Shown here in pieces: positions 1 through 64,000 of a DNA stretch of 64,000 nucleotides. The notes under the pieces are model-generated. The model saw only the letters and a program-made list of their open reading frames with translations, ran no database searches and was not told where the DNA came from. Made by a program: the position numbers and the translations under genes. The stretch's first letter is position 1. Every line of letters begins with the position of its first letter. This DNA comes from Pseudomonadota bacterium (GTDB lineage: Bacteria; Myxococcota; JACRCW01; JAFGSX01): assembly GCA_043821645.1 (NCBI GenBank), contig JBDRCO010000076.1, positions 130,965 through 194,964 of the forward strand, in the 5' to 3' direction.

Positions 1-630
1 GGTCTGGGAAACGACGACGAGTGCTTCATGTTCGTGCCGCCGGGCTGTGACTGCTACGGGTGCTGCGCGTTTGACATCAATGGGGACGACGTCAAGGAAG
101 AGGTGCGCCTGGGTGGAGCCTGCGAACGCTTCGTGGTGACCGGGACACCCCAGGCGGGGCAGCTCGGAGGGGCCTGCCTCGGTGGAGGAACCTGCAGCGG
201 AACCCTGCTGTGTGTCACGGATACCGGGGGCGGTTCTTTCTGCGCGCCTTGCGAGCCCTGCGCCAACTTCGGCGGAACGCAGTGCAACGAGACCACGGGG
301 GAGGGGTGCTGCTGGAATGTCTGCGACGAAGCGGCTGGTGAGATTTGCTTCGGCGACGAGCCGCCGCCGCTGTCACCCTACGACGCAGGTTCTTCAGTCA
401 CGGATAGCAGCACGGCCACGGGCACGGACTCCGGCAGCAGCACGGTCCACGACGGCTCGTCCTCGAGCAGCGATGCTGCGACCACGACCCGCGACGCCAG
501 CACGACAGGGAACGATGCGAGCTGGCCCGGCGATCCGCGGTGCAGCGATCTCCCCTACTGCGGGCCAGATGGTCCCTGCCCCACCGGCACCTTCTGCTAC
601 TTCGCCTGCTGCTATCCACTGCCTGGGTAG
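1..630 (+). CDS. Cys-rich exported protein, 5'-truncated by window edge; resembles myxobacterial CglD-like lipoproteins
   Basis: Frame is open from base 1. Contains PPGCDCYGCC, further Cys clusters, an Asp/Ser/Thr linker and a C-terminal CGPDGPCPTGTFCYFACC module. The CglD resemblance is from memory and unverified. Confidence 0.6.
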   Translation, partial: GLGNDDECFMFVPPGCDCYGCCAFDINGDDVKEEVRLGGACERFVVTGTPQAGQLGGACLGGGTCSGTLLCVTDTGGGSFCAPCEPCANFGGTQCNETTGEGCCWNVCDEAAGEICFGDEPPPLSPYDAGSSVTDSSTATGTDSGSSTVHDGSSSSSDAATTTRDASTTGNDASWPGDPRCSDLPYCGPDGPCPTGTFCYFACCYPLPG

Positions 631-729
631 ACCCAATCGGGCAGGAAAAGGACGAGATCGCTGAGGCTCTGAGAAGGGGGTTCTCACCCAGCCCGAGGCC
701 ATCGCGCTTCTTGGACTCGTCAGCGTGAC

Positions 730-1998
730 TCAGCGATAGGGACTGAACAGGGCCACGCTGGTGCGCCGTGCGTTGAGCGCAAGCAGTTCTACCGCACCAT
801 AGGCGTCACCGCTGGTCTCGGGGATCTGCTGCTGGACAAACTCGACGATGATGGTCCGGGCCTGCTGGCCTGAGCTTGTGGTATCGCACTCATCCCACAG
901 CTCAAAGATCGTGGCGCGACGTTCGAGGGTCGATTGGCTCTGGTCCGCCCACACCTCGCACAGGTGCGCGTGCAGTCCGTCAAGAGCCGAGCGCTGCACA
1001 CGAGCCAGGTGCTGGCTGCGAAGCTGATCGCGCAGATTCTCGGTCTCGGTCAACAAGCAGGTCTTGGCCGTGGCGTAGGGGTCCTCAGCCACGGCGCGCA
1101 TGGCTGACTCGGTGATGTCGAAGATGCCGCTGATGCTGTTGGCGGTCAGGATGAGGTTGAGCATGGCCAGGACATCCTTGACGTCGTCGTTGACGGGGAT
1201 TCCCTGGGCTTTTCCCAGCTTCTGGAGCTCGTGGCGGCGTTCGCGCAGCGCGCGCTGCAGCTCGGCCCGCGGGTCCTTGAACAGCTCAGGCAGGCGCTCG
1301 ACAGGCACACCGAGGGCGCGAGCGCGGATATGCGGTGGGTCGTACAGCAACACGCTGCCATCGGCGAAGATCTCGGCGTGGATCTGCGATCCCTGGTAGG
1401 TGTAGCCGCCGTCCGCGGTGGGTGTGAGCTGGCCCAGGAGGGTACCTGCCCGGTCGCGCTCCGTGACAGGGACCTGACCGTAAGACGGATCAAAAAGGTG
1501 GGCCATCGGGTCTGGCCTGTCCATCCTGCGCTCCAGGGTCGATGCACCGGGATGCAGTCCGCGGCTCCCGGCGGCGAGCACCTGTTCCAGGAACGAAGGT
1601 GCAGACTCCTCGGGCGTGGTGGGAGTGCGGCGGAAGCTGATGGCGGCAGGCGCTGGAGCCAGCTCCGGCGAGCTTGGCGTCGTGCCAAGGTCCTCAGCCA
1701 CGGGCTCGATGCCTGCAACCTGTGGCTGCTTCTCGTCGCCACGACGGATAGATCTTGCGATGGGACGCGGCTCCAGGATCCTGGCTGGTTGCGCAGCGAC
1801 AGCTGGCGGGGTCTCAACGCGTTCCAGTAGCAGCACGGGAAGGACGCGGTTCGTGGTCTTCGTGGCGTCGGATACAGGTTCGGGCCAGGTGCTGATCCAG
1901 AAGGCGAGTCCGCCGTGGAGCAGCAGCGCCAGCACCAGGGCCACACCCAGGCGGGTGACACTGTTCAGAGGTCGGCGTCCTGGGCGGTCATCCATCAT
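730..1998 (-). CDS. Hypothetical membrane-anchored protein (N-terminal TM, Pro/Ala linker, globular C-terminal domain)
   Basis: 422 aa. The hydrophobic segment LGVALVLALLLHGGLAFWI resembles a TonB-like anchor and is followed by a Pro-rich linker. Confidence 0.7.
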   Translation of the reverse strand: MMDDRPGRRPLNSVTRLGVALVLALLLHGGLAFWISTWPEPVSDATKTTNRVLPVLLLERVETPPAVAAQPARILEPRPIARSIRRGDEKQPQVAGIEPVAEDLGTTPSSPELAPAPAAISFRRTPTTPEESAPSFLEQVLAAGSRGLHPGASTLERRMDRPDPMAHLFDPSYGQVPVTERDRAGTLLGQLTPTADGGYTYQGSQIHAEIFADGSVLLYDPPHIRARALGVPVERLPELFKDPRAELQRALRERRHELQKLGKAQGIPVNDDVKDVLAMLNLILTANSISGIFDITESAMRAVAEDPYATAKTCLLTETENLRDQLRSQHLARVQRSALDGLHAHLCEVWADQSQSTLERRATIFELWDECDTTSSGQQARTIIVEFVQQQIPETSGDAYGAVELLALNARRTSVALFSPYR

Positions 1999-2117
1999 CG
2001 AGGGTCCTGCGCTGCGTCAACTTCAGTATATCCCTATGCGAGGCGAGCACGATCTTGCCGCCGAGGCCTGGTTTCCGCGTTATCTTGTGCTGACGACCTG
2101 CGAGACGGGGAGGGCGC

Positions 2118-2312
2118 ATGACCGACAAGGCCGAGAACACCGAGCCCGCGTTCAAACCGCCAGCTCCCGACGAGCTGCGCCGACGCATCGCCCGCACCCT
2201 CGACGACAGCACGGAGCAGGAGCTGCAGGACGGGGTCTATCCCAAGAAATGTGGCATTGGTGCCTTCACCTCGACCGAGGGCGATGAAGAGACACCACAG
2301 CGTCGGCGGTGA
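2118..2312 (+). CDS. Small hypothetical protein (64 aa)
   Basis: GGGAGGG RBS before the ATG, typical codon usage, fills an intergenic gap. Confidence 0.5.
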   Translation: MTDKAENTEPAFKPPAPDELRRRIARTLDDSTEQELQDGVYPKKCGIGAFTSTEGDEETPQRRR

Positions 2313-2456
2313 GCTCGAACAGATTTCCCTGCACAATGTCGACGTGAACTTGGCGAACGGAAGACCTCCAGCTCCCCGCGAGGTCATCTTTTCTTGCTCA
2401 CCAAGACAGCGTCTCCATTGTCTGGCTTCTCCTGGAGGGACGGCGCAGCCAACGTC

Positions 2457-2993
2457 CTAACCCCCCACGCTCTCCAGGTGATACTCGAGCTGCACCAGAC
2501 CGCTCTTGAATGCCTGGCTGCGCAGCAGCTTCAGCCTGCGCAGCTCGAGCTCCGGGGTGAACAGCGGAATACCGCGACCCAGGACCAGGGGCACCAGGGA
2601 CAGGGTGAGATCGTCGACAAGCGCCGCCTGCAGGAACTGCCGGATGACCTGACCGCCGTCGACGTAGATCCTGCGAAGGCCCTGCACCCCGAGCTCGGCC
2701 ACGAGCTGGCCAGGGGTGCCCTGAAAGAACTGCTCGCCGTGGCGCGGCTCCGCGGGACGGTGGCTGAGTACCACGCAGTGCTTGCCGGGGTAGGGCCAGG
2801 CGTCAAAGCCGGTCACCACGTCGTAGGTGCGGCGGCCCAGCACCACGCCGTCGACGCGGGCTATAAAGGCGTCGAAGCCGAAGTCCTCACCGGTGCTGTT
2901 CACCGACTCGAGCCAGGCGAGGCCGTCGTCGGGATCCGCGAGGTAACCATCGAGGCTGGTGGCGACGAAGACAGAGCAACGGGGTCGTGACAT
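2457..2993 (-). CDS. Dihydrofolate reductase / RibD C-terminal domain family protein
   Basis: Motifs VFVATSLDGYLA, LGRRTY, IYVDGG and LVLGRGIPLF. ATG at 2993 preceded by GAGGAG. Confidence 0.9.
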   Translation of the reverse strand: MSRPRCSVFVATSLDGYLADPDDGLAWLESVNSTGEDFGFDAFIARVDGVVLGRRTYDVVTGFDAWPYPGKHCVVLSHRPAEPRHGEQFFQGTPGQLVAELGVQGLRRIYVDGGQVIRQFLQAALVDDLTLSLVPLVLGRGIPLFTPELELRRLKLLRSQAFKSGLVQLEYHLESVGG

Positions 2994-3109
2994 GTCCAGC
3001 TCCTCAATCTGCCCCCAAGTGCGCCATTTGACGCCTGATGCCACCCGCCACGACAGGCGCCCTCCGGCCTCGATTTCGGACTAGGCTTGGCCAGTCAGGA
3101 GGATACGCC

Positions 3110-3928
3110 GTGGCAGCTTTCTGGGAAAACAAGGTTGTGTTCATCACCGGGGCGTCGAGCGGCATTGGCGAGGGCCTGGCCCTGGCCCTGGGGCGAGCGG
3201 GTGCGGCCGTGGGCCTGATCGCGCGACGCGAGGACCTGCTGCGCGATCTCGCACACCGCATCGAAGCCGAGAGCTCCCGGGCCGCGGTGGCCGTGGCCGA
3301 CGTGAGCAACCGCGAGCAGATCGAGGCTGCCATCGCCTCGCTGGAGCAACAGCTCGGTCCTCCCGACGTGCTGGTGGCCAACGCCGGCGTCAGCATCTTC
3401 ATAAAGGGGCACCGCTTCGACACGACCAAGGTGGAGACGGTTTTCAAGGTGAACCTGCTCGGCGCGGTGTATTCCATCGGCGCGGTACTGCCTGGCATGG
3501 TCGAGCGCGGCCAGGGTCACATCGTCGGTGTGTCGTCGATCGCGGGCTTTCGCGGCCTGCCCAGCATGGGACCCTACAGCGCCAGCAAGGCCGCCCTGTC
3601 CGCCCTGCTCGAGGCCCTGCGCATGGATCTGACTCCCCGCGGCATCGTGGTGAGCTCGGTTCACCCGGGCTTCGTCGACACCCCACTGGTCGAGGGACGT
3701 AAGCTGCCCTTCCTGGTTCCGCTCGACCGAGCCGTGGTCACCATCCTCAATGGTGTCGAGCGCGGCAAGCGACGCATCGAGTTCCCCTGGCCCATGGTCC
3801 TGGTCATGCAGCTCGTCCGCCTGCTGCCCTGGCGGCTGTGGGAGTGGCTGGGCAGCCAGTTCAATCGCCGCATGTCCTCGGGCAAGCCCAAGACGCAGGT
3901 CGACACCCCACCGGCGCCGCCCGCCTGA
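3110..3928 (+). CDS. Short-chain dehydrogenase/reductase (SDR)
   Basis: TGASSGIG, VANAG and catalytic YSASK. GTG start after AGGAGG. Confidence 0.93.
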   Translation: MAAFWENKVVFITGASSGIGEGLALALGRAGAAVGLIARREDLLRDLAHRIEAESSRAAVAVADVSNREQIEAAIASLEQQLGPPDVLVANAGVSIFIKGHRFDTTKVETVFKVNLLGAVYSIGAVLPGMVERGQGHIVGVSSIAGFRGLPSMGPYSASKAALSALLEALRMDLTPRGIVVSSVHPGFVDTPLVEGRKLPFLVPLDRAVVTILNGVERGKRRIEFPWPMVLVMQLVRLLPWRLWEWLGSQFNRRMSSGKPKTQVDTPPAPPA

Positions 3929-3964
3929 GGGGGCCCAGGCCGTCGCGCCCGCGCACCCCGCACG

Positions 3965-4471
3965 TCAGTCCTGTGTTGTCGACGTCGCAGGTGCCGCGGT
4001 CCTCGGCTTCACCTCGAGGACCTGCGGTGGTTTCGCGCGCTCACGCAGCAGGAGCCAGCGCGCCAGGACCACGCCTGTCCCAATGGCCGCCACTTCCTGG
4101 AACATGGGGAGCAACAGAAAAGGGAGCACCACGCCGGCGAGCACCACAGCGATGCGCAGTGCCAGGTTGATGCTGTCCTGGCGGTCCCACTTGTCGGGTG
4201 CCAGGTAGGGCTGACCGCACGACAGGCACCAGGGCACGGTGTTGATGCGCAGGAAATGGCAGTGCCCGCACAGGGGCCGCTCACAGTTGACGCAATGCTC
4301 CTGGGCTTCAACGTGGTGCTCCGGACAGGGCAGGGGCCGCGCTGGTCGCGGGGGTGTGATCAATTGTCCGGGCACCAGGGGCACCTCGGCATCCCGGGCA
4401 TCGATCGGACAGTGCGGGCACTGCGCCCCGGTGGCGACGAGCGGAAGGCCGCAGCGTGGGCAGGTGCTCAC
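3965..4471 (-). CDS. Zinc-ribbon + B-box-like zinc finger membrane protein
   Basis: CPRC..CPHC, CPEH..CVNC..LCGHC..CLSC and two C-terminal hydrophobic segments. Start overlaps the upstream stop (GTGA). Confidence 0.65.
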   Translation of the reverse strand: MSTCPRCGLPLVATGAQCPHCPIDARDAEVPLVPGQLITPPRPARPLPCPEHHVEAQEHCVNCERPLCGHCHFLRINTVPWCLSCGQPYLAPDKWDRQDSINLALRIAVVLAGVVLPFLLLPMFQEVAAIGTGVVLARWLLLRERAKPPQVLEVKPRTAAPATSTTQD

Positions 4472-6123
4472 GGCCTGTGGGTCCAGATCTCGCGATGCGC
4501 GTCCAGAAAGCTCACCTCGTAGATCAGGGTCTCGCCGTCGGGGCTGAAGCTGGGAGCGGACTTCTGAGTGTGCTTGGTCTTGAGGCGCTGCAGTCCGGAG
4601 CCGTCAGGTTGCACGACGTAGAGGTCCGTGGCGTCGATCTCGGCGTCCTGAAAGAACTGGCCGTAGCGCTTGTCAGCCTTCATCTTGTCGCCCAGGTCCG
4701 TCTTGAACACGCCCTCGAAGACAATGCTCCCATCGCGGGGCGACACCGCGAAATCGCCAAAGCCCCGGATCTCCCCTTCGGGCTTGAGCACAACGGTCTC
4801 GTTGTCGCCACCGGCATCCAGGCTTACCAGCTGTTGCTGTCCGTCGGGCTCCGGGCCCTGCACCAGGGCGAAGATCTGACTGCCATCGGGGCCGAAGATG
4901 GGGGACTGGTAGTGGCCACTGCGGGTGAGCTGCTTCTCGCGTCCGCTCGAGGGCTCGAACTGATAGATGTCGCCAACGTAGCGCCCGGCGCGCTCGAGGG
5001 TGCGGTCGTCGATGGCCGTGTCGTCGTCGTAGCCCCGTCGCCCACGAACAAGATCGCGCACCCGATCGGGATCCTGGGCCTGGTAAATCAGCACGTCGTC
5101 CCTGGGGGACCAGCTCAGGTGGGAGCAATTGTTTCGCGAGACCATGCGGATCTGGCCGCTCTGTGAGTCGAGGACGCTGAGGGCATCGTGGAGACGCTCG
5201 CGCCAGTTGCTGTTGATGAAGGCCAGCCAGCGTCCCGACGGGCTCCAGGCGAAGGTGTGGGCGTCGACCAGCCGCCGGGGCTCGCCGCCCTGGGCGGGGA
5301 GGTGAAAAATCACGGAGCGCCCGCCGTCGTCTCCGTCGTCACTCCATCCCACAAAGCTGATCTCGGCGTGGCGAGGACGCCAGGCGAAATCCAGGTACTC
5401 GACCCGGCCCTGGCCGACGTTGACCAGCTTGCGCGGCTCGCCTCCCAGCTTCTGCACCACCAGCCAGGTCTCACCGCTGATGTTTCCCTCGAGCGCTGCC
5501 ACGGCACCGAACAAGGTTGCACGAGGCGCCTGCAGGTAGGCCAGGGTCTTGCCATCCGACGAGAAGCGCGCATGCGAGGCGTCCTGCTTGTCCGGCGCCT
5601 GGACCAGAACACCTGAGCTTGGCGCCAGTACCGCGCGGGCGACGACGGCGAGGATGGCGAGCCCGGTCACGCCTCCACCGATCAGGGCCACGCCACGATA
5701 GGAGCGCTCCGAGCTGCGTCCGGCCTCCTCGCCGGACAGCGGCAGGCGCGGCGGCGGCGCGATCTCCGGGGCACGCAGGAGCCGGGCACGTTCCTGCACG
5801 AAACGATTGGCTGGTTCCAGCCGTGCGGCCTTGGTGATGTACTCACGTGCCAGTTCCTTGGCCCCGGCCTCGAGGTAGATGTTGGCCAGCGCTGCCCACA
5901 GCGTGCAGGTCTCGGGCTTGCCTCGGATCTCCTGCTCGATGGCCTGCACGCGCTGCTGCACCTCGGCCGGCAAGGTCGGCAGAACCTGCTGCCGCAGATC
6001 GCGGTGGGTCTGGTCGTCGTCAGGGATCAGGACTTGGGCACAGCGTGGGCAGATCACGGCGCCCGGTGCGGCGGCGATCTGACACGCCGGGCAGGTCGGC
6101 GCGGTGCGAGGGTCGGCTGCCAT
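4468..6123 (-). CDS. Zinc-ribbon/TPR/TM/TolB-like (PD40) beta-propeller protein
   Basis: N-terminal CPAC..CPRC, a TPR-like helix pair, one TM, then repeated FSSDG/WSPSG/FSPDG propeller motifs. Confidence 0.8.
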   Translation of the reverse strand: MAADPRTAPTCPACQIAAAPGAVICPRCAQVLIPDDDQTHRDLRQQVLPTLPAEVQQRVQAIEQEIRGKPETCTLWAALANIYLEAGAKELAREYITKAARLEPANRFVQERARLLRAPEIAPPPRLPLSGEEAGRSSERSYRGVALIGGGVTGLAILAVVARAVLAPSSGVLVQAPDKQDASHARFSSDGKTLAYLQAPRATLFGAVAALEGNISGETWLVVQKLGGEPRKLVNVGQGRVEYLDFAWRPRHAEISFVGWSDDGDDGGRSVIFHLPAQGGEPRRLVDAHTFAWSPSGRWLAFINSNWRERLHDALSVLDSQSGQIRMVSRNNCSHLSWSPRDDVLIYQAQDPDRVRDLVRGRRGYDDDTAIDDRTLERAGRYVGDIYQFEPSSGREKQLTRSGHYQSPIFGPDGSQIFALVQGPEPDGQQQLVSLDAGGDNETVVLKPEGEIRGFGDFAVSPRDGSIVFEGVFKTDLGDKMKADKRYGQFFQDAEIDATDLYVVQPDGSGLQRLKTKHTQKSAPSFSPDGETLIYEVSFLDAHREIWTHRP

Positions 6124-6214
6124 GGACGCTCCCCTTGAGAGGACAGCATTGTAGCGGCCGCGCGCCCTGGGTTGAAGTGGTCACCCGTCCTGGTGGCTCC
6201 CTCCGGGGCGCGGC

Positions 6215-7393
6215 TCAGGGTGCGGGCTGGGGCTGTCCGCGGTAGGGATCCTCGAGGTACTTCCTGGCCAGCTTGGAGGCCTGTCGGTTCCAGGTCCGGC
6301 CCTCGTGATCGCGCGCCTCCTCGTATAGCAGGATCGCCTTGGCGCGTTCTCCCCGGAGATCGGCCAGCATGCCCTGCAGTAACGCGATGCGGGGTGTGCC
6401 GGTGAGCTGATCGAAGCGAGGATCCCTGCGCAAACCTCGCAGCACACCCTCCGCGTCGTCCAGACGGCCCAGGCACAAGAGCGCTTCGGCCTCGGCCAGG
6501 TGGGCATTGAGGGCGGTGGGTGCGTCGTAGTTGCGCACTCCCTTCGCACTCTTTCCCACGGCCTGTCGCGCATGCTCCAGGGCTTGTGCCGCGTGGCTCG
6601 ATGCGAGCAGCACGTTGGCGTGTTCCACGTCGAGATACGGATTGTCGGGAAAGCGCGCGATGAGCTGCGAGGACAGCTCCAGCCCACGCGCCGATCGTCC
6701 TGGCTCGAACAGGGTGTAGATGTTCGCCAGCAGCGAGGTGGCTCCCAAGCCGTGCAAGGTGCTGCGGGTCCTGGCGCGCTCGAGGGCCATCAAGCCCTGT
6801 TCGGTGCTGCCGCGGGGCACAAACCACAAGAAGTTCATCCATTGCATGAAGCGGGGCAGCCGGCCCGCATAGTAGGCGTAGGCACCAAAGGGAAAGTAGA
6901 GGTCCTCGCAAGTAGGATCCACGGAGTTCGTGGTCTGGCACAGTGCTATGGCCCGCTCGAGGTGGTCACGACCTTTCTCGCCACGGCTTCCACCAGCGTA
7001 GAGATTGCCTCGCTGGGCCTCGAGCCGGCCCAGGTAGGTGTTGCACAGGCCCAGGTAGTGCAGCCCATCGACGCGCGTGGTGTCGACGTCAGCCAGGGGG
7101 AGCGCCTTCGCGATGCACTGTTGAAGGTGCAGGATGATGCGAGCGTCGTACTCCGCATTGCTCAGGTCCGGGTTGATGCGCCAGAACAGCACGCTGGCCT
7201 GATAGAAATCGCCAGCCGGGTGGTTCGGGAACTGCTGCCCCAGCTCCCTGAGCTTGTGCTCGGCCACATCGTAGTCACCGGCGAAGGTCTGCTCGGTGAT
7301 CTGATTCAGCAGCTCGCGCCCCGGAGGGGTCGCGGCTCGGGTGCTGGAAAGCGAGAGCAGCCCGAGGAGCAGTGCAGCGCTACAAAGCGTCAT
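6215..7393 (-). CDS. Secreted tetratricopeptide-repeat protein
   Basis: Signal peptide MTLCSAALLLGLLSLSSTRA followed by helical TPR-like repeats (e.g. ARFPDNPY). Confidence 0.75.
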   Translation of the reverse strand: MTLCSAALLLGLLSLSSTRAATPPGRELLNQITEQTFAGDYDVAEHKLRELGQQFPNHPAGDFYQASVLFWRINPDLSNAEYDARIILHLQQCIAKALPLADVDTTRVDGLHYLGLCNTYLGRLEAQRGNLYAGGSRGEKGRDHLERAIALCQTTNSVDPTCEDLYFPFGAYAYYAGRLPRFMQWMNFLWFVPRGSTEQGLMALERARTRSTLHGLGATSLLANIYTLFEPGRSARGLELSSQLIARFPDNPYLDVEHANVLLASSHAAQALEHARQAVGKSAKGVRNYDAPTALNAHLAEAEALLCLGRLDDAEGVLRGLRRDPRFDQLTGTPRIALLQGMLADLRGERAKAILLYEEARDHEGRTWNRQASKLARKYLEDPYRGQPQPAP

Positions 7394-7406
7394 CGTGGGG
7401 ACATGC

Positions 7407-9479
7407 TCACGGCAGCGGGAACAGGATGAGTCCCTTGAGCATCTGCTCGAGGCGCGGCACGGTCTCGATGCCGGTGGAGTTGGTCTCGCAGTAATGGTCT
7501 CCCGGCGCGTCGTCGACCCAGGGGTTGTCGGCCAGTTCAAAGCGCCACGGCGGCACCAGGTAGCCGATCTCGTCGTTGGCCAGGCCCACCATGAACTTGT
7601 ACTTGCTGTCCGCCAGATCGAGCAGGTACGGCGGACCGGGCGCCTTGCTGACGTCGGGTGGGTTCGGGTTGTTCGGACTCACGATGGAGTCCAGGCCGCC
7701 CGGGGTGTGGCTTCCGTCGTAGCCACCGATGGCCAGCTCAGGGAAGCCCTCGCCCGGCAGCGTGAGCAGGGTCACGGGTCCGATCTCGACCACAGCCACC
7801 TCGCTCATCAGGTGCGGCCGGTTGCCATCGTCAATGGGATCGTCGCGACGCCAGTCGTACACCTGGCGGTCGAACAGGCCACGCATGAGCGCGAAGTGAA
7901 AGATGACGTTGTCGACGGGGATCTTGAGCGCCTTGGCACGTACGGTGACACGACCGCGGACCACGGACTCGGCATCCTGCAGAGCGGCCAGAGCGACGGC
8001 GCCAATGTTTTGTCCGTAGGCCTCGGTGCGCGTAAAGGTCTTGGGGTTCTCGCGGCCCTCGGTGTTGCGGTACGGGTAGGCTGTGCCGTCGTAGCCCACG
8101 AAGTCGAACTTGTTGGGGCCCATCAGGCCGCCGACCATGCCCTGCAGGTAGACACAGATCCCTCCGGCGCCCGGCAGGGCCGGACCACCGGGGCCTGCGG
8201 GCAGCCCATCCTCGACGGCACGGCGCAGGCCATCGGCGTAGTCCGACGAGACAAAGTTGTTCAGGCTGCCCAGGCTCTCGGGGTGGTTGGCCCAGGACAC
8301 CAGGGTGCCGATGGGCACGTTGTCATCTCGCCCGACGGCGCGGATCACCAGCATGCGGTCGTCGATGATGTTGGGATCCTCGTAGTCGCCGATGAAGCTC
8401 GTGTAGCCGGTCTTCGTCTCGGCCACCTCCAGCCGCGCGGGCGTCAGCTGGGCCACGGCCTCGGCCACGGCCTCGGTCGCCTGTTCGATGATGAAGGCGA
8501 TGTGACCGGGCATGCAACCGGGGAGATCCGAGATGTCCGATGATACGGCAGGGTTCGCCATACCCCACTGGCCCATGGTGTCCGGGGCCTCGTGGGTGTG
8601 GGTGGAGCTGAGCAACACGTAGTCCACGTCCGCACCGCTCGCACGCAGCCGCTGCGTCACGGCCTCGCGCACCTTGACCACGTCGTCGTAGAAGAAGCCG
8701 ATGGCGTCAAGCGACAGGATGGCCACGGTGGTGTCGCCGCTTTGCACCACGAAGGCGCGCACCCACAGCGGATCGTGAACACCCACTGCGGGTCTGTTGC
8801 TGTCGAAGCCGGCGATCCACATGCCCTGAAACTCACCGTCTCCCTCGCCACTGTCCGGTCCGGGATAGGTCACATCCTCGCCATCCACGGCACCGTCGCC
8901 GTCGTTGTCGATGCCGTCGCTGGCCTCGGCGCCGGTTTCTGGCACGTTGCCCGGACACAGGCGATCCAGACCGCAGTCCAGGAAGAAGTCCATGACCCCG
9001 TCGCCCTCGGAGCGATCCGCGTCGGGGCCGGTGTATTCGACGTCCTCGGCATCGGTGAGCCCGTCGCGATCGTTGTCGATACCGTCGCTGGCCTCGACGC
9101 CGCTCTCGAGGTTGGGGCCGATGTTGTCCGCGCAGATCTGGTCCCTGCCGCAGTCGCGCTGGAAATTGAGGTGCAACATGCCGCAGCGGCGGATGCCGAA
9201 GAACTGCTGCATCTCTGGCAGGCACTCCGCGCTGTGTCTGTCCTCGAGGAAACCCGGTCTCGCGATCTCAAAACCCCTCGGGGTCACCTCGCGCTTGGCC
9301 ACGCCCACATGAAGCGCGTCGTCCGACGACGGCGCACAGGTCGGGCCGCCAGGGCAATACACGTCAGGGACCTGGGCCCCTGGGGGTAGGCCCGGCGGCG
9401 GCTGGCACGAGTCACAGGCCGTTCCGCACAGCAGCACAGCCGCCAGGGTAGAGCCAAGACGCCAGGGAGCGCTGGACAT
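7407..9479 (-). CDS. Neutral/alkaline ceramidase-like lipoprotein with Ca-binding DGIDNDxDG repeats
   Basis: HDPLWVRA, STHTHEAPD, WANHPE, SSDY, LPGE and GLANDEIGY motifs of the neutral ceramidase N-terminal family. Lipobox-like GTAC. GAGG before ATG 9479. Confidence 0.75.
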   Translation of the reverse strand: MSSAPWRLGSTLAAVLLCGTACDSCQPPPGLPPGAQVPDVYCPGGPTCAPSSDDALHVGVAKREVTPRGFEIARPGFLEDRHSAECLPEMQQFFGIRRCGMLHLNFQRDCGRDQICADNIGPNLESGVEASDGIDNDRDGLTDAEDVEYTGPDADRSEGDGVMDFFLDCGLDRLCPGNVPETGAEASDGIDNDGDGAVDGEDVTYPGPDSGEGDGEFQGMWIAGFDSNRPAVGVHDPLWVRAFVVQSGDTTVAILSLDAIGFFYDDVVKVREAVTQRLRASGADVDYVLLSSTHTHEAPDTMGQWGMANPAVSSDISDLPGCMPGHIAFIIEQATEAVAEAVAQLTPARLEVAETKTGYTSFIGDYEDPNIIDDRMLVIRAVGRDDNVPIGTLVSWANHPESLGSLNNFVSSDYADGLRRAVEDGLPAGPGGPALPGAGGICVYLQGMVGGLMGPNKFDFVGYDGTAYPYRNTEGRENPKTFTRTEAYGQNIGAVALAALQDAESVVRGRVTVRAKALKIPVDNVIFHFALMRGLFDRQVYDWRRDDPIDDGNRPHLMSEVAVVEIGPVTLLTLPGEGFPELAIGGYDGSHTPGGLDSIVSPNNPNPPDVSKAPGPPYLLDLADSKYKFMVGLANDEIGYLVPPWRFELADNPWVDDAPGDHYCETNSTGIETVPRLEQMLKGLILFPLP

Positions 9480-9516
9480 GGCAGACCTCGTCATCTGGGC
9501 AGGCCGGGCAGGGTGG

Positions 9517-10731
9517 TCAGGCGTCTTCGGCAGATGCGTCTTCGGTGCTTGCATCCTCGACGCCAGCGTCGGAGGTGGTCGTCGCATCCGAGGTCGTCAT
9601 CGCATCGGCCGCGGTCGTGGCGTCCTCGGTGGTCATCGTATCGGCGGTCGTTGCATCCGTAGCAGTCGTTGCGTCAGGGGTGGTCATCGCATCAGGAGAG
9701 ACTGTCGCATCGGTGCTGGTGGCGCTGTCCGGCAAACCCGCATCGACGGCTCCGGTGACTGGCGGCAGACCGTGCGGCGTGTAGATCGTGACCGCATCGG
9801 GGAACACGTAGATCTTGGCGCTGCCGAGCTTGCGCGTGGTGGAACCGTCCTTGTACCAGGCCTCGACCAGTTGCTGGCCGGGTTCCACGTTGAGGTAGGC
9901 ATAGGTACCGCAAGGGCCCGACGCGGTGCGTGAGCGATCTGGCTGATCGCAATCCGTACCGATGGTGTAGATGAGCCGGGTCTGGCTATCCATGCAGGGG
10001 CTGGACACCACGACGTTTTCGAGCACCTTCTCGTCACAATCCTGGACCTCGCCAGCGATCACGCCGCGGCCGACGCCGTCGCTGATGTCATCCATACCTT
10101 GCACCGGGCGACTGGCCAGGGTGGGCAGGGACTGGTAGGTGGCCGAGTAGATGACATTGGCCTCAAAGAACACGTATTCGCCACCCAAGATCTCGATCTT
10201 TGCAGGATCCAGCATCACGTTGTACTGGTACGAATCCACCACCACCATCGAGGCACTGCGCTGGGAGTCGTAGACCTTGACCAGCAGCGGTGTCGAGGTC
10301 GGCACACCCTCGACGCGGTAGTAGGCGCCCTTGGGACAGTTGATGGCCTCGAGGGTGGTCGTCTCCACCGCCGCCTCGCCGTAGGCTGGCGATTCGGTTG
10401 CAGGGTTCTGGTCCATGTCAAAGACCGCGACCTTGAGGGTGGTGGCGACGATGCGCTCACCCACACCGAAAACGTCGAGGCAGCCACCCATCGCGACGGT
10501 GGTGCTCTCGGCCCAGACCTCGGCCGTGGTCACGCAGGCGAGCTGGGGTGCGGTGCCGTTCTCGCGCTCGGGGGCGGTGGCCGCGGTCGGGGTGGTGTAG
10601 GGATCGTCGATACTGCAGCCCGCGTCCGTGCTGACGATGCCTCCGTCATTCTTGGGACGGTTCTCACCCGGGCAACCCGCAAGGGCGACGGCCATCGGGA
10701 GCACGAAGACGCTAGATCTGAGCAGTGTCAT
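9517..10731 (-). CDS. Lipoprotein, beta-sandwich (carboxypeptidase-regulatory-like) domains, Asp/Ala/Thr repeat tail
   Basis: AAGGAGG RBS, lipobox LAGC and a C-terminal DA(T/M)TT repeat. Confidence 0.75.
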   Translation of the reverse strand: MTLLRSSVFVLPMAVALAGCPGENRPKNDGGIVSTDAGCSIDDPYTTPTAATAPERENGTAPQLACVTTAEVWAESTTVAMGGCLDVFGVGERIVATTLKVAVFDMDQNPATESPAYGEAAVETTTLEAINCPKGAYYRVEGVPTSTPLLVKVYDSQRSASMVVVDSYQYNVMLDPAKIEILGGEYVFFEANVIYSATYQSLPTLASRPVQGMDDISDGVGRGVIAGEVQDCDEKVLENVVVSSPCMDSQTRLIYTIGTDCDQPDRSRTASGPCGTYAYLNVEPGQQLVEAWYKDGSTTRKLGSAKIYVFPDAVTIYTPHGLPPVTGAVDAGLPDSATSTDATVSPDAMTTPDATTATDATTADTMTTEDATTAADAMTTSDATTTSDAGVEDASTEDASAEDA

Positions 10732-10837
10732 GAGAACGATCCTCCTTGCACAGGCAATGACATGTCGTGATGGCGAGCGAGTCCCCCGGGACAAGCGACG
10801 TGATTGCGTCGAAACCTAGCGGTCTGGCCCTCGGCCG

Positions 10838-11260
10838 TCAACGTCCGCGCCGCTTCGAGGCTGCCCTCGCGCGCTCGACGGCTTGCTCCACGCTCAGCGA
10901 GGGATCTCCGCCGCGTACCGCAGCCGGGCTCAGGGGCGGAGCGCCGCGGGGAACGGGGCCGGTGACCAGCTTCACCTTGCTCAGGGGGACGTCGAGCTGC
11001 TGGTTGAGCCGCTCGAGGATGTCGGGGAGCAAGTAGTGCAGCTCGGCTCGCCAGGTCGAACCGTCCACACGCACCGTCAAGGTGCCCTGGCGAAGGTGCA
11101 CGGCCTCGGTCACCGTGGCGAGGGTGGTGCCCACGACCCTTGGCCACAGCGCCATGGCCAGGTGTTCGCGCACACCCTGGTAAAGGCCCTGACGGCGCAG
11201 CACGCGATCGAGCGCAGAGGCCGCGGGTTCGGCGTGAGGCTGACGTGGTCGGCGGGTCAA
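10838..11260 (-). CDS. dciA: DUF721/DciA family protein (helicase loader-like)
   Basis: WPRVVG..LA..TEAVHLRQGTLTVRVDGSTWRAEL pattern typical of DUF721. Start (TTG/GTG) uncertain. Confidence 0.75.
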   Translation of the reverse strand: MTRRPRQPHAEPAASALDRVLRRQGLYQGVREHLAMALWPRVVGTTLATVTEAVHLRQGTLTVRVDGSTWRAELHYLLPDILERLNQQLDVPLSKVKLVTGPVPRGAPPLSPAAVRGGDPSLSVEQAVERARAASKRRGR

Positions 11261-11335
11261 GCAAAGCACCTCTCGTGGAACGGCTTTCGCGCACATAATC
11301 CTGACGCGTGCCCACAAACAATCTATATTTGTCGA

Positions 11336-11716
11336 GTGAACTCGTCTCAGGATAACAGCAATCGTCGGCTCTGGCCTCGCGTCGAGCTCGACGCCAGGGT
11401 GGTCATCTCCTTCACATCCGTCGAGGAAGCGGTCTCGGGCCCCCTGGTGAACCTGAGCGAGGGTGGCGCCTACATTCGCACCACCAAGACCAAGCCCATC
11501 GGCACGCACCTGTGGCTGCGCATCGCCGTGGAGGACGAGAAACTCATCATCGAGGCCCAGGGCACGGTGGCCCGGGTCATCTCCATCGAGGCGGCAGATC
11601 TTCACGGTGTGGTGCCTGGCATGGGTATCCGGTTCACCAACCTGGGGAGCAAGGACCGGGAGGCCATCCGGCAGCTCGTCTCGGCGATTCTTGCGGTGGC
11701 GCGGAGAGGTGCGTGA
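11336..11716 (+). CDS. Single PilZ-domain protein (myxobacterial type)
   Basis: RRLWPR and NLSEGG c-di-GMP-binding motifs, plus PGMGIRF. Confidence 0.85.
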   Translation: MNSSQDNSNRRLWPRVELDARVVISFTSVEEAVSGPLVNLSEGGAYIRTTKTKPIGTHLWLRIAVEDEKLIIEAQGTVARVISIEAADLHGVVPGMGIRFTNLGSKDREAIRQLVSAILAVARRGA

Positions 11717-12564
11717 ACACGAGCCCGAAGGGGCGTCGCCGCAGTGTCTCGACGCGCGAGGACCTCGACGCAGGCGAGGCCGGGTCCGCCCCCAAACAGG
11801 ATGAGGCGGTCCAGGCAGCGGCAGAGCTGCTGGGTCGCACGCAGCGCGCCTATGCGCTGACCGGCGCCGGTATCAGTGCGGCCTCGGGGATCCCCGACTT
11901 CCGTGGTGCGTCGGGGTTGTGGCAGCGCTTTCCGCCGGCAGAGTTCTCCACCATCGATGCTTTCGTCAGCGACCCGGACAAGGTGTGGCGAATGCTCCGT
12001 GAGGTGGGCGCGATCTGCCAGGCCGCCACTCCCAATGCGGGGCACCGCGCCCTGGTTGCTCTGCAGAAGCGGCGCCTGCTGCGAGGCGTGATCACGCAGA
12101 ACATTGATGGCTTGCACCAGGCTGCAGGCAGCCGCTCGGTGGTCGAGTACCACGGCAGCTCGCGGCGTCTGCATTGCCTGGGTTGTGGCGCCGAGTTTGC
12201 GCTGTGGCGGCGTGCTCGCGCGATCGCCCGCGGTCAGACTCCCCGCTGTTCGTGTGGCAATGCGCTCAAGCCGACGGTGGTGCTCTTCGGCGAGATGCTA
12301 CCGCCCCAGGCCCTGCGCCAGGCGGAACAATGGATGGAGGATGCCGAGGTCTTGCTGGTGGTAGGGACCAGCGCCAACGTGGCGCCCGCGAGCGAACTCC
12401 CGCTGCTCGCCAAGGCCGCTGGTGCCCTCGTCATCGAGTTCAATCTCGAGGCCACCGCGCTGACCGAGGTGGTGACCGACATCTTCGTGCAGGGCCCCAG
12501 CGAGCAGAGCTTGCCGCTGTTGGTGGCAGCCCTGAGCAGGCCCGGGTGGCGCGCCGGTCGCTGA
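11713..12564 (+). CDS. cobB: NAD-dependent protein deacylase, Sir2 family
   Basis: TGAGISAASGIPDFRG, TQNIDGLHQAAGS, HG, Zn-binding Cys pairs and VGTS. GTGA overlap with the PilZ gene. Confidence 0.92.
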   Translation: MNTSPKGRRRSVSTREDLDAGEAGSAPKQDEAVQAAAELLGRTQRAYALTGAGISAASGIPDFRGASGLWQRFPPAEFSTIDAFVSDPDKVWRMLREVGAICQAATPNAGHRALVALQKRRLLRGVITQNIDGLHQAAGSRSVVEYHGSSRRLHCLGCGAEFALWRRARAIARGQTPRCSCGNALKPTVVLFGEMLPPQALRQAEQWMEDAEVLLVVGTSANVAPASELPLLAKAAGALVIEFNLEATALTEVVTDIFVQGPSEQSLPLLVAALSRPGWRAGR

Positions 12565-12689
12565 GAAAATCGTCCACGACGCGGTGCGGCTTGATATGTG
12601 CCACCTATTTGTATTAGTGAATCATCCCCGTTTGACCCCAGCTCGCGCGGGCGAGAACCTCGACGAGCACCTGGCGAAGGAGAGCTTGA

Positions 12690-15059
12690 ATGACACGGAA
12701 TAGGAATCATGGATCTTGGATCCTGGCGCTCTGCGTCGGGGCGATGAGCTGGACCGTGGCGGGTTGTCCGCCGCCGCCGGTGACCAATGACGCGGGTCCC
12801 TCGGACGAATGCGAGGTTCCGCGTGATTGCGGCGCAGGTTCCGACTGCGTCATGGGTGCCGACGGCTATCGCATCTGCATCAAGCTCTTTTGCACCACGG
12901 ACACGGACTGCAACGTGGCGGCGGGTGAGCACTGCGATCAGCGCCGCGGGCTCTGCCTGGGCGATACCTGTCGTGACAACAACCAGTGCCAGGGCGGCAA
13001 CGTCTGCCTCGGCGGCTCCTGCCAGGCCGCGCCTCCAGGTGCCGACTCGTGCCAGATCTCGCCTGCGGCCGCCGTGGTGCGGGGCGGCGCCACGGCCAAT
13101 CTCGGCGTCACCGGCTTCCTGAACTCCGGCGCTCTGGCCGCTCTGGCGACCTTCACCTGGTCGTCCAGCGATGACAGCTGTGTCACGGTCAGCAGCGCAG
13201 GTGTGGCCAACGGAGCAGGCGCCTCGACCTGCACAGCCACCTTGACCGCGACCCCGGTGGGTGGCGGTACCGCCTGCACGGCCACGGTCACCAACTTCCC
13301 CGCGGTGACCTTGCCGACCCTGCGCGCCCTGGTGCTCGAGGAGTTTGCAGGCACGCCGGTGCAAGGCGCCAAGCTGCTGGTGCGCACCGATGACGGCGCC
13401 GGCGGAGCGGTCACCGTGCTCACCACCGTCGACACCGATGCCCAGGGCGTGGCTACCATCGCCGACGTGGGTGTCACCCAGGCCAGTCACCTCCTCGACG
13501 CATCCATCTTCCACCAGGGCTACCACTACATGACCGTGGTGCGTCCAGGCAGCAGCGATCTGGCCTTCTTCCTGCGCAAGGTCCCCGACGCCACCAAGAT
13601 GGCCGGCGTCAAGGGCACCTTCGACTTCAGTCAGGTGCACACGCGTGGCGACATCAGCCTCGGCATCGCCGGCATGTCGATCCCCGGTAGCTTGACCGAC
13701 CTCGACTTCATGTTGCTTCTCGGTGAGACCGTGCCCCGCGACATCAACCTCGAGGGCGTGGGCAACTTCGAGGACGTGCCGCTTCCCTCGGGCCTGTTCA
13801 TGAAGGTCGGCGCCGCGGACATCAAGGCCGACTTCCAGGCCTTTGGCGAGCCTGGCAAGCGCATCCTGTGGGGCCTCGGCGGCAAGGTCAGACTGGCCGA
13901 GATCGGACCCATCATCAGCGAGGTGGCGGGTGGCAGTGGCGAGCTCGACATCGGCGGCATCCTGGCCGCAGTGCTGCCCTACTTCGGTACCTTCGACCAT
14001 GCCGTGGCTGGCAACATCGACCTGCCCCTCGTCAATCGTCCTACCACCGGCGAGCCAGGCAACTGGGACTTCGGGACTGACAGCCAAACCCTCGGCATCG
14101 ATACCCTGCTGTCACAGTCCGCGGCCTACACCATCCCGACCCTGCCGCGCAGCCCGGTGTCCGATGCCTTCATCGACGGCGCCATCGTGCTCATGGGCGT
14201 CATTGTCCCCGGACAGGGCACGGTGCCTCTGGGGCTCACCGCCGGTCTCGATGCTCCCGAGGACACGGATGTTGCCGACGGTGTGGTGGACCCGACGCCT
14301 TGCCCGGAGAACAACCCCGGTTGCGTGAGGCCGCCTCGCGGCCAGGTCATCGTCGACTTCGCGCCACCCCACAGCGGCATGGAGGGTTCGCCCTACATCA
14401 CCATGGTCATGGCCCTCGGCCTGGATGCCATCGGTGAAGCGCAGTTCACCTCCATCCTGGTCAACATCGCCGACAGCGTGTCGGGTTCGGGTGCCAACAC
14501 CTTCGCGGCCGGCGCCTTCCTCCCCGTGATCAGCGGCGCGACCTACGTGCGCGGCCTGAGCTTCGCGCAGAACGCCAACGTGACCGGCGCGGATTTCTAT
14601 CGCCTGCACCTCGATGCGGCGGACAAGGGCTGGGATATCTACTTCGACGACGCGGTGGCTGGCCTTTCGCTCCCGACCCCGCCGACCGGCATGGAAGCCC
14701 GCAACAACAATGCGGACGTCCAGGTCTTCAAGACCTTCTCGGGGAGCATCGGTGTGCGCGAGCTGTTCGAGTTCAACGGCACCAACGTCAGCGACCTGCT
14801 GTACCTGACCGCGGGATTCTCGACCATGGAGTGCACGACCATCGAGCAGCCGCAGCAGGGCAACTGCAACGCCGACGACGGCTACACGCTGGATGCCGCC
14901 AGTGGCCTGTGTGTGGGTGGCCCCAGCGACATCACTGCCTTTGGCGCTGGCACGGCCAGCCCCTGCAGCGGCCAGACCGGCTACGAGCCCGTGTTCACCG
15001 CCGGGGCAGGTTCTGCAGGAATCTGCGCGCGCACTCCCTCGTGTCGCCAGGAGAACTGA
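12690..15059 (+). CDS. Large lipoprotein with Cys-rich repeats and Ig-like domain
   Basis: Lipobox VAGC, Cx4-5DC Cys-rich repeats and an Ig-like TWSSSD..VTV motif. GGAG RBS and strong codon bias. Confidence 0.8.
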   Translation: MTRNRNHGSWILALCVGAMSWTVAGCPPPPVTNDAGPSDECEVPRDCGAGSDCVMGADGYRICIKLFCTTDTDCNVAAGEHCDQRRGLCLGDTCRDNNQCQGGNVCLGGSCQAAPPGADSCQISPAAAVVRGGATANLGVTGFLNSGALAALATFTWSSSDDSCVTVSSAGVANGAGASTCTATLTATPVGGGTACTATVTNFPAVTLPTLRALVLEEFAGTPVQGAKLLVRTDDGAGGAVTVLTTVDTDAQGVATIADVGVTQASHLLDASIFHQGYHYMTVVRPGSSDLAFFLRKVPDATKMAGVKGTFDFSQVHTRGDISLGIAGMSIPGSLTDLDFMLLLGETVPRDINLEGVGNFEDVPLPSGLFMKVGAADIKADFQAFGEPGKRILWGLGGKVRLAEIGPIISEVAGGSGELDIGGILAAVLPYFGTFDHAVAGNIDLPLVNRPTTGEPGNWDFGTDSQTLGIDTLLSQSAAYTIPTLPRSPVSDAFIDGAIVLMGVIVPGQGTVPLGLTAGLDAPEDTDVADGVVDPTPCPENNPGCVRPPRGQVIVDFAPPHSGMEGSPYITMVMALGLDAIGEAQFTSILVNIADSVSGSGANTFAAGAFLPVISGATYVRGLSFAQNANVTGADFYRLHLDAADKGWDIYFDDAVAGLSLPTPPTGMEARNNNADVQVFKTFSGSIGVRELFEFNGTNVSDLLYLTAGFSTMECTTIEQPQQGNCNADDGYTLDAASGLCVGGPSDITAFGAGTASPCSGQTGYEPVFTAGAGSAGICARTPSCRQEN

Positions 15060-15139
15060 TCTCCGGCACCCCTGGCTCCCGTCGTCCTTTCGCGACATGA
15101 TCCCGGCATGACACCCACCTGCCCGCGCAGGGGCGCGGC

Positions 15140-18100
15140 ATGACTGCATCCCCGTCGTCACCCGAGCTGGACCGCCGCGTCGGCGGGCTGGTTCGCATGG
15201 CCCTTGGCCGCCCTGTCACCGTGACCATGGTGGCGCTGGCCGCGGTGGTGGTGGGCTTGATCTCCTACGTTCGGATCCCGCTTCAACTCATGCCCTCTGG
15301 TTTCACGGTGCCGCTGCTCTACGTGCAGGTGGCCTGGCCCAACGCCACTCCGGCCGAGGGCGCAGAGCAGGTGCTCGAGCCCCTCGAGGCTGCTCTGGCC
15401 ACGGTGCCGGGGATCAAGGCCACGCGGAGCATGAGCCGGCTGGGCGGACTCGGGATGCGCGTGGAGTTCGATGACGGAACGGACATGAGCGATGCGTACA
15501 ACGGTGTACGCGAGCGCATTGACCGCATCCAGAACGATCTGCCGCAGGGGATCCAGAAGATCTACATCTGGAAGTTCGACCCCGACGACGAGCCCGTGCT
15601 GGTGCTCGCGATCCTGGCACCCCAGGATCTCGCCGACGCCTACGAGCGCGTGCAGGACAGGCTGGCCCGTGCCCTCGACCGTCTGCCCGGGGTGGGCAAC
15701 GTGGAGATCTGGGGTGGCACCCCCCACATGGTCGAGGTTGCCATCGACGCGGACCTAGCTCACTCCCATGGCCTGACTCCTTACCAGGTGGCCGAGGCCG
15801 TGCGCCGGGCAGGCTTCGTCGTCTCGGCCGGTGTCGCCCGCGAGGCAGGGCGCGTGCTGCCGATCCGGGTGCGCCAGCCACTTCGCGATCTGCAGACCCT
15901 GCGGGAGCTCCCGGTCGCGCGCGACCTGCGTCTGCAGGACCTCGCCCACGTGGTGCTGGCTCCCGACATCGACCGCGGCGCCGTGACCCGCATCGATGGC
16001 AAGTCTGCCCTGATGCTGGGGGTGTACAAGGAGTCCCGGGCCAACACCGTCGACACCTGCCGCCTGGTGCGCAGGACTCTGGAGCAGGTCCTGGCCAGCG
16101 AGCGCGCCCTCGCGGGGTTCTCGAGCATGTCGCTCTTCGATCAAGGTGAGCTCATCGACGAGTCGATCCAGAATCTGCAGTCCTCCTTGCTCTTCGGGGG
16201 CATCATCGCTGTGGCGCTGCTGTTCGTCTTTCTCGGACGCTGGCGCCTGACCCTGGTCTCTGCCGTCGCGATCCCCGCGTCCTTGCTCGGCGCTCTCGCC
16301 GTGCTGTACCTGTCCGGGCGCACCCTCAACCTTCTCTCCCTCATGGGACTGATGCTCAGCGTGGGCATGGTCGTCGATAACGCCATCGTGGTGGTGGAGC
16401 GCATCGCCCGGCGTCGCCAGGCTGGAGCCTCTGTTCAGGACGCGGCCGGTCAGGGAACCGAGGAGGTGGCGCTGGCCATCACCGTGGCCACGGCGACGAC
16501 CGTGGCCGCCTTCTTGCCCATCATCCTGATGTCCGGAAAGCAGGAACTGCGCTTCTTCCTGGGGGAGGTGGGCCTGCCCGTGTGCTACGCGCTCGTGGCA
16601 TCCCTGGCGGTGGCGGTCGTGGTGGTACCCCTGCTGACCCGCCTGGTCGGCAGCAGCCTGGATACACGCGCACATCCCCTCGGTGTCTCCGCCGACCACG
16701 TGGCCCAGGGCTACGCGCGTCTCCTGCGCCGGGCCGTACAGAAACCCTTCGATACGCTGCTCATCGCGATCCTGCTCTTCGCTTCCATCTTCGTTGCCAA
16801 GGTGCCCTCGACCGACAGCCTCGACGGGGGTGGAGACGAGATCGCCGTCATGCTCGCCATGCCTCCGAGCTACACCGACGACGAGCGTCTGCAGGTCCTG
16901 ATGCAGGTCGAGCAGGTGATGCTGGACCATGCCTCCGAGTTCGACCTCGAGCACGTGGTGCTGCAGCTGCGCCGCGATCGCGGACGCGATCTGGTACGTG
17001 GCTACTTCAAGCCGGTGGCCGAGCGGCAGAACAACCGCGACGAGGTGGGCAGGCAGCTCAAGAACCTCATCGATCCCGGGCCCGGGGTGCGCTGGCGCGT
17101 CGGCTGGGGAAGCCTGCGCGACGGCGATGGCAAGAGTCTGCGGTTGACGCTGCGAGGAACCGACCCCGAGGTGCTTCGCGACCTTGCCACCCAGGTCGTG
17201 GACCGTCTGGAAGGTGTTTCTGGCGTGATCTCGGCTCAAGCCGACGTGGACAGTGATTCAGTGCGTGAGCTGCATGCGCGGCTCCGCCCCGAGGCGGCCC
17301 TGCGCAGCGGTGTGGGCCCGGCCCTGCTCGGCGGAAGCTTGAGTCTTGCCCTGCGTGGCTGGCGCGTGACACGCATCCCTCTGGGTGGGCGTGACGTCGA
17401 GGTGCTGGTGCGCGCGGCACCGCATGGCGAGGGGCGGCGCGATCTCGGCAACCTCGCACTGTCCATGGCTCCGTCGAGTGCTGGCGATCTCGGTGGGGCC
17501 GTGACCTCCGGCGACACGACCGCCACCGACTCCGGCGCGGCAGCCCTCGAGGGCGCCGGTCTGGCTGTCGCCCTCGACCAGCTCACCAGCTTCGAGGAGG
17601 CGCCGGGCTTTGGCGCGGTGTACCGGGAGAACCGCGAGACCGTGGTGGCGATCGCGCTCACCCTGGACAGTGACGACATCCAGGCGGTGCGGGGTGAGGT
17701 CCAGCAGCGCATCGACGATGTGGCCCTGCCCAGAGGCGTCAAGCTGGACTTCGGTCAGCGCTTCAGTGACCTCGAGGGTCTGCAGTCCGACGAACGCTTC
17801 GCTGCGCTGTTGGCGATCTGCTTTGTCTTCCTGCTCATGGGTATTCTCTTCGAGTCCTGGCTGCTCCCCCTGGCGGTACTGGCATGCATGCCCTTCGCGT
17901 ACACCGGTGCACAGTGGATGCTCTTCGTCACCGGGACCCCGCGCGACGTCATGGCCATGGTGGGCATGGTCATTCTCATCGGCATCGTGGTCAACAATGC
18001 CATCGTGCTGGTCGACGCCATCAACCGGGCTCGCCTTCAGGGACTAAACAGGATCGACGCCATCACCCGGGCCGGGCACGAGCGGCTCCGCCCCATCCTG

Positions 18101-18343
18101 ATGACTGCGCTGACGACGATAGGCGGGCTGCTTCCCCTGGCCCTGGGGCAAGCTCAGGTGGCCGGGATCTCCTACGCCCCTCTGGCTCTCGCCGTCATCG
18201 GTGGGCTCGTCACGTCCACCGCGCTCACTTTGGTCGTGGTGCCCGCGGCGTATGTCGTGCTGGATGATCTCGGTGGCTTGCTGCGGCGGACTCTGCACGC
18301 CCGGACCCTGCCCGACGATCCCTCGCCCCCGTCCGATGCCTGA
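15140..18343 (+). CDS. RND efflux transporter permease (AcrB/AcrD/AcrF family)
   Basis: 1067 aa. RPVT at the N-terminus, VGMVVDNAIVVVE, GIVVNNAIVLVD, RLRPILMT and a 12-TM pattern. Confidence 0.93.
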   Translation: MTASPSSPELDRRVGGLVRMALGRPVTVTMVALAAVVVGLISYVRIPLQLMPSGFTVPLLYVQVAWPNATPAEGAEQVLEPLEAALATVPGIKATRSMSRLGGLGMRVEFDDGTDMSDAYNGVRERIDRIQNDLPQGIQKIYIWKFDPDDEPVLVLAILAPQDLADAYERVQDRLARALDRLPGVGNVEIWGGTPHMVEVAIDADLAHSHGLTPYQVAEAVRRAGFVVSAGVAREAGRVLPIRVRQPLRDLQTLRELPVARDLRLQDLAHVVLAPDIDRGAVTRIDGKSALMLGVYKESRANTVDTCRLVRRTLEQVLASERALAGFSSMSLFDQGELIDESIQNLQSSLLFGGIIAVALLFVFLGRWRLTLVSAVAIPASLLGALAVLYLSGRTLNLLSLMGLMLSVGMVVDNAIVVVERIARRRQAGASVQDAAGQGTEEVALAITVATATTVAAFLPIILMSGKQELRFFLGEVGLPVCYALVASLAVAVVVVPLLTRLVGSSLDTRAHPLGVSADHVAQGYARLLRRAVQKPFDTLLIAILLFASIFVAKVPSTDSLDGGGDEIAVMLAMPPSYTDDERLQVLMQVEQVMLDHASEFDLEHVVLQLRRDRGRDLVRGYFKPVAERQNNRDEVGRQLKNLIDPGPGVRWRVGWGSLRDGDGKSLRLTLRGTDPEVLRDLATQVVDRLEGVSGVISAQADVDSDSVRELHARLRPEAALRSGVGPALLGGSLSLALRGWRVTRIPLGGRDVEVLVRAAPHGEGRRDLGNLALSMAPSSAGDLGGAVTSGDTTATDSGAAALEGAGLAVALDQLTSFEEAPGFGAVYRENRETVVAIALTLDSDDIQAVRGEVQQRIDDVALPRGVKLDFGQRFSDLEGLQSDERFAALLAICFVFLLMGILFESWLLPLAVLACMPFAYTGAQWMLFVTGTPRDVMAMVGMVILIGIVVNNAIVLVDAINRARLQGLNRIDAITRAGHERLRPILMTALTTIGGLLPLALGQAQVAGISYAPLALAVIGGLVTSTALTLVVVPAAYVVLDDLGGLLRRTLHARTLPDDPSPPSDA

Positions 18344-18378
18344 GGTAGCATGGTATGAGGTCCGCACAGAGGTCTTCG

Positions 18379-20271
18379 ATGCTCGTTGATCGTCACCCCG
18401 CGCTGAGCATATCCAGGATCCTGGTGCCGACGCTTTGCGGCCTCGTGTTCGTGCTGGGCGGGTCCTGCGCACCCCCCCCGTGCTGCCGGGGTGACCTGGA
18501 CTGCGCCGAAGGCTACGCCTGCACGGGTGGGCAGTGCCGGCCCCGCTGCCGCTTCGAGGGCCAGTGTTCCCTTGGCCAGCGTTGTGATGTCGAGCGAGGA
18601 GTCTGTGTCGGGGGGACGCAGCGCCTGGCGTGTACTGTCGACGACGCGGGTCCTGGCGATGGCCCGGCGGTGGAGTCGGGTCGCGATGTTGGCACGGTGG
18701 ACGTCCGCGGAGACAGCGGGCGGCTGGATGTGACGGGCGTGGACCTGCCCGCGACAGATCGAGGACCTGGTGACGGCGGGGGCTCGGATCTCTCGGGTCG
18801 CGATCTGGTGCGGCGAGATGTCGGCACCGGGGACGTCACGGATTGGGACAAGCCGCCAGAAGAGGGGGGTGGCGACGGACCCGCGGTCTGCACGGACGAT
18901 ATCTTTGAGAACAACGACGACCGGCAGCATGCGGCGAGCATCACCAGCGCTCCCTTCGACGCGGTGCTGTGCCCGGGCGATCCTGATTTCTTCATCGTGG
19001 ACCGCGGGATGAACGCCATCGTGCGTGCCACCTTGCGCTGCCCCGATGCACCGGTTCCCATCAGCCTGATCCTCCGTCTGCCTGGAGGTGTCCGGCTGGC
19101 CAGGACCTGCCTGTCGTCGACCGGAGAGGTCACGGCGAACCTCTCGGTTCCCGAGCCAGGACCGGCCACCGTGGAGCTGAGTGCGGGAGGTGCGGAGCCC
19201 GTTCCCTACAACCTGCAGGTCGAGGTCGAGGGCACGCAGCCGCCCTGCGGCACCGATCCCTTCGAGCCCAACAACTCGGCTGCCGACGCCTTTGTGGTCC
19301 GCCACGGCAGTAGCCTCAACGCAGCGACCTGCAGCGAGGACCCGGACTTCTTCGCCGTGGTCATGATGATGGGGACCACGCTGTCGGTGCGCCAGGATGT
19401 GGGCACACCCTGCGCCGGAGACCGCCTCACCCTGCTGGGACCCAACGGTACGACCGTGCTCGCGGACGACGTGTCGGCGGCCTCGCAGCGCGTTGTGTCC
19501 TCGAGCGTCACCCAGTCTGGGACCTACTACGTGCAGGTACTGAGTGGATGCACCGAGAACAGCTACTACGCCCTGCGGGTAGGTGACAGCTCCTGCGCCG
19601 ATGACAGCCTCGAAGACAACGACAGCCTGGGTCAGGCCAGCAGTGTGGTCCCCTCCCGTATCGATGGGGCGATCTGTCGCGGCGACGATGACTACCTGGC
19701 CTTTGACGCAATCCAGGGGACTCCGCTGCGTCTGGACCTGAGATTCAGCCACTCCAGCGGAGACCTCGACCTGGCGTTGTTCGACCCGGTGGCTCGCCGC
19801 GTCGGCCTCGCCCAGGGCGTGGGTGACGAGGAGGTCGTGCAGTACACCGCCAGCCAGAGCGGGCGCTACACGGCGCGGGTGTACGGTTTCAATGGTGCCG
19901 AGGCTCCCTACAGCCTCGACATCTGCCTCGACGATCCCTGGGAGGAGAATGACAGCATCGACCGCGCCGTGGACCTGCCTGGGCGCAACCTCCGAGGGGT
20001 GCTGTGCCGTGGCGATGTGGACCATTTCAGCGTGGATCTCGTTGTACCGTCCGTCCTGCGCGCGACCTTTGTGCCAGAGCAAGGTCTGGCCGCCTCGCGC
20101 CTGAGCCTGGTACGCGCTCGTGACGGCGCCGAGGTGGCAGCCGCAGTTGTCCTGTCCGACGGCCAGCACCTCGAGTACATTCCCGACGAGAATGCGCGCT
20201 TCGTGCTGGTTGTGCAAGGACCGCCGGAGACCACGCTGTATGACTTGCAGGTGGTGATCCAGCAGGACTGA
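18379..20271 (+). CDS. Lipoprotein with Cys-rich N-terminus and tandem PPC-like (pre-peptidase C-terminal) domains
   Basis: Four CxDDxxExND...A..C..D.D.F repeats and DLDLALFD..GRYTARVYG. Confidence 0.8.
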   Translation: MLVDRHPALSISRILVPTLCGLVFVLGGSCAPPPCCRGDLDCAEGYACTGGQCRPRCRFEGQCSLGQRCDVERGVCVGGTQRLACTVDDAGPGDGPAVESGRDVGTVDVRGDSGRLDVTGVDLPATDRGPGDGGGSDLSGRDLVRRDVGTGDVTDWDKPPEEGGGDGPAVCTDDIFENNDDRQHAASITSAPFDAVLCPGDPDFFIVDRGMNAIVRATLRCPDAPVPISLILRLPGGVRLARTCLSSTGEVTANLSVPEPGPATVELSAGGAEPVPYNLQVEVEGTQPPCGTDPFEPNNSAADAFVVRHGSSLNAATCSEDPDFFAVVMMMGTTLSVRQDVGTPCAGDRLTLLGPNGTTVLADDVSAASQRVVSSSVTQSGTYYVQVLSGCTENSYYALRVGDSSCADDSLEDNDSLGQASSVVPSRIDGAICRGDDDYLAFDAIQGTPLRLDLRFSHSSGDLDLALFDPVARRVGLAQGVGDEEVVQYTASQSGRYTARVYGFNGAEAPYSLDICLDDPWEENDSIDRAVDLPGRNLRGVLCRGDVDHFSVDLVVPSVLRATFVPEQGLAASRLSLVRARDGAEVAAAVVLSDGQHLEYIPDENARFVLVVQGPPETTLYDLQVVIQQD

Positions 20272-20314
20272 TGATGTTCAGAGGCGGTGCGTCCACCCCC
20301 CACCCGACGAGGAT

Positions 20315-21889
20315 GTGCTCGCCGAGCTCATCCGGACAGCAACGACGATGACAGCTCCTGCTACCCCCAAGCCCCAGTCCGCTGCGCTCCGGGAACTGTA
20401 CCAGCGCATCTGTGAGCAGGTGGATGCACCCACGCTGGTGGTTTTGCTCTACGCGTCTCTCGAGCGCAAGCGCCTGGAGGGGCTGTATACGCGATTCGCT
20501 CCGCGCCAGGGGCCGCGGGTGCAGGGGTTGGCCAAGGAAGAGCTGGTCGGCGCCGTTGCCGGCTGGTTCTTCTCGTCGCTGGACGTGGCGCACGCTGTGA
20601 TCCGCGAACTCGACCGCGTCGCCAGCAAGGAACGCCACATCGTGGCCTCGCTCCCCGACGCCAGCATCGCCGAGCGGCTCGAACGCTACCAGGCGCTGGA
20701 TTTCAGGCGCGAACGCGCCAAGCTGGTGTGGGCCTTGCTCCGCGATGATCGCGCCGAGGCCCACGGCGTGGCCAGTGAGGTGTCTCGCGAGATGGTCGCA
20801 CTGGCCCAGGGTGATGTTTCCGAGGCGGTCCCTGCTGCGGGCGCCGACGATGACAGCCGACTTGCCTCGCTTCGAGACAAGCTCGCCAGCTACGAGAACG
20901 GGCTGCAGGAAGTGAAGGGGCGGGTCAAGGGACTCCAGGGTCAAGTTCAGCGCCTGGAGCGCGAGCGCGCCGAGCTCATCGTCACCATCGGCCGCAAGGA
21001 GAGTGCCTTGCGCGCCGAGGAGAGCCAGCGCCGCGCCGCCGACGAGGCCGTCCTGGCAGCGCAGCGTACGATCAGGGAACTCGAACATAGGCTCGCGGCC
21101 ATCGGCCCCGACGAGGTGCAACGGCTGGCCGAGGAGCGCAGCCAGCTGGAGCAGAAGCTCCGACGCCTGGAGAAGAAGGCCGAGCACACCCTGGAGACCG
21201 AGCGCCTGCGCGATGAGAGGGACGCCCTGCGGCTTCAGATCGAGGAACTCGAAGGGGCACAGATGCGCAGCCGCGACGAGCGGCAACAGCTGCTGCAAAC
21301 ACTGGTGGTGCGGGACCGCGCCACCCAGGAGCGTCTCTCTCACATGCGCGAAGCGCTCAAGGCCGCACGGCGCATGACCCAGACCACGGGCGACGCTGGC
21401 GAGCCGACTCCGCGCAACCGCGACGAGCGGCTCGGCATCTTCGTTGACGCAGCCAACGTCAGTGCCAGCGCCAAGCGTGCGCATGGTAGCCACTTCGATT
21501 TTCATACGGTGCTCGCCCTGGCCGGCGATCGAGAGCGTGTGGTGACCCTGGCCTACGTCGTCGACAACGGCCAGCCGGGCTTCCAGGCGTTCGCCTCGGC
21601 CCTGCGGCAAATGGGTTTCACGGTCAAGGTCAAGAAGCCCAGTGTGAGGCCGGATGGCAGCATCAAGGCCGACTGGGACATGGCCATCGCCATGGACATC
21701 GTGGAGGCCCGTCACCGCGTCGACACCGTGCTCATCGCATCGGGCGATGGCGACTTTGTGCCTCTGGTCCGACGCCTCAAGCGCTGGCGAAAGCGGATCG
21801 AGGTCACGGCCTTCGATCATGCGATCCATCCCGAGCTCAAGCGCACGGCCGATGCCTACTGGCCCCTCGGGGCGCAGTCCTTGACCTGA
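20315..21889 (+). CDS. Coiled-coil protein with C-terminal NYN (LabA/DUF88, PIN-like) domain
   Basis: IFVDAANV, KADWDMAIAMD, IASGDGDFVPLV and ELKRTAD. Long heptad-rich central region. Confidence 0.88.
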   Translation: MLAELIRTATTMTAPATPKPQSAALRELYQRICEQVDAPTLVVLLYASLERKRLEGLYTRFAPRQGPRVQGLAKEELVGAVAGWFFSSLDVAHAVIRELDRVASKERHIVASLPDASIAERLERYQALDFRRERAKLVWALLRDDRAEAHGVASEVSREMVALAQGDVSEAVPAAGADDDSRLASLRDKLASYENGLQEVKGRVKGLQGQVQRLERERAELIVTIGRKESALRAEESQRRAADEAVLAAQRTIRELEHRLAAIGPDEVQRLAEERSQLEQKLRRLEKKAEHTLETERLRDERDALRLQIEELEGAQMRSRDERQQLLQTLVVRDRATQERLSHMREALKAARRMTQTTGDAGEPTPRNRDERLGIFVDAANVSASAKRAHGSHFDFHTVLALAGDRERVVTLAYVVDNGQPGFQAFASALRQMGFTVKVKKPSVRPDGSIKADWDMAIAMDIVEARHRVDTVLIASGDGDFVPLVRRLKRWRKRIEVTAFDHAIHPELKRTADAYWPLGAQSLT

Positions 21890-21921
21890 GCGCCGGCGCG
21901 CGAGATATGCTCCCCTTGCTC

Positions 21922-22337
21922 GTCGGAGGCGGCTGGGTGGCCGCCGGCCTCGCTCGCGCGGGGCGGGAGGAAAGTCCGGGCTCCACAGGGCAGGGTGGTC
22001 CCTAACGGGGACTCGGGGTGACCCGCAGGAAAGTGCCACAGAAATCACACCGCCGTCCGGACCCGTGGGGTGCGGCTTCGCCGTCGACGCGGGGCCTCCG
22101 GGCAGCAAGGTTGAAATGGTGCGGCAAGAGCGCACCGCGCTCACGGTGACGTGGGTGGCACGGTAAACCCCACCTAGAGCAAGGCGAAGAAGAGCCGAGG
22201 CGCCTTTGGGCGCATGGGTGGCCCGCCCATCGGCTCGGGTGAAGCCGCTGCAGGCGGCAGGCAACTGCCGTCGTAGAGGAATGGTCACCACCCGTCGTCA
22301 GACGGGGACAGAACCCGGCTTACAGGCCGCCTCCGAC
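21922..22337 (+). ncRNA. rnpB: Ribonuclease P RNA, bacterial type A
   Basis: GAGGAAAGTCCGGGCTC, GGAAAGTGCCACAGAAA, GGTAAACCCCAC..GAGCAAG and ACAGAACCCGGCTTA. The ends pair as P1 (GTCGGAGGCGGC / GCCGCCTCCGAC). Confidence 0.97.
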
Positions 22338-22370
22338 GAGTTTCTCTTTTTCAACATGCAGGATGCGCGC

Positions 22371-22387
22371 GGGGGGGGGGGGGGGGG
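22371..22387. repeat. G17 homopolymer between rnpB and a convergent gene
   Basis: 17 consecutive G. Confidence 0.9.
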
Positions 22388-22400
22388 CCCTGCGCCGGAC

Positions 22401-23912
22401 TCACACCCGGTACAGCACGTCCAGGTAGCGCGCGAGCAGGTCGCCGACGATGCTGCGGACGGGGAGAGTGGCGGCCATGCCGTAGACCGGGGCCATGCCA
22501 CCCTGCGCATCGGGGTTGTCCCGGACCCACTGGACGCATTGCCACAGGTCGTCGACAAAACGCTCGGCCACACCTGGCTGGGTATGGCGCAGAGTGACGG
22601 CGAGGTGAACGCAGGCTGGCTTGTGCAAGCCATTGAGGTTCCAGCCCCGCTTTGTCATCTGATCCATCACCCGATAGACATCGAGCTCATCGGAACCGAA
22701 GGCGATGATCCACAGAGGGTCGCCCATGACCTTGAGGCCTGGGATGTCCTGGACACCGCGCTTGATCTTCTGTCCCGTGTCGACGATGCGTCGCGTGGCG
22801 TCGAGGTAGCCCTGCTCGCCGAGGCTGATCAGGGTGGCCCAGCACGCGGCGCTGAGGGCGCCAGGGCGGCTGCCCGCGAGGGTGGGCGAGAAGTACATGC
22901 CCCCGGGCCAGTCGGTGATCGTGTAGTACTGGAAGCGTCGCAGCGGCAGGTCGCGATAGAGCACCACCGACGTGCCCTTGGCCGAGTAGCCGTACTTGTG
23001 CGTGTCGGCCGACATGGAGGTCACACCCGGCAGCTCGAAGTCGAAGGGCGGCACGGCGTAGCCCAGCCGTCGTGCCCAGGGCAGCACGAAGCCACCCAGA
23101 CAGGCGTCGGTGTGAAAGCCGACACCGTGTTCCCGGGCCAGCTCGCTGAGTTCGGCGATGGGATCGATGATGCCGTGCGGGAAGGTCGGTGCCGAACCCA
23201 CGATGGCCACGGTGCGGCGGCTGAGGGCTGCGCGCACCGACGCGACGTTCGCCCGCATGCCCTCGTCGACAGGTGTGCGCACGATCTTCATGCCGAAGTA
23301 CTGTGCCGCCTTGTCAAACGCGGCATGGGCCGTGACGGGCGCAATGATCTCGGCGCGCCGCAGGCCGTGCTCGGCGCGGGCGCGATCCCGGTAGACCTTC
23401 ATTGCCAGCAGGATGCTCTCGGTGCCGCCCGAGGTGACGGCGCCGCAGACCTCGGCATCGGTGGCGCGATCGCTTCCCAGCATGTGCGCCGTCATGGACA
23501 CGATCTCGGCCTCGTACTTGGACGTCGATGGCCACACATCCGAGTGCAGCGGGTTGCTCTGCGAGTTCACGGCATAGGCCTGGTTGAGGAACTCGATGTG
23601 GGCAGGGTCCCCGTGATAGACCGCGCCTGACACGTAGCCTTGATCCCAGCGTGCGTTCTCCTCGCCTGTCATGGTCCGCATGTCCGCCAGCACCTTCTCG
23701 CGCGCCACGCCCTGTGCCGGCAGGCGCGCGTGGCTCGCGAAGCGGTCGCGGTAGGGGCGCGCGCTGGCCTCGAGGTCGTGCATGACCTCGGACATTTCCT
23801 TGTCCACCGCCCGCTGCACCTGGGGGATGCGGCGCAGCACCCGGAACAGGGCTCCCGCGACGCGGGGGTCGACGTGTTGACCGAGTGTGTCGACGACGTT
23901 CTTGAACTCCAT
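22401..23912 (-). CDS. Sphingosine-1-phosphate lyase-like PLP-dependent enzyme (group II decarboxylase family)
   Basis: [42 protein letters not shown] lysine in [16 protein letters not shown] and APVYGMA. Confidence 0.85.
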
Positions 23913-23926
23913 GGCGGTGCCCTCTT

Positions 23927-25504
23927 TCAGTGGCGGTTGAGTCTCGCGTGCAGGCCCTTGTTGCGCTTGTACAGCTGCAAGAACACCTCGAACATCTCGT
24001 CGTACACGGCGCGGTTGGTTGACGTCGGTGTGAAGGTCCGCGCGATGGGCACGCGCTCCGGGATGTCCTCGAGGCGCAGTCGCCCCAGTGCCATTGCCGC
24101 CAGGAGCCCGGCGCCGCGGGCATTGGCCTGGATCGGGTCCTTCACTTGCTGCACGTCGTGGTTCCACACGTCGGCAAAGATCTGGCACCACACGTCCGAG
24201 GTGGCACCGCCGCCAATGATGCGAATGGGGTCGAGGCGCCGCCCGGCAAAGCGTTCGACATGATGCAGGAGCCAGCGCGCGTTGAAGGCCACACCCTCGT
24301 ACACGGCCCGGAGCATGTGCTCACGGGTGGTCTGCAGCGAGATGTTGAAGAAGCTGCCACGAACCGAATGGTCCTCGACCGGGGTGCGCTCGCCGTAGAG
24401 CCAGGGCGTGAACAGCAGTCGATGGCTGCCTGCGGGCACGCTGGCCACGATCTGGTCGAACACCTTGTACACGTCGGGTTGGTGGGTCTCCTGCAGCAGC
24501 GCATCCTTGTGATAGACGATGTTGTCGCGCAGGAAAGTCAGGCAGGCGCCCGAGGTCTCCTGCTCGTCGGCGATGAAGTAGCGGCCGGGCAGTCCCGAGG
24601 GCAACGAGGCCATGTTGTGCAGGAGGTCGGTTTTCTTGAAGGGCACGTGACAGGTGAGCCACGACGAGGTGCCCACGTAGAAATGAGATTCATAATCGCG
24701 CACAGCGCCGGATCCGACAGCGGCCGAATGCAGGTCCGGTGTTCCCATGACCACCTGCACCGAGGGGTTCAGGCCCAGGGCGTCTGCCGACGCTGCGGTC
24801 AGGGTCCCCAATACCGCGTCGACGGGGAGCAGCTCCGGCAGCTTGGCGCGGTCTATCCCGCTGCGCCGGATCAGCAGATCACTGTAGTGCACGTTGCGGA
24901 TGTCGCGATTGTCGGTGACCCAGGTCAGCGTGATCGTGGCAAAGGACGCTGCCATGCGGCCGGTGAGACGCGCGTTGAGCCAGTCCATGGGCTCGAGCAG
25001 CTTGTGTGCCGCGCGGTAGATGTCCGGTCGCTGGTCCTTGAGCCAGAGCATGTGCGCGATGGAGTCCTTGCCCGAGTGCCCCGGCGCGCCCCCGGTCAGG
25101 CGCAGGTAAGCTGGTAACTTGCGCAGGCTATAGCCGTCGATGGCCACCAGACCGCCGGTCAGGCGCTTCATGTAGCGGCTGCCGCGCGAGTCCATCCAGA
25201 TGATGGCGCGGCACAGGGGCCTGTTGTCCCTGTCGACAGGCACTGTTCCCGACCACTGGGTGGTGCAGCACAAGGCGACGATGCGGTCACGCGAGGCGAG
25301 CTGTCTCGCGTGCAGGCGTGCCACGGCCGTGGTGATGGCTGTCCACCAGTCCTCGGGGTCTTGCTCGGCACCGCCACCGTCCAGCAGGTGCAGGGGAGTG
25401 GTCTCTATCTCGTGACCGAGCACGTCTCCCTGCATGGTCACCAGGGCGACCTTGGGGCCTGAGGTGCCCAGGTCGATGGCCAGCACGCAATCCTGTTCCG
25501 TCAT
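23927..25504 (-). CDS. FGGY-family carbohydrate kinase (xylulokinase-like)
   Basis: [44 protein letters not shown] and IIGGGATS. Confidence 0.9.
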
Positions 25505-25548
25505 CGTGCCCTCCCGTCGCTCGTCGAAGCCCGGTCCGCACTCCGTTG

Positions 25549-26538
25549 TCACGACACGAGGACCACCTTGCCCAGGTGCGCCATGGAGTTCATCTCCTGG
25601 ATCGCGTCCTGCACCTTCTCCAGCGGGTGGCACCGATGTACGCGGGGTGTCAGGGCGCCGGATGCGAAGTGTTGCATCAGCGCGTCGTAAATTGCGTCGA
25701 GGCGTGAGCGTGGCCAGCTCTCCAGCGCGCGGGTGAGCCAGAAGCCCTCGACGCGGCGCTGGCCAAAGATCAGGGCACCGGGATCCAGCTGCAAGGTCTC
25801 GAGGCTGAGCGCGCCGTACATGACCATCTGGCCACCCTCGCGCAGTGCCTTGACACAGGCGCGCCCGGTGGCGCCACTGACCGCATCGAGCGCCGCGTCG
25901 GCTCCCTCGCCACCTGTCATCTCCCGGGCGGCCAGGACCAGACCGCCCTGGCCCTCGACCACGACGTGTTCGGCCCCTGCGGCCTCCAGCGCGTCCACAC
26001 GGTCAGGACGGCGCGTGGTGGCGATGGCGCGGAGCCCGAGATGGCGGCAGATGTCGAGGGCTGCCAGCCCGGTGGGGGAGGTCGCAGCGGTGAGCACGAC
26101 CACCTGGCCCGCCTGCAGCTGCATCACCTCGACCAGGCAGATCCAGGCCGTGAGGTAACTGACGAAGGCTCCACCCGCCTGCGCGTCGTCGAGACGTTGA
26201 GGCGTCGGAAACACGTCCTGCGCGCGCACACACACCTTCTCGCACCAGGTTCCACTGCCGATGGCTGTGCCGTTGCGCAGCATCACGCGGTCTCCTGGCG
26301 TCAGGCCGTGGACCTCAGCGCCCAGCGCAGCGATCACGCCGGCGCCTTCGCGTCCGGGGATGGCTGGCAGGTCGGGCAGCCGGGCATAGCGGCCGAGGAC
26401 CATCAGGATCTCGGCGCGGTTGATGCCGCGCGCCGTGAGCGTCACCAGGACCTCGCCCGGGCCAGGACTGGGGTCCGGCAGATCTTCGATGACCAGCGCG
26501 TCAGGGCCTCCGTGCGCGTGTAGCCGCACTGCTTTCAT
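25549..26538 (-). CDS. NADPH:quinone oxidoreductase / MDR family
   Basis: MKAVRLHAHGGP, PGREGAGVI, SYLTAW and GKVVL. Confidence 0.88.
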   Translation of the reverse strand: MKAVRLHAHGGPDALVIEDLPDPSPGPGEVLVTLTARGINRAEILMVLGRYARLPDLPAIPGREGAGVIAALGAEVHGLTPGDRVMLRNGTAIGSGTWCEKVCVRAQDVFPTPQRLDDAQAGGAFVSYLTAWICLVEVMQLQAGQVVVLTAATSPTGLAALDICRHLGLRAIATTRRPDRVDALEAAGAEHVVVEGQGGLVLAAREMTGGEGADAALDAVSGATGRACVKALREGGQMVMYGALSLETLQLDPGALIFGQRRVEGFWLTRALESWPRSRLDAIYDALMQHFASGALTPRVHRCHPLEKVQDAIQEMNSMAHLGKVVLVS

Positions 26539-27209
26539 GTGTTGTCCTCGTTCTTGCTCGCAACCTGCGCCCCTCGCCAGCCCGTGGCGACGATGTAGAC
26601 CTCCTTGCTGTGGGTCCGCGTCGCCCGTGGCCGGATCTGGCGTACCTGGGCAAAATCCTTTTGCAGACCAAGGATCAGGTGTGGCACATCTCCGCCGTCA
26701 AAGATCTTGGCGACCACGCCACCTCCGGTGGACAGCAGTAAACTGGCAAGGCTCAGCGCCCTCTCGACCAGGGACATGGAACGGGCCTGATCCACGCCCT
26801 TGATGCCGGTGGTGTGTGGCGCCAGATCCGACAGCACGACGTCGAAAGCACCGCCCGCGGCTTCGCGGAGCCGTGCCGGATCTACGGTGAAGACATCCGC
26901 CTGCAGCGTGATAACGGTGGGTCCAAGTGACAGCGTCACCGGTTCGAGATCCACACCCACCACGCGGCCGTGGGGGCATATCGCGCGAGAGGCCAGCTGG
27001 AGCCAGGCTCCGGGCGCACAGCCAAGATCGAGCACGCGCGCCCCGGGCTGGATCACGCGGGTGCGGGCCTGGATCTCATCGAGCTTGAATACCGAGCGCG
27101 CCGCAAATCCCTGTTCCCGGGCCTTGTGGTAGTAGGCATCGTGCCGCTCGTAGGAACCACGCTGTTTGCGGTCACGACCGCCGGGTGCTGGGCGTCGTCG
27201 ATCTGTCAC
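26535..27209 (-). CDS. rlmE: 23S rRNA (U2552-2'-O)-methyltransferase RlmE/FtsJ
   Basis: ARSVFKL, LDLGCAPGAW, VLSDLAP, AKIFDG and SKEVY (K-D-K-E tetrad). Confidence 0.93.
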   Translation of the reverse strand: MTDRRRPAPGGRDRKQRGSYERHDAYYHKAREQGFAARSVFKLDEIQARTRVIQPGARVLDLGCAPGAWLQLASRAICPHGRVVGVDLEPVTLSLGPTVITLQADVFTVDPARLREAAGGAFDVVLSDLAPHTTGIKGVDQARSMSLVERALSLASLLLSTGGGVVAKIFDGGDVPHLILGLQKDFAQVRQIRPRATRTHSKEVYIVATGWRGAQVASKNEDNT

Positions 27210-27212
27210 GAT

Positions 27213-28022
27213 CTACCTGGGAACCACCAGCACCTTGCGTGCTGCGCTGCCACTGATGTCCTCGGCCACCACCACCACCTGTTCCTCGCCCGGGGACAGC
27301 GCGGCCATGAACTCGCCTCCGGAGTCGGGGTACGTCACCTCGCCGTTGACGTACACCCGGCTTCCCGGCGTTACGTGCCCGCTGACCGTGGGCAGTTCAC
27401 CCGGTCGGGTGCGGGCTGCCACCTGCACCTTGAGGGCGAGGTCGGGCACCTGGTCTGTGACCACGGCCGGGGCCAGGGGAGAGAGGATGAAGACCTGACC
27501 GGGCTTGACCTCGGTCGGTCGGTCGTCGCCCTCGTGAACCAGGGCGGTTCCCTCGACACAGAGCCCGCACAGGAGGCCCTTGCCGTCGGCGATGATGTGG
27601 AAGGACCCCGGGAGCAGCTCGACGTGACTTGCCGCAGCCAGGGATCCGACGGTGGTCCCGGCGGAGTGGTCGACCTCGATGTGCAAGCGCCCGTTATCGA
27701 GCAGCCACTGTGGACCCGTCGCTGCTGCTCGGCGGGAACGGATCCCAGTGCTGTCGTACAGACGCAGGGTGCCCCGTGCCGTCTCGACCGAGGCGCTCGA
27801 GAAATCGCCGGTCCGGACCTCGGTGTCCGCTGCGATCCAGGATGCCGGCGTGGCGCGTTCGGGACGCCCTCCACTGGCGCGCACCTCGACCGTGCCCACG
27901 ACCTCGCGCACCACGCCCGCCCGGCCCCGGTAACCCAGCGGATGCCCCTGCTTGACCAATGTGACCCCGACCAGTGCCAGGGCAGCCACCAGCATCGCTG
28001 CCGCAGCAATCTTGAGCCTCAT
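27213..28022 (-). CDS. FecR-like beta-domain membrane/exported protein
   Basis: N-terminal hydrophobic segment, VVGTVEVR..EVRTGDFSSASV, VEGTALV, and a C-terminal Ig-like domain. Confidence 0.6.
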   Translation of the reverse strand: MRLKIAAAAMLVAALALVGVTLVKQGHPLGYRGRAGVVREVVGTVEVRASGGRPERATPASWIAADTEVRTGDFSSASVETARGTLRLYDSTGIRSRRAAATGPQWLLDNGRLHIEVDHSAGTTVGSLAAASHVELLPGSFHIIADGKGLLCGLCVEGTALVHEGDDRPTEVKPGQVFILSPLAPAVVTDQVPDLALKVQVAARTRPGELPTVSGHVTPGSRVYVNGEVTYPDSGGEFMAALSPGEEQVVVVAEDISGSAARKVLVVPR

Positions 28023-29467
28023 CGCCGTCTCCGTCTGATGCGGGAGGCATGATGCGCGTCTTTGTCCGACAGCGTCAACCCGCCTGGGGGCTGCAGGGGC
28101 GAGACGGGCAGGCTCGGAAGATCCCGGTACCAGGGGGAGGCCAGCCGGGGGTTGAAGGTGCCGAAGCGGAGGCCGGGGTGGCGCGACGCCAGTTCGAGAA
28201 CAAAGCCGCGCAGACCCAGCCTCTGCCCACGCTGAGTTGGCAGCATGGCGTTGTAGTGCACTGGGTCCACGCACAGGTTGCGCAGCTGCACCATGTCAAG
28301 GACGCCGTCGGCATGCAGCGCGCTCACGGCCTCGAGTTCGTCGTGGCGATCGGTCCAGCCAGGCCAGAGCAGCAGGTTGATCGATGTGAAAGCACCGGCG
28401 TCGTGCGCCGCCCGCAGACTGGCGCGGACCTCGTCGAGACCGTAACCCTCGGGACGGAAATAGGCCTGGAACACCTCGCTGTCGAAGCTGTTGACGGACA
28501 CGCGCACTGCACCGACGCCTGCCCGAACAGCCTCGGAGACCACGTCGGGGCGGGAGCCATTGGTGTTGAGGTTGATGACACCGCGCGCGGTCTGCTTGCG
28601 GGCGAGTTGCACGCCCTGGATCAGGACGTCGCTGTTGATGGTTGGCTCGCCTTCGCAACCCTGGCCGAAGCTGACCATGGCCTCGGGAGCGTTCTCGACG
28701 TGGTCCACGATGACCTCGGCGATTTCCTCGGCGGTCGGTGTGAAGCGCAGCCGGAACTGGGGAACCGGAGCGTTCCACTCGGGCGCTCGCGACAGGCAGC
28801 CCAGGCAGGCTGCGTTGCACGACGGGGCGATGGGCAGCGCCCCCTCCCAGCGCTGGTAGAAGATGTTCTGGGAGCAGCGACAGTGGTAATCGGTGGCGCA
28901 GGTGGCGAGCTGCGTCAGCACGCGGTTGTCTGGATGCGCCGCCAGCCGCTCAGCCACACGCGCGTCGAGGTCGGGCAGGTCGTAGAGCGAAGGGTCCCAG
29001 CGCGACAGCTCATCGACCTGGAACATGGCCGCGAGATTGCCCCCGGATCCCGATCCTGCCGCACAGTACCCCCACAGCGGCAAGCCTGCTCTCGGCCCGC
29101 CATCGTTGGCACTGCGCACCGCCGGGACATGTGTGCGCACGTGCCCCGGGGGAGGGTGGACAGCCACGGCGCGCGCCGTGAAGGGGCCATCGCCACCGTC
29201 GAAGCGCTCGACCACCTCGAGTCGGCCGCTCGCGGGGTCGAAACCCAGCGGCCTCGTGCCCGGGAGTTGCATCAGCTCCCAGTGCAGCGGCAGTGGCCAC
29301 ATGTCCTGTGGTTCGGCAGGCCGCGCCGAGACTCCGTCGTCGATGGCCAGGTCCAGCTGCGGGTGCTCGAAGACCTGGCCATCTGGAGCAGCCAGGAGCA
29401 AACCGATGCGTGTGCGACCCGCCGGCGAGGCCACGCGTCCTGGTTTCCGACCACGATGTCGACTCAT
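28019..29467 (-). CDS. Radical SAM protein of unknown function
   Basis: CNAACLGC (CxxxCxxC), SFGQGCEGEP and NLNTNGS. Confidence 0.88.
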   Translation of the reverse strand: MSRHRGRKPGRVASPAGRTRIGLLLAAPDGQVFEHPQLDLAIDDGVSARPAEPQDMWPLPLHWELMQLPGTRPLGFDPASGRLEVVERFDGGDGPFTARAVAVHPPPGHVRTHVPAVRSANDGGPRAGLPLWGYCAAGSGSGGNLAAMFQVDELSRWDPSLYDLPDLDARVAERLAAHPDNRVLTQLATCATDYHCRCSQNIFYQRWEGALPIAPSCNAACLGCLSRAPEWNAPVPQFRLRFTPTAEEIAEVIVDHVENAPEAMVSFGQGCEGEPTINSDVLIQGVQLARKQTARGVINLNTNGSRPDVVSEAVRAGVGAVRVSVNSFDSEVFQAYFRPEGYGLDEVRASLRAAHDAGAFTSINLLLWPGWTDRHDELEAVSALHADGVLDMVQLRNLCVDPVHYNAMLPTQRGQRLGLRGFVLELASRHPGLRFGTFNPRLASPWYRDLPSLPVSPLQPPGGLTLSDKDAHHASRIRRRRR

Positions 29468-29498
29468 GGCTGCGCTCGCCCGGAACAGCAGTCTGGAT

Positions 29499-31610
29499 TC
29501 ACTTGCACTGCAGCTTGATGGTCTGTCTGTACTCGGGCTCGCCTTCAACCAGGCCCATGCGCGTCGAGTAGGTCGTGCAGCGCTTCTTCTTGATTTCCAG
29601 TACAGGCGGTGCAGCCTGCGGGTCGAGGTGCTTGAGGACGGCTGGAGTGGTCCCCTTCTCCTCACCATTGAGCAACACGGTGGCACCTGTGGGATCGGAG
29701 TCGATGAAGGCCGTGACGAAGCGGGACTCGAGCTTGGCCTCGATGCGCTGGGTCTGGTCCGTCTCCAGCGCCACCGTGCTCTTGTGGGGGCTGTAGTCTT
29801 CGAGCTTCAGCTCGACGGTGATGTCGGCTCCGATGGTCACATTCTCGATGACCGCCGGGGTCACCTTCTCGGTGTCCCGCCCCTTGACGAAGATGCGTGC
29901 TCCGGGTGGCGTCGACACGACGTCGAGGCGGCCTACCGGGTCCGGGAGCTTCTTCATCTCGATGGGAATGTTGAGTGTGCCGCTTTTCGGGACCGCCACA
30001 GAACCAGAGAAGGGCACGTAGCCAGACTTCTGGGCCGCCAGATCATGGGGACCGGCCTTGACGTCGGGCACGGTCAGGCTTCCGTCCACAGTCGTGCCCA
30101 CCAGGGTTCCATCGAGAAAAACCTGCACGTCACTCGGTGGCTGGCAGGTGATGAAGATCGTGCCCTTGCCGATGAGGAACAACGACAATAGCAGCCCGAG
30201 TCCGACGGTGCCGAGGAGCGCACCCAGGGCGATGCCGATCAACCTCAGTGGGCCGGATTTTCCCTTGGCCCCAGCGGCAGGGATCCGGATGGCAGGTCGG
30301 ATCGCGCCCTGGTTGGACGGCAGCGGCCTCTTTCCCGAGGCGTTGCTGCCATCTCGCCGCAGGCCGGGTTGCGAGTTGTCCCGTGCTGCAACCCGCGAGG
30401 GCACAGAGCTGTTCTGATCGGTCCTGGCGGTGGCAAAGGAACCGGTGCTTGCCGTCGACAAACCCTGCTGCGGCGCCGGGGCGCCCATCTCCTCGGCGAG
30501 AGCCGCCATGACCGCCGCGCTCGAGCGATCCAGTTCCGGCGGTACCTGCACCTGCGCGGTGGGCTGATCGGTGATCGACGCCGGTTCGTCGGGCATCTCG
30601 ATCTCGCGAAAGGCCTCCATGCGCAGCCGCTCGCGGTCGTAGTCGACGGTGAAGTTCTCGCGCAGGTACTTGCCCATGTCCATGCGGTTGGACGGTTTGC
30701 CGTGCAGCAGCATGAAACGCTGCAGTGCCTCGCTGAGGTCCGACGCCCACTGGTAGCGGTCGTCGGGATCCTTGGCCAGGGCCTTGAACATGATCTTTTC
30801 GAGCTCGTCGGGAATGTCCTTGTTGACGATGCTCGGTGGTGTCAGCTCGACGTTGCGCACCATCTCGAGGAGCGAGAAGTCGCTGTCGGCCTTGAAGGCG
30901 CGCTGGCCCGTGACCAGCTCGTACAGCACCACACCCATGGCGAACACGTCGGCGCGCTGGTCAATGGGCAGGCCGCGCACCTGTTCAGGTGCCATGTAGC
31001 CGAACTTGCCCTTGAGGATCCCGGCCTGGGTCTTGGAAGCCTTGCCCGCGGCCTTGGCGATGCCGAAGTCGATGAGTTTGACCTCGCCTTCCCACGACAC
31101 GAGGATGTTCTGCGGGCTGACGTCGCGGTGCACGATCTTGAGGTCGACGCCGAAGTTGTCCTTCTTGCGGTGGGCGTAGTCGAGACCTTCGGCCAGGTTC
31201 TGCACCATGTAGCAGGCCAGGGGCACAGGCAGGGGCTGCTTGAGGTGGCGCTGGTGCTGCCAGATGGTCTTGCCATCCTTGCCAGGGACGTATTCCATGG
31301 CAATGTAGTAGGCGTCGTCGTTCTTGCCGAGTTCGTAGACTTGGCCGATGTTCGCGTGCTGGAGCAGGACCGTGATCTTGGCCTCGTCCTTGAACATCGT
31401 GATGAAATCAGTGTCCTCGGCCACGTGCGGAAGGATCTTCTTGATGGCGACGATCCGCTGGAAGTCCTCGGCGCCAAAGATCTTGGCTCGCCAGACCTCG
31501 GCCATGCCACCGGACGCGATCCGGTCGAGCAAGAGGTAGCGGCCAAACTTGACCGGCTTGAGCTTCTTGCCGCCCTTGTCGCCTTTGTCGCTCGCCGGGG
31601 CCACTGGCAT
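29499..31610 (-). CDS. Membrane Ser/Thr protein kinase with PEGA domains
   Basis: IASGGMAEV, VAIK, HRDVSPQN, DFG and YMAPE, then a TM and three PEGA-like repeats. An alternative TTG start lies at 31664. Confidence 0.93.
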   Translation of the reverse strand: MPVAPASDKGDKGGKKLKPVKFGRYLLLDRIASGGMAEVWRAKIFGAEDFQRIVAIKKILPHVAEDTDFITMFKDEAKITVLLQHANIGQVYELGKNDDAYYIAMEYVPGKDGKTIWQHQRHLKQPLPVPLACYMVQNLAEGLDYAHRKKDNFGVDLKIVHRDVSPQNILVSWEGEVKLIDFGIAKAAGKASKTQAGILKGKFGYMAPEQVRGLPIDQRADVFAMGVVLYELVTGQRAFKADSDFSLLEMVRNVELTPPSIVNKDIPDELEKIMFKALAKDPDDRYQWASDLSEALQRFMLLHGKPSNRMDMGKYLRENFTVDYDRERLRMEAFREIEMPDEPASITDQPTAQVQVPPELDRSSAAVMAALAEEMGAPAPQQGLSTASTGSFATARTDQNSSVPSRVAARDNSQPGLRRDGSNASGKRPLPSNQGAIRPAIRIPAAGAKGKSGPLRLIGIALGALLGTVGLGLLLSLFLIGKGTIFITCQPPSDVQVFLDGTLVGTTVDGSLTVPDVKAGPHDLAAQKSGYVPFSGSVAVPKSGTLNIPIEMKKLPDPVGRLDVVSTPPGARIFVKGRDTEKVTPAVIENVTIGADITVELKLEDYSPHKSTVALETDQTQRIEAKLESRFVTAFIDSDPTGATVLLNGEEKGTTPAVLKHLDPQAAPPVLEIKKKRCTTYSTRMGLVEGEPEYRQTIKLQCK

Positions 31611-31779
31611 TGTGCCTGTCTCTCTGGGATCGTGAGGATCGCCGTCCGTCAAAAAATACTCCAAATCCGTCGTCGGTCAAACCAGATAGATGGAATACCC
31701 TGGCGCAGCGCGGCACAGGGAATCTTCCTTGCCGGCTCGAGTGGCTTCGGCTATCACAGCGAGATGTCAGTCGTGGTCA

Positions 31780-31857
<78 letters not shown>

Positions 31858-31891
31858 CTGGACCCGCCGGGCCTCTGCCGGCGGGCCCCAT

Positions 31892-31965
31892 GCGCCTTTA
31901 GCTCAGCTGGAAAGAGCATCGGCCTTCTAAGCCGAGGGTCAGGGGTTCGAGTCCCTTAAGGCGCG
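31892..31965 (+). tRNA. tRNA-Arg(TCT)
   Basis: GCGCCTT/AAGGCGC acceptor, TCGGC-CTTCTAA-GCCGA anticodon arm. CCA not encoded. Confidence 0.96.
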
Positions 31966-32013
31966 ATCTTTGTTTGTGCCGGGCGTCGGGGGCCCCTTTT
32001 CTCTACCTCGCCC

Positions 32014-32042
32014 TTGACGGGTCCGGGGGAGCCGGATAGGAA
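32014..32042 (+). promoter_or_regulatory. Possible sigma70 promoter for tRNA-His/Arg
   Basis: TTGACG-N17-TAGGAA just upstream of tRNA-His. The -10 element is imperfect. Confidence 0.35.
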
Positions 32043-32057
32043 AGCGGTCCACTTTAT

Positions 32058-32135
32058 GGTGGGTGTAGCTCAGCTGGTTAGAGCGCCAGGTTGTGGCCCT
32101 GGAGGTCGGGGGTTCGAGCCCCCTCACTCACCCCA
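32058..32135 (+). tRNA. tRNA-His(GTG)
   Basis: Encoded G-1, anticodon arm CCAGG-TTGTGGC-CCTGG, C73 and CCA. Confidence 0.97.
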
Positions 32136-32176
32136 GAGCTCCCCGTCGGGAAAGCCCGGCGGGGAGCACCTTCCGT

Positions 32177-32250
32177 GCGCCCGTAGCTCAGCTGGATAGA
32201 GCATCGGACTTCGGTTCCGAGGGTCGGGAGTTCGAATCTCTCCGGGCGCG
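32177..32250 (+). tRNA. tRNA-Arg(TCG)
   Basis: GCGCCCG/CGGGCGC acceptor, TCGGA-CTTCGGT-TCCGA anticodon arm. CCA not encoded. Confidence 0.95.
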
Positions 32251-32343
32251 TGTCCCTTCTCCGGGGCCTGTCAGGTGCAAGTCCCTCCTGCCTCGCAAGC
32301 GCGCTAGACTTCCACTCAAGCTTGGAGATGGCGGAGGGGGCCG

Positions 32344-35300
32344 ATGACTCGCTCGCAGCGTCTATTGCATCCGCATACCTCGTCGCTGGTTATCGCGCTC
32401 CTGCTGGGTGGCGCGACTGCCTGCGGGGACCGCGCAGGACCCACCCTCGACGCTGGCGCAGGGGCGGACCACGGAACCGTGACCGTCATGGATGCGTCGA
32501 ATCGGGACCGTGGACCCTGGGACGCGTCCCGGGAGGGGCCGCAGTCCGAGGCCTCGCTGGACGCTGCTCACGATGCCTCGGCGCAGGAACGCGCGGTCCA
32601 GGATGCGGACCTCGACGCAGGCTTGCGCGACGATGCCACAGCCAGCGACACCGGTGTCCGCCCGGATGGCGCAGCGCGTGATCTGCTGCACCGCGATGGC
32701 ACGGACCTCGACGCCACAACGATCTTCGATGCCACGCCGCCGGCGCAGGTTCAGGTAACGCCTGGAGCTGACCATTACCTGCTCGGCAACGGGCTGGTGT
32801 TTGCCCGTGCCTTTGTCGACGGGACGCTGGAGCTGGGACGGCAGGGGATGGCTCCCTTCGTGCTGCAGCGCGATCTCGAGGATCACGACATCGTGTGCAT
32901 CCGTCATCGCTGTGACGGCCCTGGCCCCGTGGTCCCGGCGGCAGTCGCCGACGCGCTGTCGACGCAGCAGCAGGTGATCGTCCAGGGCGAGACCTGCGTT
33001 CGCACGCTGTTCGAGGGCCTTCCTGTCGACGTCGGAGGTGCTCTGCAGACAACGGCCATCACCCTGCAGTGGGACCTGTGCCTGCGGCCGGGCAGTGACG
33101 AGATCGTGGTGCGTCTGGATGCCCTGGGTGAGCAGGCAGGCACGGCCCTCGACCTTTTGTATTTCCCCTACGCTCCGGCCCTGGACCCTCGTGGCACGGG
33201 CTACGCTGTGCTTCCCATCTTCCACGGTCTGATGCTGCCCGTGGGCTGGATCGTGTTTGCCGAGCAATGGACCTCCCTCGAGCAAGGCGGATCGGTGCTC
33301 GACATGCGCTTCGATGCGGATGGGATGGGCTGGGGCATGCCTTTCTTCGGCGTGGTCGAGAGCGATGGTCGAGGTTTGCTGGCCATGGTGCGTGATCACG
33401 CCAACGCCAGCGTGCGAGTACACCAGGTCGCTGGTGGTTCTCCGCGTCTGACCACGGCCTGGCGGTCGTCACTGTTGCACTTCACGACGCCCGCGCATCG
33501 TGAGCTTGTGTACGTTCCCATGGCGAATGCCGACCATGTCGTGTTGGCTCAGCGCTACCGCGCCGAGGTGGTGCGACGCGGCGATCTGGTCACGCTCGTC
33601 GCCAAGCGTGCTCTGCGCCCGAATCTGCAATCGCTGCTCGAGGGTGCGCTGGTCCACGCCTCGACCTGTTACTACGACCTTGCGGAACAGCCGCCCCCAC
33701 ACGGTGTCATGTACACCGACCTGAGCTTCGACGACATCGTGCAGCAAGCGAACGCCGCGTCCACGGTCGCGGGCGACCCCCTGCTGCAGGCTGTGCTGCA
33801 CGTCGACGGCTGGGGACAGCGTGGTTACGACAACCTGCACCCCGATGTGGTGCTGTCGGAATCGGCGTGCACCCAGGCCACAGGTGGCAGCCCGGACTGC
33901 GGCCCCTGTGAGTGGGCTGGTGGTTGGGCCGGGCTCGCACGCCTGGCCACAGGGCTTCCTGCGGGCTGGGTGCTCGAGCTGCACGACAATTACCGCGACA
34001 TCTACCTGGATGCTCCCTCACACGGCAGCAGCTGTCCCGACTGCCTGATCCGCTGGGATGGCCAGCTCTCCGACGTCGTCGATGCCTGGGCAGGCGGCCC
34101 CAACCGTGTGCTCTGCGCGCGACAGGCTCTGGGCTACCTGCAGCGCAACCTCGACCTGCTGGCTGCGCACGGCGTGACGCCGGGAGGCATGTACCTGGAC
34201 ACCTTCGCCGGGGTTCAGCCGGACGAGTGCTACTCTACCGTGCACGGGATGAGTGCGGAGGTGAGCCTGGCACAACGAGGCCTGCTGCTTGACGAGGTGG
34301 CAGCCCGGGGGATGGTCGTGGCCAGCGAACAGCATGCGGACTGGAGCGTGCCACACATCGACCACGTGTACTGGTCCAACCACCTGCGTCACTACGATCC
34401 CGAGAGCACGGACCATCGTCGTCGCTATGCCGACACTTTCTTCCCGTCGCCGGTGGGTGTGCCACTCCCCCTGGTCGAGCTGGTCTATCACGACGCTCTG
34501 GTGGTGCCCTGGCCCGTGCTCGACGGTGATGCCGAGGAAGTGCTGCTGGATACCTGGCTCCACGCGGGCGTGCCTCAGGTCCCGTTGACCTCGCTTCACC
34601 TGTCGAGGCTCCGGCAGCGGCTGGCCGAGCTGCGCGCCGTCCATGTCGCGGTGGGCGATGCACCGCTGCAAGACCACCACTTTCTCGACGACAGGTTCAT
34701 GAGTGAGGAAATTCTCTGGGGTGGTTCAGCAAGCACCCGTAGCACCCAGGTCAACCGCGACACCTGGACCGTCGCCAGCTCCGGCATTGCTGGCGCACTG
34801 GCCGGCCCCGTGGCGCTGCCCGTCCGTTACCGGGTTCAGGCCCGGGTGCTACAGGCTGTCTACGGCGCCCCGGACCTGCTTCGCCTGACCATCGAGTGGA
34901 CGGCACACGACGATCTCTCCGGGTTGCCTGCGCAGCGCATGTTCCTGCACGCGGTACGCCCTGACACGGGCGAGATCGTGGGAAATGGTGATCACGCTGC
35001 ACCACAGCCCACCTCTGGCTGGACACCGGGGACCACCGTGATCGACGGGCCTGTCGACCTGCACATCGCCCAGGACGGCACCTTCGACATCGTGACAGGG
35101 CTGTTCGATTCCGTCGCCACTGGCGCACCCCGAGTCGATCTGGCGACGCCCCGGCCCGACCGCGCGCTTCTGCTTGGATCTGCGAGCGTGGTCACCGGCG
35201 TCAGCATGACTTTGGACCACCGGCCCAGGGTGTCGGCACGGCTGGCGATGGTGCGCCAGGTCAGTGACCTTCAGGTCGAGGTGGTGACCGAGTGGCAGAC

Positions 35301-35655
35301 CGCGCAGGCCTTGCCGCCAGGGCTGCGGGTGTTCCTGCACGCCTGTGACGGAGCAGGCAACATCATCGCAAACGCCGATCATCAGGCCGTCGTGGCGCCG
35401 GACCAGTGGCTGCCCGGGGCGCGCCGTCGTGAGCGTCGAGCCGTCTTTGCCTTCGACGCTGCGGCGGTGCCAGGCGCTTACAGTCTGGTCACGGGACTGT
35501 TTGATCCCAGCTTGCCGGCAGAGGTGCAGAGGGTCGAGTTCGCCGGTTCAGATTCCGAGCGGCGACTGAAGCTGGGGACGCTGCGACTCGAAGGGAACGC
35601 GGGCAGGGTCGAGCGCGTACGCTTTTGCCCCGCGGAGAGGGCAGGTTGCCCGTGA
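32344..35655 (+). CDS. Lipoprotein glycoside hydrolase, GH129/GH101-like (DUF5696-like), with two C-terminal beta-sandwich repeats
   Basis: Lipobox ATAC, LHVDGWGQRGYDNLHPD, LHDNYRDIY and GMYLDTF. Duplicated (M/V)FLHA..G.I..N.DH...W.PG domain. Confidence 0.72.
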   Translation: MTRSQRLLHPHTSSLVIALLLGGATACGDRAGPTLDAGAGADHGTVTVMDASNRDRGPWDASREGPQSEASLDAAHDASAQERAVQDADLDAGLRDDATASDTGVRPDGAARDLLHRDGTDLDATTIFDATPPAQVQVTPGADHYLLGNGLVFARAFVDGTLELGRQGMAPFVLQRDLEDHDIVCIRHRCDGPGPVVPAAVADALSTQQQVIVQGETCVRTLFEGLPVDVGGALQTTAITLQWDLCLRPGSDEIVVRLDALGEQAGTALDLLYFPYAPALDPRGTGYAVLPIFHGLMLPVGWIVFAEQWTSLEQGGSVLDMRFDADGMGWGMPFFGVVESDGRGLLAMVRDHANASVRVHQVAGGSPRLTTAWRSSLLHFTTPAHRELVYVPMANADHVVLAQRYRAEVVRRGDLVTLVAKRALRPNLQSLLEGALVHASTCYYDLAEQPPPHGVMYTDLSFDDIVQQANAASTVAGDPLLQAVLHVDGWGQRGYDNLHPDVVLSESACTQATGGSPDCGPCEWAGGWAGLARLATGLPAGWVLELHDNYRDIYLDAPSHGSSCPDCLIRWDGQLSDVVDAWAGGPNRVLCARQALGYLQRNLDLLAAHGVTPGGMYLDTFAGVQPDECYSTVHGMSAEVSLAQRGLLLDEVAARGMVVASEQHADWSVPHIDHVYWSNHLRHYDPESTDHRRRYADTFFPSPVGVPLPLVELVYHDALVVPWPVLDGDAEEVLLDTWLHAGVPQVPLTSLHLSRLRQRLAELRAVHVAVGDAPLQDHHFLDDRFMSEEILWGGSASTRSTQVNRDTWTVASSGIAGALAGPVALPVRYRVQARVLQAVYGAPDLLRLTIEWTAHDDLSGLPAQRMFLHAVRPDTGEIVGNGDHAAPQPTSGWTPGTTVIDGPVDLHIAQDGTFDIVTGLFDSVATGAPRVDLATPRPDRALLLGSASVVTGVSMTLDHRPRVSARLAMVRQVSDLQVEVVTEWQTAQALPPGLRVFLHACDGAGNIIANADHQAVVAPDQWLPGARRRERRAVFAFDAAAVPGAYSLVTGLFDPSLPAEVQRVEFAGSDSERRLKLGTLRLEGNAGRVERVRFCPAERAGCP

Positions 35656-35802
35656 GACGCACCATGGTCTCGCGCTGAAGGGGAGCAAGAGCCGGTGCCG
35701 GGGCCGCCCGTGTCCGCGCTGCTGGCGTGTCTGTCAGGTCCTGACCGCGCCAATGTGCAGGTCCACTCAATATGATCATGGAACAGCACCCTCGAGGGCA
35801 CC

Positions 35803-37173
35803 ATGTCTCGCGTCACCGTCAGCCAGCAAGCCCGTGCGATCGTCCAGACCCAGAGCGTCATCGGTGAGCTCAAGGCAGCTCTGGATCAAGCCTCGGCGGG
35901 AGGCAAGGTCATCACCGTCGACGAGGCGCAGCGCGTGCTGGCGCAGACGCAGGGGATGCCCGATGCGACGCTGCAGGATCTCAAGGCCAGCATGCTCGAT
36001 GCCCTGACCGCCCCGGATCACTGGCGCTGCGATGCCGGAGCACGGTCGGCGCTGGCTCAATTCGTGGGCGTTCCCGCCGAAGGCCTGCCTCCTGCCGTCG
36101 AGCCACCGGCGGAACAGACGGCTGCCCTCCAGGCCCAGCGCGCCGCTGAGCTTCGCGCAACGCTCGACAATCTCGACCAGCTGGCACCCCAGCGCGACTC
36201 CGCGGCCCAGCGCGCGCTTGCTACACCCGACAGGCCCATTCCGTCGACGCAGTATGATGGCAGTCAGTCCGGCGTGCTCAACCTGCTGTCTCAGCAGGGG
36301 ACGCCTACCGTGCCGGGTGGTGCGACCATGCCCACCATGGCGACGGGATATCCCCCCGCAGCCGCCGCGTTGCTTGCGCAACAGTACGGGCCGCAGGCGG
36401 CCATGCAGATGCTGCAACTCGAGCTGGCCATGGTGCGCATGGAGATGGCACTCATGGCCGCCATGCAGGGCGCCAGCCCCGAGCAGATCCAGGGCTTTCT
36501 GCGAGATCCCAGTCCCCAGGGTCAACAGCTTGCGGCCCAGTTGCAGTCCCTCGGCCAGATGCTTGCCAGCGGCGACTTCGACATGGAGGACGTGGAGCGT
36601 CAGCTGGCTTCAGGGCGTCAGCAGTTCATCGACTATGCCGGGCGCCAGAGCGGCGTGGATCCGTCCCAGCTGCAGACGATGAGCGAGCAGGAACTCGGTG
36701 TGCAGCCACGGCCAGGGACGCGTCCGCCCAGCGACGAGGGCGGCCCCGCCGCCGTGGGAACGCGATATCCACCCTTCTCATCCGAGGCCAAGGCCCTGTT
36801 CCGGGAAGCTGCGCGCAAGGCGGGTGTACCCGAGTCCTGGGCCGACTCGCCAGGTCTCCACAACATTCTCAAGCGCGAGTCCAACGGCCAGGTCGGCGTG
36901 CCCAACTACACTTATGGCGGGCGCAAGAAAGATCCCGCGCAGTGGTCTGCCATTCACAACGAGCTCAAGAACGGCCGCATCACCGCCAAGTCCTCGGCGA
37001 CGGGGCTGGGCCAGCTCCTGCTTCGCAACGTGGACCGCTACTACCCGAGTGGTCGCGCCGGCATCGGCGACCCCGTCGAGGAAGCGGCCGGGATGCTGGC
37101 CTACATCAAGGATCGCTACGGCAGCCCAGAGCGCGCCTGGGCTCTCTACGGCAAGCTGCACGAGGGGTACTGA
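35803..37173 (+). CDS. Protein with C-terminal lysozyme-like / lytic transglycosylase-like domain, no signal peptide
   Basis: ILKRESNG (catalytic-Glu-like), SSATGLGQL and GMLAYIKDRYGSPERAW. Gln/Met/Ala-rich middle region. Confidence 0.7.
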   Translation: MSRVTVSQQARAIVQTQSVIGELKAALDQASAGGKVITVDEAQRVLAQTQGMPDATLQDLKASMLDALTAPDHWRCDAGARSALAQFVGVPAEGLPPAVEPPAEQTAALQAQRAAELRATLDNLDQLAPQRDSAAQRALATPDRPIPSTQYDGSQSGVLNLLSQQGTPTVPGGATMPTMATGYPPAAAALLAQQYGPQAAMQMLQLELAMVRMEMALMAAMQGASPEQIQGFLRDPSPQGQQLAAQLQSLGQMLASGDFDMEDVERQLASGRQQFIDYAGRQSGVDPSQLQTMSEQELGVQPRPGTRPPSDEGGPAAVGTRYPPFSSEAKALFREAARKAGVPESWADSPGLHNILKRESNGQVGVPNYTYGGRKKDPAQWSAIHNELKNGRITAKSSATGLGQLLLRNVDRYYPSGRAGIGDPVEEAAGMLAYIKDRYGSPERAWALYGKLHEGY

Positions 37174-37175
37174 TT

Positions 37176-37274
37176 TTCTCGAGGGTCTGTCGGCCAGACC
37201 CTCCCCCGTCGAAGTGAATTCGCCGGGGCCCCCACCCAAGCAGCATTTGTTCTCGAGGGTCTGTCGGCCAGACC
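37176..37274. repeat. Two exact 25-bp direct repeats with internal hairpin (REP-like / terminator-like)
   Basis: TTCTCGAGGGTCTGTCGGCCAGACC at 37176-37200 and 37250-37274. GGTCTG/CAGACC stem, extended to GAGGGTCTG/CAGACCCTC in copy 1. Confidence 0.85.
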
Positions 37275-37278
37275 TGAC

Positions 37279-38154
37279 TCAGTTGAAGTAGTCGGGGAGT
37301 GCCTGGAAATCCAGGTCGGTCAGGGCGCGTCCGTCAAGGCCAAGCACGAAGTTGACGTAGATGGGCAGCCGGGGCGCCACGCGCATGTTCAGCATTGCAT
37401 GGTCGACGTAGCTGTATTCGGCGCTCTGCTCCTCGCCTCCCAGCGTGCTCTCGATGCGGGTCATGCGGCCCTGGTCGTCGTAGCTCAGGTTCCATCGATC
37501 GTCACCGTCCACGATCTCCTGCACCTGGCCATCCTTGTAGGACAGCCTGTAGTCCATGTCGTCGCCGTTGCGTTGCTGAACCTCGATGCGGGTCAGCTGG
37601 CCCTCGTTCCACTCGTAGCGAATGAAGAGATCGCCGCCGTCGAGTTCCATGATGCGGCCGTCCGCGTCATAGCGTACGTCCGCGCGCTCGTTGACCCTGA
37701 AGATCCACAGCTCCCACTTGTAGGCGAGCTGCACCATGCGGTTGTCCTCGGCATCATAGGCCGCCTCGATGTTGACCTCGATGTCACCGTTGGGTCCCGA
37801 GTCGGTCTCGATCTTCTGCAGCTTGCCGTTGGGGCGGTACAGGAACTGTCCCACGCTATCGAGGTTGTCGTTGTCTGAACTCTGGTCATAACGCGTGAGG
37901 CGCTCCTCGCTGTAGCTGTAGGTGACGTGAGCCCTGTCCTTGACGTCGGAGCCGCTGGTCGACAGCGTGAGCTCCGCGCTGGCCAGCGGTTTGCCCCCGA
38001 GCAGGGGACCGTCGCCGTAGTGGTACTGCCACTCGCTGGTGGTGGTGACCTGATTTGCGGTCTGCTTGTACACCGCCCGCTCGACACCGAGGCGTGGCGC
38101 CTGGGGCTGACACGCCGCGGTGACCAACAAGACCAGGAACGTCCAGGTGCGCAT
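37279..38154 (-). CDS. Lipoprotein with YD/RHS-like beta-hairpin repeats
   Basis: Lipobox TAAC, repeated YDADGRI / YDDQGRMTRI / YKDGQV. Confidence 0.72.
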   Translation of the reverse strand: MRTWTFLVLLVTAACQPQAPRLGVERAVYKQTANQVTTTSEWQYHYGDGPLLGGKPLASAELTLSTSGSDVKDRAHVTYSYSEERLTRYDQSSDNDNLDSVGQFLYRPNGKLQKIETDSGPNGDIEVNIEAAYDAEDNRMVQLAYKWELWIFRVNERADVRYDADGRIMELDGGDLFIRYEWNEGQLTRIEVQQRNGDDMDYRLSYKDGQVQEIVDGDDRWNLSYDDQGRMTRIESTLGGEEQSAEYSYVDHAMLNMRVAPRLPIYVNFVLGLDGRALTDLDFQALPDYFN

Positions 38155-38255
38155 GCGTCCCTCCGTGACTGCCGAGACCTCCACCTTGCCACAGGCCTGG
38201 CGGGCTGTCTCCCGGGACAGGGGTGATCTGGCGGCGACCATCGCGTCCGTGTTCC

Positions 38256-38696
38256 TTACTCCGCGGGCTTGAATCCATAGCGTCCCATCAGGTCGGGCGG
38301 AATGCGCCGAGGTCGCCGGGTCTCGACGTCACACAGCACCCAGGTGGTGGTGGCTCGCACCAGGAGCTGCCCTGCGCCATCGAAGAAGCGACTGGCTCGG
38401 TTCGAGGACACGCCGCGCTGATCCTGCACCCAGGTCACGCCGGTGACGACGTCCCCCTCGAGCGCCTGGCGAAGGTACTCGACCTCGTGCTTGCGGATGA
38501 TCCACAGGTAGCCAAGCGCTGTGTAGGTATCGAAATCCAGACCCACCGAGCTTGAATGGGTGGTGGCGAGGTCATTGATCCACTGCACCCAGCGCACGTT
38601 GTTGACGTGGCCGAGCAGATCGATGTCCCCGGCACCGGCGATGAGGGTCATGCTGAAGGCGCTCGCAGGGGGCGTGTCGTCGTGGTGGATGCGCAT
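38256..38696 (-). CDS. Acyl-CoA thioesterase (4HBT/YbgC hotdog fold)
   Basis: DIDLLGHVNNVRW, HEVEYL and RPRRIP. Confidence 0.88.
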   Translation of the reverse strand: MRIHHDDTPPASAFSMTLIAGAGDIDLLGHVNNVRWVQWINDLATTHSSSVGLDFDTYTALGYLWIIRKHEVEYLRQALEGDVVTGVTWVQDQRGVSSNRASRFFDGAGQLLVRATTTWVLCDVETRRPRRIPPDLMGRYGFKPAE

Positions 38697-38739
38697 GGTC
38701 GATCTCTACACGGTGCGGGATCGCAAAGAAAAAGCTGCC

Positions 38740-39843
38740 TCACTCGAGGTGGTAACGGATGGTCAAGTGTGGCCGAGTGGTCTGAGCGCGCGCCGGGTCC
38801 AGTCCCGACAGCGACCGATGGTCCTGGTAGGCCGCGCCATCCTGGTCGGTCGCGGCATTGATGAGGAGCAGGGTCACCGCATGACCGGGCTGCCAGTCGC
38901 TGCGGTCGATCACCTCCTGCACCAGCGGCGCGAGTTGCTTGGGGCAAGCAAAACGGACGTCGCGCTGCCAGCAGTCCCGCTGGCGCTGTGGACAGTCGTA
39001 TTCGGTGAGGTCCGTGCAGCTATCGTTGCAGCGGACCAGCCAGTGGTCGATGTGTGCCGCGGTCCGCGCGCGCTGATCCGGGCGTCCACTTTGCTGATTC
39101 TGTGGGTCGAAGGGCGCCGAGTCTCCGCTGTCCTCCGCATACACGTTGATCCACAGATTGCGGCTCGAGTCCACGTCGTTGGCGGGCGAGAACTCGAGAA
39201 CCGCATCGTCGATGATGGCGCCTCGAGGCACGGCCACCCCGTCGAAGCGCAGGCCCGTGTGGTAGGAAACATGGTCCACATCCCAGTGCCGCCCAAGGTA
39301 CACGGTGTCGCCACTGAACTGATTCCACGCGCTCTGACCCGGGTCCATCAGGTACGAGGTCACCGCGTCGTCGTCGCTGGCCAGCCAGTGCTCGACGGTG
39401 GCCGAGGCGGGCAGGCTCGCATCCACGCTTTCCGTGTCCGGTGCCACGGCCACATCGGCCTGAGCGGCATCCGTCGCTGGTGCAGCATCCGTCGCTAGCA
39501 TGACGTCTGGTTCCCATGCTGCATCCGTACGGTCGGCGCAGCATCCGGCATCGGGGATCTGCCCGTCACCTGAGGTCCCGTCCGCGAGCGCAAAAAGATC
39601 GCGCGTGCCATTGTCCGCGGCGACGGGTGCATCGGCCAGGGTGCTGTCGCCCCGGGCCGCGTCGAAGAGCCAGCCATCCCGAGCAGGACGGGCGTCGCTG
39701 GCCGCGGTGGAACCCCCACAATCCGCGCCACAGGACCCCGCAGCGAACACAAAGAACAGCGTGAACGCGCAACGTGGAGAGCAGGACACTCCATTCGTCG
39801 CCAGCGGGAAACAAGGCTTCGTGCCGAACATGCAGGCCTCCAT
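38740..39843 (-). CDS. Exported protein with Asp-rich linker and DNRLRE-like beta domain
   Basis: SDDDA, TGLRFDGVAVPRGAIIDDAVLEF, LVQEVIDRSDW and RPHLTIRY. Start uncertain. Confidence 0.65.
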   Translation of the reverse strand: MEACMFGTKPCFPLATNGVSCSPRCAFTLFFVFAAGSCGADCGGSTAASDARPARDGWLFDAARGDSTLADAPVAADNGTRDLFALADGTSGDGQIPDAGCCADRTDAAWEPDVMLATDAAPATDAAQADVAVAPDTESVDASLPASATVEHWLASDDDAVTSYLMDPGQSAWNQFSGDTVYLGRHWDVDHVSYHTGLRFDGVAVPRGAIIDDAVLEFSPANDVDSSRNLWINVYAEDSGDSAPFDPQNQQSGRPDQRARTAAHIDHWLVRCNDSCTDLTEYDCPQRQRDCWQRDVRFACPKQLAPLVQEVIDRSDWQPGHAVTLLLINAATDQDGAAYQDHRSLSGLDPARAQTTRPHLTIRYHLE

Positions 39844-40036
39844 GCACCACCAGACAGGGTCTCCCTCAGCTTTTCTTCCAACGACGTGAAAGTGTGAGCG
39901 ACCGCAGGAGGGCTATCTAAGAGTGCCTGGGTCCGTGCTGCAAGCCTTGCTGGCGTCTGCTGGCACTTGGTCGAGTGCGGGCTGCACGCTACAGTGCCCA
40001 GGGGGATCCCGCCGATCCGCCGTGGGGAGAGTTGTG

Positions 40037-41200
40037 ATGAAGCGCGCTCGTCTGATCGTCGCGGTCCTGTGGAGCTGCGCTGCATGCGTCGTGGCCTGCG
40101 ATCCGGGTGCGGGGGCGAGCGACGCCTCGGACCGGGACGTCCGGATGACCGACCTGGGCCCAGGTGCTGATGTCGTGGTGCTCGACGCGGGCCCCCGCGA
40201 CCACGGGACCTCCGATGCCCAGGCCCACCTGCTGCCAGGTCTCGAGGGCCGGATCTGTGCACCGTCGGGGGATTTCTTCATTGCCGATGCGGTGGTCTCG
40301 ATGCGCTGGCTCGAGGAACGCGGAGTTCGCGCGGTGACGCACATTCGCAGCACCCGCAGCGGACCCGGAGGCGCGTTCCGGCTCCGGGATCTCCCGACGG
40401 GTCACTTTCACGTCGACGTCCGTTTTGGCCGGCTTCACCTTGTGTTCGAGGCGGATATCCTCGCACCCGGAATGACCGGCACTCTCGAATCTGGCCTGAC
40501 ACCTGTGGGAGACCACTGCTTCGACGGCGCCCAGCTCAAGCTTGCGGTGGTGACCGGTATCTACGACAGCATCGAACACGTGATCGAGGACCTCGGCTTC
40601 ACCGACGTCACGCTCTACGGCGAAGAGCCTGGATGGCACCAGACCTTCTTCGACCCGGCCCTGCTCGCGCAGTATGACGCGGTGTACTTCAATTGTGGCC
40701 TCGACGACACCTCCCTCAGTTATGCGGTGGCCGCTAGCGCCTTGCGCACCTACGTGGCCCAGGGGGGTTCGGTCTACGCCTCGGACTGGGCCTATTTCCT
40801 GGTCGAGCACAGCTGGCCCGAGCAGGTGGACTTCTTGCTCGCCGACCTGACGCGGGGTGACGCCCTGCTCGGGGCCACGGGAGATGTTCAGGCCGAACTC
40901 CACGGCAGTGCCGTGTCCAAGACCTGCGGGCGCCAGGCACTGATCAGCTTCGACCTGCCTTACTGGGCGGTGATGGAGCGCGTGGCATCGAGCACCGAGT
41001 TGCTGGCGAGCGGCACCATCGAGGCGTACGCCAGCGAGAGCGACTGGGATCCTTCGGTCGTGCTCGACAACGCGCCGCTCATGATCCGCTTTGCCCCGGC
41101 GCAGGATCTCGCAAGTGTGGTGTTCACGAGCTTCCACAACGAGGCCCAGGCCACCGACGACATGCTGTGCATTCTCAAGACCATGATCCTGTCTCTGTAA
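40037..41200 (+). CDS. Lipoprotein, carboxypeptidase-regulatory-like domain + class-I amidotransferase-like domain
   Basis: Lipobox VVAC, AVVTGIYDSIE, YDAVYFNCG, GGSVYASDWA and VVFTSFHNE. Confidence 0.72.
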   Translation: MKRARLIVAVLWSCAACVVACDPGAGASDASDRDVRMTDLGPGADVVVLDAGPRDHGTSDAQAHLLPGLEGRICAPSGDFFIADAVVSMRWLEERGVRAVTHIRSTRSGPGGAFRLRDLPTGHFHVDVRFGRLHLVFEADILAPGMTGTLESGLTPVGDHCFDGAQLKLAVVTGIYDSIEHVIEDLGFTDVTLYGEEPGWHQTFFDPALLAQYDAVYFNCGLDDTSLSYAVAASALRTYVAQGGSVYASDWAYFLVEHSWPEQVDFLLADLTRGDALLGATGDVQAELHGSAVSKTCGRQALISFDLPYWAVMERVASSTELLASGTIEAYASESDWDPSVVLDNAPLMIRFAPAQDLASVVFTSFHNEAQATDDMLCILKTMILSL

Positions 41201-41333
41201 AGGACGCGGCCGGGTCTGATTCGCCGGATCTTCACCGCGTGCCCCGTCCCATCTCTGGTTTATCGAAGGTCAGGATGCCTGGCGGCCTCGCCGGGCGCTT
41301 GCCAGGGCGCGGTGAGTTGCATACACGGGCAGG

Positions 41334-42536
41334 ATGTCGCGCAGTCTTGTTTTCCGGCGCAGCGGCCGCAACCACAACGCCCTGGCAGCCCTGGCCGCAG
41401 CACTTGAGAGCAGCGGCGGGCTCGGCGACCTGACCGTGAGTGTTGTGGATTCCCTCGACGCCGTGCCTGACGACCTGGCGGTGCTGGCCTACAGCTTCCT
41501 CACACCCGACCTCGAGCGCGTCCGCGACGAGGTGGTGGAGCTTCGTCGCCTGCGTGGGCAGGGTGTGGTGCTCGTCGCAGGTGGCGCTCACGCCAGCGCG
41601 GATCCGGGGGGAACACTGGCCCTGGGCTTCGATGCGGTCTTCGTCGGCGAGGGTGAGCGGAGCTTTCCAGCTTTCATCCAGCGCATGCTCGAGAGCGGGG
41701 AGGTCGTGCGGGGTCGCATCGATCCTGGCCCCCCGATCGACCTCGACGACTTTGACTGGGACGATGCTCGCCGGGGCAACTTTCCCTTTGCTGAGATCAC
41801 CCGCGGCTGCCCCCATGGCTGCGCCTTTTGCCAGGTGCCCGTGCTGTTCGGGCGCCGCATGCGGCATCGCAGCCCTGCGGCCATTGCCCGGGGTGTCGCG
41901 CGAAGTGCCGGGGCCGGGCATCGCCGCTTTCGCTATCTCAGCTCGGACGCCTTTGCCTATCGTGGAGCTGCGCGTGACGTCGAGAAATCTCTGACCGCGC
42001 TGCTCGATGCGTCGGAGGCCGCGGGTGCCAGGCAGCAGCTCCTTGGTAACTTTCCCGCCGAGGTTCGCCCCGATCGCGTGACGCCCGAGCTCCTGGCTCT
42101 GGTGCGTGCGCGCTGCTTCAACCGGACCCTCGTCATCGGTGCGCAGTCCGGTAGCGACCGGGTGCTGGAGCTGATGCATCGTGGACACGACGTCGAGACC
42201 TCGCGGCTGGCCATCGCGCTCACCGTCGAGGCTGGGCTGGTGCCGCACGTCGACATTCTTCTGTGCTTTCCCGGGGAAGATGCTTCCGAGCAGGGAGCGA
42301 CCCTGGACCTCGCGGACTGGTGCATCGCCGTGGGCGCGCGCGTCCACGCGCACTCCTACATCCCGCTCCCCGGTACCCCCTCCTGGCCTGCACCCCCCGA
42401 GGCACTCACCCCGTCCACCCGAAGCCGACTCAAGGGCCTGGAGCAACGCGGCGCTCTGGACGGTTACTGGGAGCAACACATCGGGATGGCGCGCAAGATT
42501 CTCCTGTGGCGTCGTCGAGGCTGGATCCAGGTGTGA
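41334..42536 (+). CDS. B12-binding-domain radical SAM protein (TIGR04013-like)
   Basis: YSFLT, VAGGAHAS, VGEGE, EITRGCPHGCAFC, EVRPD and IGAQSGSDRVL. Confidence 0.87.
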   Translation: MSRSLVFRRSGRNHNALAALAAALESSGGLGDLTVSVVDSLDAVPDDLAVLAYSFLTPDLERVRDEVVELRRLRGQGVVLVAGGAHASADPGGTLALGFDAVFVGEGERSFPAFIQRMLESGEVVRGRIDPGPPIDLDDFDWDDARRGNFPFAEITRGCPHGCAFCQVPVLFGRRMRHRSPAAIARGVARSAGAGHRRFRYLSSDAFAYRGAARDVEKSLTALLDASEAAGARQQLLGNFPAEVRPDRVTPELLALVRARCFNRTLVIGAQSGSDRVLELMHRGHDVETSRLAIALTVEAGLVPHVDILLCFPGEDASEQGATLDLADWCIAVGARVHAHSYIPLPGTPSWPAPPEALTPSTRSRLKGLEQRGALDGYWEQHIGMARKILLWRRRGWIQV

Positions 42537-42564
42537 GGGCGCAACGCGTCGACGGGGTTCACGG

Positions 42565-43143
42565 TCAGGTCATGCCCAAGGTGCGCAGCTTGGGCTGGAT
42601 CACGATCCGGCAATAGCCGGCGTCGGGATTCTTCCTGAAGTAGTGCTGGTGGCTGTCCTCGGCCGGGTAGAAGGTGCCAGCCGGCAACACCTCGGTTACC
42701 ACCTGGGGCCCATGGCGGCCGCTGGCGTCGAGCTTGATGATGGCGTCGCGGGCGATCTGTTCCTGTTGCGGACTGGTGGTGAAGATGACGGACCTGTACT
42801 GGCTCCCCACGTCTGCGCCCTGGCGATCCTTCTGGGTCGGATCATGCGCGCGGAAGAACAGATCCAGGATCTGCGCGAAGTCGATGCGCCCCGGGTCGTA
42901 GGTCAGTCGCACGACCTCCGCGTGACCCGTCCGGCCCGTGCACACATCGAGGTACGAGGGAGAATCGACGTGTCCGCCGGCATAGCCTGAGGTCACGTCG
43001 AGGACCCCAGCCATGCCCTCGAACACCGCCTCGATGCACCAGAAGCAACCACCGCCCACGATCGCGGTTTCGCGGGCCACGTCGGCCCTGGTTGCCGAAG
43101 ACGCTGACCTCGGTGCGCCGTCGGGCTCCCGTTTCTCTTCCAT
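42565..43143 (-). CDS. msrA: Peptide-methionine (S)-S-oxide reductase
   Basis: GGGCFWCIE, SGYAGG, TGHAEVV, HDPT, QYRS and AEDSHQHY. Confidence 0.95.
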   Translation of the reverse strand: MEEKREPDGAPRSASSATRADVARETAIVGGGCFWCIEAVFEGMAGVLDVTSGYAGGHVDSPSYLDVCTGRTGHAEVVRLTYDPGRIDFAQILDLFFRAHDPTQKDRQGADVGSQYRSVIFTTSPQQEQIARDAIIKLDASGRHGPQVVTEVLPAGTFYPAEDSHQHYFRKNPDAGYCRIVIQPKLRTLGMT

Positions 43144-43206
43144 GCCGGGGCTCCTCTCGCCAGCCACCCCGACACGCATGTAGTGCGAATCCTGGCGCAG
43201 GCAAGC

Positions 43207-44118
43207 TCAGGGCCTGGCCTGTCCTGCGCTGACCAGCGCGGAGAGCGGTCCGTGCTCCCGCAGCCAGCACAGCTGCTCGTCGTTGCGAACCAGCAGGGCG
43301 CCGGCATATCCCAGAGCATTGATGGAGATGCCTGCCACCTTCTCCTGCCGTCTCGGTACCAGCACCATATGTGTTCGTGTGACCAGCAGGTTGTAGGGAC
43401 AGCTCTGCACCTGGCCCGCCCGGGCGGGACCCATGCCCACGACCTGGATCAGCTCGTGGTAGCGCTCGCACATCCTTGCTGCGGCGAGGCGAGGGTTCCG
43501 CAGCAGCATCGGGTCCAGCGCGCCGATTGAATGCGCAAAGGGAAACAACTCACTGGTCTGGGGGGTGACACCGCTGCCGACTTCCAGCCACCTCGCCAGC
43601 GGGAAGCGCGGACCGCCTGGACCAAGGGGAAGAGGCACCACCTGCACATGCTTGTGTGGCTGGCTCGCCCCGGCCTCGGCCCCTCCGTTGTAAAACGCGA
43701 GGCCGTCGATCTGCGCCAGGACCAGGCTCAGCGCCTCGAAGTCCCCGGTGTCGAGCCATTGTTCCTGCGGCGCAAACGCCCGCGTCACCAGCAGCAGGTG
43801 ATGCGGGACCACGAAGAACTTGTTGAGCAGGACGTGGTGGGTGGGCGACAGGTCCGCGACCCAGAGTGCGGGGTCGTGAGGCAAGAAAGGATTCACGTCG
43901 CGCTGGCCCGCTGCCTGCAACCTGCGCTCGGCCTCGCGAGCGCCGTCCTTGCGCGCGAGGTTGGACACCACACGCACCGCGAAGTGCAGGGGCCCTTCGA
44001 CGAGCTCCTCGCCACGGGTGTCGATGGGCAGCAATGCGCCACACGCGAGCCCCTGCGCCGAGGCATCGAGGACGCGCGGCCAGAGCTTTCCAGGCGCTCT
44101 CTCTCGCTGTGCCGCCAT
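43207..44118 (-). CDS. ATP adenylyltransferase / Ap4A phosphorylase (Apa2-like)
   Basis: NPFLP, LLNKF, FYNGG.EAGASQPHKHVQ (HxHxQ) and INALGYAG. Confidence 0.88.
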   Translation of the reverse strand: MAAQRERAPGKLWPRVLDASAQGLACGALLPIDTRGEELVEGPLHFAVRVVSNLARKDGAREAERRLQAAGQRDVNPFLPHDPALWVADLSPTHHVLLNKFFVVPHHLLLVTRAFAPQEQWLDTGDFEALSLVLAQIDGLAFYNGGAEAGASQPHKHVQVVPLPLGPGGPRFPLARWLEVGSGVTPQTSELFPFAHSIGALDPMLLRNPRLAAARMCERYHELIQVVGMGPARAGQVQSCPYNLLVTRTHMVLVPRRQEKVAGISINALGYAGALLVRNDEQLCWLREHGPLSALVSAGQARP

Positions 44119-44246
44119 GTCTTCTCCTTCGCCACGGCAGTGTATGCAGGCTGGATGCGTGGCGCCATTGTCGCCGCTCCGGGACCTCGCTATAGCTTCC
44201 GACGGCGTCCTGCCTGTGAACTCGGACGCGATGCCCGGAGCAGACC

Positions 44247-44549
44247 ATGGCAAGCGAGCACACTTCGCCTTACCTCGTGCACATCTTCGTGTGCACCAAC
44301 GACCGGCACGGTGAGAGGCCGTCCTGTGCCGACGGAAAAGGGGCGGAGCTGCGACAGTGCCTCAAGCAGGGCGTCGAAGAACGTGGGCTCAAGCCACGGG
44401 TTCGCCTGTCGTCGAGTGGCTGCCTCGGGTTGTGTGCCAAAGGACCCAACGTGCTGATCTATCCTCAGGGGATCTGGCTGGCTGGACAGGCGCCCGACGA
44501 CGCGCCGGCCATCCTCGATCGTGTCGAGGCCCTGCTGAATCGGGGTTGA
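44247..44549 (+). CDS. Thioredoxin-like [2Fe-2S] ferredoxin
   Basis: HIFVCTN..SC..GCLGLC..GP...IYP.G.W. Confidence 0.88.
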   Translation: MASEHTSPYLVHIFVCTNDRHGERPSCADGKGAELRQCLKQGVEERGLKPRVRLSSSGCLGLCAKGPNVLIYPQGIWLAGQAPDDAPAILDRVEALLNRG

Positions 44550-44574
44550 ACCCGCTGCGCTGGATGCCACGATA

Positions 44575-45180
44575 TCAGGCGGCCTCGCGCAGCTTGTTCA
44601 GAAAGACCGAGACCACGTGATGGGTCAGCCCCCACACGGTTTCTCCGTCGTGGCGCCAGCAGGGGAAGCGGCGGGTGGACCACGCGATGCGGTAGTCCAG
44701 CGTTCCGTCGAGGGCCCCGCTCGCCACCTGGTCCAGCGGCAACCAGAAGGTGTGCGCTGCCTCCTCTCCTGCCCTGGGTTCTTCCCACTGCGTCTGCTCG
44801 AAGACCACCGGGGTGATGTGGAGTGGCCTGGCCAGGCCGCGAGGCACCGGGTGCAGGGGCGGTAGCACGCCCAGAACCCTGGCGCAGGATCCCAGGTCGA
44901 GCCCGACCTCCTCCTGCGTCTCACGTCGGGCGATGTCCACTGCGGCGTGCTCCCCGCGCTTGGAACCGCCCCCGGGCAGGGACACGTGGCCTGACCAGGG
45001 GTCGCCGCGGCGCTCGATGCGCCGCATCAGCAGCAGGTCCGGGGCATCGCGGGAAAAGCGGAGCACCATCGCCACCGCCGCTGCGCGTTCGAAAAAGCGC
45101 GTGTGCCGACCTGGGCCCTGCGACGCGAGCACGCGCTCGATGTGCGGGAGCCGCAGGGCAGAAGGCGGAAAGGCAGGCAC
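44575..45180 (-). CDS. Nudix hydrolase, CoA pyrophosphatase family
   Basis: AAVAM, LLMRR, WSGHVSLPGG, ARRETQEEVGL and VWGLT. GTG start approximate. Confidence 0.85.
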   Translation of the reverse strand: MPAFPPSALRLPHIERVLASQGPGRHTRFFERAAAVAMVLRFSRDAPDLLLMRRIERRGDPWSGHVSLPGGGSKRGEHAAVDIARRETQEEVGLDLGSCARVLGVLPPLHPVPRGLARPLHITPVVFEQTQWEEPRAGEEAAHTFWLPLDQVASGALDGTLDYRIAWSTRRFPCWRHDGETVWGLTHHVVSVFLNKLREAA

Positions 45181-45196
45181 GTCGTTGAATCCCGGC

Positions 45197-46093
45197 TCAG
45201 GGTAGCTCGCGCTGAGCCAGCCAGCGCCACAGCGCATGGGCCTCGTTGGTCGTGACGTAGCGCGGCTGGTCGCGCTCCAGTGCCGCGTAGGTCTCGGGTA
45301 CGGCCGAGAACATCCAGTAACCCAGCGCGAGACCGCGAGAGGCAAAGGCCTGGCGCTGGCCAAGCGAGATCCAGTGCGGGTGGGCGGTGACCATCGAGAT
45401 TCCGGTCGACGCGTCGAACTCCTCGAGGGTGTGGTTCTGGGAGTCCAGGGGAGTGGGCAATCCAAGAATGGCGCCGGTGCGCACGACGACGTTGTCGCTG
45501 TCCTGCCAGCCGCGGGCCGCGAGCCGCGACTGCACCTCGCTCAGCAGCACAGGCACGAATGAGGTGAAGGTGATCTCCACCGGCAGGCCCTCCTGCTGTG
45601 CAGGTCCGGCCAGGGTGTCCAGGATCTCCAGGGCGCAGTCCGCATGGGCGGTGCGCTGGCCCTCGTCGTGGAGTTCGGACTTGGCTGGACCGACGTGCCC
45701 CTTGAGCTCGACGAAGAGGACAAAGGGCCCTCGACTCCGGCTCAGGGGTCGAGCCTCGCGGCGCAGGTCGCGCAGGTGGTCGCGCACCATCTCCGCCGCG
45801 GTGCGAGCGGGGAGCCGGCTCGCATTCTCGAGGTCGTGGGCGAACAGACAGCGCGACTCGGCGCCGAACCAGAAGGTATCGATCTCGACGCCGTCGAGGA
45901 GGGGTGTGCCGTCGTCGCTGCGCAGGGCCAGCGAGGCCTCCAGCGATTCGACCGTGTCATCCTCTTCAGGCCGCGGCGGTTCGACGCAGTTGCTGTTGTG
46001 GCAGATCAGGCGCGGCGACCAGGATCCGCTGGCAGGGGCGCAGCTTGCGGTCACAACGATTCCTGTCACGACGAGAAGGTGTCGCATGCTCAT
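45197..46093 (-). CDS. Lipoprotein, glycerophosphodiester phosphodiesterase (PLC-like TIM barrel)-like
   Basis: Lipobox TASC, with ICH, VEID, AHD and VELK motifs. ATGA overlap with the upstream gene. Confidence 0.6.
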   Translation of the reverse strand: MSMRHLLVVTGIVVTASCAPASGSWSPRLICHNSNCVEPPRPEEDDTVESLEASLALRSDDGTPLLDGVEIDTFWFGAESRCLFAHDLENASRLPARTAAEMVRDHLRDLRREARPLSRSRGPFVLFVELKGHVGPAKSELHDEGQRTAHADCALEILDTLAGPAQQEGLPVEITFTSFVPVLLSEVQSRLAARGWQDSDNVVVRTGAILGLPTPLDSQNHTLEEFDASTGISMVTAHPHWISLGQRQAFASRGLALGYWMFSAVPETYAALERDQPRYVTTNEAHALWRWLAQRELP

Positions 46094-46707
46094 GGCTGCC
46101 ACCCCAGCTCGAGACGCAGGAACAGGGCCAGGTTGACCAGGTCAATGTAGTGCCGGCCCGAGGCAAAGGAGATGGTCTCGGCCGGGATGCCGCCGCCGTG
46201 CTTGAGCAGCACACTGGACATCTCGAGCCCGACCTGCCCTCCGAGCAGACCACCGAACCAGCGCGGGAGCTCGGCACCCGCACCCAGCAGCAGGTTGTGC
46301 TGGAACTGTGCACCCTCGAGCAGCGGGATGGTGCTCAGGCGCCAGCCGCCAAACAGGGCGACTCCGAGATCGCTGCGCCACTGGGCGATGAAGTCGCTGC
46401 TCATCTGACCGTCGAGCAGCACCATCGGATCCACGACGAGGAGCATGTCGAGATCTTTCCACTGCGCACCCGCGTCGAGCCGGATCGGGTGCACCCCTAC
46501 GTCGGTGCGCAGGTTGAGACCGCCGTGCAGGCGCAGGGACTTGTCTTCGTCCAAAGGTTGCGCTGTAGCGGGCGCTGAAGAGGGGTCCGCGGGGATGCTG
46601 ACCTCATCGCTCGTCGCCGGAGCGCTGTCCTGCGCACGGAGTGGCGTGGTCGAGAACAGGATCAGAAAGGCCAGAGGAAGGAGGGACCGAAAGCGTGGGG
46701 CATGCAT
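46090..46707 (-). CDS. Secreted, probable outer-membrane beta-strand protein
   Basis: Signal peptide, amphipathic beta strands, C-terminal LRLELGW. Confidence 0.6.
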   Translation of the reverse strand: MHAPRFRSLLPLAFLILFSTTPLRAQDSAPATSDEVSIPADPSSAPATAQPLDEDKSLRLHGGLNLRTDVGVHPIRLDAGAQWKDLDMLLVVDPMVLLDGQMSSDFIAQWRSDLGVALFGGWRLSTIPLLEGAQFQHNLLLGAGAELPRWFGGLLGGQVGLEMSSVLLKHGGGIPAETISFASGRHYIDLVNLALFLRLELGWQP

Positions 46708-46765
46708 GGTGAAGAACCTCCAGGATGCAGAGCGACGCGGAGCTGCTTGGTCGGTCCCGACCCTG

Positions 46766-48667
46766 TCACAGGGTTGGCACAGCGGGAAGAGGAAGGTCGC
46801 CGCTGCCCAGGCGGGTGGCGTTGTTCCAGAACACGGTTTCCGGCGTCACGTAGACCGTTTGCGCCGTGGGGCTGTCCGGCAGCGTGGCAACCTCCTCGAC
46901 CTGCGCACCGCCTTGCGCATTCAGGCCCACCGGGTTGGAGAGCACGGCCACGCGGGTCAGGAGTCCTCCCGCCTCGGCGTAGCCCACACCCACGCTGGTG
47001 TGGTGCTCGATGCGCGAGTCCACCAGCTCCAGCCAGGCACCATCGATGGCGAGGGCGCCGAAGCCAAACCGACCTTCGGTGTCGGGTCGGGAGTCGTGGA
47101 TCAAGGATTGCGTGACCGTGACCCGGGCGCCTGGAGAAACTGCAATGAGATCGGTGACCGCGTTGCCGCGCAGCTCGCACCGCTCCAGCACCACCTGTGG
47201 TCCCTCGACCACGGCGAGACCATGGCCAAATGCCCCCTCCGCATCTGGTCGCGTGGTCGCGATGAGGCTGCGCTTCATGGTCAGGCGGGTCGCCGCGCCA
47301 ACAACCGCGACGCCCATGGCCTGGTTGTCGGCCACCGCCACGTCCTCGGCGGTAACATCTGCTCCGTTGGCGACAAACAACCCCAGACCCTGGGTCCCCT
47401 GCAGGTTGCTCGCTGTACCCACGATGGCGCTCCGGTTCAGCTCGAGGCGTGCTCCGGTGACCACGACCGCGCGGTCGAGGTTCCCTTTCAAGGTGCAGTC
47501 CTCGATGCGGGCCGAGCCTGACTGCTGCAGCTCGACGGCCTGTCCGAAGTAGCCACCAGGACCCGGCTGCATGTCCCCGATCACGCTGCGCCGCATCTCC
47601 ACCGTGGCGGCCGCGATGAACAGGCCGATGTCGCGATTGTTGAGCAGGGCGCTGTCATCGACGATGGCAACGGCGCCGGCGCGCACGATCAGGCCGCGAC
47701 CATTGCCGGTGCCAGACGACGCCACGCTGTCGTGCACCACGCTGCGCTGCAGGGACAGGCTGCTACCGCTTCCCGATACGTAGAGGCCCGCGTCCGCATT
47801 ACCGGCGACCTCGCTGTCGACCACCGCGACATCACCGCCAGATTCGATGTCGAGACCCCGTCCCATGGAGCCGTCGGCAAGCGGAACTGTGCCGCGCACG
47901 ACGCAATGGTCCAGTCGCACAGCGCCGCGAAAGGCCACCACGCCTGCCTCCTGGTTGGCCTCGAGCACCACCTCGCGCAGGTTCAGTTTTCCTCGAGTCA
48001 CCAGGGCGCCGTCGCGGTGTCCGCGCACCGTCAAACCCGCGACCGCGACCTGTGCCGCCGTCGACAGCCGCAGGCCAGCGGCCAACACCCCGGGGTTCTC
48101 GAGCACCGTCTCGGCAGCGCAACGTCCAACCACCGTGACGTCGCGCACGAAGTTCAGGGCTTCGCGATAGGTCCCGCGCTCCACCGCGATGACCGCACCC
48201 GCCGTCGCGGCGTCGATGGCCTCGCTCAGGGACCTGACATGCGTGGCGTCCACCGAGCCGTCAGGCAGGGCCGCGTCGACGAACAGCGTTGCCTCGGTAG
48301 GAGGGAAGCCCGCGTCGCAGTCCGCGAGCGGCTGGCACTCCCGGAGCCCCAGCGCTTGCCGGGTGGCGCCCGCGCACGGGGTCGCTGGCAGGACCGGAGC
48401 ACAGCCCCAGCCCGAGGGGTCGTCCTCGAATCCTTCGCCGCAGGCCGCGGGACCCACGTGCAAGCAGGTCGTGGTGCCAGGCTCGGCGCGCGTGCCGGCC
48501 GGGCAGGGTGCTGGAGGGATGGCTGGGATGCAGGGAGCGTCGACCGCGGGGCGCTGCTGGCCAGAGCCACAGTCCTGTGCCGGCTCCTCTGCCGGGCAGG
48601 CCGTTGCCAGGGTGAACGCCCCCATGATCACCCTCGAAGCAGCTCTCCATTCCACAGCACGGCGCAT
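46766..48667 (-). CDS. Right-handed parallel beta-helix lipoprotein
   Basis: Lipobox ATAC, Cys-rich N-terminus, GTYREAL..VTVVGRC, then repeated N...G and GxFGxG motifs. Confidence 0.8.
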   Translation of the reverse strand: MRRAVEWRAASRVIMGAFTLATACPAEEPAQDCGSGQQRPAVDAPCIPAIPPAPCPAGTRAEPGTTTCLHVGPAACGEGFEDDPSGWGCAPVLPATPCAGATRQALGLRECQPLADCDAGFPPTEATLFVDAALPDGSVDATHVRSLSEAIDAATAGAVIAVERGTYREALNFVRDVTVVGRCAAETVLENPGVLAAGLRLSTAAQVAVAGLTVRGHRDGALVTRGKLNLREVVLEANQEAGVVAFRGAVRLDHCVVRGTVPLADGSMGRGLDIESGGDVAVVDSEVAGNADAGLYVSGSGSSLSLQRSVVHDSVASSGTGNGRGLIVRAGAVAIVDDSALLNNRDIGLFIAAATVEMRRSVIGDMQPGPGGYFGQAVELQQSGSARIEDCTLKGNLDRAVVVTGARLELNRSAIVGTASNLQGTQGLGLFVANGADVTAEDVAVADNQAMGVAVVGAATRLTMKRSLIATTRPDAEGAFGHGLAVVEGPQVVLERCELRGNAVTDLIAVSPGARVTVTQSLIHDSRPDTEGRFGFGALAIDGAWLELVDSRIEHHTSVGVGYAEAGGLLTRVAVLSNPVGLNAQGGAQVEEVATLPDSPTAQTVYVTPETVFWNNATRLGSGDLPLPAVPTL

Positions 48668-48754
48668 GACCACCTCCGCGAGGCTGGCAGTCCGTCATTG
48701 TAGCGAATCGATGTCCGGGGTGGTGGAAAGGCCGGGCGGGGTTCTGGACCGGAC

Positions 48755-49951
48755 TCAGGGAGCGTCGAGCTCGGGCACGCTGACCTGGGGCTCACCGCGC
48801 ACGGGCAGGTCGCTCACCGGCGACACCAGGTTGGCGGGTACGTCGACGCTGGCCTGGGTGTTCTGCACCACGACCAGGTACTGGCCCTGCTGTGCCTCCA
48901 CGGTGGTCCGGGCGCTCAGCTGGATGCCTTCACCACCGCTGTCGATGAGAGCCTGGCTGCGGCCGTTGTTGTCGAGCGCAGCACCGTCGACATGGATGCG
49001 GGCACTGCTGCCAAGCACCGCCAGTCCGTCGCCGATGTCGCGCACCGTGCCCAGTTCCACCGGCACGGGCTTGAGCACGGTGCCGTCGATGCGTCCGCCC
49101 TCGATGCGTACGTCCTGGCTGTCGTGCAGACCCACGCCCACATAGCCATTGCCGGAGATTCGCGTCTGAGCTCCGCGGATGAGCAGTGCCGGGGCATCGA
49201 TGCTGCCCCGCAGCCCCTGTGCCCATAAACCCCGGTCCAAATTGCCGAGCACCTGCACGTCTTGCAGGCTGATCGCGGCACCACTGCCGTCGAGCACCAT
49301 GCCCAGATCGCTGTCCTTGACCTCCCCGCCTGTCATCTCGAGGCTGCTCTCGCCGGTGACGAACAGCCCGATGCCACCGCTGAGTCCTGTCGAGCGGTGC
49401 GCGGTGCTCGAGGTCGAGCAGAGCCTCAGCGCACCTGCGGCGAGACCGATGCCATAGCGGGAGCGCGTGACCACGCTGTCGTCGATGGTGATCGTGCCAT
49501 CACCTCGGGCGCAGCCCGCGTCCTGGCAGCGGATGCCAACAGCCCCCTGGGCGAAGTCCTCGATGGTCACCCCGCGAACCACCACGGCCGGGGCCGTGAT
49601 CCACAGCCCCAGTCCGGTGCCGCTGCGCAGTGTCAGGTTCGCAAGGGTGGCACCTTCGTGGTCCAGTCGAAGGGCCGCCGGCGCCTGCTCGCCGCGCAGG
49701 ATCACCTCGGCGTCCTTCTCGCCAGCAAGCACCACACCCGCTGGCACACTGCGGTCGCCGGTATAGCTCCCGGCCCGCAGCACCACGCAGTCGCCGTTGC
49801 TGGCCTCATCCAGCGCTCGACCCAGGGTCTCGTCGCCATCCGCCACCAGGATGCGCCCGTCGCAGACGGTGCCGTCAGGCAGGCTGGGCTGGCAGGCCGC
49901 GAGCACGACGCTCGCACAGGTCAGAAGCAGGACCTTTTCTCGCACCCTCAT
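48755..49951 (-). CDS. Right-handed parallel beta-helix lipoprotein
   Basis: Lipobox LAAC, GDCVVLRAGSY and beta-helix repeats. Confidence 0.75.
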   Translation of the reverse strand: MRVREKVLLLTCASVVLAACQPSLPDGTVCDGRILVADGDETLGRALDEASNGDCVVLRAGSYTGDRSVPAGVVLAGEKDAEVILRGEQAPAALRLDHEGATLANLTLRSGTGLGLWITAPAVVVRGVTIEDFAQGAVGIRCQDAGCARGDGTITIDDSVVTRSRYGIGLAAGALRLCSTSSTAHRSTGLSGGIGLFVTGESSLEMTGGEVKDSDLGMVLDGSGAAISLQDVQVLGNLDRGLWAQGLRGSIDAPALLIRGAQTRISGNGYVGVGLHDSQDVRIEGGRIDGTVLKPVPVELGTVRDIGDGLAVLGSSARIHVDGAALDNNGRSQALIDSGGEGIQLSARTTVEAQQGQYLVVVQNTQASVDVPANLVSPVSDLPVRGEPQVSVPELDAP

Positions 49952-49960
49952 GGCATCACC

Positions 49961-52900
49961 TCAGGGACAGGACGCGATCGAGGGATCGCGCTCGACCAGA
50001 CCTTCACGCCATTGCACCGGTATATCCCGCTGTATCTGCTGCAGAAACTTGCAGCGTGGCAAGGCGAACACATCGATGGGACCGATGGCACTGCCCAGTT
50101 CTGACGCCGCCAGGACGCCCCCCGCATCGACGCGGAGGTGCCGCACCGGACCGTGCAGCTGGGCGTCGAGTAGCAAGGCACCGCTTCGCGCATCCCAGAT
50201 CCCGACCACACCACTGGAGTACCCCGCCATCCAAGTTCCCATGGGACCGAAGGCCAGCGCGGTCACCGCACTGGAGGGAGTTCCCTCGAGCACCGGCGCG
50301 GTGCGCGTACGGCTGCCGCCACTGCGGTCGAGAACCTCGACGCTGCCATTGGCATAGCCCAGCAGGACGTGGCTGCCCCGGCTCGCCACGGCGGTGACGC
50401 CGCCATCCACCGGGATCGTGACCTGCAGCGCGCCCTGCACGTCGTGCACGAACAGCTGGTCTCCGGCGACCAGCAGGAGGTCGTCGCTGGCGTCAGAAAG
50501 AGCCATGGTACTCACACCCTGTCGCAGGAGTTTCTCGGCACCTGTCTCCGAGAACTGGCGCACCTCGCCGCCGCGGAGCAACAGGCATCCGTCGGTCCTG
50601 GCGAGCACCGGTCCCCGTCCTCCCACGGCGACCGAGAACAAGCGGCGGCCGTCCTTCAAACGCCAGAATTCCAGGTGCTGGCTGTCGAGCACCGCACACA
50701 GCACCTGCTCGCTGCGATCGAGGCTCGCCTGCCACGAACGCTGCAGTACCGGGTTGAGCCAGGCTTCCGCCGACTCCCGGCGGGTGGCGGGTGCGGCATC
50801 CAGGATGCGCCAGCCCTGCCGTGTGAACAGGGCTGCGGGGCGGGCCCACAGCAGCGGGGCATGCCACAGCGAATCTCCCGTCGCCACATCCCAGCGCCGC
50901 ACGGTGCCGTCGTCGGCAGCGGTGACCAGGGACTGACCGTCGGCGGAGAAGCGCAGCGCATTGACCTCGCTGTCGAGCCGCCCGAGCTCCCGCCCTGGTG
51001 ATCCACTCAAGGACCACAGCATGATCCGGCCGTCGGCTCCGGCGCTGGCCACGCGCGTGCCATCCGGAGCGATATCCACACCGTAGGCCCGGCCCTCGTG
51101 CTGTCCCAAGATGCGGACGTCCTGCCCCGGGGCGGCGATCCACAGGATCTGGCCACTGTCGCTGGCCAGGGCGATGCTGCCTGTGCTGCGCGCGACCGAG
51201 AGGCCTCGCACCGGCTGTGCCCGGGTGGTGAGCACGCGCGACGCGTGCGGCGCCTTCAGGTCCCACAAGCGCACCGTGCCATCGGTTCCCGTCGACAGCA
51301 GTCCTTGGCCCTGGCTGGTCCAGGCCACGGTAAACACCGAGCCCTGGTGTCCACGCAGGACCTGCATCTCGCGCCCGCTGCTCACCTCCCAGGTTCGCAC
51401 GGTGCCGTCATAGCTTGCGCTGGCGAGCTGGCGACCATCGGGCGAGAAGTGCACGTCGCTGATCACGCCCTCGTGACCGCTCATGTTGCGTCGTGGTGTG
51501 CGCTGGGCCACGTCCCATAGCCAGATCGATCGGTCGCGGCCGGCGCTGACCCACAACGAGCCGTCCGCCGAGGCGTCGACCGCGTGCACGGTGCCGATGG
51601 GACCGCGCAGGGTCTCCTCGAGTGATCCGCGGCGCGCATTCCACACTCGAAGAGTTCCATCGTAGCCCGCGGACAGGATGTGTTCGCCATCCGCGGTGTG
51701 GCACACGGCTGTCACACCGTCGACATGGGCTTGCTCGCGTCCGGGGAGGGCGCTGCGTTCGAGCTGCCACAGGCTCACCGAGCGATCGGATCCCGCACTG
51801 ACCGCGAGCGGTCGTCGCGCATCTGTGGCGAGGCCCAGGTTCCAGCCGGAGTGGGAAGAAAGGAGCGAGACAGATCCATCCTGCAGGTTCCATAGACGCA
51901 GGCTCTGATCCTGACTGGCCGAGATCAGCCGGGTGCCGGTGGCGTCGAAAGCTACGCGGTGCACGCCGGCGCCGTGCCCGCGCAGAACCTGGGGCGGGCC
52001 CGTGCCCGGATGCGGCCAGATGGCAATACTGCCGTCTGCTCGACCCGCGGCGATGCGAGTGCCGGCACGGTCCACGGCCAGGCTCAGCCAGGCACCCTGG
52101 CCCGCAAGCTCGAGGGTGGTCTCCCGCTCAGCCGGTTCGAAGCGCCACACGTTCACGGCCTCGGCATCCGCCGTGATCAGTCGGCTTCCATCCGCCGAGA
52201 AGAGGAGCGCATGCGTGGTGCTCGTCTCGGCGCGCCAGGTCCTGACCTCATCCCCTCCAGCCAGCGGCCACAGGCGCACGCTGCCGTCGGCAAGGGCGCC
52301 CGCGAGCAGGGGACGCGTGGGGTGAAAAGCCAGGTTCGCCACGTGGCGCGCCTCGTGGCCCAGCACCCTGACGCTGTGCCCGGCCAGATCCCACAGCCTG
52401 ACCTCACCGGACCAGCTGGCCGATGCGAGGAGCCGGCTGTCGGCCGAGAAGGCCAGTTCGAACACCTGATCGTCGTGGCCCCGCAGGCTGCGCAGGTCCA
52501 TGGTGTCGGTGTCGATGAGGTACACCGTGCGGTCCTGGCCCGCTGCAGCCACCGTCTGTCCGTCGGGGGACAGCTCGACATCGAACACGCCGGTGCCCAG
52601 GGTGCGTGTCCACAACACAGGTTGCGACTCGAGCTGCCACCACAGCAACCGAGTTCGGGCCGAATCCTGGATCTCGGCCGCGCTGCGCAACTTGGCGCGG
52701 GCTTCAAGCAGGCGGCCACGGCTCAGGGCCGAACTCGCCCCCTCGGCCAGTGCCAGGGCGCGCTCGCGCTCGGCATGTTCCTGTGAGCGGCGCACGCGCT
52801 GCATCTCGCGCACTGCCAGCACTGCGAAGGTCAGCGCCAGTACCGCGGAGCCGACCGCCACCGCCACCAGGATGCGCAGGCGCATTCGCCGCACCTGCTC

Positions 52901-54181
52901 CAGCCGCTGTACCTGTCCCATCGAGGTGGTGAGGAAGCGCGTGGCCGAGGCCGGCAGGGGCAGGGCGTTGTGCTCCAGCACCTGCTGCGCGCGCGCCACC
53001 ATCACGCTGTCCCACAAACCCGAATGCTGGCGGCCACTCTGCTCCCAGGCTTGCGCGGCCTCCTCGAGCTGCTCGACGACGCGCGCCGGACGGTCTCCGA
53101 GCAGGTCGCGCAGCACAGCTGCCACCTCCTCCGCTGAGGGGCGTGCGGTGGCGTCCTTGGCAAGGCAGCGCGCGATCAGGTCGTCGAGGGCTGCTGGAGC
53201 ACCGAGGTCCTCGGGGAGTCGCGGCGCCGTTTCACCCGAGCAGACTCGAAGTGCCACGTCGACCGCCACCGGACCCTCGAAGGGGCGCGTCCCCGCCAGC
53301 ATCTCGAACAGCATGACGCCCAGGGCCCACACATCGGACGCCTCGCTCACGGTCTGACCACGCCACTGCTCCGGTCCCATGTACGCCGGAGTGCCACACA
53401 GCTCGATATTCTCGCTGGGCTCGGTCGGGGCGGCCGGCGACAGGGCGCTGGCAATGCTTCGCATCTCGATGGGGACAGGGCGCAGCTTGGCCAGGCCGAA
53501 GTCCAGGACATGGACCCGGCCGTCGTCGCCAATCATGACGTTGTCAGGCTTGAGGTCGCGGTGTAGCACCTGGTGCCGGTGCGCCTCGTACAGGGCATCC
53601 GCCACGCCGAGGGTGATGGAGAGGATCTCCCGCCGCTCGAGCTGCCGCTGGCTCAGGTGGGCGCGCAGGGTCTCGCCCTCGATGTACTCCAGGGCCAGAT
53701 AGGGCCGCCCCCGGAACTCGCCGATGGAGTGAATGGCGACGATGTTGGGGTGGCTGAAGCGCGCCGTGGCGCGAGCCTCCTGCACGAAGCGCTGCTTGAT
53801 CTCCTCGGACTCGAGCAGATCCGCGGCGATGAGCTTGAGCGCGACGCGCCGCTTCAAGGTGGTGTCGAAGGCCTGGTAAATTTCTCCCATGCCGCCACGG
53901 CCGATGAAGCGCCGCACCATGAAGTGGTCGATCATTTGACCGGCGGCGACGGGTGGATCTTGCCGGTTGTGGCTGCTCAGTGCTGGATCGTCCTGGGCGG
54001 CGAAGCTGACGAGGGAGCGGCAGAAGGCGCAGGTGTCGACGTGGGCCTCGACCCTGGACTGGAGGTGGGCGGGCAGGCGGCGGTCCAGCAGGTCCAGCAC
54101 CTGTTCCTCGTCCAGGCAGTCCTCACCAGGCCAGGCTCCTGGGGGAACGGTCTGTGCGCTGGATGCATGCAGGTCGATCAT
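49961..54181 (-). CDS. Ser/Thr kinase with N-terminal anti-sigma zinc finger, TM and WD40 repeats
   Basis: HVDTCAFC (HxxxCxxC), IGRGGMG, HRDLKPDN, DFG and TPAYMGPE, then a TM and many GH..W(D/N) repeats. Alternative GTG start at 54220. Confidence 0.92.
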   Translation of the reverse strand: MIDLHASSAQTVPPGAWPGEDCLDEEQVLDLLDRRLPAHLQSRVEAHVDTCAFCRSLVSFAAQDDPALSSHNRQDPPVAAGQMIDHFMVRRFIGRGGMGEIYQAFDTTLKRRVALKLIAADLLESEEIKQRFVQEARATARFSHPNIVAIHSIGEFRGRPYLALEYIEGETLRAHLSQRQLERREILSITLGVADALYEAHRHQVLHRDLKPDNVMIGDDGRVHVLDFGLAKLRPVPIEMRSIASALSPAAPTEPSENIELCGTPAYMGPEQWRGQTVSEASDVWALGVMLFEMLAGTRPFEGPVAVDVALRVCSGETAPRLPEDLGAPAALDDLIARCLAKDATARPSAEEVAAVLRDLLGDRPARVVEQLEEAAQAWEQSGRQHSGLWDSVMVARAQQVLEHNALPLPASATRFLTTSMGQVQRLEQVRRMRLRILVAVAVGSAVLALTFAVLAVREMQRVRRSQEHAERERALALAEGASSALSRGRLLEARAKLRSAAEIQDSARTRLLWWQLESQPVLWTRTLGTGVFDVELSPDGQTVAAAGQDRTVYLIDTDTMDLRSLRGHDDQVFELAFSADSRLLASASWSGEVRLWDLAGHSVRVLGHEARHVANLAFHPTRPLLAGALADGSVRLWPLAGGDEVRTWRAETSTTHALLFSADGSRLITADAEAVNVWRFEPAERETTLELAGQGAWLSLAVDRAGTRIAAGRADGSIAIWPHPGTGPPQVLRGHGAGVHRVAFDATGTRLISASQDQSLRLWNLQDGSVSLLSSHSGWNLGLATDARRPLAVSAGSDRSVSLWQLERSALPGREQAHVDGVTAVCHTADGEHILSAGYDGTLRVWNARRGSLEETLRGPIGTVHAVDASADGSLWVSAGRDRSIWLWDVAQRTPRRNMSGHEGVISDVHFSPDGRQLASASYDGTVRTWEVSSGREMQVLRGHQGSVFTVAWTSQGQGLLSTGTDGTVRLWDLKAPHASRVLTTRAQPVRGLSVARSTGSIALASDSGQILWIAAPGQDVRILGQHEGRAYGVDIAPDGTRVASAGADGRIMLWSLSGSPGRELGRLDSEVNALRFSADGQSLVTAADDGTVRRWDVATGDSLWHAPLLWARPAALFTRQGWRILDAAPATRRESAEAWLNPVLQRSWQASLDRSEQVLCAVLDSQHLEFWRLKDGRRLFSVAVGGRGPVLARTDGCLLLRGGEVRQFSETGAEKLLRQGVSTMALSDASDDLLLVAGDQLFVHDVQGALQVTIPVDGGVTAVASRGSHVLLGYANGSVEVLDRSGGSRTRTAPVLEGTPSSAVTALAFGPMGTWMAGYSSGVVGIWDARSGALLLDAQLHGPVRHLRVDAGGVLAASELGSAIGPIDVFALPRCKFLQQIQRDIPVQWREGLVERDPSIASCP

Positions 54182-54301
54182 CCTGCTCCCGCTCGATTCC
54201 TGTGGGACAAGGTGCGACACCGGCTCGGAGGTCCCGAAGACGGTTCAGCAGGCCCCTTCAGTTCTGAGACGCCGGTCACAGAAACCGGTCGCATGACTTA
54301 C

Positions 54302-55168
54302 TCAGGAGTTTTCGTCATCTGCCCCACCTTCCTGAGCCTTGAGCAGGCGGAACAGTGACACGTCGAGCTGGCTGTGGATCAGGCGCACGATGCTGTCGAC
54401 CTCCTCGGTCCGGATGCGCGCGTGCGCGGCCAGCAACTCGCGGCTGCGCTCGCGCAGCTGGTCGCGGGTGTGCGACAGCCAGCGCGCCGCCGTGGCGCGG
54501 TGCACGCCGTAGATGGCGCCAATCTGGTCGATGTTGAGCCCGTCCACCAGCTGGTAGCGCAGCAGCGTTCGGTCGCGCGGTCCGAGTTCGAGGAGTGCCT
54601 GCTGGAACGCGTTCTTGAACTCGGCGCGGTACAGACGCTTGAGTACCTGAAGCTCGGGATCGTCGTCGTGCTCCACCGCATGGAGCAAGGTCTTCTCGGC
54701 GCGGGCCATTTCTCGCCCGGCCGAGCGAATCGCGCTCAGGCCTTCCCGCAGCGCCGCCACCCGCAGCCAGCGTCGCAGAGCGCCGCGCCCGGTGTACTGG
54801 CCCAGGCGGGGGAGCCGCCCGTCCTCCTGCACCAGGAGGTTGCGGCGGACGCGCTGCAGCACCTCATCGATGTCGACACCGCTGCGCGCCAGCGAGCGCA
54901 GGGCGCGTTCGAGATCGCTCATGTACAGCTGCTCGAACTGCTCCAGGGCCTGCCGGTCGCCCGCGAGGCAGCCGCAGGCCAGGTATAGATCCTCGACGTG
55001 GAGCTGGCGCATGGCCGCGCCCAGCGAACCCGACTGATCCTCGACCAGGGCGCTGGCCGCGTGGTGCAGCGTCTGCACGAACACGTCGTCCGCCACCTTC
55101 AGATCGGGCCAGGCCTGGCGCGCGCGCGTCAGCAACTCCTGTTCCAGCTGGTCGAGGTCAGTGGTCAT
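54302..55168 (-). CDS. ECF-type RNA polymerase sigma-70 factor, myxobacterial family
   Basis: DLYLACGCLAGD, YTGRGALRRWLRV, region 4 LGPRDRTLL..IDQIGAIYGVHRATAARW. Confidence 0.88.
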   Translation of the reverse strand: MTTDLDQLEQELLTRARQAWPDLKVADDVFVQTLHHAASALVEDQSGSLGAAMRQLHVEDLYLACGCLAGDRQALEQFEQLYMSDLERALRSLARSGVDIDEVLQRVRRNLLVQEDGRLPRLGQYTGRGALRRWLRVAALREGLSAIRSAGREMARAEKTLLHAVEHDDDPELQVLKRLYRAEFKNAFQQALLELGPRDRTLLRYQLVDGLNIDQIGAIYGVHRATAARWLSHTRDQLRERSRELLAAHARIRTEEVDSIVRLIHSQLDVSLFRLLKAQEGGADDENS

Positions 55169-55332
55169 TTTCGCACGCGCTCCGACGGCGCGATGCGCCC
55201 GGATCGTGATGTCTCCATCTTGCCACTGTATGCCGGCCAGGGTCACGTCGAAAGCCTCCCGCTGCACGCGTTGCGCTGGTAGGTGCGCAGCGCGTACAGT
55301 TTCATTCACGTCGACCGGCATGGGGAGTCTCG

Positions 55333-57780
55333 ATGCGGATGGTGCGCTGGGCTGTGTTCCTGCTGCCCGGACTTCTGGGCTGCCCGCCCGTCGACGAGCG
55401 GCCCGATGCCTCGGTGGTGGCGTGCATGGAGCAGGCGCCTGGTGCGTGCGTCGAGGCGCCCGCTGCGCCGACCCTGCCCACCCTCGGCGACTGGACCTGC
55501 GCCGCAGGCTGGCAGGCAGTGGCGGCGTACTCCCTGGACGACGACGAGCGACGCGCCGTCCGCAGCGAGCCCCATTCCATCTGCGAGCCCGTGACTCCGC
55601 CCACCACCTGTGCGGCGGGGCAGTTGCCAGCGCTTGGGTCCGCGCTGTGCGAGGAGCTCGGCGATGGCTGCCCCGCTGACGGCTGGCCCCAGGATCTGCC
55701 GACCAGCGGGTCGATCTTGTTTGTCCAGGCCGGCGCGAGCGGTGGCGACGGCAGCAGCCGCGATCGCCCTTTCGGTACCATCGCTGCCGCGCTGGCCCAG
55801 GCCGTGAACGGCGACACCGTGGTTCTGGCCGCGGGAACCTACACCGAGGCCGTGGTGATTTCACGTGCGGTCACTTTGCGCGGTGCCTGTGCCCGCGACG
55901 TGATCCTCGAGGCGCCCTCGGCCAGCGACACGCGTGGCACCGTCGAACTCACCGGTGCCGGCGGCAGCGTGCTGCGCGATCTGACCATCACGGGGCCGCG
56001 GGTCGGCCTGTGGATCCTGAACAACAGCGACGTGGTGCGCGTGCAGGGTGTGCACGTGCGTCAGGCGCGTTCCATCGGGGTCTTCGCCTCGGACGGCGGG
56101 CACGGGCTGCTGCATCGCGTCCGCGTCGAGGACACCCAGGCCGACGATCTGGGCGAGATGGGGCGCGGCGTGCAGGTTCGCACCGCGGGGCAGCTCCGCC
56201 TCGAGCGCTGCACCGTCGAGCACAACCGCGACGTCGGCATCACCGTCTCCGGCGCCAGCTGTCGCCTCGACCTGGTCGACAGTGTGGTGCGTGACACCCA
56301 GCCTCAGACCAGCGACGGGGCCTGGGGGCTGGGCCTGGAACTGCTGAGCGGCGCCCGGGCCAGCCTCGAGCGATGCCTGCTGAGCCACAACCGCAACACC
56401 GGCATCGCGAGCGCCGACACCGGCACAGTCCTGGAGATGCTCGACGTGGTGATTCAGGACACCCAGCCGCAGCAGAACAACAACCAGTACGGCGGGGGCA
56501 TGGAGTGCGCGGCCGGCGCCACGGTACAGGGCCAGCGCGTCCTGCTGCAGCGCAATCATGCCATTGCCCTGGTCACGGGGGGACGCGGAACCACCGTCGA
56601 GCTGAGCGACCTGGTGGTTCGGCAGACCGAGGCGCGGGCCAGCGACGGAGTCTTTGGCAACGGACTCAGCTTGCAGATGGGCTCCGAGGTGACGCTGCGC
56701 CGGGCCGCCTTCGCCGGCAACCGCTTCGCCGACATCCTGGCCAGCAGCCCGGGCAGTGCCCTGACCCTCGAGGATGTCCTGCTGCGCCAGACCCAGCCGC
56801 AGCAGGTGGACGGCACGCGCGGCAGTGGCCTCGAGGTCAACTCGAGCGCCCGGGTTCAGGGTCACCGCCTGCTCATCGAGCGCACCGCGGACTCGGGCCT
56901 GCACCTGAGCAGCATGGGCACCCAGGTCGAGATCCGGGATCTGACAGTGCGCGACAGCGGCAACCTGGATCCGGCGCAGCACGGCTACGGCGTCAACGTG
57001 CAGACCGGCGCCCAGGTCCTCATCGAGCGTGCTCGCATCGAACGCCCGCGCACGATCGGGCTCAATGCCTCCAGTTCCAGTACCTCGCTGACCGTGCGCG
57101 ATCTGACCCTCGCCGACGTGCGTGCAGATCCGCTCGGCGCCTTCGGTCGCGGCCTCAACGTGCAGGAAGGTGCCTACCTGTTGCTGGAGCGCGCGCGGGT
57201 CGAGCGCGCCCGTGAGGTCGCGGTGTTTGGCGGCGGTGCCGGGACCACCCTGGACATCCGGCACCTGCAGGTTCTGGACACCCAGCCCTCGAACAGCGCG
57301 ATGGCGGAAGGGCGCGGCGTGAGCATGCAGGATGGAGCGCTGGGTTGGGTTGGACCGGCGCGCATCGACGCCAGCCGCGAGGTCGGCGCCTTTGCCATTC
57401 ACGCTGGCAGTTCCCTGACCCTGGAGCAGACCTGGATCTCCGGCACCCAGCGCGCCCTTGCCGAGCCCTTCGGTCACGGCGTCACCGCCCGTGACGGAGC
57501 GCGGCTGGATCTGCTGGGCTGCGCCGTGGTGCACAATGCCAACGTGGGTGTGGCCTACGCCAATGCCTCGGGACGCGTGATCGGCACCCGCATCGCGGAC
57601 AACGCGGTGGGGATCTTTGCCGGGGAAGGCTCGTCGATCCACGAGGTGGCCGACGCTCCCGAGCAGGTCGGGCCCCTCGAGGTTTACATCGACGAGACCA
57701 CGGCCCTGGACAGCAACCAGACGCGCGTCGGCACGGGCACGATACCGCTTCCTGACCTGCTGCTGAGCGCCCCGGATTGA
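55333..57780 (+). CDS. Right-handed parallel beta-helix lipoprotein (DUF1565-like N-terminus)
   Basis: Lipobox LLGC, GDGSSRDRPFGTIAAAL..GDTVVLAAGTY, and ~50-aa repeats containing DTQP..DG..G.GL. Confidence 0.82.
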   Translation: MRMVRWAVFLLPGLLGCPPVDERPDASVVACMEQAPGACVEAPAAPTLPTLGDWTCAAGWQAVAAYSLDDDERRAVRSEPHSICEPVTPPTTCAAGQLPALGSALCEELGDGCPADGWPQDLPTSGSILFVQAGASGGDGSSRDRPFGTIAAALAQAVNGDTVVLAAGTYTEAVVISRAVTLRGACARDVILEAPSASDTRGTVELTGAGGSVLRDLTITGPRVGLWILNNSDVVRVQGVHVRQARSIGVFASDGGHGLLHRVRVEDTQADDLGEMGRGVQVRTAGQLRLERCTVEHNRDVGITVSGASCRLDLVDSVVRDTQPQTSDGAWGLGLELLSGARASLERCLLSHNRNTGIASADTGTVLEMLDVVIQDTQPQQNNNQYGGGMECAAGATVQGQRVLLQRNHAIALVTGGRGTTVELSDLVVRQTEARASDGVFGNGLSLQMGSEVTLRRAAFAGNRFADILASSPGSALTLEDVLLRQTQPQQVDGTRGSGLEVNSSARVQGHRLLIERTADSGLHLSSMGTQVEIRDLTVRDSGNLDPAQHGYGVNVQTGAQVLIERARIERPRTIGLNASSSSTSLTVRDLTLADVRADPLGAFGRGLNVQEGAYLLLERARVERAREVAVFGGGAGTTLDIRHLQVLDTQPSNSAMAEGRGVSMQDGALGWVGPARIDASREVGAFAIHAGSSLTLEQTWISGTQRALAEPFGHGVTARDGARLDLLGCAVVHNANVGVAYANASGRVIGTRIADNAVGIFAGEGSSIHEVADAPEQVGPLEVYIDETTALDSNQTRVGTGTIPLPDLLLSAPD

Positions 57781-57932
57781 AGCACTCGCCTCTGACGCGC
57801 CGCGTCCGGAAGGGGCGGCCCCGCAGGCCATCCTCCTGTTGACCCATGACGGATGTGCAGTGGTCCGCCTATGATCCATGCCGCGGTGCATCGGATCACG
57901 TGCCGGCTGTACCCGGCGCACAGGAGTTCAAG

Positions 57933-58895
57933 ATGGCCAAGCTGTGCATCCTCGGGGGTTCGGTGGTGCTGTCCCTGGCACTGCTGGCTTGCCCGCTCGG
58001 GCTCACCAGCTCGGGCGACGACCTCGATGCTGGCGACGGCAGCGGATCCGATCGCGGATCGACGCGCCACGACAGCGGCGGCGGCAACCTCGACGCCACC
58101 GTGGCCCCCGATGTGGTGGCCGAGGAGGGCGGCTATGTGGTGAGCAGCGGCAATGGCCAGCCCGGCTCCGAGCAGACGGGCTCCCGGCCTCAGGGTGACT
58201 CGAACTCCCCCGTGTACATCGATCCCTTCAGCGGCAACACGACCTTCATCCCGGGCGGCACGAACCTCTTCAGCGGCGGCATCCAGGGAGGTCTGGCGCA
58301 AGCTCTGGTGGTGTACTTCGATCAGCTCAGCGGTTACTACCAGGTGCCGTCGGGCGGGACGGCGTTCAACTTTCACGTCACGCTGGGCCAGAACGTTCGC
58401 GCGGCCAACCTGACCCTCGTCGTCATCCCGGTCCTTGCGGTCACCGAGAGCCAGCCCATGGGTGGCTATGGCCGGCCCCTGCGCGTGCCGTGCACGGTGC
58501 AGCAAGTTGGCACCGGCGAGCTGCAGGTCAGCCTGTCCTGGTCCACCGCCACCGACGTCGACCTGCACCTGGTCGAGCCCGGCGGCCAGGACATCTACTG
58601 GGACGACATGACCTCGGCCAGCGGCGGCGAACTCGACCTCGACTCCAATCCGGGTTGCCGTATGGACAACGTGAACAACGAGAACATCACCTACGCCAAC
58701 GGCACGCCGGCCAGCGGCCACTACATCGTGCGCGTGGACTACTGGAGCGCCTGCGCCGAGTCGGGCACCACGGACTTCGTCGTCACGGTCAACATCCGGG
58801 GCACGCCCAGCGTCTACCAGGGCAGTTTTGTGGTTGGGGATGCGGACCAGGGCGACGCCAACTCCGGTATCACCATTGCCGAGTTTGATTTCTAG
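57933..58895 (+). CDS. Lipoprotein with YfaP/DUF2135-like domain
   Basis: AGGAG RBS, lipobox LLAC, LQVSLSW..DVDLHLVEP, LDLDSN and ENITY..G.Y.VRVDYW. Confidence 0.8.
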   Translation: MAKLCILGGSVVLSLALLACPLGLTSSGDDLDAGDGSGSDRGSTRHDSGGGNLDATVAPDVVAEEGGYVVSSGNGQPGSEQTGSRPQGDSNSPVYIDPFSGNTTFIPGGTNLFSGGIQGGLAQALVVYFDQLSGYYQVPSGGTAFNFHVTLGQNVRAANLTLVVIPVLAVTESQPMGGYGRPLRVPCTVQQVGTGELQVSLSWSTATDVDLHLVEPGGQDIYWDDMTSASGGELDLDSNPGCRMDNVNNENITYANGTPASGHYIVRVDYWSACAESGTTDFVVTVNIRGTPSVYQGSFVVGDADQGDANSGITIAEFDF

Positions 58896-59165
58896 CGCCC
58901 TTCTGCCTGCCAGTCTCTCCTGCTATCCCGGGTAACTGGACCTGCGCGCCGCTGCCTTGGACCGCTGAAGGAGCTGCTGGGCAAGCGCTTATCCTTAATG
59001 CAAGATGACGCAGCGGGTCTAAAAATATCTTAAAAATACCTGCTAGATGCGTGCAGCGTACCAAAATACTCTGGTGTGTGCTATTATCCTACATAGGCCT
59101 CGACCTCCGCCGCTTGCGCGCTCGGGGCCAGTCCCTACCTAGTAGGGAGCGTGAGGTGGGTCACA

Positions 59166-60365
59166 ATGGAGCCTTGCACCCGCTGCCCAGATCCGAAGCC
59201 CGAGCGTTCGACGCCCTGTGATGCGTGCGATGACGTGCACGTCAACCTGCCGCCACGGAGCCCCGACCCCATGCTGGGCCGCGTGGTGGCCGGCAAGTTT
59301 CGCATCGAGGCCATGGTCGGGCAGGGGGGAATGGGCAAGGTCTACCGGGCGACCCAGCTCTCCCTCGACAAGACCGTCGCACTCAAGCTGCTGCATGCAA
59401 GCTGCAGCGAGGACGAGCTCAAGGTCCAGCGCTTTCACCGCGAGGCGCGTGCCTCGAGTCGTTTGACCCACCCCAACGCCATCTCCATCATCGACTTCGG
59501 GCAGGATACCGATGGCACCCTGTACATGGCGATGGAGTTCGTGCGCGGGCAAACCGGCATGTCGCTGCTGCGCAGTCAGTTTCCCTTCGACGAGAAGCGC
59601 GTGGCGCGCATCGTCCAGCAGGCCTGCCACGCCTTGGCCCAGGCCCACGACCGTGGCCTCGTGCACCGCGACCTCAAGCTCGACAACATCATGATCGACG
59701 ACAGGCCGGGCCGAGAAGACTTCGTCAAGGTCCTCGACTTTGGCATTGCCAAGCTGCTGCACCCCGAGGGGCAGGACGCGCGTACTTTGACCAGTCAGGG
59801 CTTCGTCTGCGGCACGCCCGAGTACATGGCGCCAGAGCAGGTGGTCAAGGAGACCATCGATCATCGCACCGACATCTATGCCCTGGGCATCGTGATGTAT
59901 CAGCTGGTCACAGGTCAGCTTCCTTTCAAGGGGTACAACATCGTCGAGGTGGCTGCGCAGCAGGTGGCCACGCCGCCGCGGCCGCCCCAGGACGTCGCGC
60001 CGCACCTGCCCATCTCCGACGAGATGCAGAGCATCATCCTGATCTGTCTGCAGAAGAATCCCGCGCAGCGCTTCCAGTCGACCCGCGCCCTGGCCCATGC
60101 CCTCGATGCCATCGTGGCGGGTCGGGTGCACTTCCTGGGGAGCCTCGCTGCGCAGACAAGGGTGTCGACCCGGACCGTTACCGCCATCGACGACGCGGCC
60201 TCCGGTCCGGCCCTGCCGGTGCAGGACAAAGAGGATGTCGAGCTTCGCTCCGAGGAGCTCCTGTCGCCGGCGGCTGCCCGGCTGTCACCGCGCGGTTTGC
60301 TGGCGGTGAGCGTGCTCGGGAGCCTGGCGACGCTGGCGGCGTCCGGCTGGTTGTTATTCGCCTGA
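59166..60365 (+). CDS. Ser/Thr protein kinase with C-terminal membrane anchor
   Basis: VGQGGMGKVY, VALK, HRDLKLDN, DFG and GTPEYMAPE. N-terminal CxxC pairs. Confidence 0.93.
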   Translation: MEPCTRCPDPKPERSTPCDACDDVHVNLPPRSPDPMLGRVVAGKFRIEAMVGQGGMGKVYRATQLSLDKTVALKLLHASCSEDELKVQRFHREARASSRLTHPNAISIIDFGQDTDGTLYMAMEFVRGQTGMSLLRSQFPFDEKRVARIVQQACHALAQAHDRGLVHRDLKLDNIMIDDRPGREDFVKVLDFGIAKLLHPEGQDARTLTSQGFVCGTPEYMAPEQVVKETIDHRTDIYALGIVMYQLVTGQLPFKGYNIVEVAAQQVATPPRPPQDVAPHLPISDEMQSIILICLQKNPAQRFQSTRALAHALDAIVAGRVHFLGSLAAQTRVSTRTVTAIDDAASGPALPVQDKEDVELRSEELLSPAAARLSPRGLLAVSVLGSLATLAASGWLLFA

Positions 60366-60421
60366 CCACGCCTCGTCACGCAGGAGCTGCGCTGATGGCC
60401 CAGGCTGGCTATGCTCTGGGG

Positions 60422-61000
60422 ATGCGGCACCTTCACATCCTGACTTCCTTCGTTCTTGGCTCCTTGGTGGCTGCCTGTGGTCCCGCACAGGGCCCGGTGT
60501 TCAGCGCCAGCGACGGTGCCATGCCCGAGTTCTCGCTGAGCGACGTCAATCCGGCCTCGGTGCGCTACCAGCAGGCCGTGTCACCTCGCGATTATCTCGC
60601 GAAGGTTTCAGGCTGGTACTTCGGGCACGCCGGTTGAAGCTATTGCCGTGACCAGTTCGGTCACCTCGATCGCCTGCAGCAGGAACTCGACAGCACCCCC
60701 ACCGACACGCCCATCGCGCTGCTCGGGGTCAACGGGATCGATGAGGACGGCGCCAATGCCGAGATGGTCGAGGGTCGGCACCTGCCCTGGCTTCAGGATA
60801 TCCGTGACAAGCAGGTCTGGGGTTCGTGGAATGTCACCTACCGCGATGTGGTGGTCCTTGACGTCGACAACAGGCGCGTCTTCACCTACAACCTGACCTC
60901 GAACAACCTGGCAGACGACGCTGTGTATCAGGAGCTCAAGGATCTGCTGATCCGTCTGGCCAACGGCGAGGACCTGGCCGCGACGGCCGATGGTTCGTGA
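60422..61000 (+). CDS. Thioredoxin-fold (redoxin/Prx-like) lipoprotein, probable selenoprotein (UGA at 60635-60637 read as Sec; UxxC)
   Basis: Track ORFs 60395-60637 and 60764-61000 share one frame with a single TGA between them. Readthrough gives WYFGHAG-U-SYCRDQFGHL..LQQEL..IALLGVN..LPWLQD, a Trx-fold pattern. Lipobox VAAC. Confidence 0.85.
60648..60664 (+). promoter_or_regulatory. Candidate bacterial SECIS hairpin
   Basis: GTGACC-AGTTC-GGTCAC, a perfect 6-bp stem with a G-containing loop, starting 10 nt after the TGA. Confidence 0.65.
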
Positions 61001-61460
61001 GCGCGTGAAAGGCGAGGTTCCCGTGGTCGAGAAGATGAAGATCTCGCGCGAGCAGATCATCGCGTTCATGGAACACGAGGTGCGCTTCAATCGCATGCTC
61101 GGCATTCACCTGGTCAGCCTCGAGAATGGCCTGGCGATCATGGAACTGCCCTTTCAGGAGGACCTGGTGGGTGATCCCTTCCGCCCGGCCTTGCACGGCG
61201 GCGTGATCAGCACCCTCGTCGATACCTGCGGTGGTGCCGCGGTGTGGAGTGCCTGCGAGCCCGAGGACAGGGTGTCCACGGTGGACCTGCGAGTGGATTT
61301 CCTGCGGCCGGGTCCGCTCGAGACACTGCGGTGCGAGGCCACTGTGCAGCGCATGGGCAACAGGGTGGGCGTGACGGACATGAAGGTGATGGCGGTGAGC
61401 AGTCCGGCAGACCTCATCGCGACCGGACGCGGTGTGTACAATGTGCGGCGTGCGGAGTGA
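60990..61460 (+). CDS. PaaI-family hotdog thioesterase
   Basis: FNRMLGI, LHGGVISTLVDTCGG and STVDLRVDFLRP. Start may be 61023 or 61035. Confidence 0.9.
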   Translation: MVRERVKGEVPVVEKMKISREQIIAFMEHEVRFNRMLGIHLVSLENGLAIMELPFQEDLVGDPFRPALHGGVISTLVDTCGGAAVWSACEPEDRVSTVDLRVDFLRPGPLETLRCEATVQRMGNRVGVTDMKVMAVSSPADLIATGRGVYNVRRAE

Positions 61461-61592
61461 ACGTGCCCACTCTCGGAGCACTTGCTCGAACGGCTCGCAA
61501 ACACTAGGCTTTTGGCCCGCACCAAATTTCCTGGGTGCCTGATATTTATGAACGACGCGCGCCGGGGGCTCCCGGGCGCCACGAGGCACATC

Positions 61593-61826
61593 ATGACCGA
61601 TACCCAGACTGTCGAGTACGCCAACCTGTGGGCCATTCACTCCGAGAAGGAGGGCCGGCCTGCCATGTGCGGCTGGGCGCGCTCGGAAGCAGAAGCAGCC
61701 AAGGAGATGGAGCGCATGAAGAAGGCCGACCCGGAGCCGGGAACGACCTCCTACTGGGTACTGCGCATGACCCGACATGAGGTGGACCAGTTCAAGCAAA
61801 CTGGGTTCATCCCTGCGGACGCCTGA
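61593..61826 (+). CDS. Small hypothetical protein (77 aa)
   Basis: GAGG RBS before ATG 61593, typical codon usage. Confidence 0.6.
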   Translation: MTDTQTVEYANLWAIHSEKEGRPAMCGWARSEAEAAKEMERMKKADPEPGTTSYWVLRMTRHEVDQFKQTGFIPADA

Positions 61827-61877
61827 GCACCATCGACACGCGGGCCTGGCCCGCTCACTTTTAAGAAGAGGTTCCCC

Positions 61878-63464
61878 ATGCCCGTCATCCAGAAGCCAGC
61901 GCTCCGGGAGCTCGCTACCAGCCTCATCGCGCGCCACGACGCGGACCCGTCGACCAAGGTCGACACCAAGGTACTGGACCAGATCGTGTCCATCGTCGGC
62001 GACCGCTTCTTCTCCAGCTCGGCGTCGATCGCGGCCAAGCTCAAGGACGGCAACCTGATGCCCGAGGAGAAGCTGGCCCTGGCTCGCAAAGGCCTGGACG
62101 CGGGCGAGAAGGCCGACGTCAAGACCCTGCTCGAGGACGCCAAGTTCGCGACCCTGCTGGATCCAGTGTCCACCAACTTCCTCAAGGCCCTGATCGGGGC
62201 CGAGCCGCTGCGCGCCATCGACACCGTTGGCGGCACCAGCCGCGTCAACGCCGTGACCTTCGTGCCGCCGGACAGCGAGGTGGCCGCCGTGCAGAAGATG
62301 CGGCAGCTGGTGACCGGCGGTCAGCTCAAGAGCTACTACGACGCCGCCACCGGCGCCGTGGACAACCCGGCGCTCAAGGAGGAGGCCCTCAAGCTGTTCG
62401 CGGACCTGCCCAAGATCACCGTCGACACCATCGACGCCGACAAGATGGTGGCCCTGAAGCTGTGGAGCACCAAGCCGCGTGGCATCGAGGAGATGCAGAA
62501 CTCGGCGCGCTACCTGCCGGGCCGCCAGGTCGTGGTCGAGACCAACATCAACGCCGACGCCTTCGACGAGCGCGGGCTGCTCAGCTACAAGGCCGATGGG
62601 CCCAAGGGGCGCACCTACCGCGCGACCCTGGCCGGCGAGGACGGCGACAACTTCCTGGTCAAGATCGACGGCAAGGACGATCCGGTCAGCGTGCCCAAGA
62701 CCGAGATCTACAAGCTCAACCAGCCCCACAAGTTCGACGGCGACGTGGTGCGCCTGTCGGGCACCATCGACTACAACGACCCCTTCATGAAGGCCAAGAT
62801 CGCCGAGGCCGCCATCAAGATGGACAGCCTGGTGGGCAAGCTCGACTTCACCAAGATGGCCACCGACGGTAGCGGCGGCATGCTCACCGTCTTCAATCGC
62901 GGGGCCAGCGCCCAGACCATGGTCGAGCTGCAGCGCAAGTGCGTGCGCGTGACCCACGACGTCATCAACATGGTCTACCCCAACGGCAGCGCCGAGAAGC
63001 GACCGGGCTGCGCGCGCGGTGGCAATGCTGGACGGCTGGCCGTCAACGGCGCGGGTGTGTGCTACGACCAGGCCACGGTCATGCTGGGCGTGCTCAACCC
63101 CTTCCGCGAGATGCTGGGCGTCGACGTCAAGTTCATCTCCGGCGGCGTGTTCCGCAACGTGCGCGACTCCAACGACAAATCCTTCATGGGGCAGGCACAC
63201 GGCTGGCTCGAGCTGACCTACCGGCCGTCCATGGAGACCCGCATCTGCGACCGCACCTGGCAGCAGCCTGACCACACCATGGACAAGGCCTACTCGCGCT
63301 GGGGCGATCGCTATCCCTCGGGCTTCTACTGGGGTGTGAGCTCGGCGCCGGTCAAGGACAGCGACACCAACTTCTCGGGTAACGTGTCCGTGGCCACCTT
63401 CGACCGCCAGTTCGGCACCCGTGGCGTCGACGGTCGCGACAACCACATGTCCAATCACCAGTAG
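61878..63464 (+). CDS. Protein with C-terminal transglutaminase-like (Cys-His-Asp) domain, no signal peptide
   Basis: GAGVCYDQA, AHGWLE and ICDRTW. AAGAGG RBS and very strong GC3 codon bias. Confidence 0.72.
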   Translation: MPVIQKPALRELATSLIARHDADPSTKVDTKVLDQIVSIVGDRFFSSSASIAAKLKDGNLMPEEKLALARKGLDAGEKADVKTLLEDAKFATLLDPVSTNFLKALIGAEPLRAIDTVGGTSRVNAVTFVPPDSEVAAVQKMRQLVTGGQLKSYYDAATGAVDNPALKEEALKLFADLPKITVDTIDADKMVALKLWSTKPRGIEEMQNSARYLPGRQVVVETNINADAFDERGLLSYKADGPKGRTYRATLAGEDGDNFLVKIDGKDDPVSVPKTEIYKLNQPHKFDGDVVRLSGTIDYNDPFMKAKIAEAAIKMDSLVGKLDFTKMATDGSGGMLTVFNRGASAQTMVELQRKCVRVTHDVINMVYPNGSAEKRPGCARGGNAGRLAVNGAGVCYDQATVMLGVLNPFREMLGVDVKFISGGVFRNVRDSNDKSFMGQAHGWLELTYRPSMETRICDRTWQQPDHTMDKAYSRWGDRYPSGFYWGVSSAPVKDSDTNFSGNVSVATFDRQFGTRGVDGRDNHMSNHQ

Positions 63465-63572
63465 CCCGGCACGCCTCTTTCTCCCGCCAGCGTTCCGTAG
63501 CATCATCTGCTGACTCCCATCCTGGATGCGAGGCGCGATAGCTCTGAGTGGAGTCGCGCTGCGAGGTGCTTC

Positions 63573-64000
63573 ATGATCGGTCGCTGGTCGTTGGTTCTCG
63601 TCGCTGGCCTGGTTCTCGCCCCCGTCCTGCGTGCCCAGGACAGACCGCCTGCGCTTCTGGTGAAGCTCCCGGACAAACAGAGCTCGGAGCCGGTGCGCTT
63701 GCAGAAGCTGGACATCGACGCGCGCATCCATGGCTTCCTGTCCGAGACCACCCTGACCATGACCTTCTACAACCCGCACAACCGGGTGCTCGAGGGCAGC
63801 CTGGCCTTCCCGCTTCCGGATGGGGCCACCGTGAGTGGCTATGCCCTCGACGTCCATGGCGCGCTCGTCGACGGAGTTGTCGTCGAGAAGGAAAAAGCCC
63901 AGGTCGTGTTCGAGAAGGAGGTGCGCAAGGGTGTCGATCCGGGCCTCATCGAATGGACCAAGGGCAACAACTTCAGGACCCGGGTCTACCCGCTGCCTCC
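63573..64000 (+). CDS. Secreted VIT (vault protein inter-alpha-trypsin) domain protein, 3'-truncated by window edge
   Basis: Not in the ORF track because no stop falls inside the window. My translation: [72 protein letters not shown]. Confidence 0.85.

Follow-up and report, generated by a model that had tools for sequence, protein, structure and literature searches.

Why should a gene for an FGGY-family kinase lie directly upstream of one for an S1P-lyase (SPL)-like enzyme in a bacterium of the phylum Myxococcota, and does the MDR oxidoreductase gene that precedes both belong with them? An earlier note on the 64,000-nucleotide stretch of DNA analyzed here (the window) had described the three genes as co-oriented, with gaps of 44 bp and 14 bp, and ORF listing and domain scans confirm this arrangement on the minus strand. 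The MDR gene (25549..26538, 329 aa) is separated from the kinase gene (23927..25504, 525 aa) by a 44-nt spacer (25505..25548) with a Shine-Dalgarno-like GGGAGGG before the kinase ATG. The kinase gene is in turn separated from the lyase gene (22401..23912, 503 aa) by a 14-nt spacer (23913..23926) with a Shine-Dalgarno-like AAGAGGG before the lyase ATG. Both motifs were read from the sequence. Inside this row of genes, a scan of the minus strand found no usable promoter or terminator site.

Assignment of the PLP enzyme

The PLP enzyme aligns through residues 43-503 with the lyase of Symbiobacterium thermophilum, StSPL (PDB 3MAD), with E=4.6e-199, and it matches human SGPL1 with E=8.8e-133 and yeast Dpl1p with E=6.3e-113. 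Taken together, proven or named SPLs match at E=4.6e-199 to 2.9e-72, compared to only 1.9e-24 for the best decarboxylase, which is of the MfnA type. The identity to StSPL is about two-thirds as judged by eye. We mapped the binding residues through the StSPL alignment onto a published residue list (PMC10243590). The PLP lysine and cofactor residues of StSPL (K311, H310, D274, H201, G168, T169 and S353) are kept in the window lyase as K306, H305, D269, H196, G163, T164 and S348. The residues that bind the substrate phosphate or phosphoethanolamine (A103, Y105, N126, H129 and K317 in StSPL) are kept as A97, Y99, N120, H123 and K312, each identical in 76 to 78 of 78 sequences. All 12 published cofactor- and phosphoethanolamine-binding residues are present, and they are invariant or nearly so among the 78 aligned clade members.

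On these comparisons the PLP enzyme is a true SPL-type lyase and not a simple amino-acid decarboxylase, which agrees with the S1P-lyase-like assignment in the earlier note. We find it hardly credible that it is no retro-aldol lyase but a group II amino-acid decarboxylase with a phosphorylated amino acid as its substrate. Pfam and NCBIfam do offer only decarboxylase models for it (PF00282; MfnA at 217.6 bits, short of the cut-off of 299.4), but its matches to SPL structures exceed those to any decarboxylase by 175 orders of magnitude, and the set of StSPL phosphoethanolamine-binding residues is complete. In PMC3148216, StSPL is described as degrading S1P in vitro and in blood, and the Discussion gives its natural role as unknown. 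The genome of the window encodes a second lyase paralogue (43% identity) with no kinase alongside, which makes it uninformative on the pairing described below.

Conserved pairing with an FGGY-family kinase

The Pfam scan of the kinase yields FGGY domains only (FGGY_N, E=1.1e-37; FGGY_C, E=1.2e-27), and a DAGK_cat domain is absent. The best family model is XylB (TIGR01312), at 264.9 bits against an equivalog cut-off of 380.25, which is missed, and the nearest solved structure is E. coli XylB (PDB 2ITM) at merely E=5.7e-39. Five specificity-determining positions were taken from Zhang et al. (PMC3245297). At these positions the kinase has W84, S85, Y125, D257 and W282, and its clade has W, S/A, Y, D and W, compared to R, E, Y, D and F in GlpK and M, H, F, D and V in XylB. 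The catalytic Asp (D245 in GlpK) corresponds to D257 and is invariant in 147/147 clade sequences, and a clade-specific insert of about 20 residues, which includes a GKD motif, is found near residues 127-153. Judged by its sequence, the kinase is a member of the FGGY family that is neither a xylulokinase nor a sugar kinase of known type, and it carries what appears to be a non-sugar specificity signature. Activity on xylulose or other sugars alone had been named in the earlier note as an outcome that would overturn its proposal; in these tests the kinase fails both the XylB cut-off and the XylB signature. What the aromatic residues of the signature accommodate could be an ammonium group, held in a cation-pi box, and not a lipid tail.

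An FGGY orthologue is located upstream and on the same strand in 73/80 lyase-centered loci, with 48-63% identity and a median gap of 57 bp; these loci are titled Myxococcota, Chloroflexota, Spirochaetota, Desulfobacterota, Terriglobia and others. Five of the seven loci that are without the kinase have less than 1600 bp on both flanks, one has a short upstream flank, and one (L102) is kinase-free despite room. When 80 metagenome loci were centered on the FGGY gene, a lyase was found to flank it in 47 (downstream in 33, upstream in 14). The pair is also adjacent in three relatives of the same phylum that belong to two other families. The linkage proposed in the earlier note is thus conserved in several phyla. 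Because it recurs in both sets of loci, the adjacency is not due to chance, and since the pair occurs in two gene orders, the pairing survives a change of gene order. The kinase is not tied to the lyase: 25/80 FGGY-centered loci are without a lyase, 11 of these despite room on either side.

The two enzymes could in principle share no metabolite, with an ordinary pentulose or polyol kinase next to a lyase of an unrelated process and an adjacency that reflects co-regulation or history. The best family model, xylulokinase, and the loci lacking a lyase speak for it. We nevertheless consider it very improbable, given that the pair recurs in different phyla with short gaps and in either gene order, that the kinase fails the XylB tests, and that no xylose-isomerase-type partner is present among the scanned neighbors. 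Two unusual reading frames were encountered in the survey. In locus L069 a single 831-aa ORF joins kinase residues 7-419 to lyase residues 86-503; it is without the C-terminal nucleotide-binding part of the kinase, is read as a deletion or assembly artifact, and was set aside as evidence for coupling. In locus L151 the kinase and an MFS transporter are contained in one 997-aa ORF.

ORF clustering of the 80 loci found no third conserved gene, and none was found by Pfam in 104 of the 123 immediate neighbors (19 short or pair-overlapping ones were left out) or in 143 flanking proteins from the metagenome loci. The 143 proteins represent 116 different Pfam families, the commonest of which, MFS_1, occurs only five times. 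The conserved unit consists of two genes, kinase and lyase, and not three.

The MDR protein contains ADH_N and ADH_zinc_N domains and scores 195.1 bits with the model of the PIG3 subfamily (TIGR02824, cut-off 296.8). Its structural matches are PDB 4EYE, VAT-1 and mitochondrial enoyl reductase, with E ~1e-33 to 1e-36. On its other side is an FtsJ/RlmE-like rRNA methyltransferase gene (26535..27209, minus strand; FtsJ E=3e-43; 163.4 bits with the rrmJ model, under the model cut-off). The stop of this gene and the MDR start share 4 bp, in an ATGA read from the sequence. By this overlap, which the earlier note does not mention, the link of MDR to a housekeeping-type methyltransferase gene is no looser than its link to the kinase. 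No orthologue at E<=1e-50 occurs in 40 relatives, including the three that have the pair, and the window's own genome is the only one of 41 to carry it. The flanks of the three pair-carrying relatives contain no MDR gene, the 80 lyase-centered loci gave no MDR match of 150 aa or more at E<=1e-10, and of 148 FGGY genes the one adjoined by MDR is the window's own.

In the earlier note the MDR enzyme was the third member of the module and would reduce the enal product of the lyase, taken here as the 2-enal formed from a 4-ene sphingoid base that the kinase has phosphorylated. In favor of this, the protein is probably of the zinc-free quinone-oxidoreductase or enoyl-reductase type, with enoyl thioester reductases among its PDB matches (E ~1e-33), and its co-oriented gene precedes that of the kinase by 44 bp. 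In 12 other loci the lyase is followed by a membrane protein of the DUF1295 family, which Pfam groups in one clan with steroid and enoyl reductases; this is a hint that a reductase is added in some lineages. Given its isolated occurrence and its overlap with the methyltransferase gene, we nevertheless regard a three-enzyme module as improbable. In addition, sphinganine and phytosphingosine yield saturated aldehydes on cleavage, which need no ene-reductase. MDR is better described as a lineage-specific local neighbor, co-transcribed at most, which may or may not act on the aldehyde product. The earlier interpretation consequently holds for the SPL-type lyase, for its linkage to the FGGY gene and for a kinase that does not behave as a xylulokinase in sequence tests, and it loses its third member.

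Proposed route and substrate

We propose that the kinase would phosphorylate the C1 hydroxyl of a 2-amino-1,3-diol and that the StSPL-type lyase would then split the resulting 1-phosphate at its C2-C3 bond, by retro-aldol cleavage, into phosphoethanolamine and an aldehyde. The likeliest natural substrates would be free sphingoid long-chain bases from the surroundings, used as food or removed for detoxification. We give this route, in which a kinase and then a lyase act on a 2-amino-1,3-diol and the substrate is most likely a scavenged sphingoid base, about an even chance of being right; both that the kinase makes the substrate of the lyase and what this substrate is are points that we infer. 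Canonical eukaryotic sphingosine kinases have a DAG-kinase fold. The window's kinase, which stands outside that family, may work like a sphingosine kinase and would in that case take the place of the eukaryotic enzymes without being homologous to them. No alpha-oxoamine synthase (Spt/KBL/BioF type) was found among the six PF00155 matches at E<=1e-20 in the 94.7%-complete genome, which fits an external rather than a home-made sphingoid substrate.

FGGY members without a lyase nest inside the same clade and keep the W-S/A-Y-D-W signature. Some have a saccharopine-dehydrogenase-like gene as partner, and others a class-III aminotransferase, which in part of the cases is accompanied by a RuBisCO-like protein. 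The RuBisCO-like protein of these sister clusters is nearest to DK-MTP-1-phosphate enolase (E=1.3e-70) and was not found in the window's own genome; a protein of 354-385 aa encoded after it gave no Pfam or PDB match. A role of the class-III aminotransferase as an ethanolamine-phosphate phospho-lyase was considered and is unsupported, the enzyme being GSA-aminomutase-like instead. The substrates of all the alternative partners are amines or carry a 1-phospho-2-keto-3-hydroxy (or 2,3-diketo) head group. As the 1-phospho-2-keto-3-hydroxy head group is the deamination product of a 1-phospho-2-amino-3-hydroxy compound, these partners are chemically consistent with an amino-diol kinase. Tentatively, and with rather less than even confidence, we suggest that the FGGY clade is an unrecognized family of amino-alcohol kinases that includes the first bacterial sphingoid-base kinase. 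Its 1-phospho-2-amino-3-hydroxy product would be the hub for three breakdown routes: retro-aldol cleavage by an SPL-type lyase, as proposed for the window; deamination by the class-III aminotransferase followed by the RuBisCO-like enolase; and the action of a saccharopine-dehydrogenase-like amine oxidoreductase.

Several observations count against sphingoid bases as the substrate. The neighbors of the pair show no lipid theme. Recurring among the 104 immediate neighbors are EamA (3), MFS-type (8) and DctP (2) transporters, and a class II aldolase was found near the pair, in three cases by Pfam and upstream in five loci by tblastn. A soluble substrate is no less compatible with such solute-type transporters and the aldolase, and the RuBisCO-like enolase in the sister context suggests small molecules. 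To our knowledge, none of the taxa that carry the pair is a known sphingolipid user. Locus L080 contains two MFS_2 genes. An amidohydrolase that follows the pair in the same locus was considered as a ceramidase stand-in; it scores above the cut-off for imidazolonepropionase HutI and is unrelated.

The same two steps would also apply if the substrate were a small water-soluble 2-amino-1,3-diol or amino-polyol (serinol-like or 2-amino-2-deoxy-alditol-like) that is imported by a transporter, with S1P lysis as a side activity. Besides the transporters and the aldolase, this alternative draws on the GSA-aminomutase-like and MtnW-like proteins of the sister clusters, for which the known substrates are small, and on the FGGY family itself, in which all known substrates are small and soluble (PMC3245297), either sugars or polyols. 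The close relationship of the lyase to StSPL, which handles the lipid S1P, and the narrow hydrophobic tunnel that leads to the active site (PMC10243590) argue against it. The flanking transporters are moreover varied and inconsistent. We know of no abundant natural soluble 2-amino-1,3-diol, and sphingoid bases are widespread. On balance a small soluble substrate seems unlikely to us, although it is an alternative to be taken seriously.

A literature search found no description of such a bacterial sphingoid-base kinase or of this kinase-lyase gene pair. Breakdown of scavenged sphingoid bases by the pair, if true, would supply a natural role for StSPL-type lyases in free-living bacteria and would show how bacteria of sediment, soil and groundwater recycle or detoxify the breakdown products of sphingolipids. 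In that case the FGGY family, which has been thought to be restricted to sugars, would gain a lipid or amino-alcohol specificity, and soluble enzymes would become available with which sphingoid-base phosphates can be made or removed.

Comparison with known systems

The window lyase resembles StSPL (PDB 3MAD, 3MAF, 3MAU) in its full-length match and in the identity of the listed binding residues, and the two hosts differ in phylum. We count as a further likeness that PMC3148216 reports no N-terminal membrane helix in StSPL. The eukaryotic route, in which SPHK1/2 or Lcb4/5 precede SGPL1 or Dpl1p, has the same two steps as those proposed here and a lyase of the same family. It differs in that its kinases have the DAG-kinase fold, whereas the window kinase belongs to the FGGY family (ASKHA fold); the two proteins of the window also appear soluble, and their genes are joined in a putative operon. 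With E. coli XylB and the FGGY family the window kinase shares the two-domain FGGY architecture and the catalytic Asp, but its clade has W-S/A-Y-D-W in place of the M-H-F-D-V of XylB, together with the insert of about 20 residues.

Routes through ethanolamine-phosphate or aminopropanol-phosphate phospho-lyases employ APH-type kinases and class-III-fold phospho-lyases that eliminate phosphate. They are similar in that phosphorylation activates an amino-alcohol before its breakdown by a PLP enzyme, whereas the window combines an FGGY kinase with a PLP enzyme that would cleave a C-C bond. The MtnW-type RuBisCO-like proteins (DK-MTP-1-phosphate enolase) resemble only the RuBisCO-like protein of the sister clusters, whose partners are not methionine-salvage genes but an FGGY kinase and a GSA-aminomutase-like aminotransferase.

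Gene row and identity of the lyase

The minus-strand gene row runs from an FtsJ/RlmE-like methyltransferase gene (26535-27209; FtsJ domain E=3e-43) through an MDR oxidoreductase (25549-26538, 329 aa) and an FGGY kinase (23927-25504, 525 aa) to a PLP enzyme, the lyase (22401-23912, 503 aa), all four identified by ORF listing and domain scan. The lyase is the last gene of the row, because the next gene downstream, encoding an NYN-domain protein on the plus strand (20315-21889), is convergent. G+C near the row is 66-68%. Direct reading of the junctions reveals an ATGA shared by the stop codon of the methyltransferase gene and the start codon of the MDR gene, a 44-nt spacer containing GGGAGGG before the kinase ATG, and a 14-nt spacer containing AAGAGGG before the lyase ATG. 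The coordinates and the 44-bp and 14-bp gaps in the earlier note are therefore correct; the coupling of the MDR gene to the methyltransferase gene was absent from it. Scanning the row for consensus sites turned up neither a promoter-like nor a terminator-like sequence on the minus strand. Between the lyase and the NYN gene, starting 14 nt past the lyase stop, the minus strand carries 17 consecutive C residues (22371-22387; G17 when read on the plus strand), perhaps a structured spacer or an artefact of homopolymer assembly. On the upstream side of the row are genes for a radical-SAM protein whose N-terminal extension is long (28019-29686) and a 721-aa Ser/Thr kinase (29499-31664); no link between these genes and the kinase–lyase pair was seen.

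In a search of all solved structures, the lyase matches StSPL, the S1P lyase of Symbiobacterium thermophilum (3MAD), with E=4.6e-199 over residues 43-503, followed by human SGPL1 (8.8e-133), a Burkholderia enzyme (4.1e-122), yeast Dpl1p (6.3e-113) and a Legionella enzyme (2.9e-72). The top match to an amino-acid decarboxylase reaches only 1.9e-24. Identity to StSPL, judged by eye from the printed alignment, is about two-thirds. The review PMC10243590 names K311, H310, D274, H201, G168, T169 and S353 of StSPL as PLP Schiff-base or cofactor residues, and A103, Y105, N126, H129 and K317 as residues contacting the substrate phosphate or phosphoethanolamine. Through the 3MAD alignment these correspond, in order, to K306, H305, D269, H196, G163, T164 and S348, and to A97, Y99, N120, H123 and K312 of the window lyase, so that all 12 of these residues are identical. 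Each is conserved in 76 to 78 of the 78 aligned members of the lyase clade. Because the SPL matches are far stronger and the StSPL residues are retained, we assign the enzyme to the SPL type, as the earlier note had proposed, and not to the simple decarboxylases. StSPL breaks down S1P both in vitro and in blood; its authors describe its natural function in the bacterium as still unknown (PMC3148216).

Conservation of the pair and its neighbours

The window's genome (7.07 Mb in 140 contigs, 94.7% complete) was compared with 40 relatives, of which one belongs to the same family and two to the same class. Kinase matches (E≤1e-40) occur in 6 of these 41 genomes and lyase-family matches (E≤1e-30) in 14. 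The pair recurs in G005, G031 and G035, three relatives that represent two other families, where a 55%-identical kinase directly precedes a 61-63%-identical lyase. These three and the window's genome carry a second lyase paralogue elsewhere, 42-45% identical. The copy in the window's genome (43% identity; contig C31, 6686-7987, also L188:6530-8089) is solitary, flanked by a DUF6483 gene on one side and by small unknown ORFs on the other, and paralogues of its type are present in 14 of the 41 related genomes searched.

A wider lyase-centred sample came from a scan of one genome per species, which yielded 578 relatives; the best 80 loci were taken, and their titles point to MAGs of Myxococcota-type, Chloroflexota, Spirochaetota/Leptospirales, Desulfobacterota, Terriglobia and other groups. 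A kinase orthologue lies upstream on the same strand in 73 of these best 80 of 578, with a median gap of 57 bp (≤150 bp in 58 of the 73). The others are five loci with less than 1600 bp on both flanks, one whose upstream flank is short and that has nothing downstream, and one, L102, with 2.2 kb upstream of the lyase and no kinase. The converse, kinase-centred search of metagenome contigs kept 80 loci, in which the lyase is downstream of the kinase in 33 and upstream, in swapped gene order, in 14. Eight are uninformative, and 25 have a kinase without a lyase (11 roomy on both sides, 14 on one). The linkage is thus conserved from either gene, including 47 of the 80 kept kinase-centred loci. Two loci have unusual arrangements. 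L069:3603-6098 is a single 831-aa ORF in which residues 7-419 of the kinase are joined to residues 86-503 of the lyase, and since the C-terminal nucleotide-binding part of the kinase is missing, it is probably a deletion or mis-assembly. L080:1080-9431, from Chloroflexota, combines the two lyase types in a single row, made up of a paralogue with 43% identity, two MFS_2 symporters of glycoside/lysolipid type, the kinase and the StSPL-type lyase.

The MDR is of the quinone-oxidoreductase/enoyl-reductase type, scoring 195.1 bits against the PIG3 subfamily (cut-off 296.8) and matching 4EYE, VAT-1 and mitochondrial enoyl reductase in the PDB (E 4e-36 to 1e-33). It has no orthologue in the 40 relatives (E≤1e-50), is missing on either side of the kinase–lyase pair in G005, G031 and G035, has no match in the 80 lyase-centred loci (best 80 of 578), and adjoins only the window's own among 148 collected full-length kinase genes. 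The MDR is a local neighbour. Of the module proposed in the earlier note, the kinase and lyase stand, as a conserved pair with a lyase of SPL identity, and the membership of the MDR is wrong or at least unsupported.

When ORFs were clustered across the 80 lyase-centred loci (best 80 of 578), no third gene proved widespread. Immediately after the lyase, 12 of these loci and 2 metagenome loci encode a DUF1295 membrane protein, which hints at the addition of a reductase-like gene in some lineages; no homologue of this protein was found in the window's genome. Pfam annotation of 104 immediate neighbours in the genome loci gave varied transporters (EamA 3, DctP 2, MFS-type 8 including 3 PUCC), AhpC in 4 spirochaete loci, TetR in 3, and class II aldolase in 3 (5 by tblastn), the remaining genes being mutually unrelated. 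The 143 flanking proteins of lyase-bearing metagenome loci fall into 116 families, the commonest being MFS_1, in 5. Neither a ceramidase nor a fatty-aldehyde dehydrogenase family was recurrent in these two sets of neighbours.

Kinase signature and kinases without a lyase

The best curated model for the kinase is xylulokinase (264.9 bits against a cut-off of 380.25), and the nearest solved structure is E. coli xylulokinase, XylB, at only 5.7e-39. Zhang et al. (PMC3245297) give five specificity-determining FGGY positions, in glycerol kinase numbering R83, E84, Y135, D245 and F270. When the kinase clade is aligned with E. coli GlpK and XylB as sole outgroups, the window kinase has W84, S85, Y125, D257 and W282 at these positions, and XylB has M, H, F, D and V. 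With two outgroup kinases only, Y125 and W282 are placed less securely than W84 and S85, which lie within a conserved motif. Position 85 is S or A across the clade, W103 is likewise conserved, and an insert of ~20 residues near 127-153 carries a conserved GKD..AHIL motif. Judging from this alignment, polar sugar-binding positions are swapped for aromatic and small residues in the clade. Such a signature would fit a hydrophobic substrate or a cation-π box for an ammonium group; xylulose would not fit it. In L151:3-2996, a 997-aa ORF combines the FGGY kinase with an in-frame MFS transporter domain (Pfam residues 552-930) and may be a fusion or reflect a lost stop codon.

A GlpK-rooted FastTree phylogeny of 148 kinases nests the lyase-less members inside the lyase-linked majority, with local support of 0.97 to 1.0 at the nearest nodes and weak deeper nodes. 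Their neighbour genes are not random. In four metagenome loci (L157, L161, L163 and L173; for example L161:681-6245) the kinase is followed by a class-III aminotransferase, a RuBisCO-like protein nearest to DK-MTP-1-phosphate enolase (E=1.3e-70), and a protein of 354-385 aa that matches nothing in Pfam or the PDB, possibly an undescribed pathway. The aminotransferase is glutamate-1-semialdehyde-aminomutase-like; it is not phospho-lyase-like. It is the only such partner beside the kinase in L125, L165 and L166 and, in the spirochaete loci L042 and L060, beside an additional copy of the kinase. A saccharopine-dehydrogenase-like gene precedes the kinase in L137:3714-6566, L142:2-3338 and L144:3701-7080, and also in the relative G026 (L005); a PNPOx-like gene follows it in L142 and L144. 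L137 also has a RuBisCO-like gene and an old-yellow-enzyme gene on the opposite strand. The lyase-less kinases keep the five-position signature, with W 8/8, S 8/8, Y 7/8, D 8/8 and W 8/8 in the aminotransferase-linked set.

Proposed reaction and relation to known pathways

We propose that the kinase would catalyze the same reaction in lyase-linked and lyase-less loci, giving a product with the head group CH2-O-P, CH-NH2, CH-OH. A PLP lyase could cleave this product, and an aminotransferase or amine dehydrogenase could turn it into CH2-O-P, C=O, CH-OH. Head groups of the latter kind are acted on by RuBisCO-like proteins and class II aldolase-family enzymes. The partner genes of the lyase-less kinases would thus lend independent, indirect support to an amino-diol kinase, and phosphorylation followed by cleavage is, taken as a whole, a probable logic for the pair.

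That the substrates are sphingoid bases has about an even chance. A lipid substrate is favored in that no other natural 2-amino-1,3-diol is known to be nearly as common as sphingoid bases. It is also favored by the closeness of the lyase to StSPL, which acts on S1P, and by the hydrophobic tunnel with which SPLs are described in PMC10243590. The same two steps on another, soluble amino-diol are rather unlikely, and are suggested by the habit of the FGGY family, the solute-type transporters near the pair, and the sister clusters without the lyase, whose partners are small-molecule enzymes. A home-made sphingoid base is not supported by the PF00155 query: the six matches in the window's genome (E≤1e-20; genome 94.7% complete) are all ordinary aminotransferases or HisC by best NCBIfam match, with no alpha-oxoamine synthase of the Spt/KBL/BioF type among them. 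The substrate would therefore come from outside.

A search for the kinase–lyase pair, a bacterial sphingosine kinase or a sphingoid-base catabolic cluster in full-text literature, with subscription-only papers outside its coverage, found no description of the pair. As predicted from its genes, the pair is a variant of the known type of pathway in which sphingoid-type bases are phosphorylated and then cleaved, with a non-homologous candidate kinase.

Follow-up and report, generated by a model that had tools for sequence, protein, structure and literature searches.

In-frame TGA in a thioredoxin-fold gene

We examined a locus in which one in-frame TGA lies between two open reading frames (ORFs) of the same frame, and asked whether this codon ends a small gene or encodes selenocysteine (Sec) within a longer one. 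The locus lies in a 64,000-nucleotide stretch of contig JBDRCO010000076.1, called the window here. Taking the sequence together with its ORF list, the frame runs on the + strand from ATG 60422 to a TGA at 60998-61000 with a single interruption, the TGA at 60635-60637 (codon 72 when counting starts at ATG 60422). Readthrough from 60422 joins the two ORFs into a 192-aa protein with the N-terminus MRHLHILTSFVLGSLVAAC and the active-site stretch ...WYFGHAG-U72-S-Y-C75-R.... An alternative start at ATG 60395, with AGGAG ahead of it, adds nine residues. A sequence-only reading of this locus had proposed an exported selenoprotein of 192 aa with a single TGA at codon 72; its coordinates and counts are all correct, and the translation bears out the product. 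The features on which the argument rests are as follows.

60422-61000, + strand: predicted selenoprotein gene, 192 codons plus TGA stop; NCBIfam NF053656 match of 216 bits, E 1.8e-64
60422-60478, + strand: predicted lipoprotein signal peptide MRHLHILTSFVLGSLVAA-C, with lipobox motif V-A-A-C in the translation and Cys19 at 60476-60478
60635-60637, + strand: UGA codon 72, predicted Sec, first position of U-S-Y-C; TGA aligned in 30/30 loci plus L049 and L051, Cys in 68 database domains
60644-60646, + strand: Cys75, putative resolving Cys of U-x-x-C; invariant column in the 33-sequence alignment
60648-60664, + strand: putative SECIS hairpin, 6-bp stem GUGACC/GGUCAC with 5-nt loop AGUUC, within codons 76-82
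60842-60844, + strand: Arg141, opposite the conserved Pro of TlpA-like proteins in hhalign
60998-61000, + strand: true stop codon TGA, from the ORF list and translation; TGA is also the stop in 20/30 family genes

DNA from other studies confirms the codon as TGA, rather than TGC or TGG. Contigs X2 (60552-60805) and X5 (60436-60681), assembled from runs of two other studies, both span the TGA with 0 differences. This check rests on X2 and X5, as X1 is possibly the sample from which the sequence came and codon 72 lies outside the part covered by X4. Among the runs listed, no RNA run contains this stretch.

The window gene belongs to a curated selenoprotein family

Using profile searches, we found that the readthrough protein matches NCBIfam model NF053656.1 (redoxin_TUGYCR, "TUGYCR motif thioredoxin fold (seleno)protein") at 216.1 bits (E 1.8e-64), where the curated cut-off is 100 bits. 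The alignment pairs residues 43-187 with profile positions 1-145 of 146, and a six-frame search of the genome recovers the match at 209 bits. Pfam returns no family for the window protein even at E up to 10. The suggestion that the family is possibly unnamed was wrong, since it already has a name, and the status of a (seleno)protein family, in NCBIfam; the selenoprotein call itself is right but not new, and the window gene is an ordinary further member of NF053656. A full-text search found no papers mentioning "TUGYCR", so the family appears to be curated rather than characterised. The window protein shares with NF053656 the whole domain, the Sec position and the Y, C and R of the motif, and differs in having G-U-S-Y-C-R instead of T-U-G-Y-C-R. 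Over 30 loci, U is preceded by T, S, N or G and followed by G, S or T, so the window motif falls within the range of the family.

Many bioinformatically predicted thioredoxin-fold selenoproteins of the U-x-x-C type with unknown function appear in Table 1 of a 2022 review (PMC9312934), among them entries called 'Prx-like thiol:disulfide oxidoreductase', 'Thiol:disulfide interchange protein' and 'Redoxin family protein'. As far as that table describes them, they share with the window protein a Sec at the first CxxC position and a thioredoxin-like fold, and differ in being defined by Pfam PF00578, PF13098 and PF13905, none of which the window protein reaches. The 'Redoxin family protein', accession MBA3499694.1 and listed there as an entry with no domain, might be family NF053656.

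We surveyed 401 genomes sampled from the phylum and found matches above the cut-off in 34 of them, 36 matches in total; 35 of these have a single TGA, and the remaining one has no TGA. In each of the 30 loci that were read (L006 and L019-L047), the TGA falls on the U in U-[GST]-Y-C-[RQ] and the protein is conserved on both sides of it. Two more Sec loci, L049 and L051, agree on its position. Many members have P-L-L-Q-D instead of P-W-L-Q-D. One further candidate, L018, was a chance 'WYFGHAGC' match that runs antisense to a large hydantoinase-like ORF and was dropped. The family is patchy, as among the 40 nearest relatives a true member is present solely in the window's own genome. TGA is also the true stop of 20 of the 30 family genes, which indicates that it is not a general sense codon here; in these organisms, TGA is a stop codon unless the hairpin follows.

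A profile search of 1.84 billion representative proteins returned 2373 relatives at E<=0.001, 807 of them at E<=1e-10. We aligned 178 domains from 168 database proteins and took a census of the Sec column. It is covered by 82 domains, with Cys in 68, Trp in 2 and a non-redox residue in 12. The column is missing from the remaining 96 domains, and 57 of them start at profile position 54, at a Met just past the UGA, which is the signature of split gene calls. Homologues with either TGA or Cys at the position aligned with codon 72, conserved on both sides, are thus at hand. Trp at this position, which the sequence-only reading had named as evidence against a selenoprotein, does occur, but in only two database proteins, P0005 (GHSS-W-SYCR) and P0082 (SHAG-W-IYCR), compared with 68 forms that have Cys and 32 whose TGA was verified in DNA; the simplest explanation is that a gene caller set to another genetic code probably read TGA as Trp in both.

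Several database proteins have unusual layouts. P0007 (339 aa) contains the C-terminal half of the domain, a linker, and then an N-terminal half that ends just before the U position. This layout looks like that of a tandem protein with two Sec, truncated at each UGA, and suggests that tandem two-domain forms with two Sec exist. P0024 (612 aa) has 5 matched stretches, of which at least 3 have neither the redox Cys pair nor the Arg described below. Members P0015 and P0016 carry a dockerin domain (PF00404).

A covarying hairpin follows the TGA

Bacterial Sec insertion is exemplified by E. coli fdhF, whose minimal SECIS is a 17-nt stem-loop about 11 nt past the UGA, within the coding sequence, that has a G in the apical loop and depends on SelB. 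In the window, as the sequence-only reading had described, a perfect 6-bp hairpin starts 10 nt past the TGA, with GTGACC (60648-60653) pairing with GGTCAC (60659-60664) around the loop AGTTC. It resembles the fdhF element in being a short stem-loop in the coding sequence, about 10-11 nt past the UGA and with an apical-loop G, and differs from it in sequence and in having a 6-bp stem without an evident bulged U. The hairpin matches no model in Rfam, where the only hit on 60500-60800 is a chance snoRNA (E 7.6). Folding of the 71-nt stretch by itself shows no unusual stability (z -0.9), so the significance of the hairpin must come from comparison.

In an alignment of the 30 loci, the stem columns (26-31 with 37-42) are paired in 99.4% of 180 cells, and five of the six stem pairs show double-sided changes (GC/AU, GU/GC/AU/UA, AU/GC, GC/CG/AU and CG/UA). 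Not one of 500 shuffles matches the observed number of paired cells, of double-change pairs or the covariation score, and sliding the 3' arm by 1-3 columns lowers pairing to 31-71%. The covariation of the hairpin, which had been proposed as a check, is therefore positive. Loop positions 1 and 2 keep A and G. All six pairs form in 31 of 32 Sec forms and five in the remaining one, L049 and L051 each having 6/6. The Cys forms L048 and L050 have 4/6 and 5/6 pairs, which is the expected direction with only two controls. Residues 77 and 81, encoded by the two arms within 60650-60664, change together (D/H, A/H, S/F, S/S and G/L). Because several stem compensations are non-synonymous in this way, the RNA structure shapes the protein.

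The genome encodes the selenocysteine machinery

We searched the genome (a 7.07-Mb assembly of 140 contigs, 94.7% complete) for the genes of Sec insertion. It contains selA (531 bits), selD (388 bits, with one in-frame TGA of its own), a SelB wing domain within a 656-aa open frame and, according to aragorn, one tRNA-Sec with anticodon TCA. The sel genes that the sequence-only reading had wished to see, selA, selB and selD together with tRNA-Sec, are thus all present.

The same genome holds three other Redoxin-family matches, each with an in-frame TGA. L058 (G000:C132:42862-43257) is BCP-like, with the TGA at the active site (...FTPG-U-TRE). L063 (G000:C112:7010-7435) is of the AhpC type (...FTFV-U-PTE), with one TGA, also at the active site. 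L062 (G000:C51:176611-176991) has the U-x-x-C form ...GGW-U-PHCR, one TGA and a lipobox-like N-terminus. With these three loci and the Sec-containing SelD (G000:C87), the organism appears to be rich in selenoproteins.

These comparisons strongly support the decoding of UGA codon 72 as Sec by SelB, which the 17-nt hairpin would recruit, and by the same evidence the window gene is almost certainly a genuine selenoprotein of the NF053656 family. That the TGA is instead a nonsense mutation, an assembly error or the boundary of two small genes, as a standard ORF listing (60395-60637 plus a later in-frame piece) and the insignificant single-sequence fold might suggest, is extremely improbable given a TGA at the same codon in 32 loci of many genera, protein conservation that runs on past it, a covarying hairpin, sel genes in the genome, the existence of Cys forms and identical contigs from two other studies; a pseudogene or error is excluded for practical purposes.

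The protein is predicted to be exported and lipid-anchored

The window protein carries the motif L-V-A-A-C at residues 15-19, read as a lipobox. By regular expression, 25 of the 30 loci have a Cys-terminated lipobox-like motif ahead of the domain; the five others comprise one that is N-masked, one with L-G-L-A-C, which is nearly a lipobox, and three that are extended at the N-terminus. This motif points to an exported, lipid-anchored family protein and, on that basis, supports the earlier proposal of a membrane-tethered extracytoplasmic lipoprotein. The best explanation of the locus, which we consider very probable, is a single gene for a lipid-anchored, extracytoplasmic thioredoxin-fold redox protein with a Sec at codon 72 read by SelB.

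The modelled fold is closest to ResA, TlpA and CcmG

We modelled the protein with AlphaFold2 from a 33-sequence alignment (mean pLDDT 92.1, pTM 0.84). In it, residues 62-68 form a strand and residues 73-91 a helix, after which comes the rest of a thioredoxin-like fold; this places Sec72 at the N-terminal end of helix 1. The TGA therefore stands where the first Cys of a thioredoxin CxxC belongs, as the sequence-only reading had recognised. Foldseek gives ResA (1su9_B) as the best match (E 7.8e-10, TM 0.82 on target), followed by DsbE, TlpA and CcmG, and then by AhpE and Bcp at E ~1e-7; overall, the top matches range from E 1e-9 to 1e-7 with TM 0.6-0.8 on target. When PDB sequences are searched with the profile, U-x-x-C-R lines up with W-C-x-x-C-R in a thioredoxin-family protein (E 0.018). 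Among the 33 family members, weak Pfam matches are to AhpC-TSA in 23 (best E 4.4e-6), to Redoxin in 13 and to SCO1-SenC in 13 (best E 0.0021).

Using hhalign, we compared the family with two sets of proteins from the same genome. Three TlpA-like proteins (set A4) align with a probability of 84% (E 7.7e-6), and U72-x-x-C75 falls on their WCxxC, the redox motif that this class carries at the N-terminal end of helix 1. Four peroxiredoxins (set A5) align with a probability of 17%; here Arg141 is opposite their conserved Arg, Cys75 opposite their peroxidatic Cys and U72 opposite a Thr. The window protein thus resembles ResA, TlpA and CcmG (DsbE) in its best structural matches, in having the redox motif at the start of helix 1 followed by Arg (UxxCR for WCxxCR), and in its inferred membrane-tethered extracytoplasmic location. 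It differs from them in having Sec for the first Cys and no Trp ahead of the motif, in a sequence identity of about 16%, and in having no seen link to cytochrome c maturation genes.

An arginine stands at the proline position

In solved structures of the TlpA-like class, the proline loop before strand 3 has cis geometry. In the alignment to set A4, Arg141 of the window protein is opposite the conserved Pro of this loop, which lies in F-P-E-T-Y-L-V-D in the TlpA-like proteins, and residues 136-146 of the window protein contain no Pro. The sequence-only reading was right that a residue other than Pro occupies the usual cis-Pro position. The window protein would work like the TlpA/ResA/CcmG class but is no plain member of it, because it has Arg for Pro, and since this Pro defines the class, its chemistry may differ from plain thiol-disulfide exchange.

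We then counted the Arg across the family. It is kept in 65 of 69 domains that have the redox pair and in none of 12 domains without the pair; among truncated forms, which are presumed to be Sec forms, 83 of 85 have it. By this pattern Arg141 looks like part of the active site, and an Arg that stands in for Pro and appears to be gained and lost together with the redox pair is the modestly new point of this analysis.

The gene neighbourhood gives no clue to the substrate

The gene is flanked upstream by a Ser/Thr protein kinase (59151-60365) and downstream by a 4HBT-type thioesterase (60990-61460), which is read in another frame and whose first 11 nt, from the ATG on, coincide with the end of the selenoprotein gene. 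Such an overlap, here at 60990-61000, was not seen in the other loci. Two further ORFs on the + strand, 57846-58895 (349 aa, with a lipobox-like N-terminus) and 61878-63464 (528 aa), give no Pfam match at an E of 0.001 or less. Clustering of the genes within 1.5 kb, which spurious ORFs in the sequence blur, yields no neighbour present at more than 7 of the 30 loci; sharing is limited to sub-groups of 6-7 related loci, one of whose neighbours has a weak TPR match and another no Pfam match. With no gene at this distance common to the 30 loci, the context gives no clue to the substrate. Elsewhere in the genome, there are three matches to DsbD-type membrane domains, and the proteins that contain them would be candidate reductants.

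Possible chemistries of the Sec centre

In the mechanism that we propose, SelB would insert Sec at codon 72 under the direction of the hairpin, and the protein would be exported and then lipidated at Cys19. The selenolate of Sec72, at the N-terminal end of helix 1, would act as the nucleophile of the U-x-x-C centre and attack an oxidised substrate in the periplasm or envelope; Cys75 would resolve the adduct to leave a selenenylsulfide, which would be re-reduced from the cytoplasm, plausibly via a membrane protein of the CcdA/DsbD type. Arg141, in place of the proline loop of ResA and TlpA, would be part of the active site. We give this specific ResA/TlpA-like reductase mechanism about an even chance of being right.

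A second possibility, which we think rather unlikely, is an envelope peroxidase or a reductase of sulfenates or other oxidants, in which Arg141 would play the part of the conserved peroxiredoxin Arg and make the Sec/Cys centre reactive towards a small oxidant. The alignment of Arg141 and Cys75 with the conserved Arg and peroxidatic Cys of the four peroxiredoxins in the same genome speaks for it, as do the weak AhpC-TSA matches, the presence of AhpE and Bcp among the Foldseek matches and the loss of the Arg exactly where the redox pair is lost (0/12 vs 65/69). Yet the same peroxiredoxin alignment has a far lower hhalign probability than that to the TlpA-like set and puts Sec opposite a Thr rather than the peroxidatic Cys, the window sequence W-Y-F-G-H-A-G-U-S-Y-C lacks the P-x-x-x-T-x-x-C motif, and the top structural matches are ResA, DsbE, TlpA and CcmG.

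More doubtful is a hybrid active site that has no match in characterised enzymes, in which a Sec at the thioredoxin nucleophile position would be combined with a peroxiredoxin-type Arg in place of the proline loop, the two gained and lost together. Were it true, the family would be an envelope-anchored selenoenzyme with its own chemistry rather than a copy of ResA or TlpA, and might reduce, for example, a small anionic oxidant or proteins of the envelope that are sulfenylated or selenylated.

SCO proteins have a C-x-x-x-C motif. It is quite improbable that the window protein is an SCO-like copper protein of the envelope, with the Sec/Cys pair binding copper or reducing the copper-site cysteines of a partner. 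This reading draws on the weak SCO1-SenC matches and on complexes of TlpA with ScoI and with cytochrome oxidase subunit II among the Foldseek matches; against it, the motif is U-x-x-C, no copper-related gene is recognised beside the window gene (kinase, 4HBT thioesterase and the ORFs without Pfam family), and the 30 loci share no conserved neighbour within 1.5 kb.

Implications

The locus matters for annotation, as gene callers for which TGA is only a stop split the gene into two pieces. Among the 178 domains, at least 57 look like products of such cuts, and the true size of the family and its use of Sec are thereby under-reported. The Arg-for-Pro substitution coupled to the redox pair offers a concrete residue for testing. 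For the organism, a groundwater bacterium that is seemingly rich in selenoproteins, the window gene adds one more selenoprotein, predicted to be exported and lipid-anchored.
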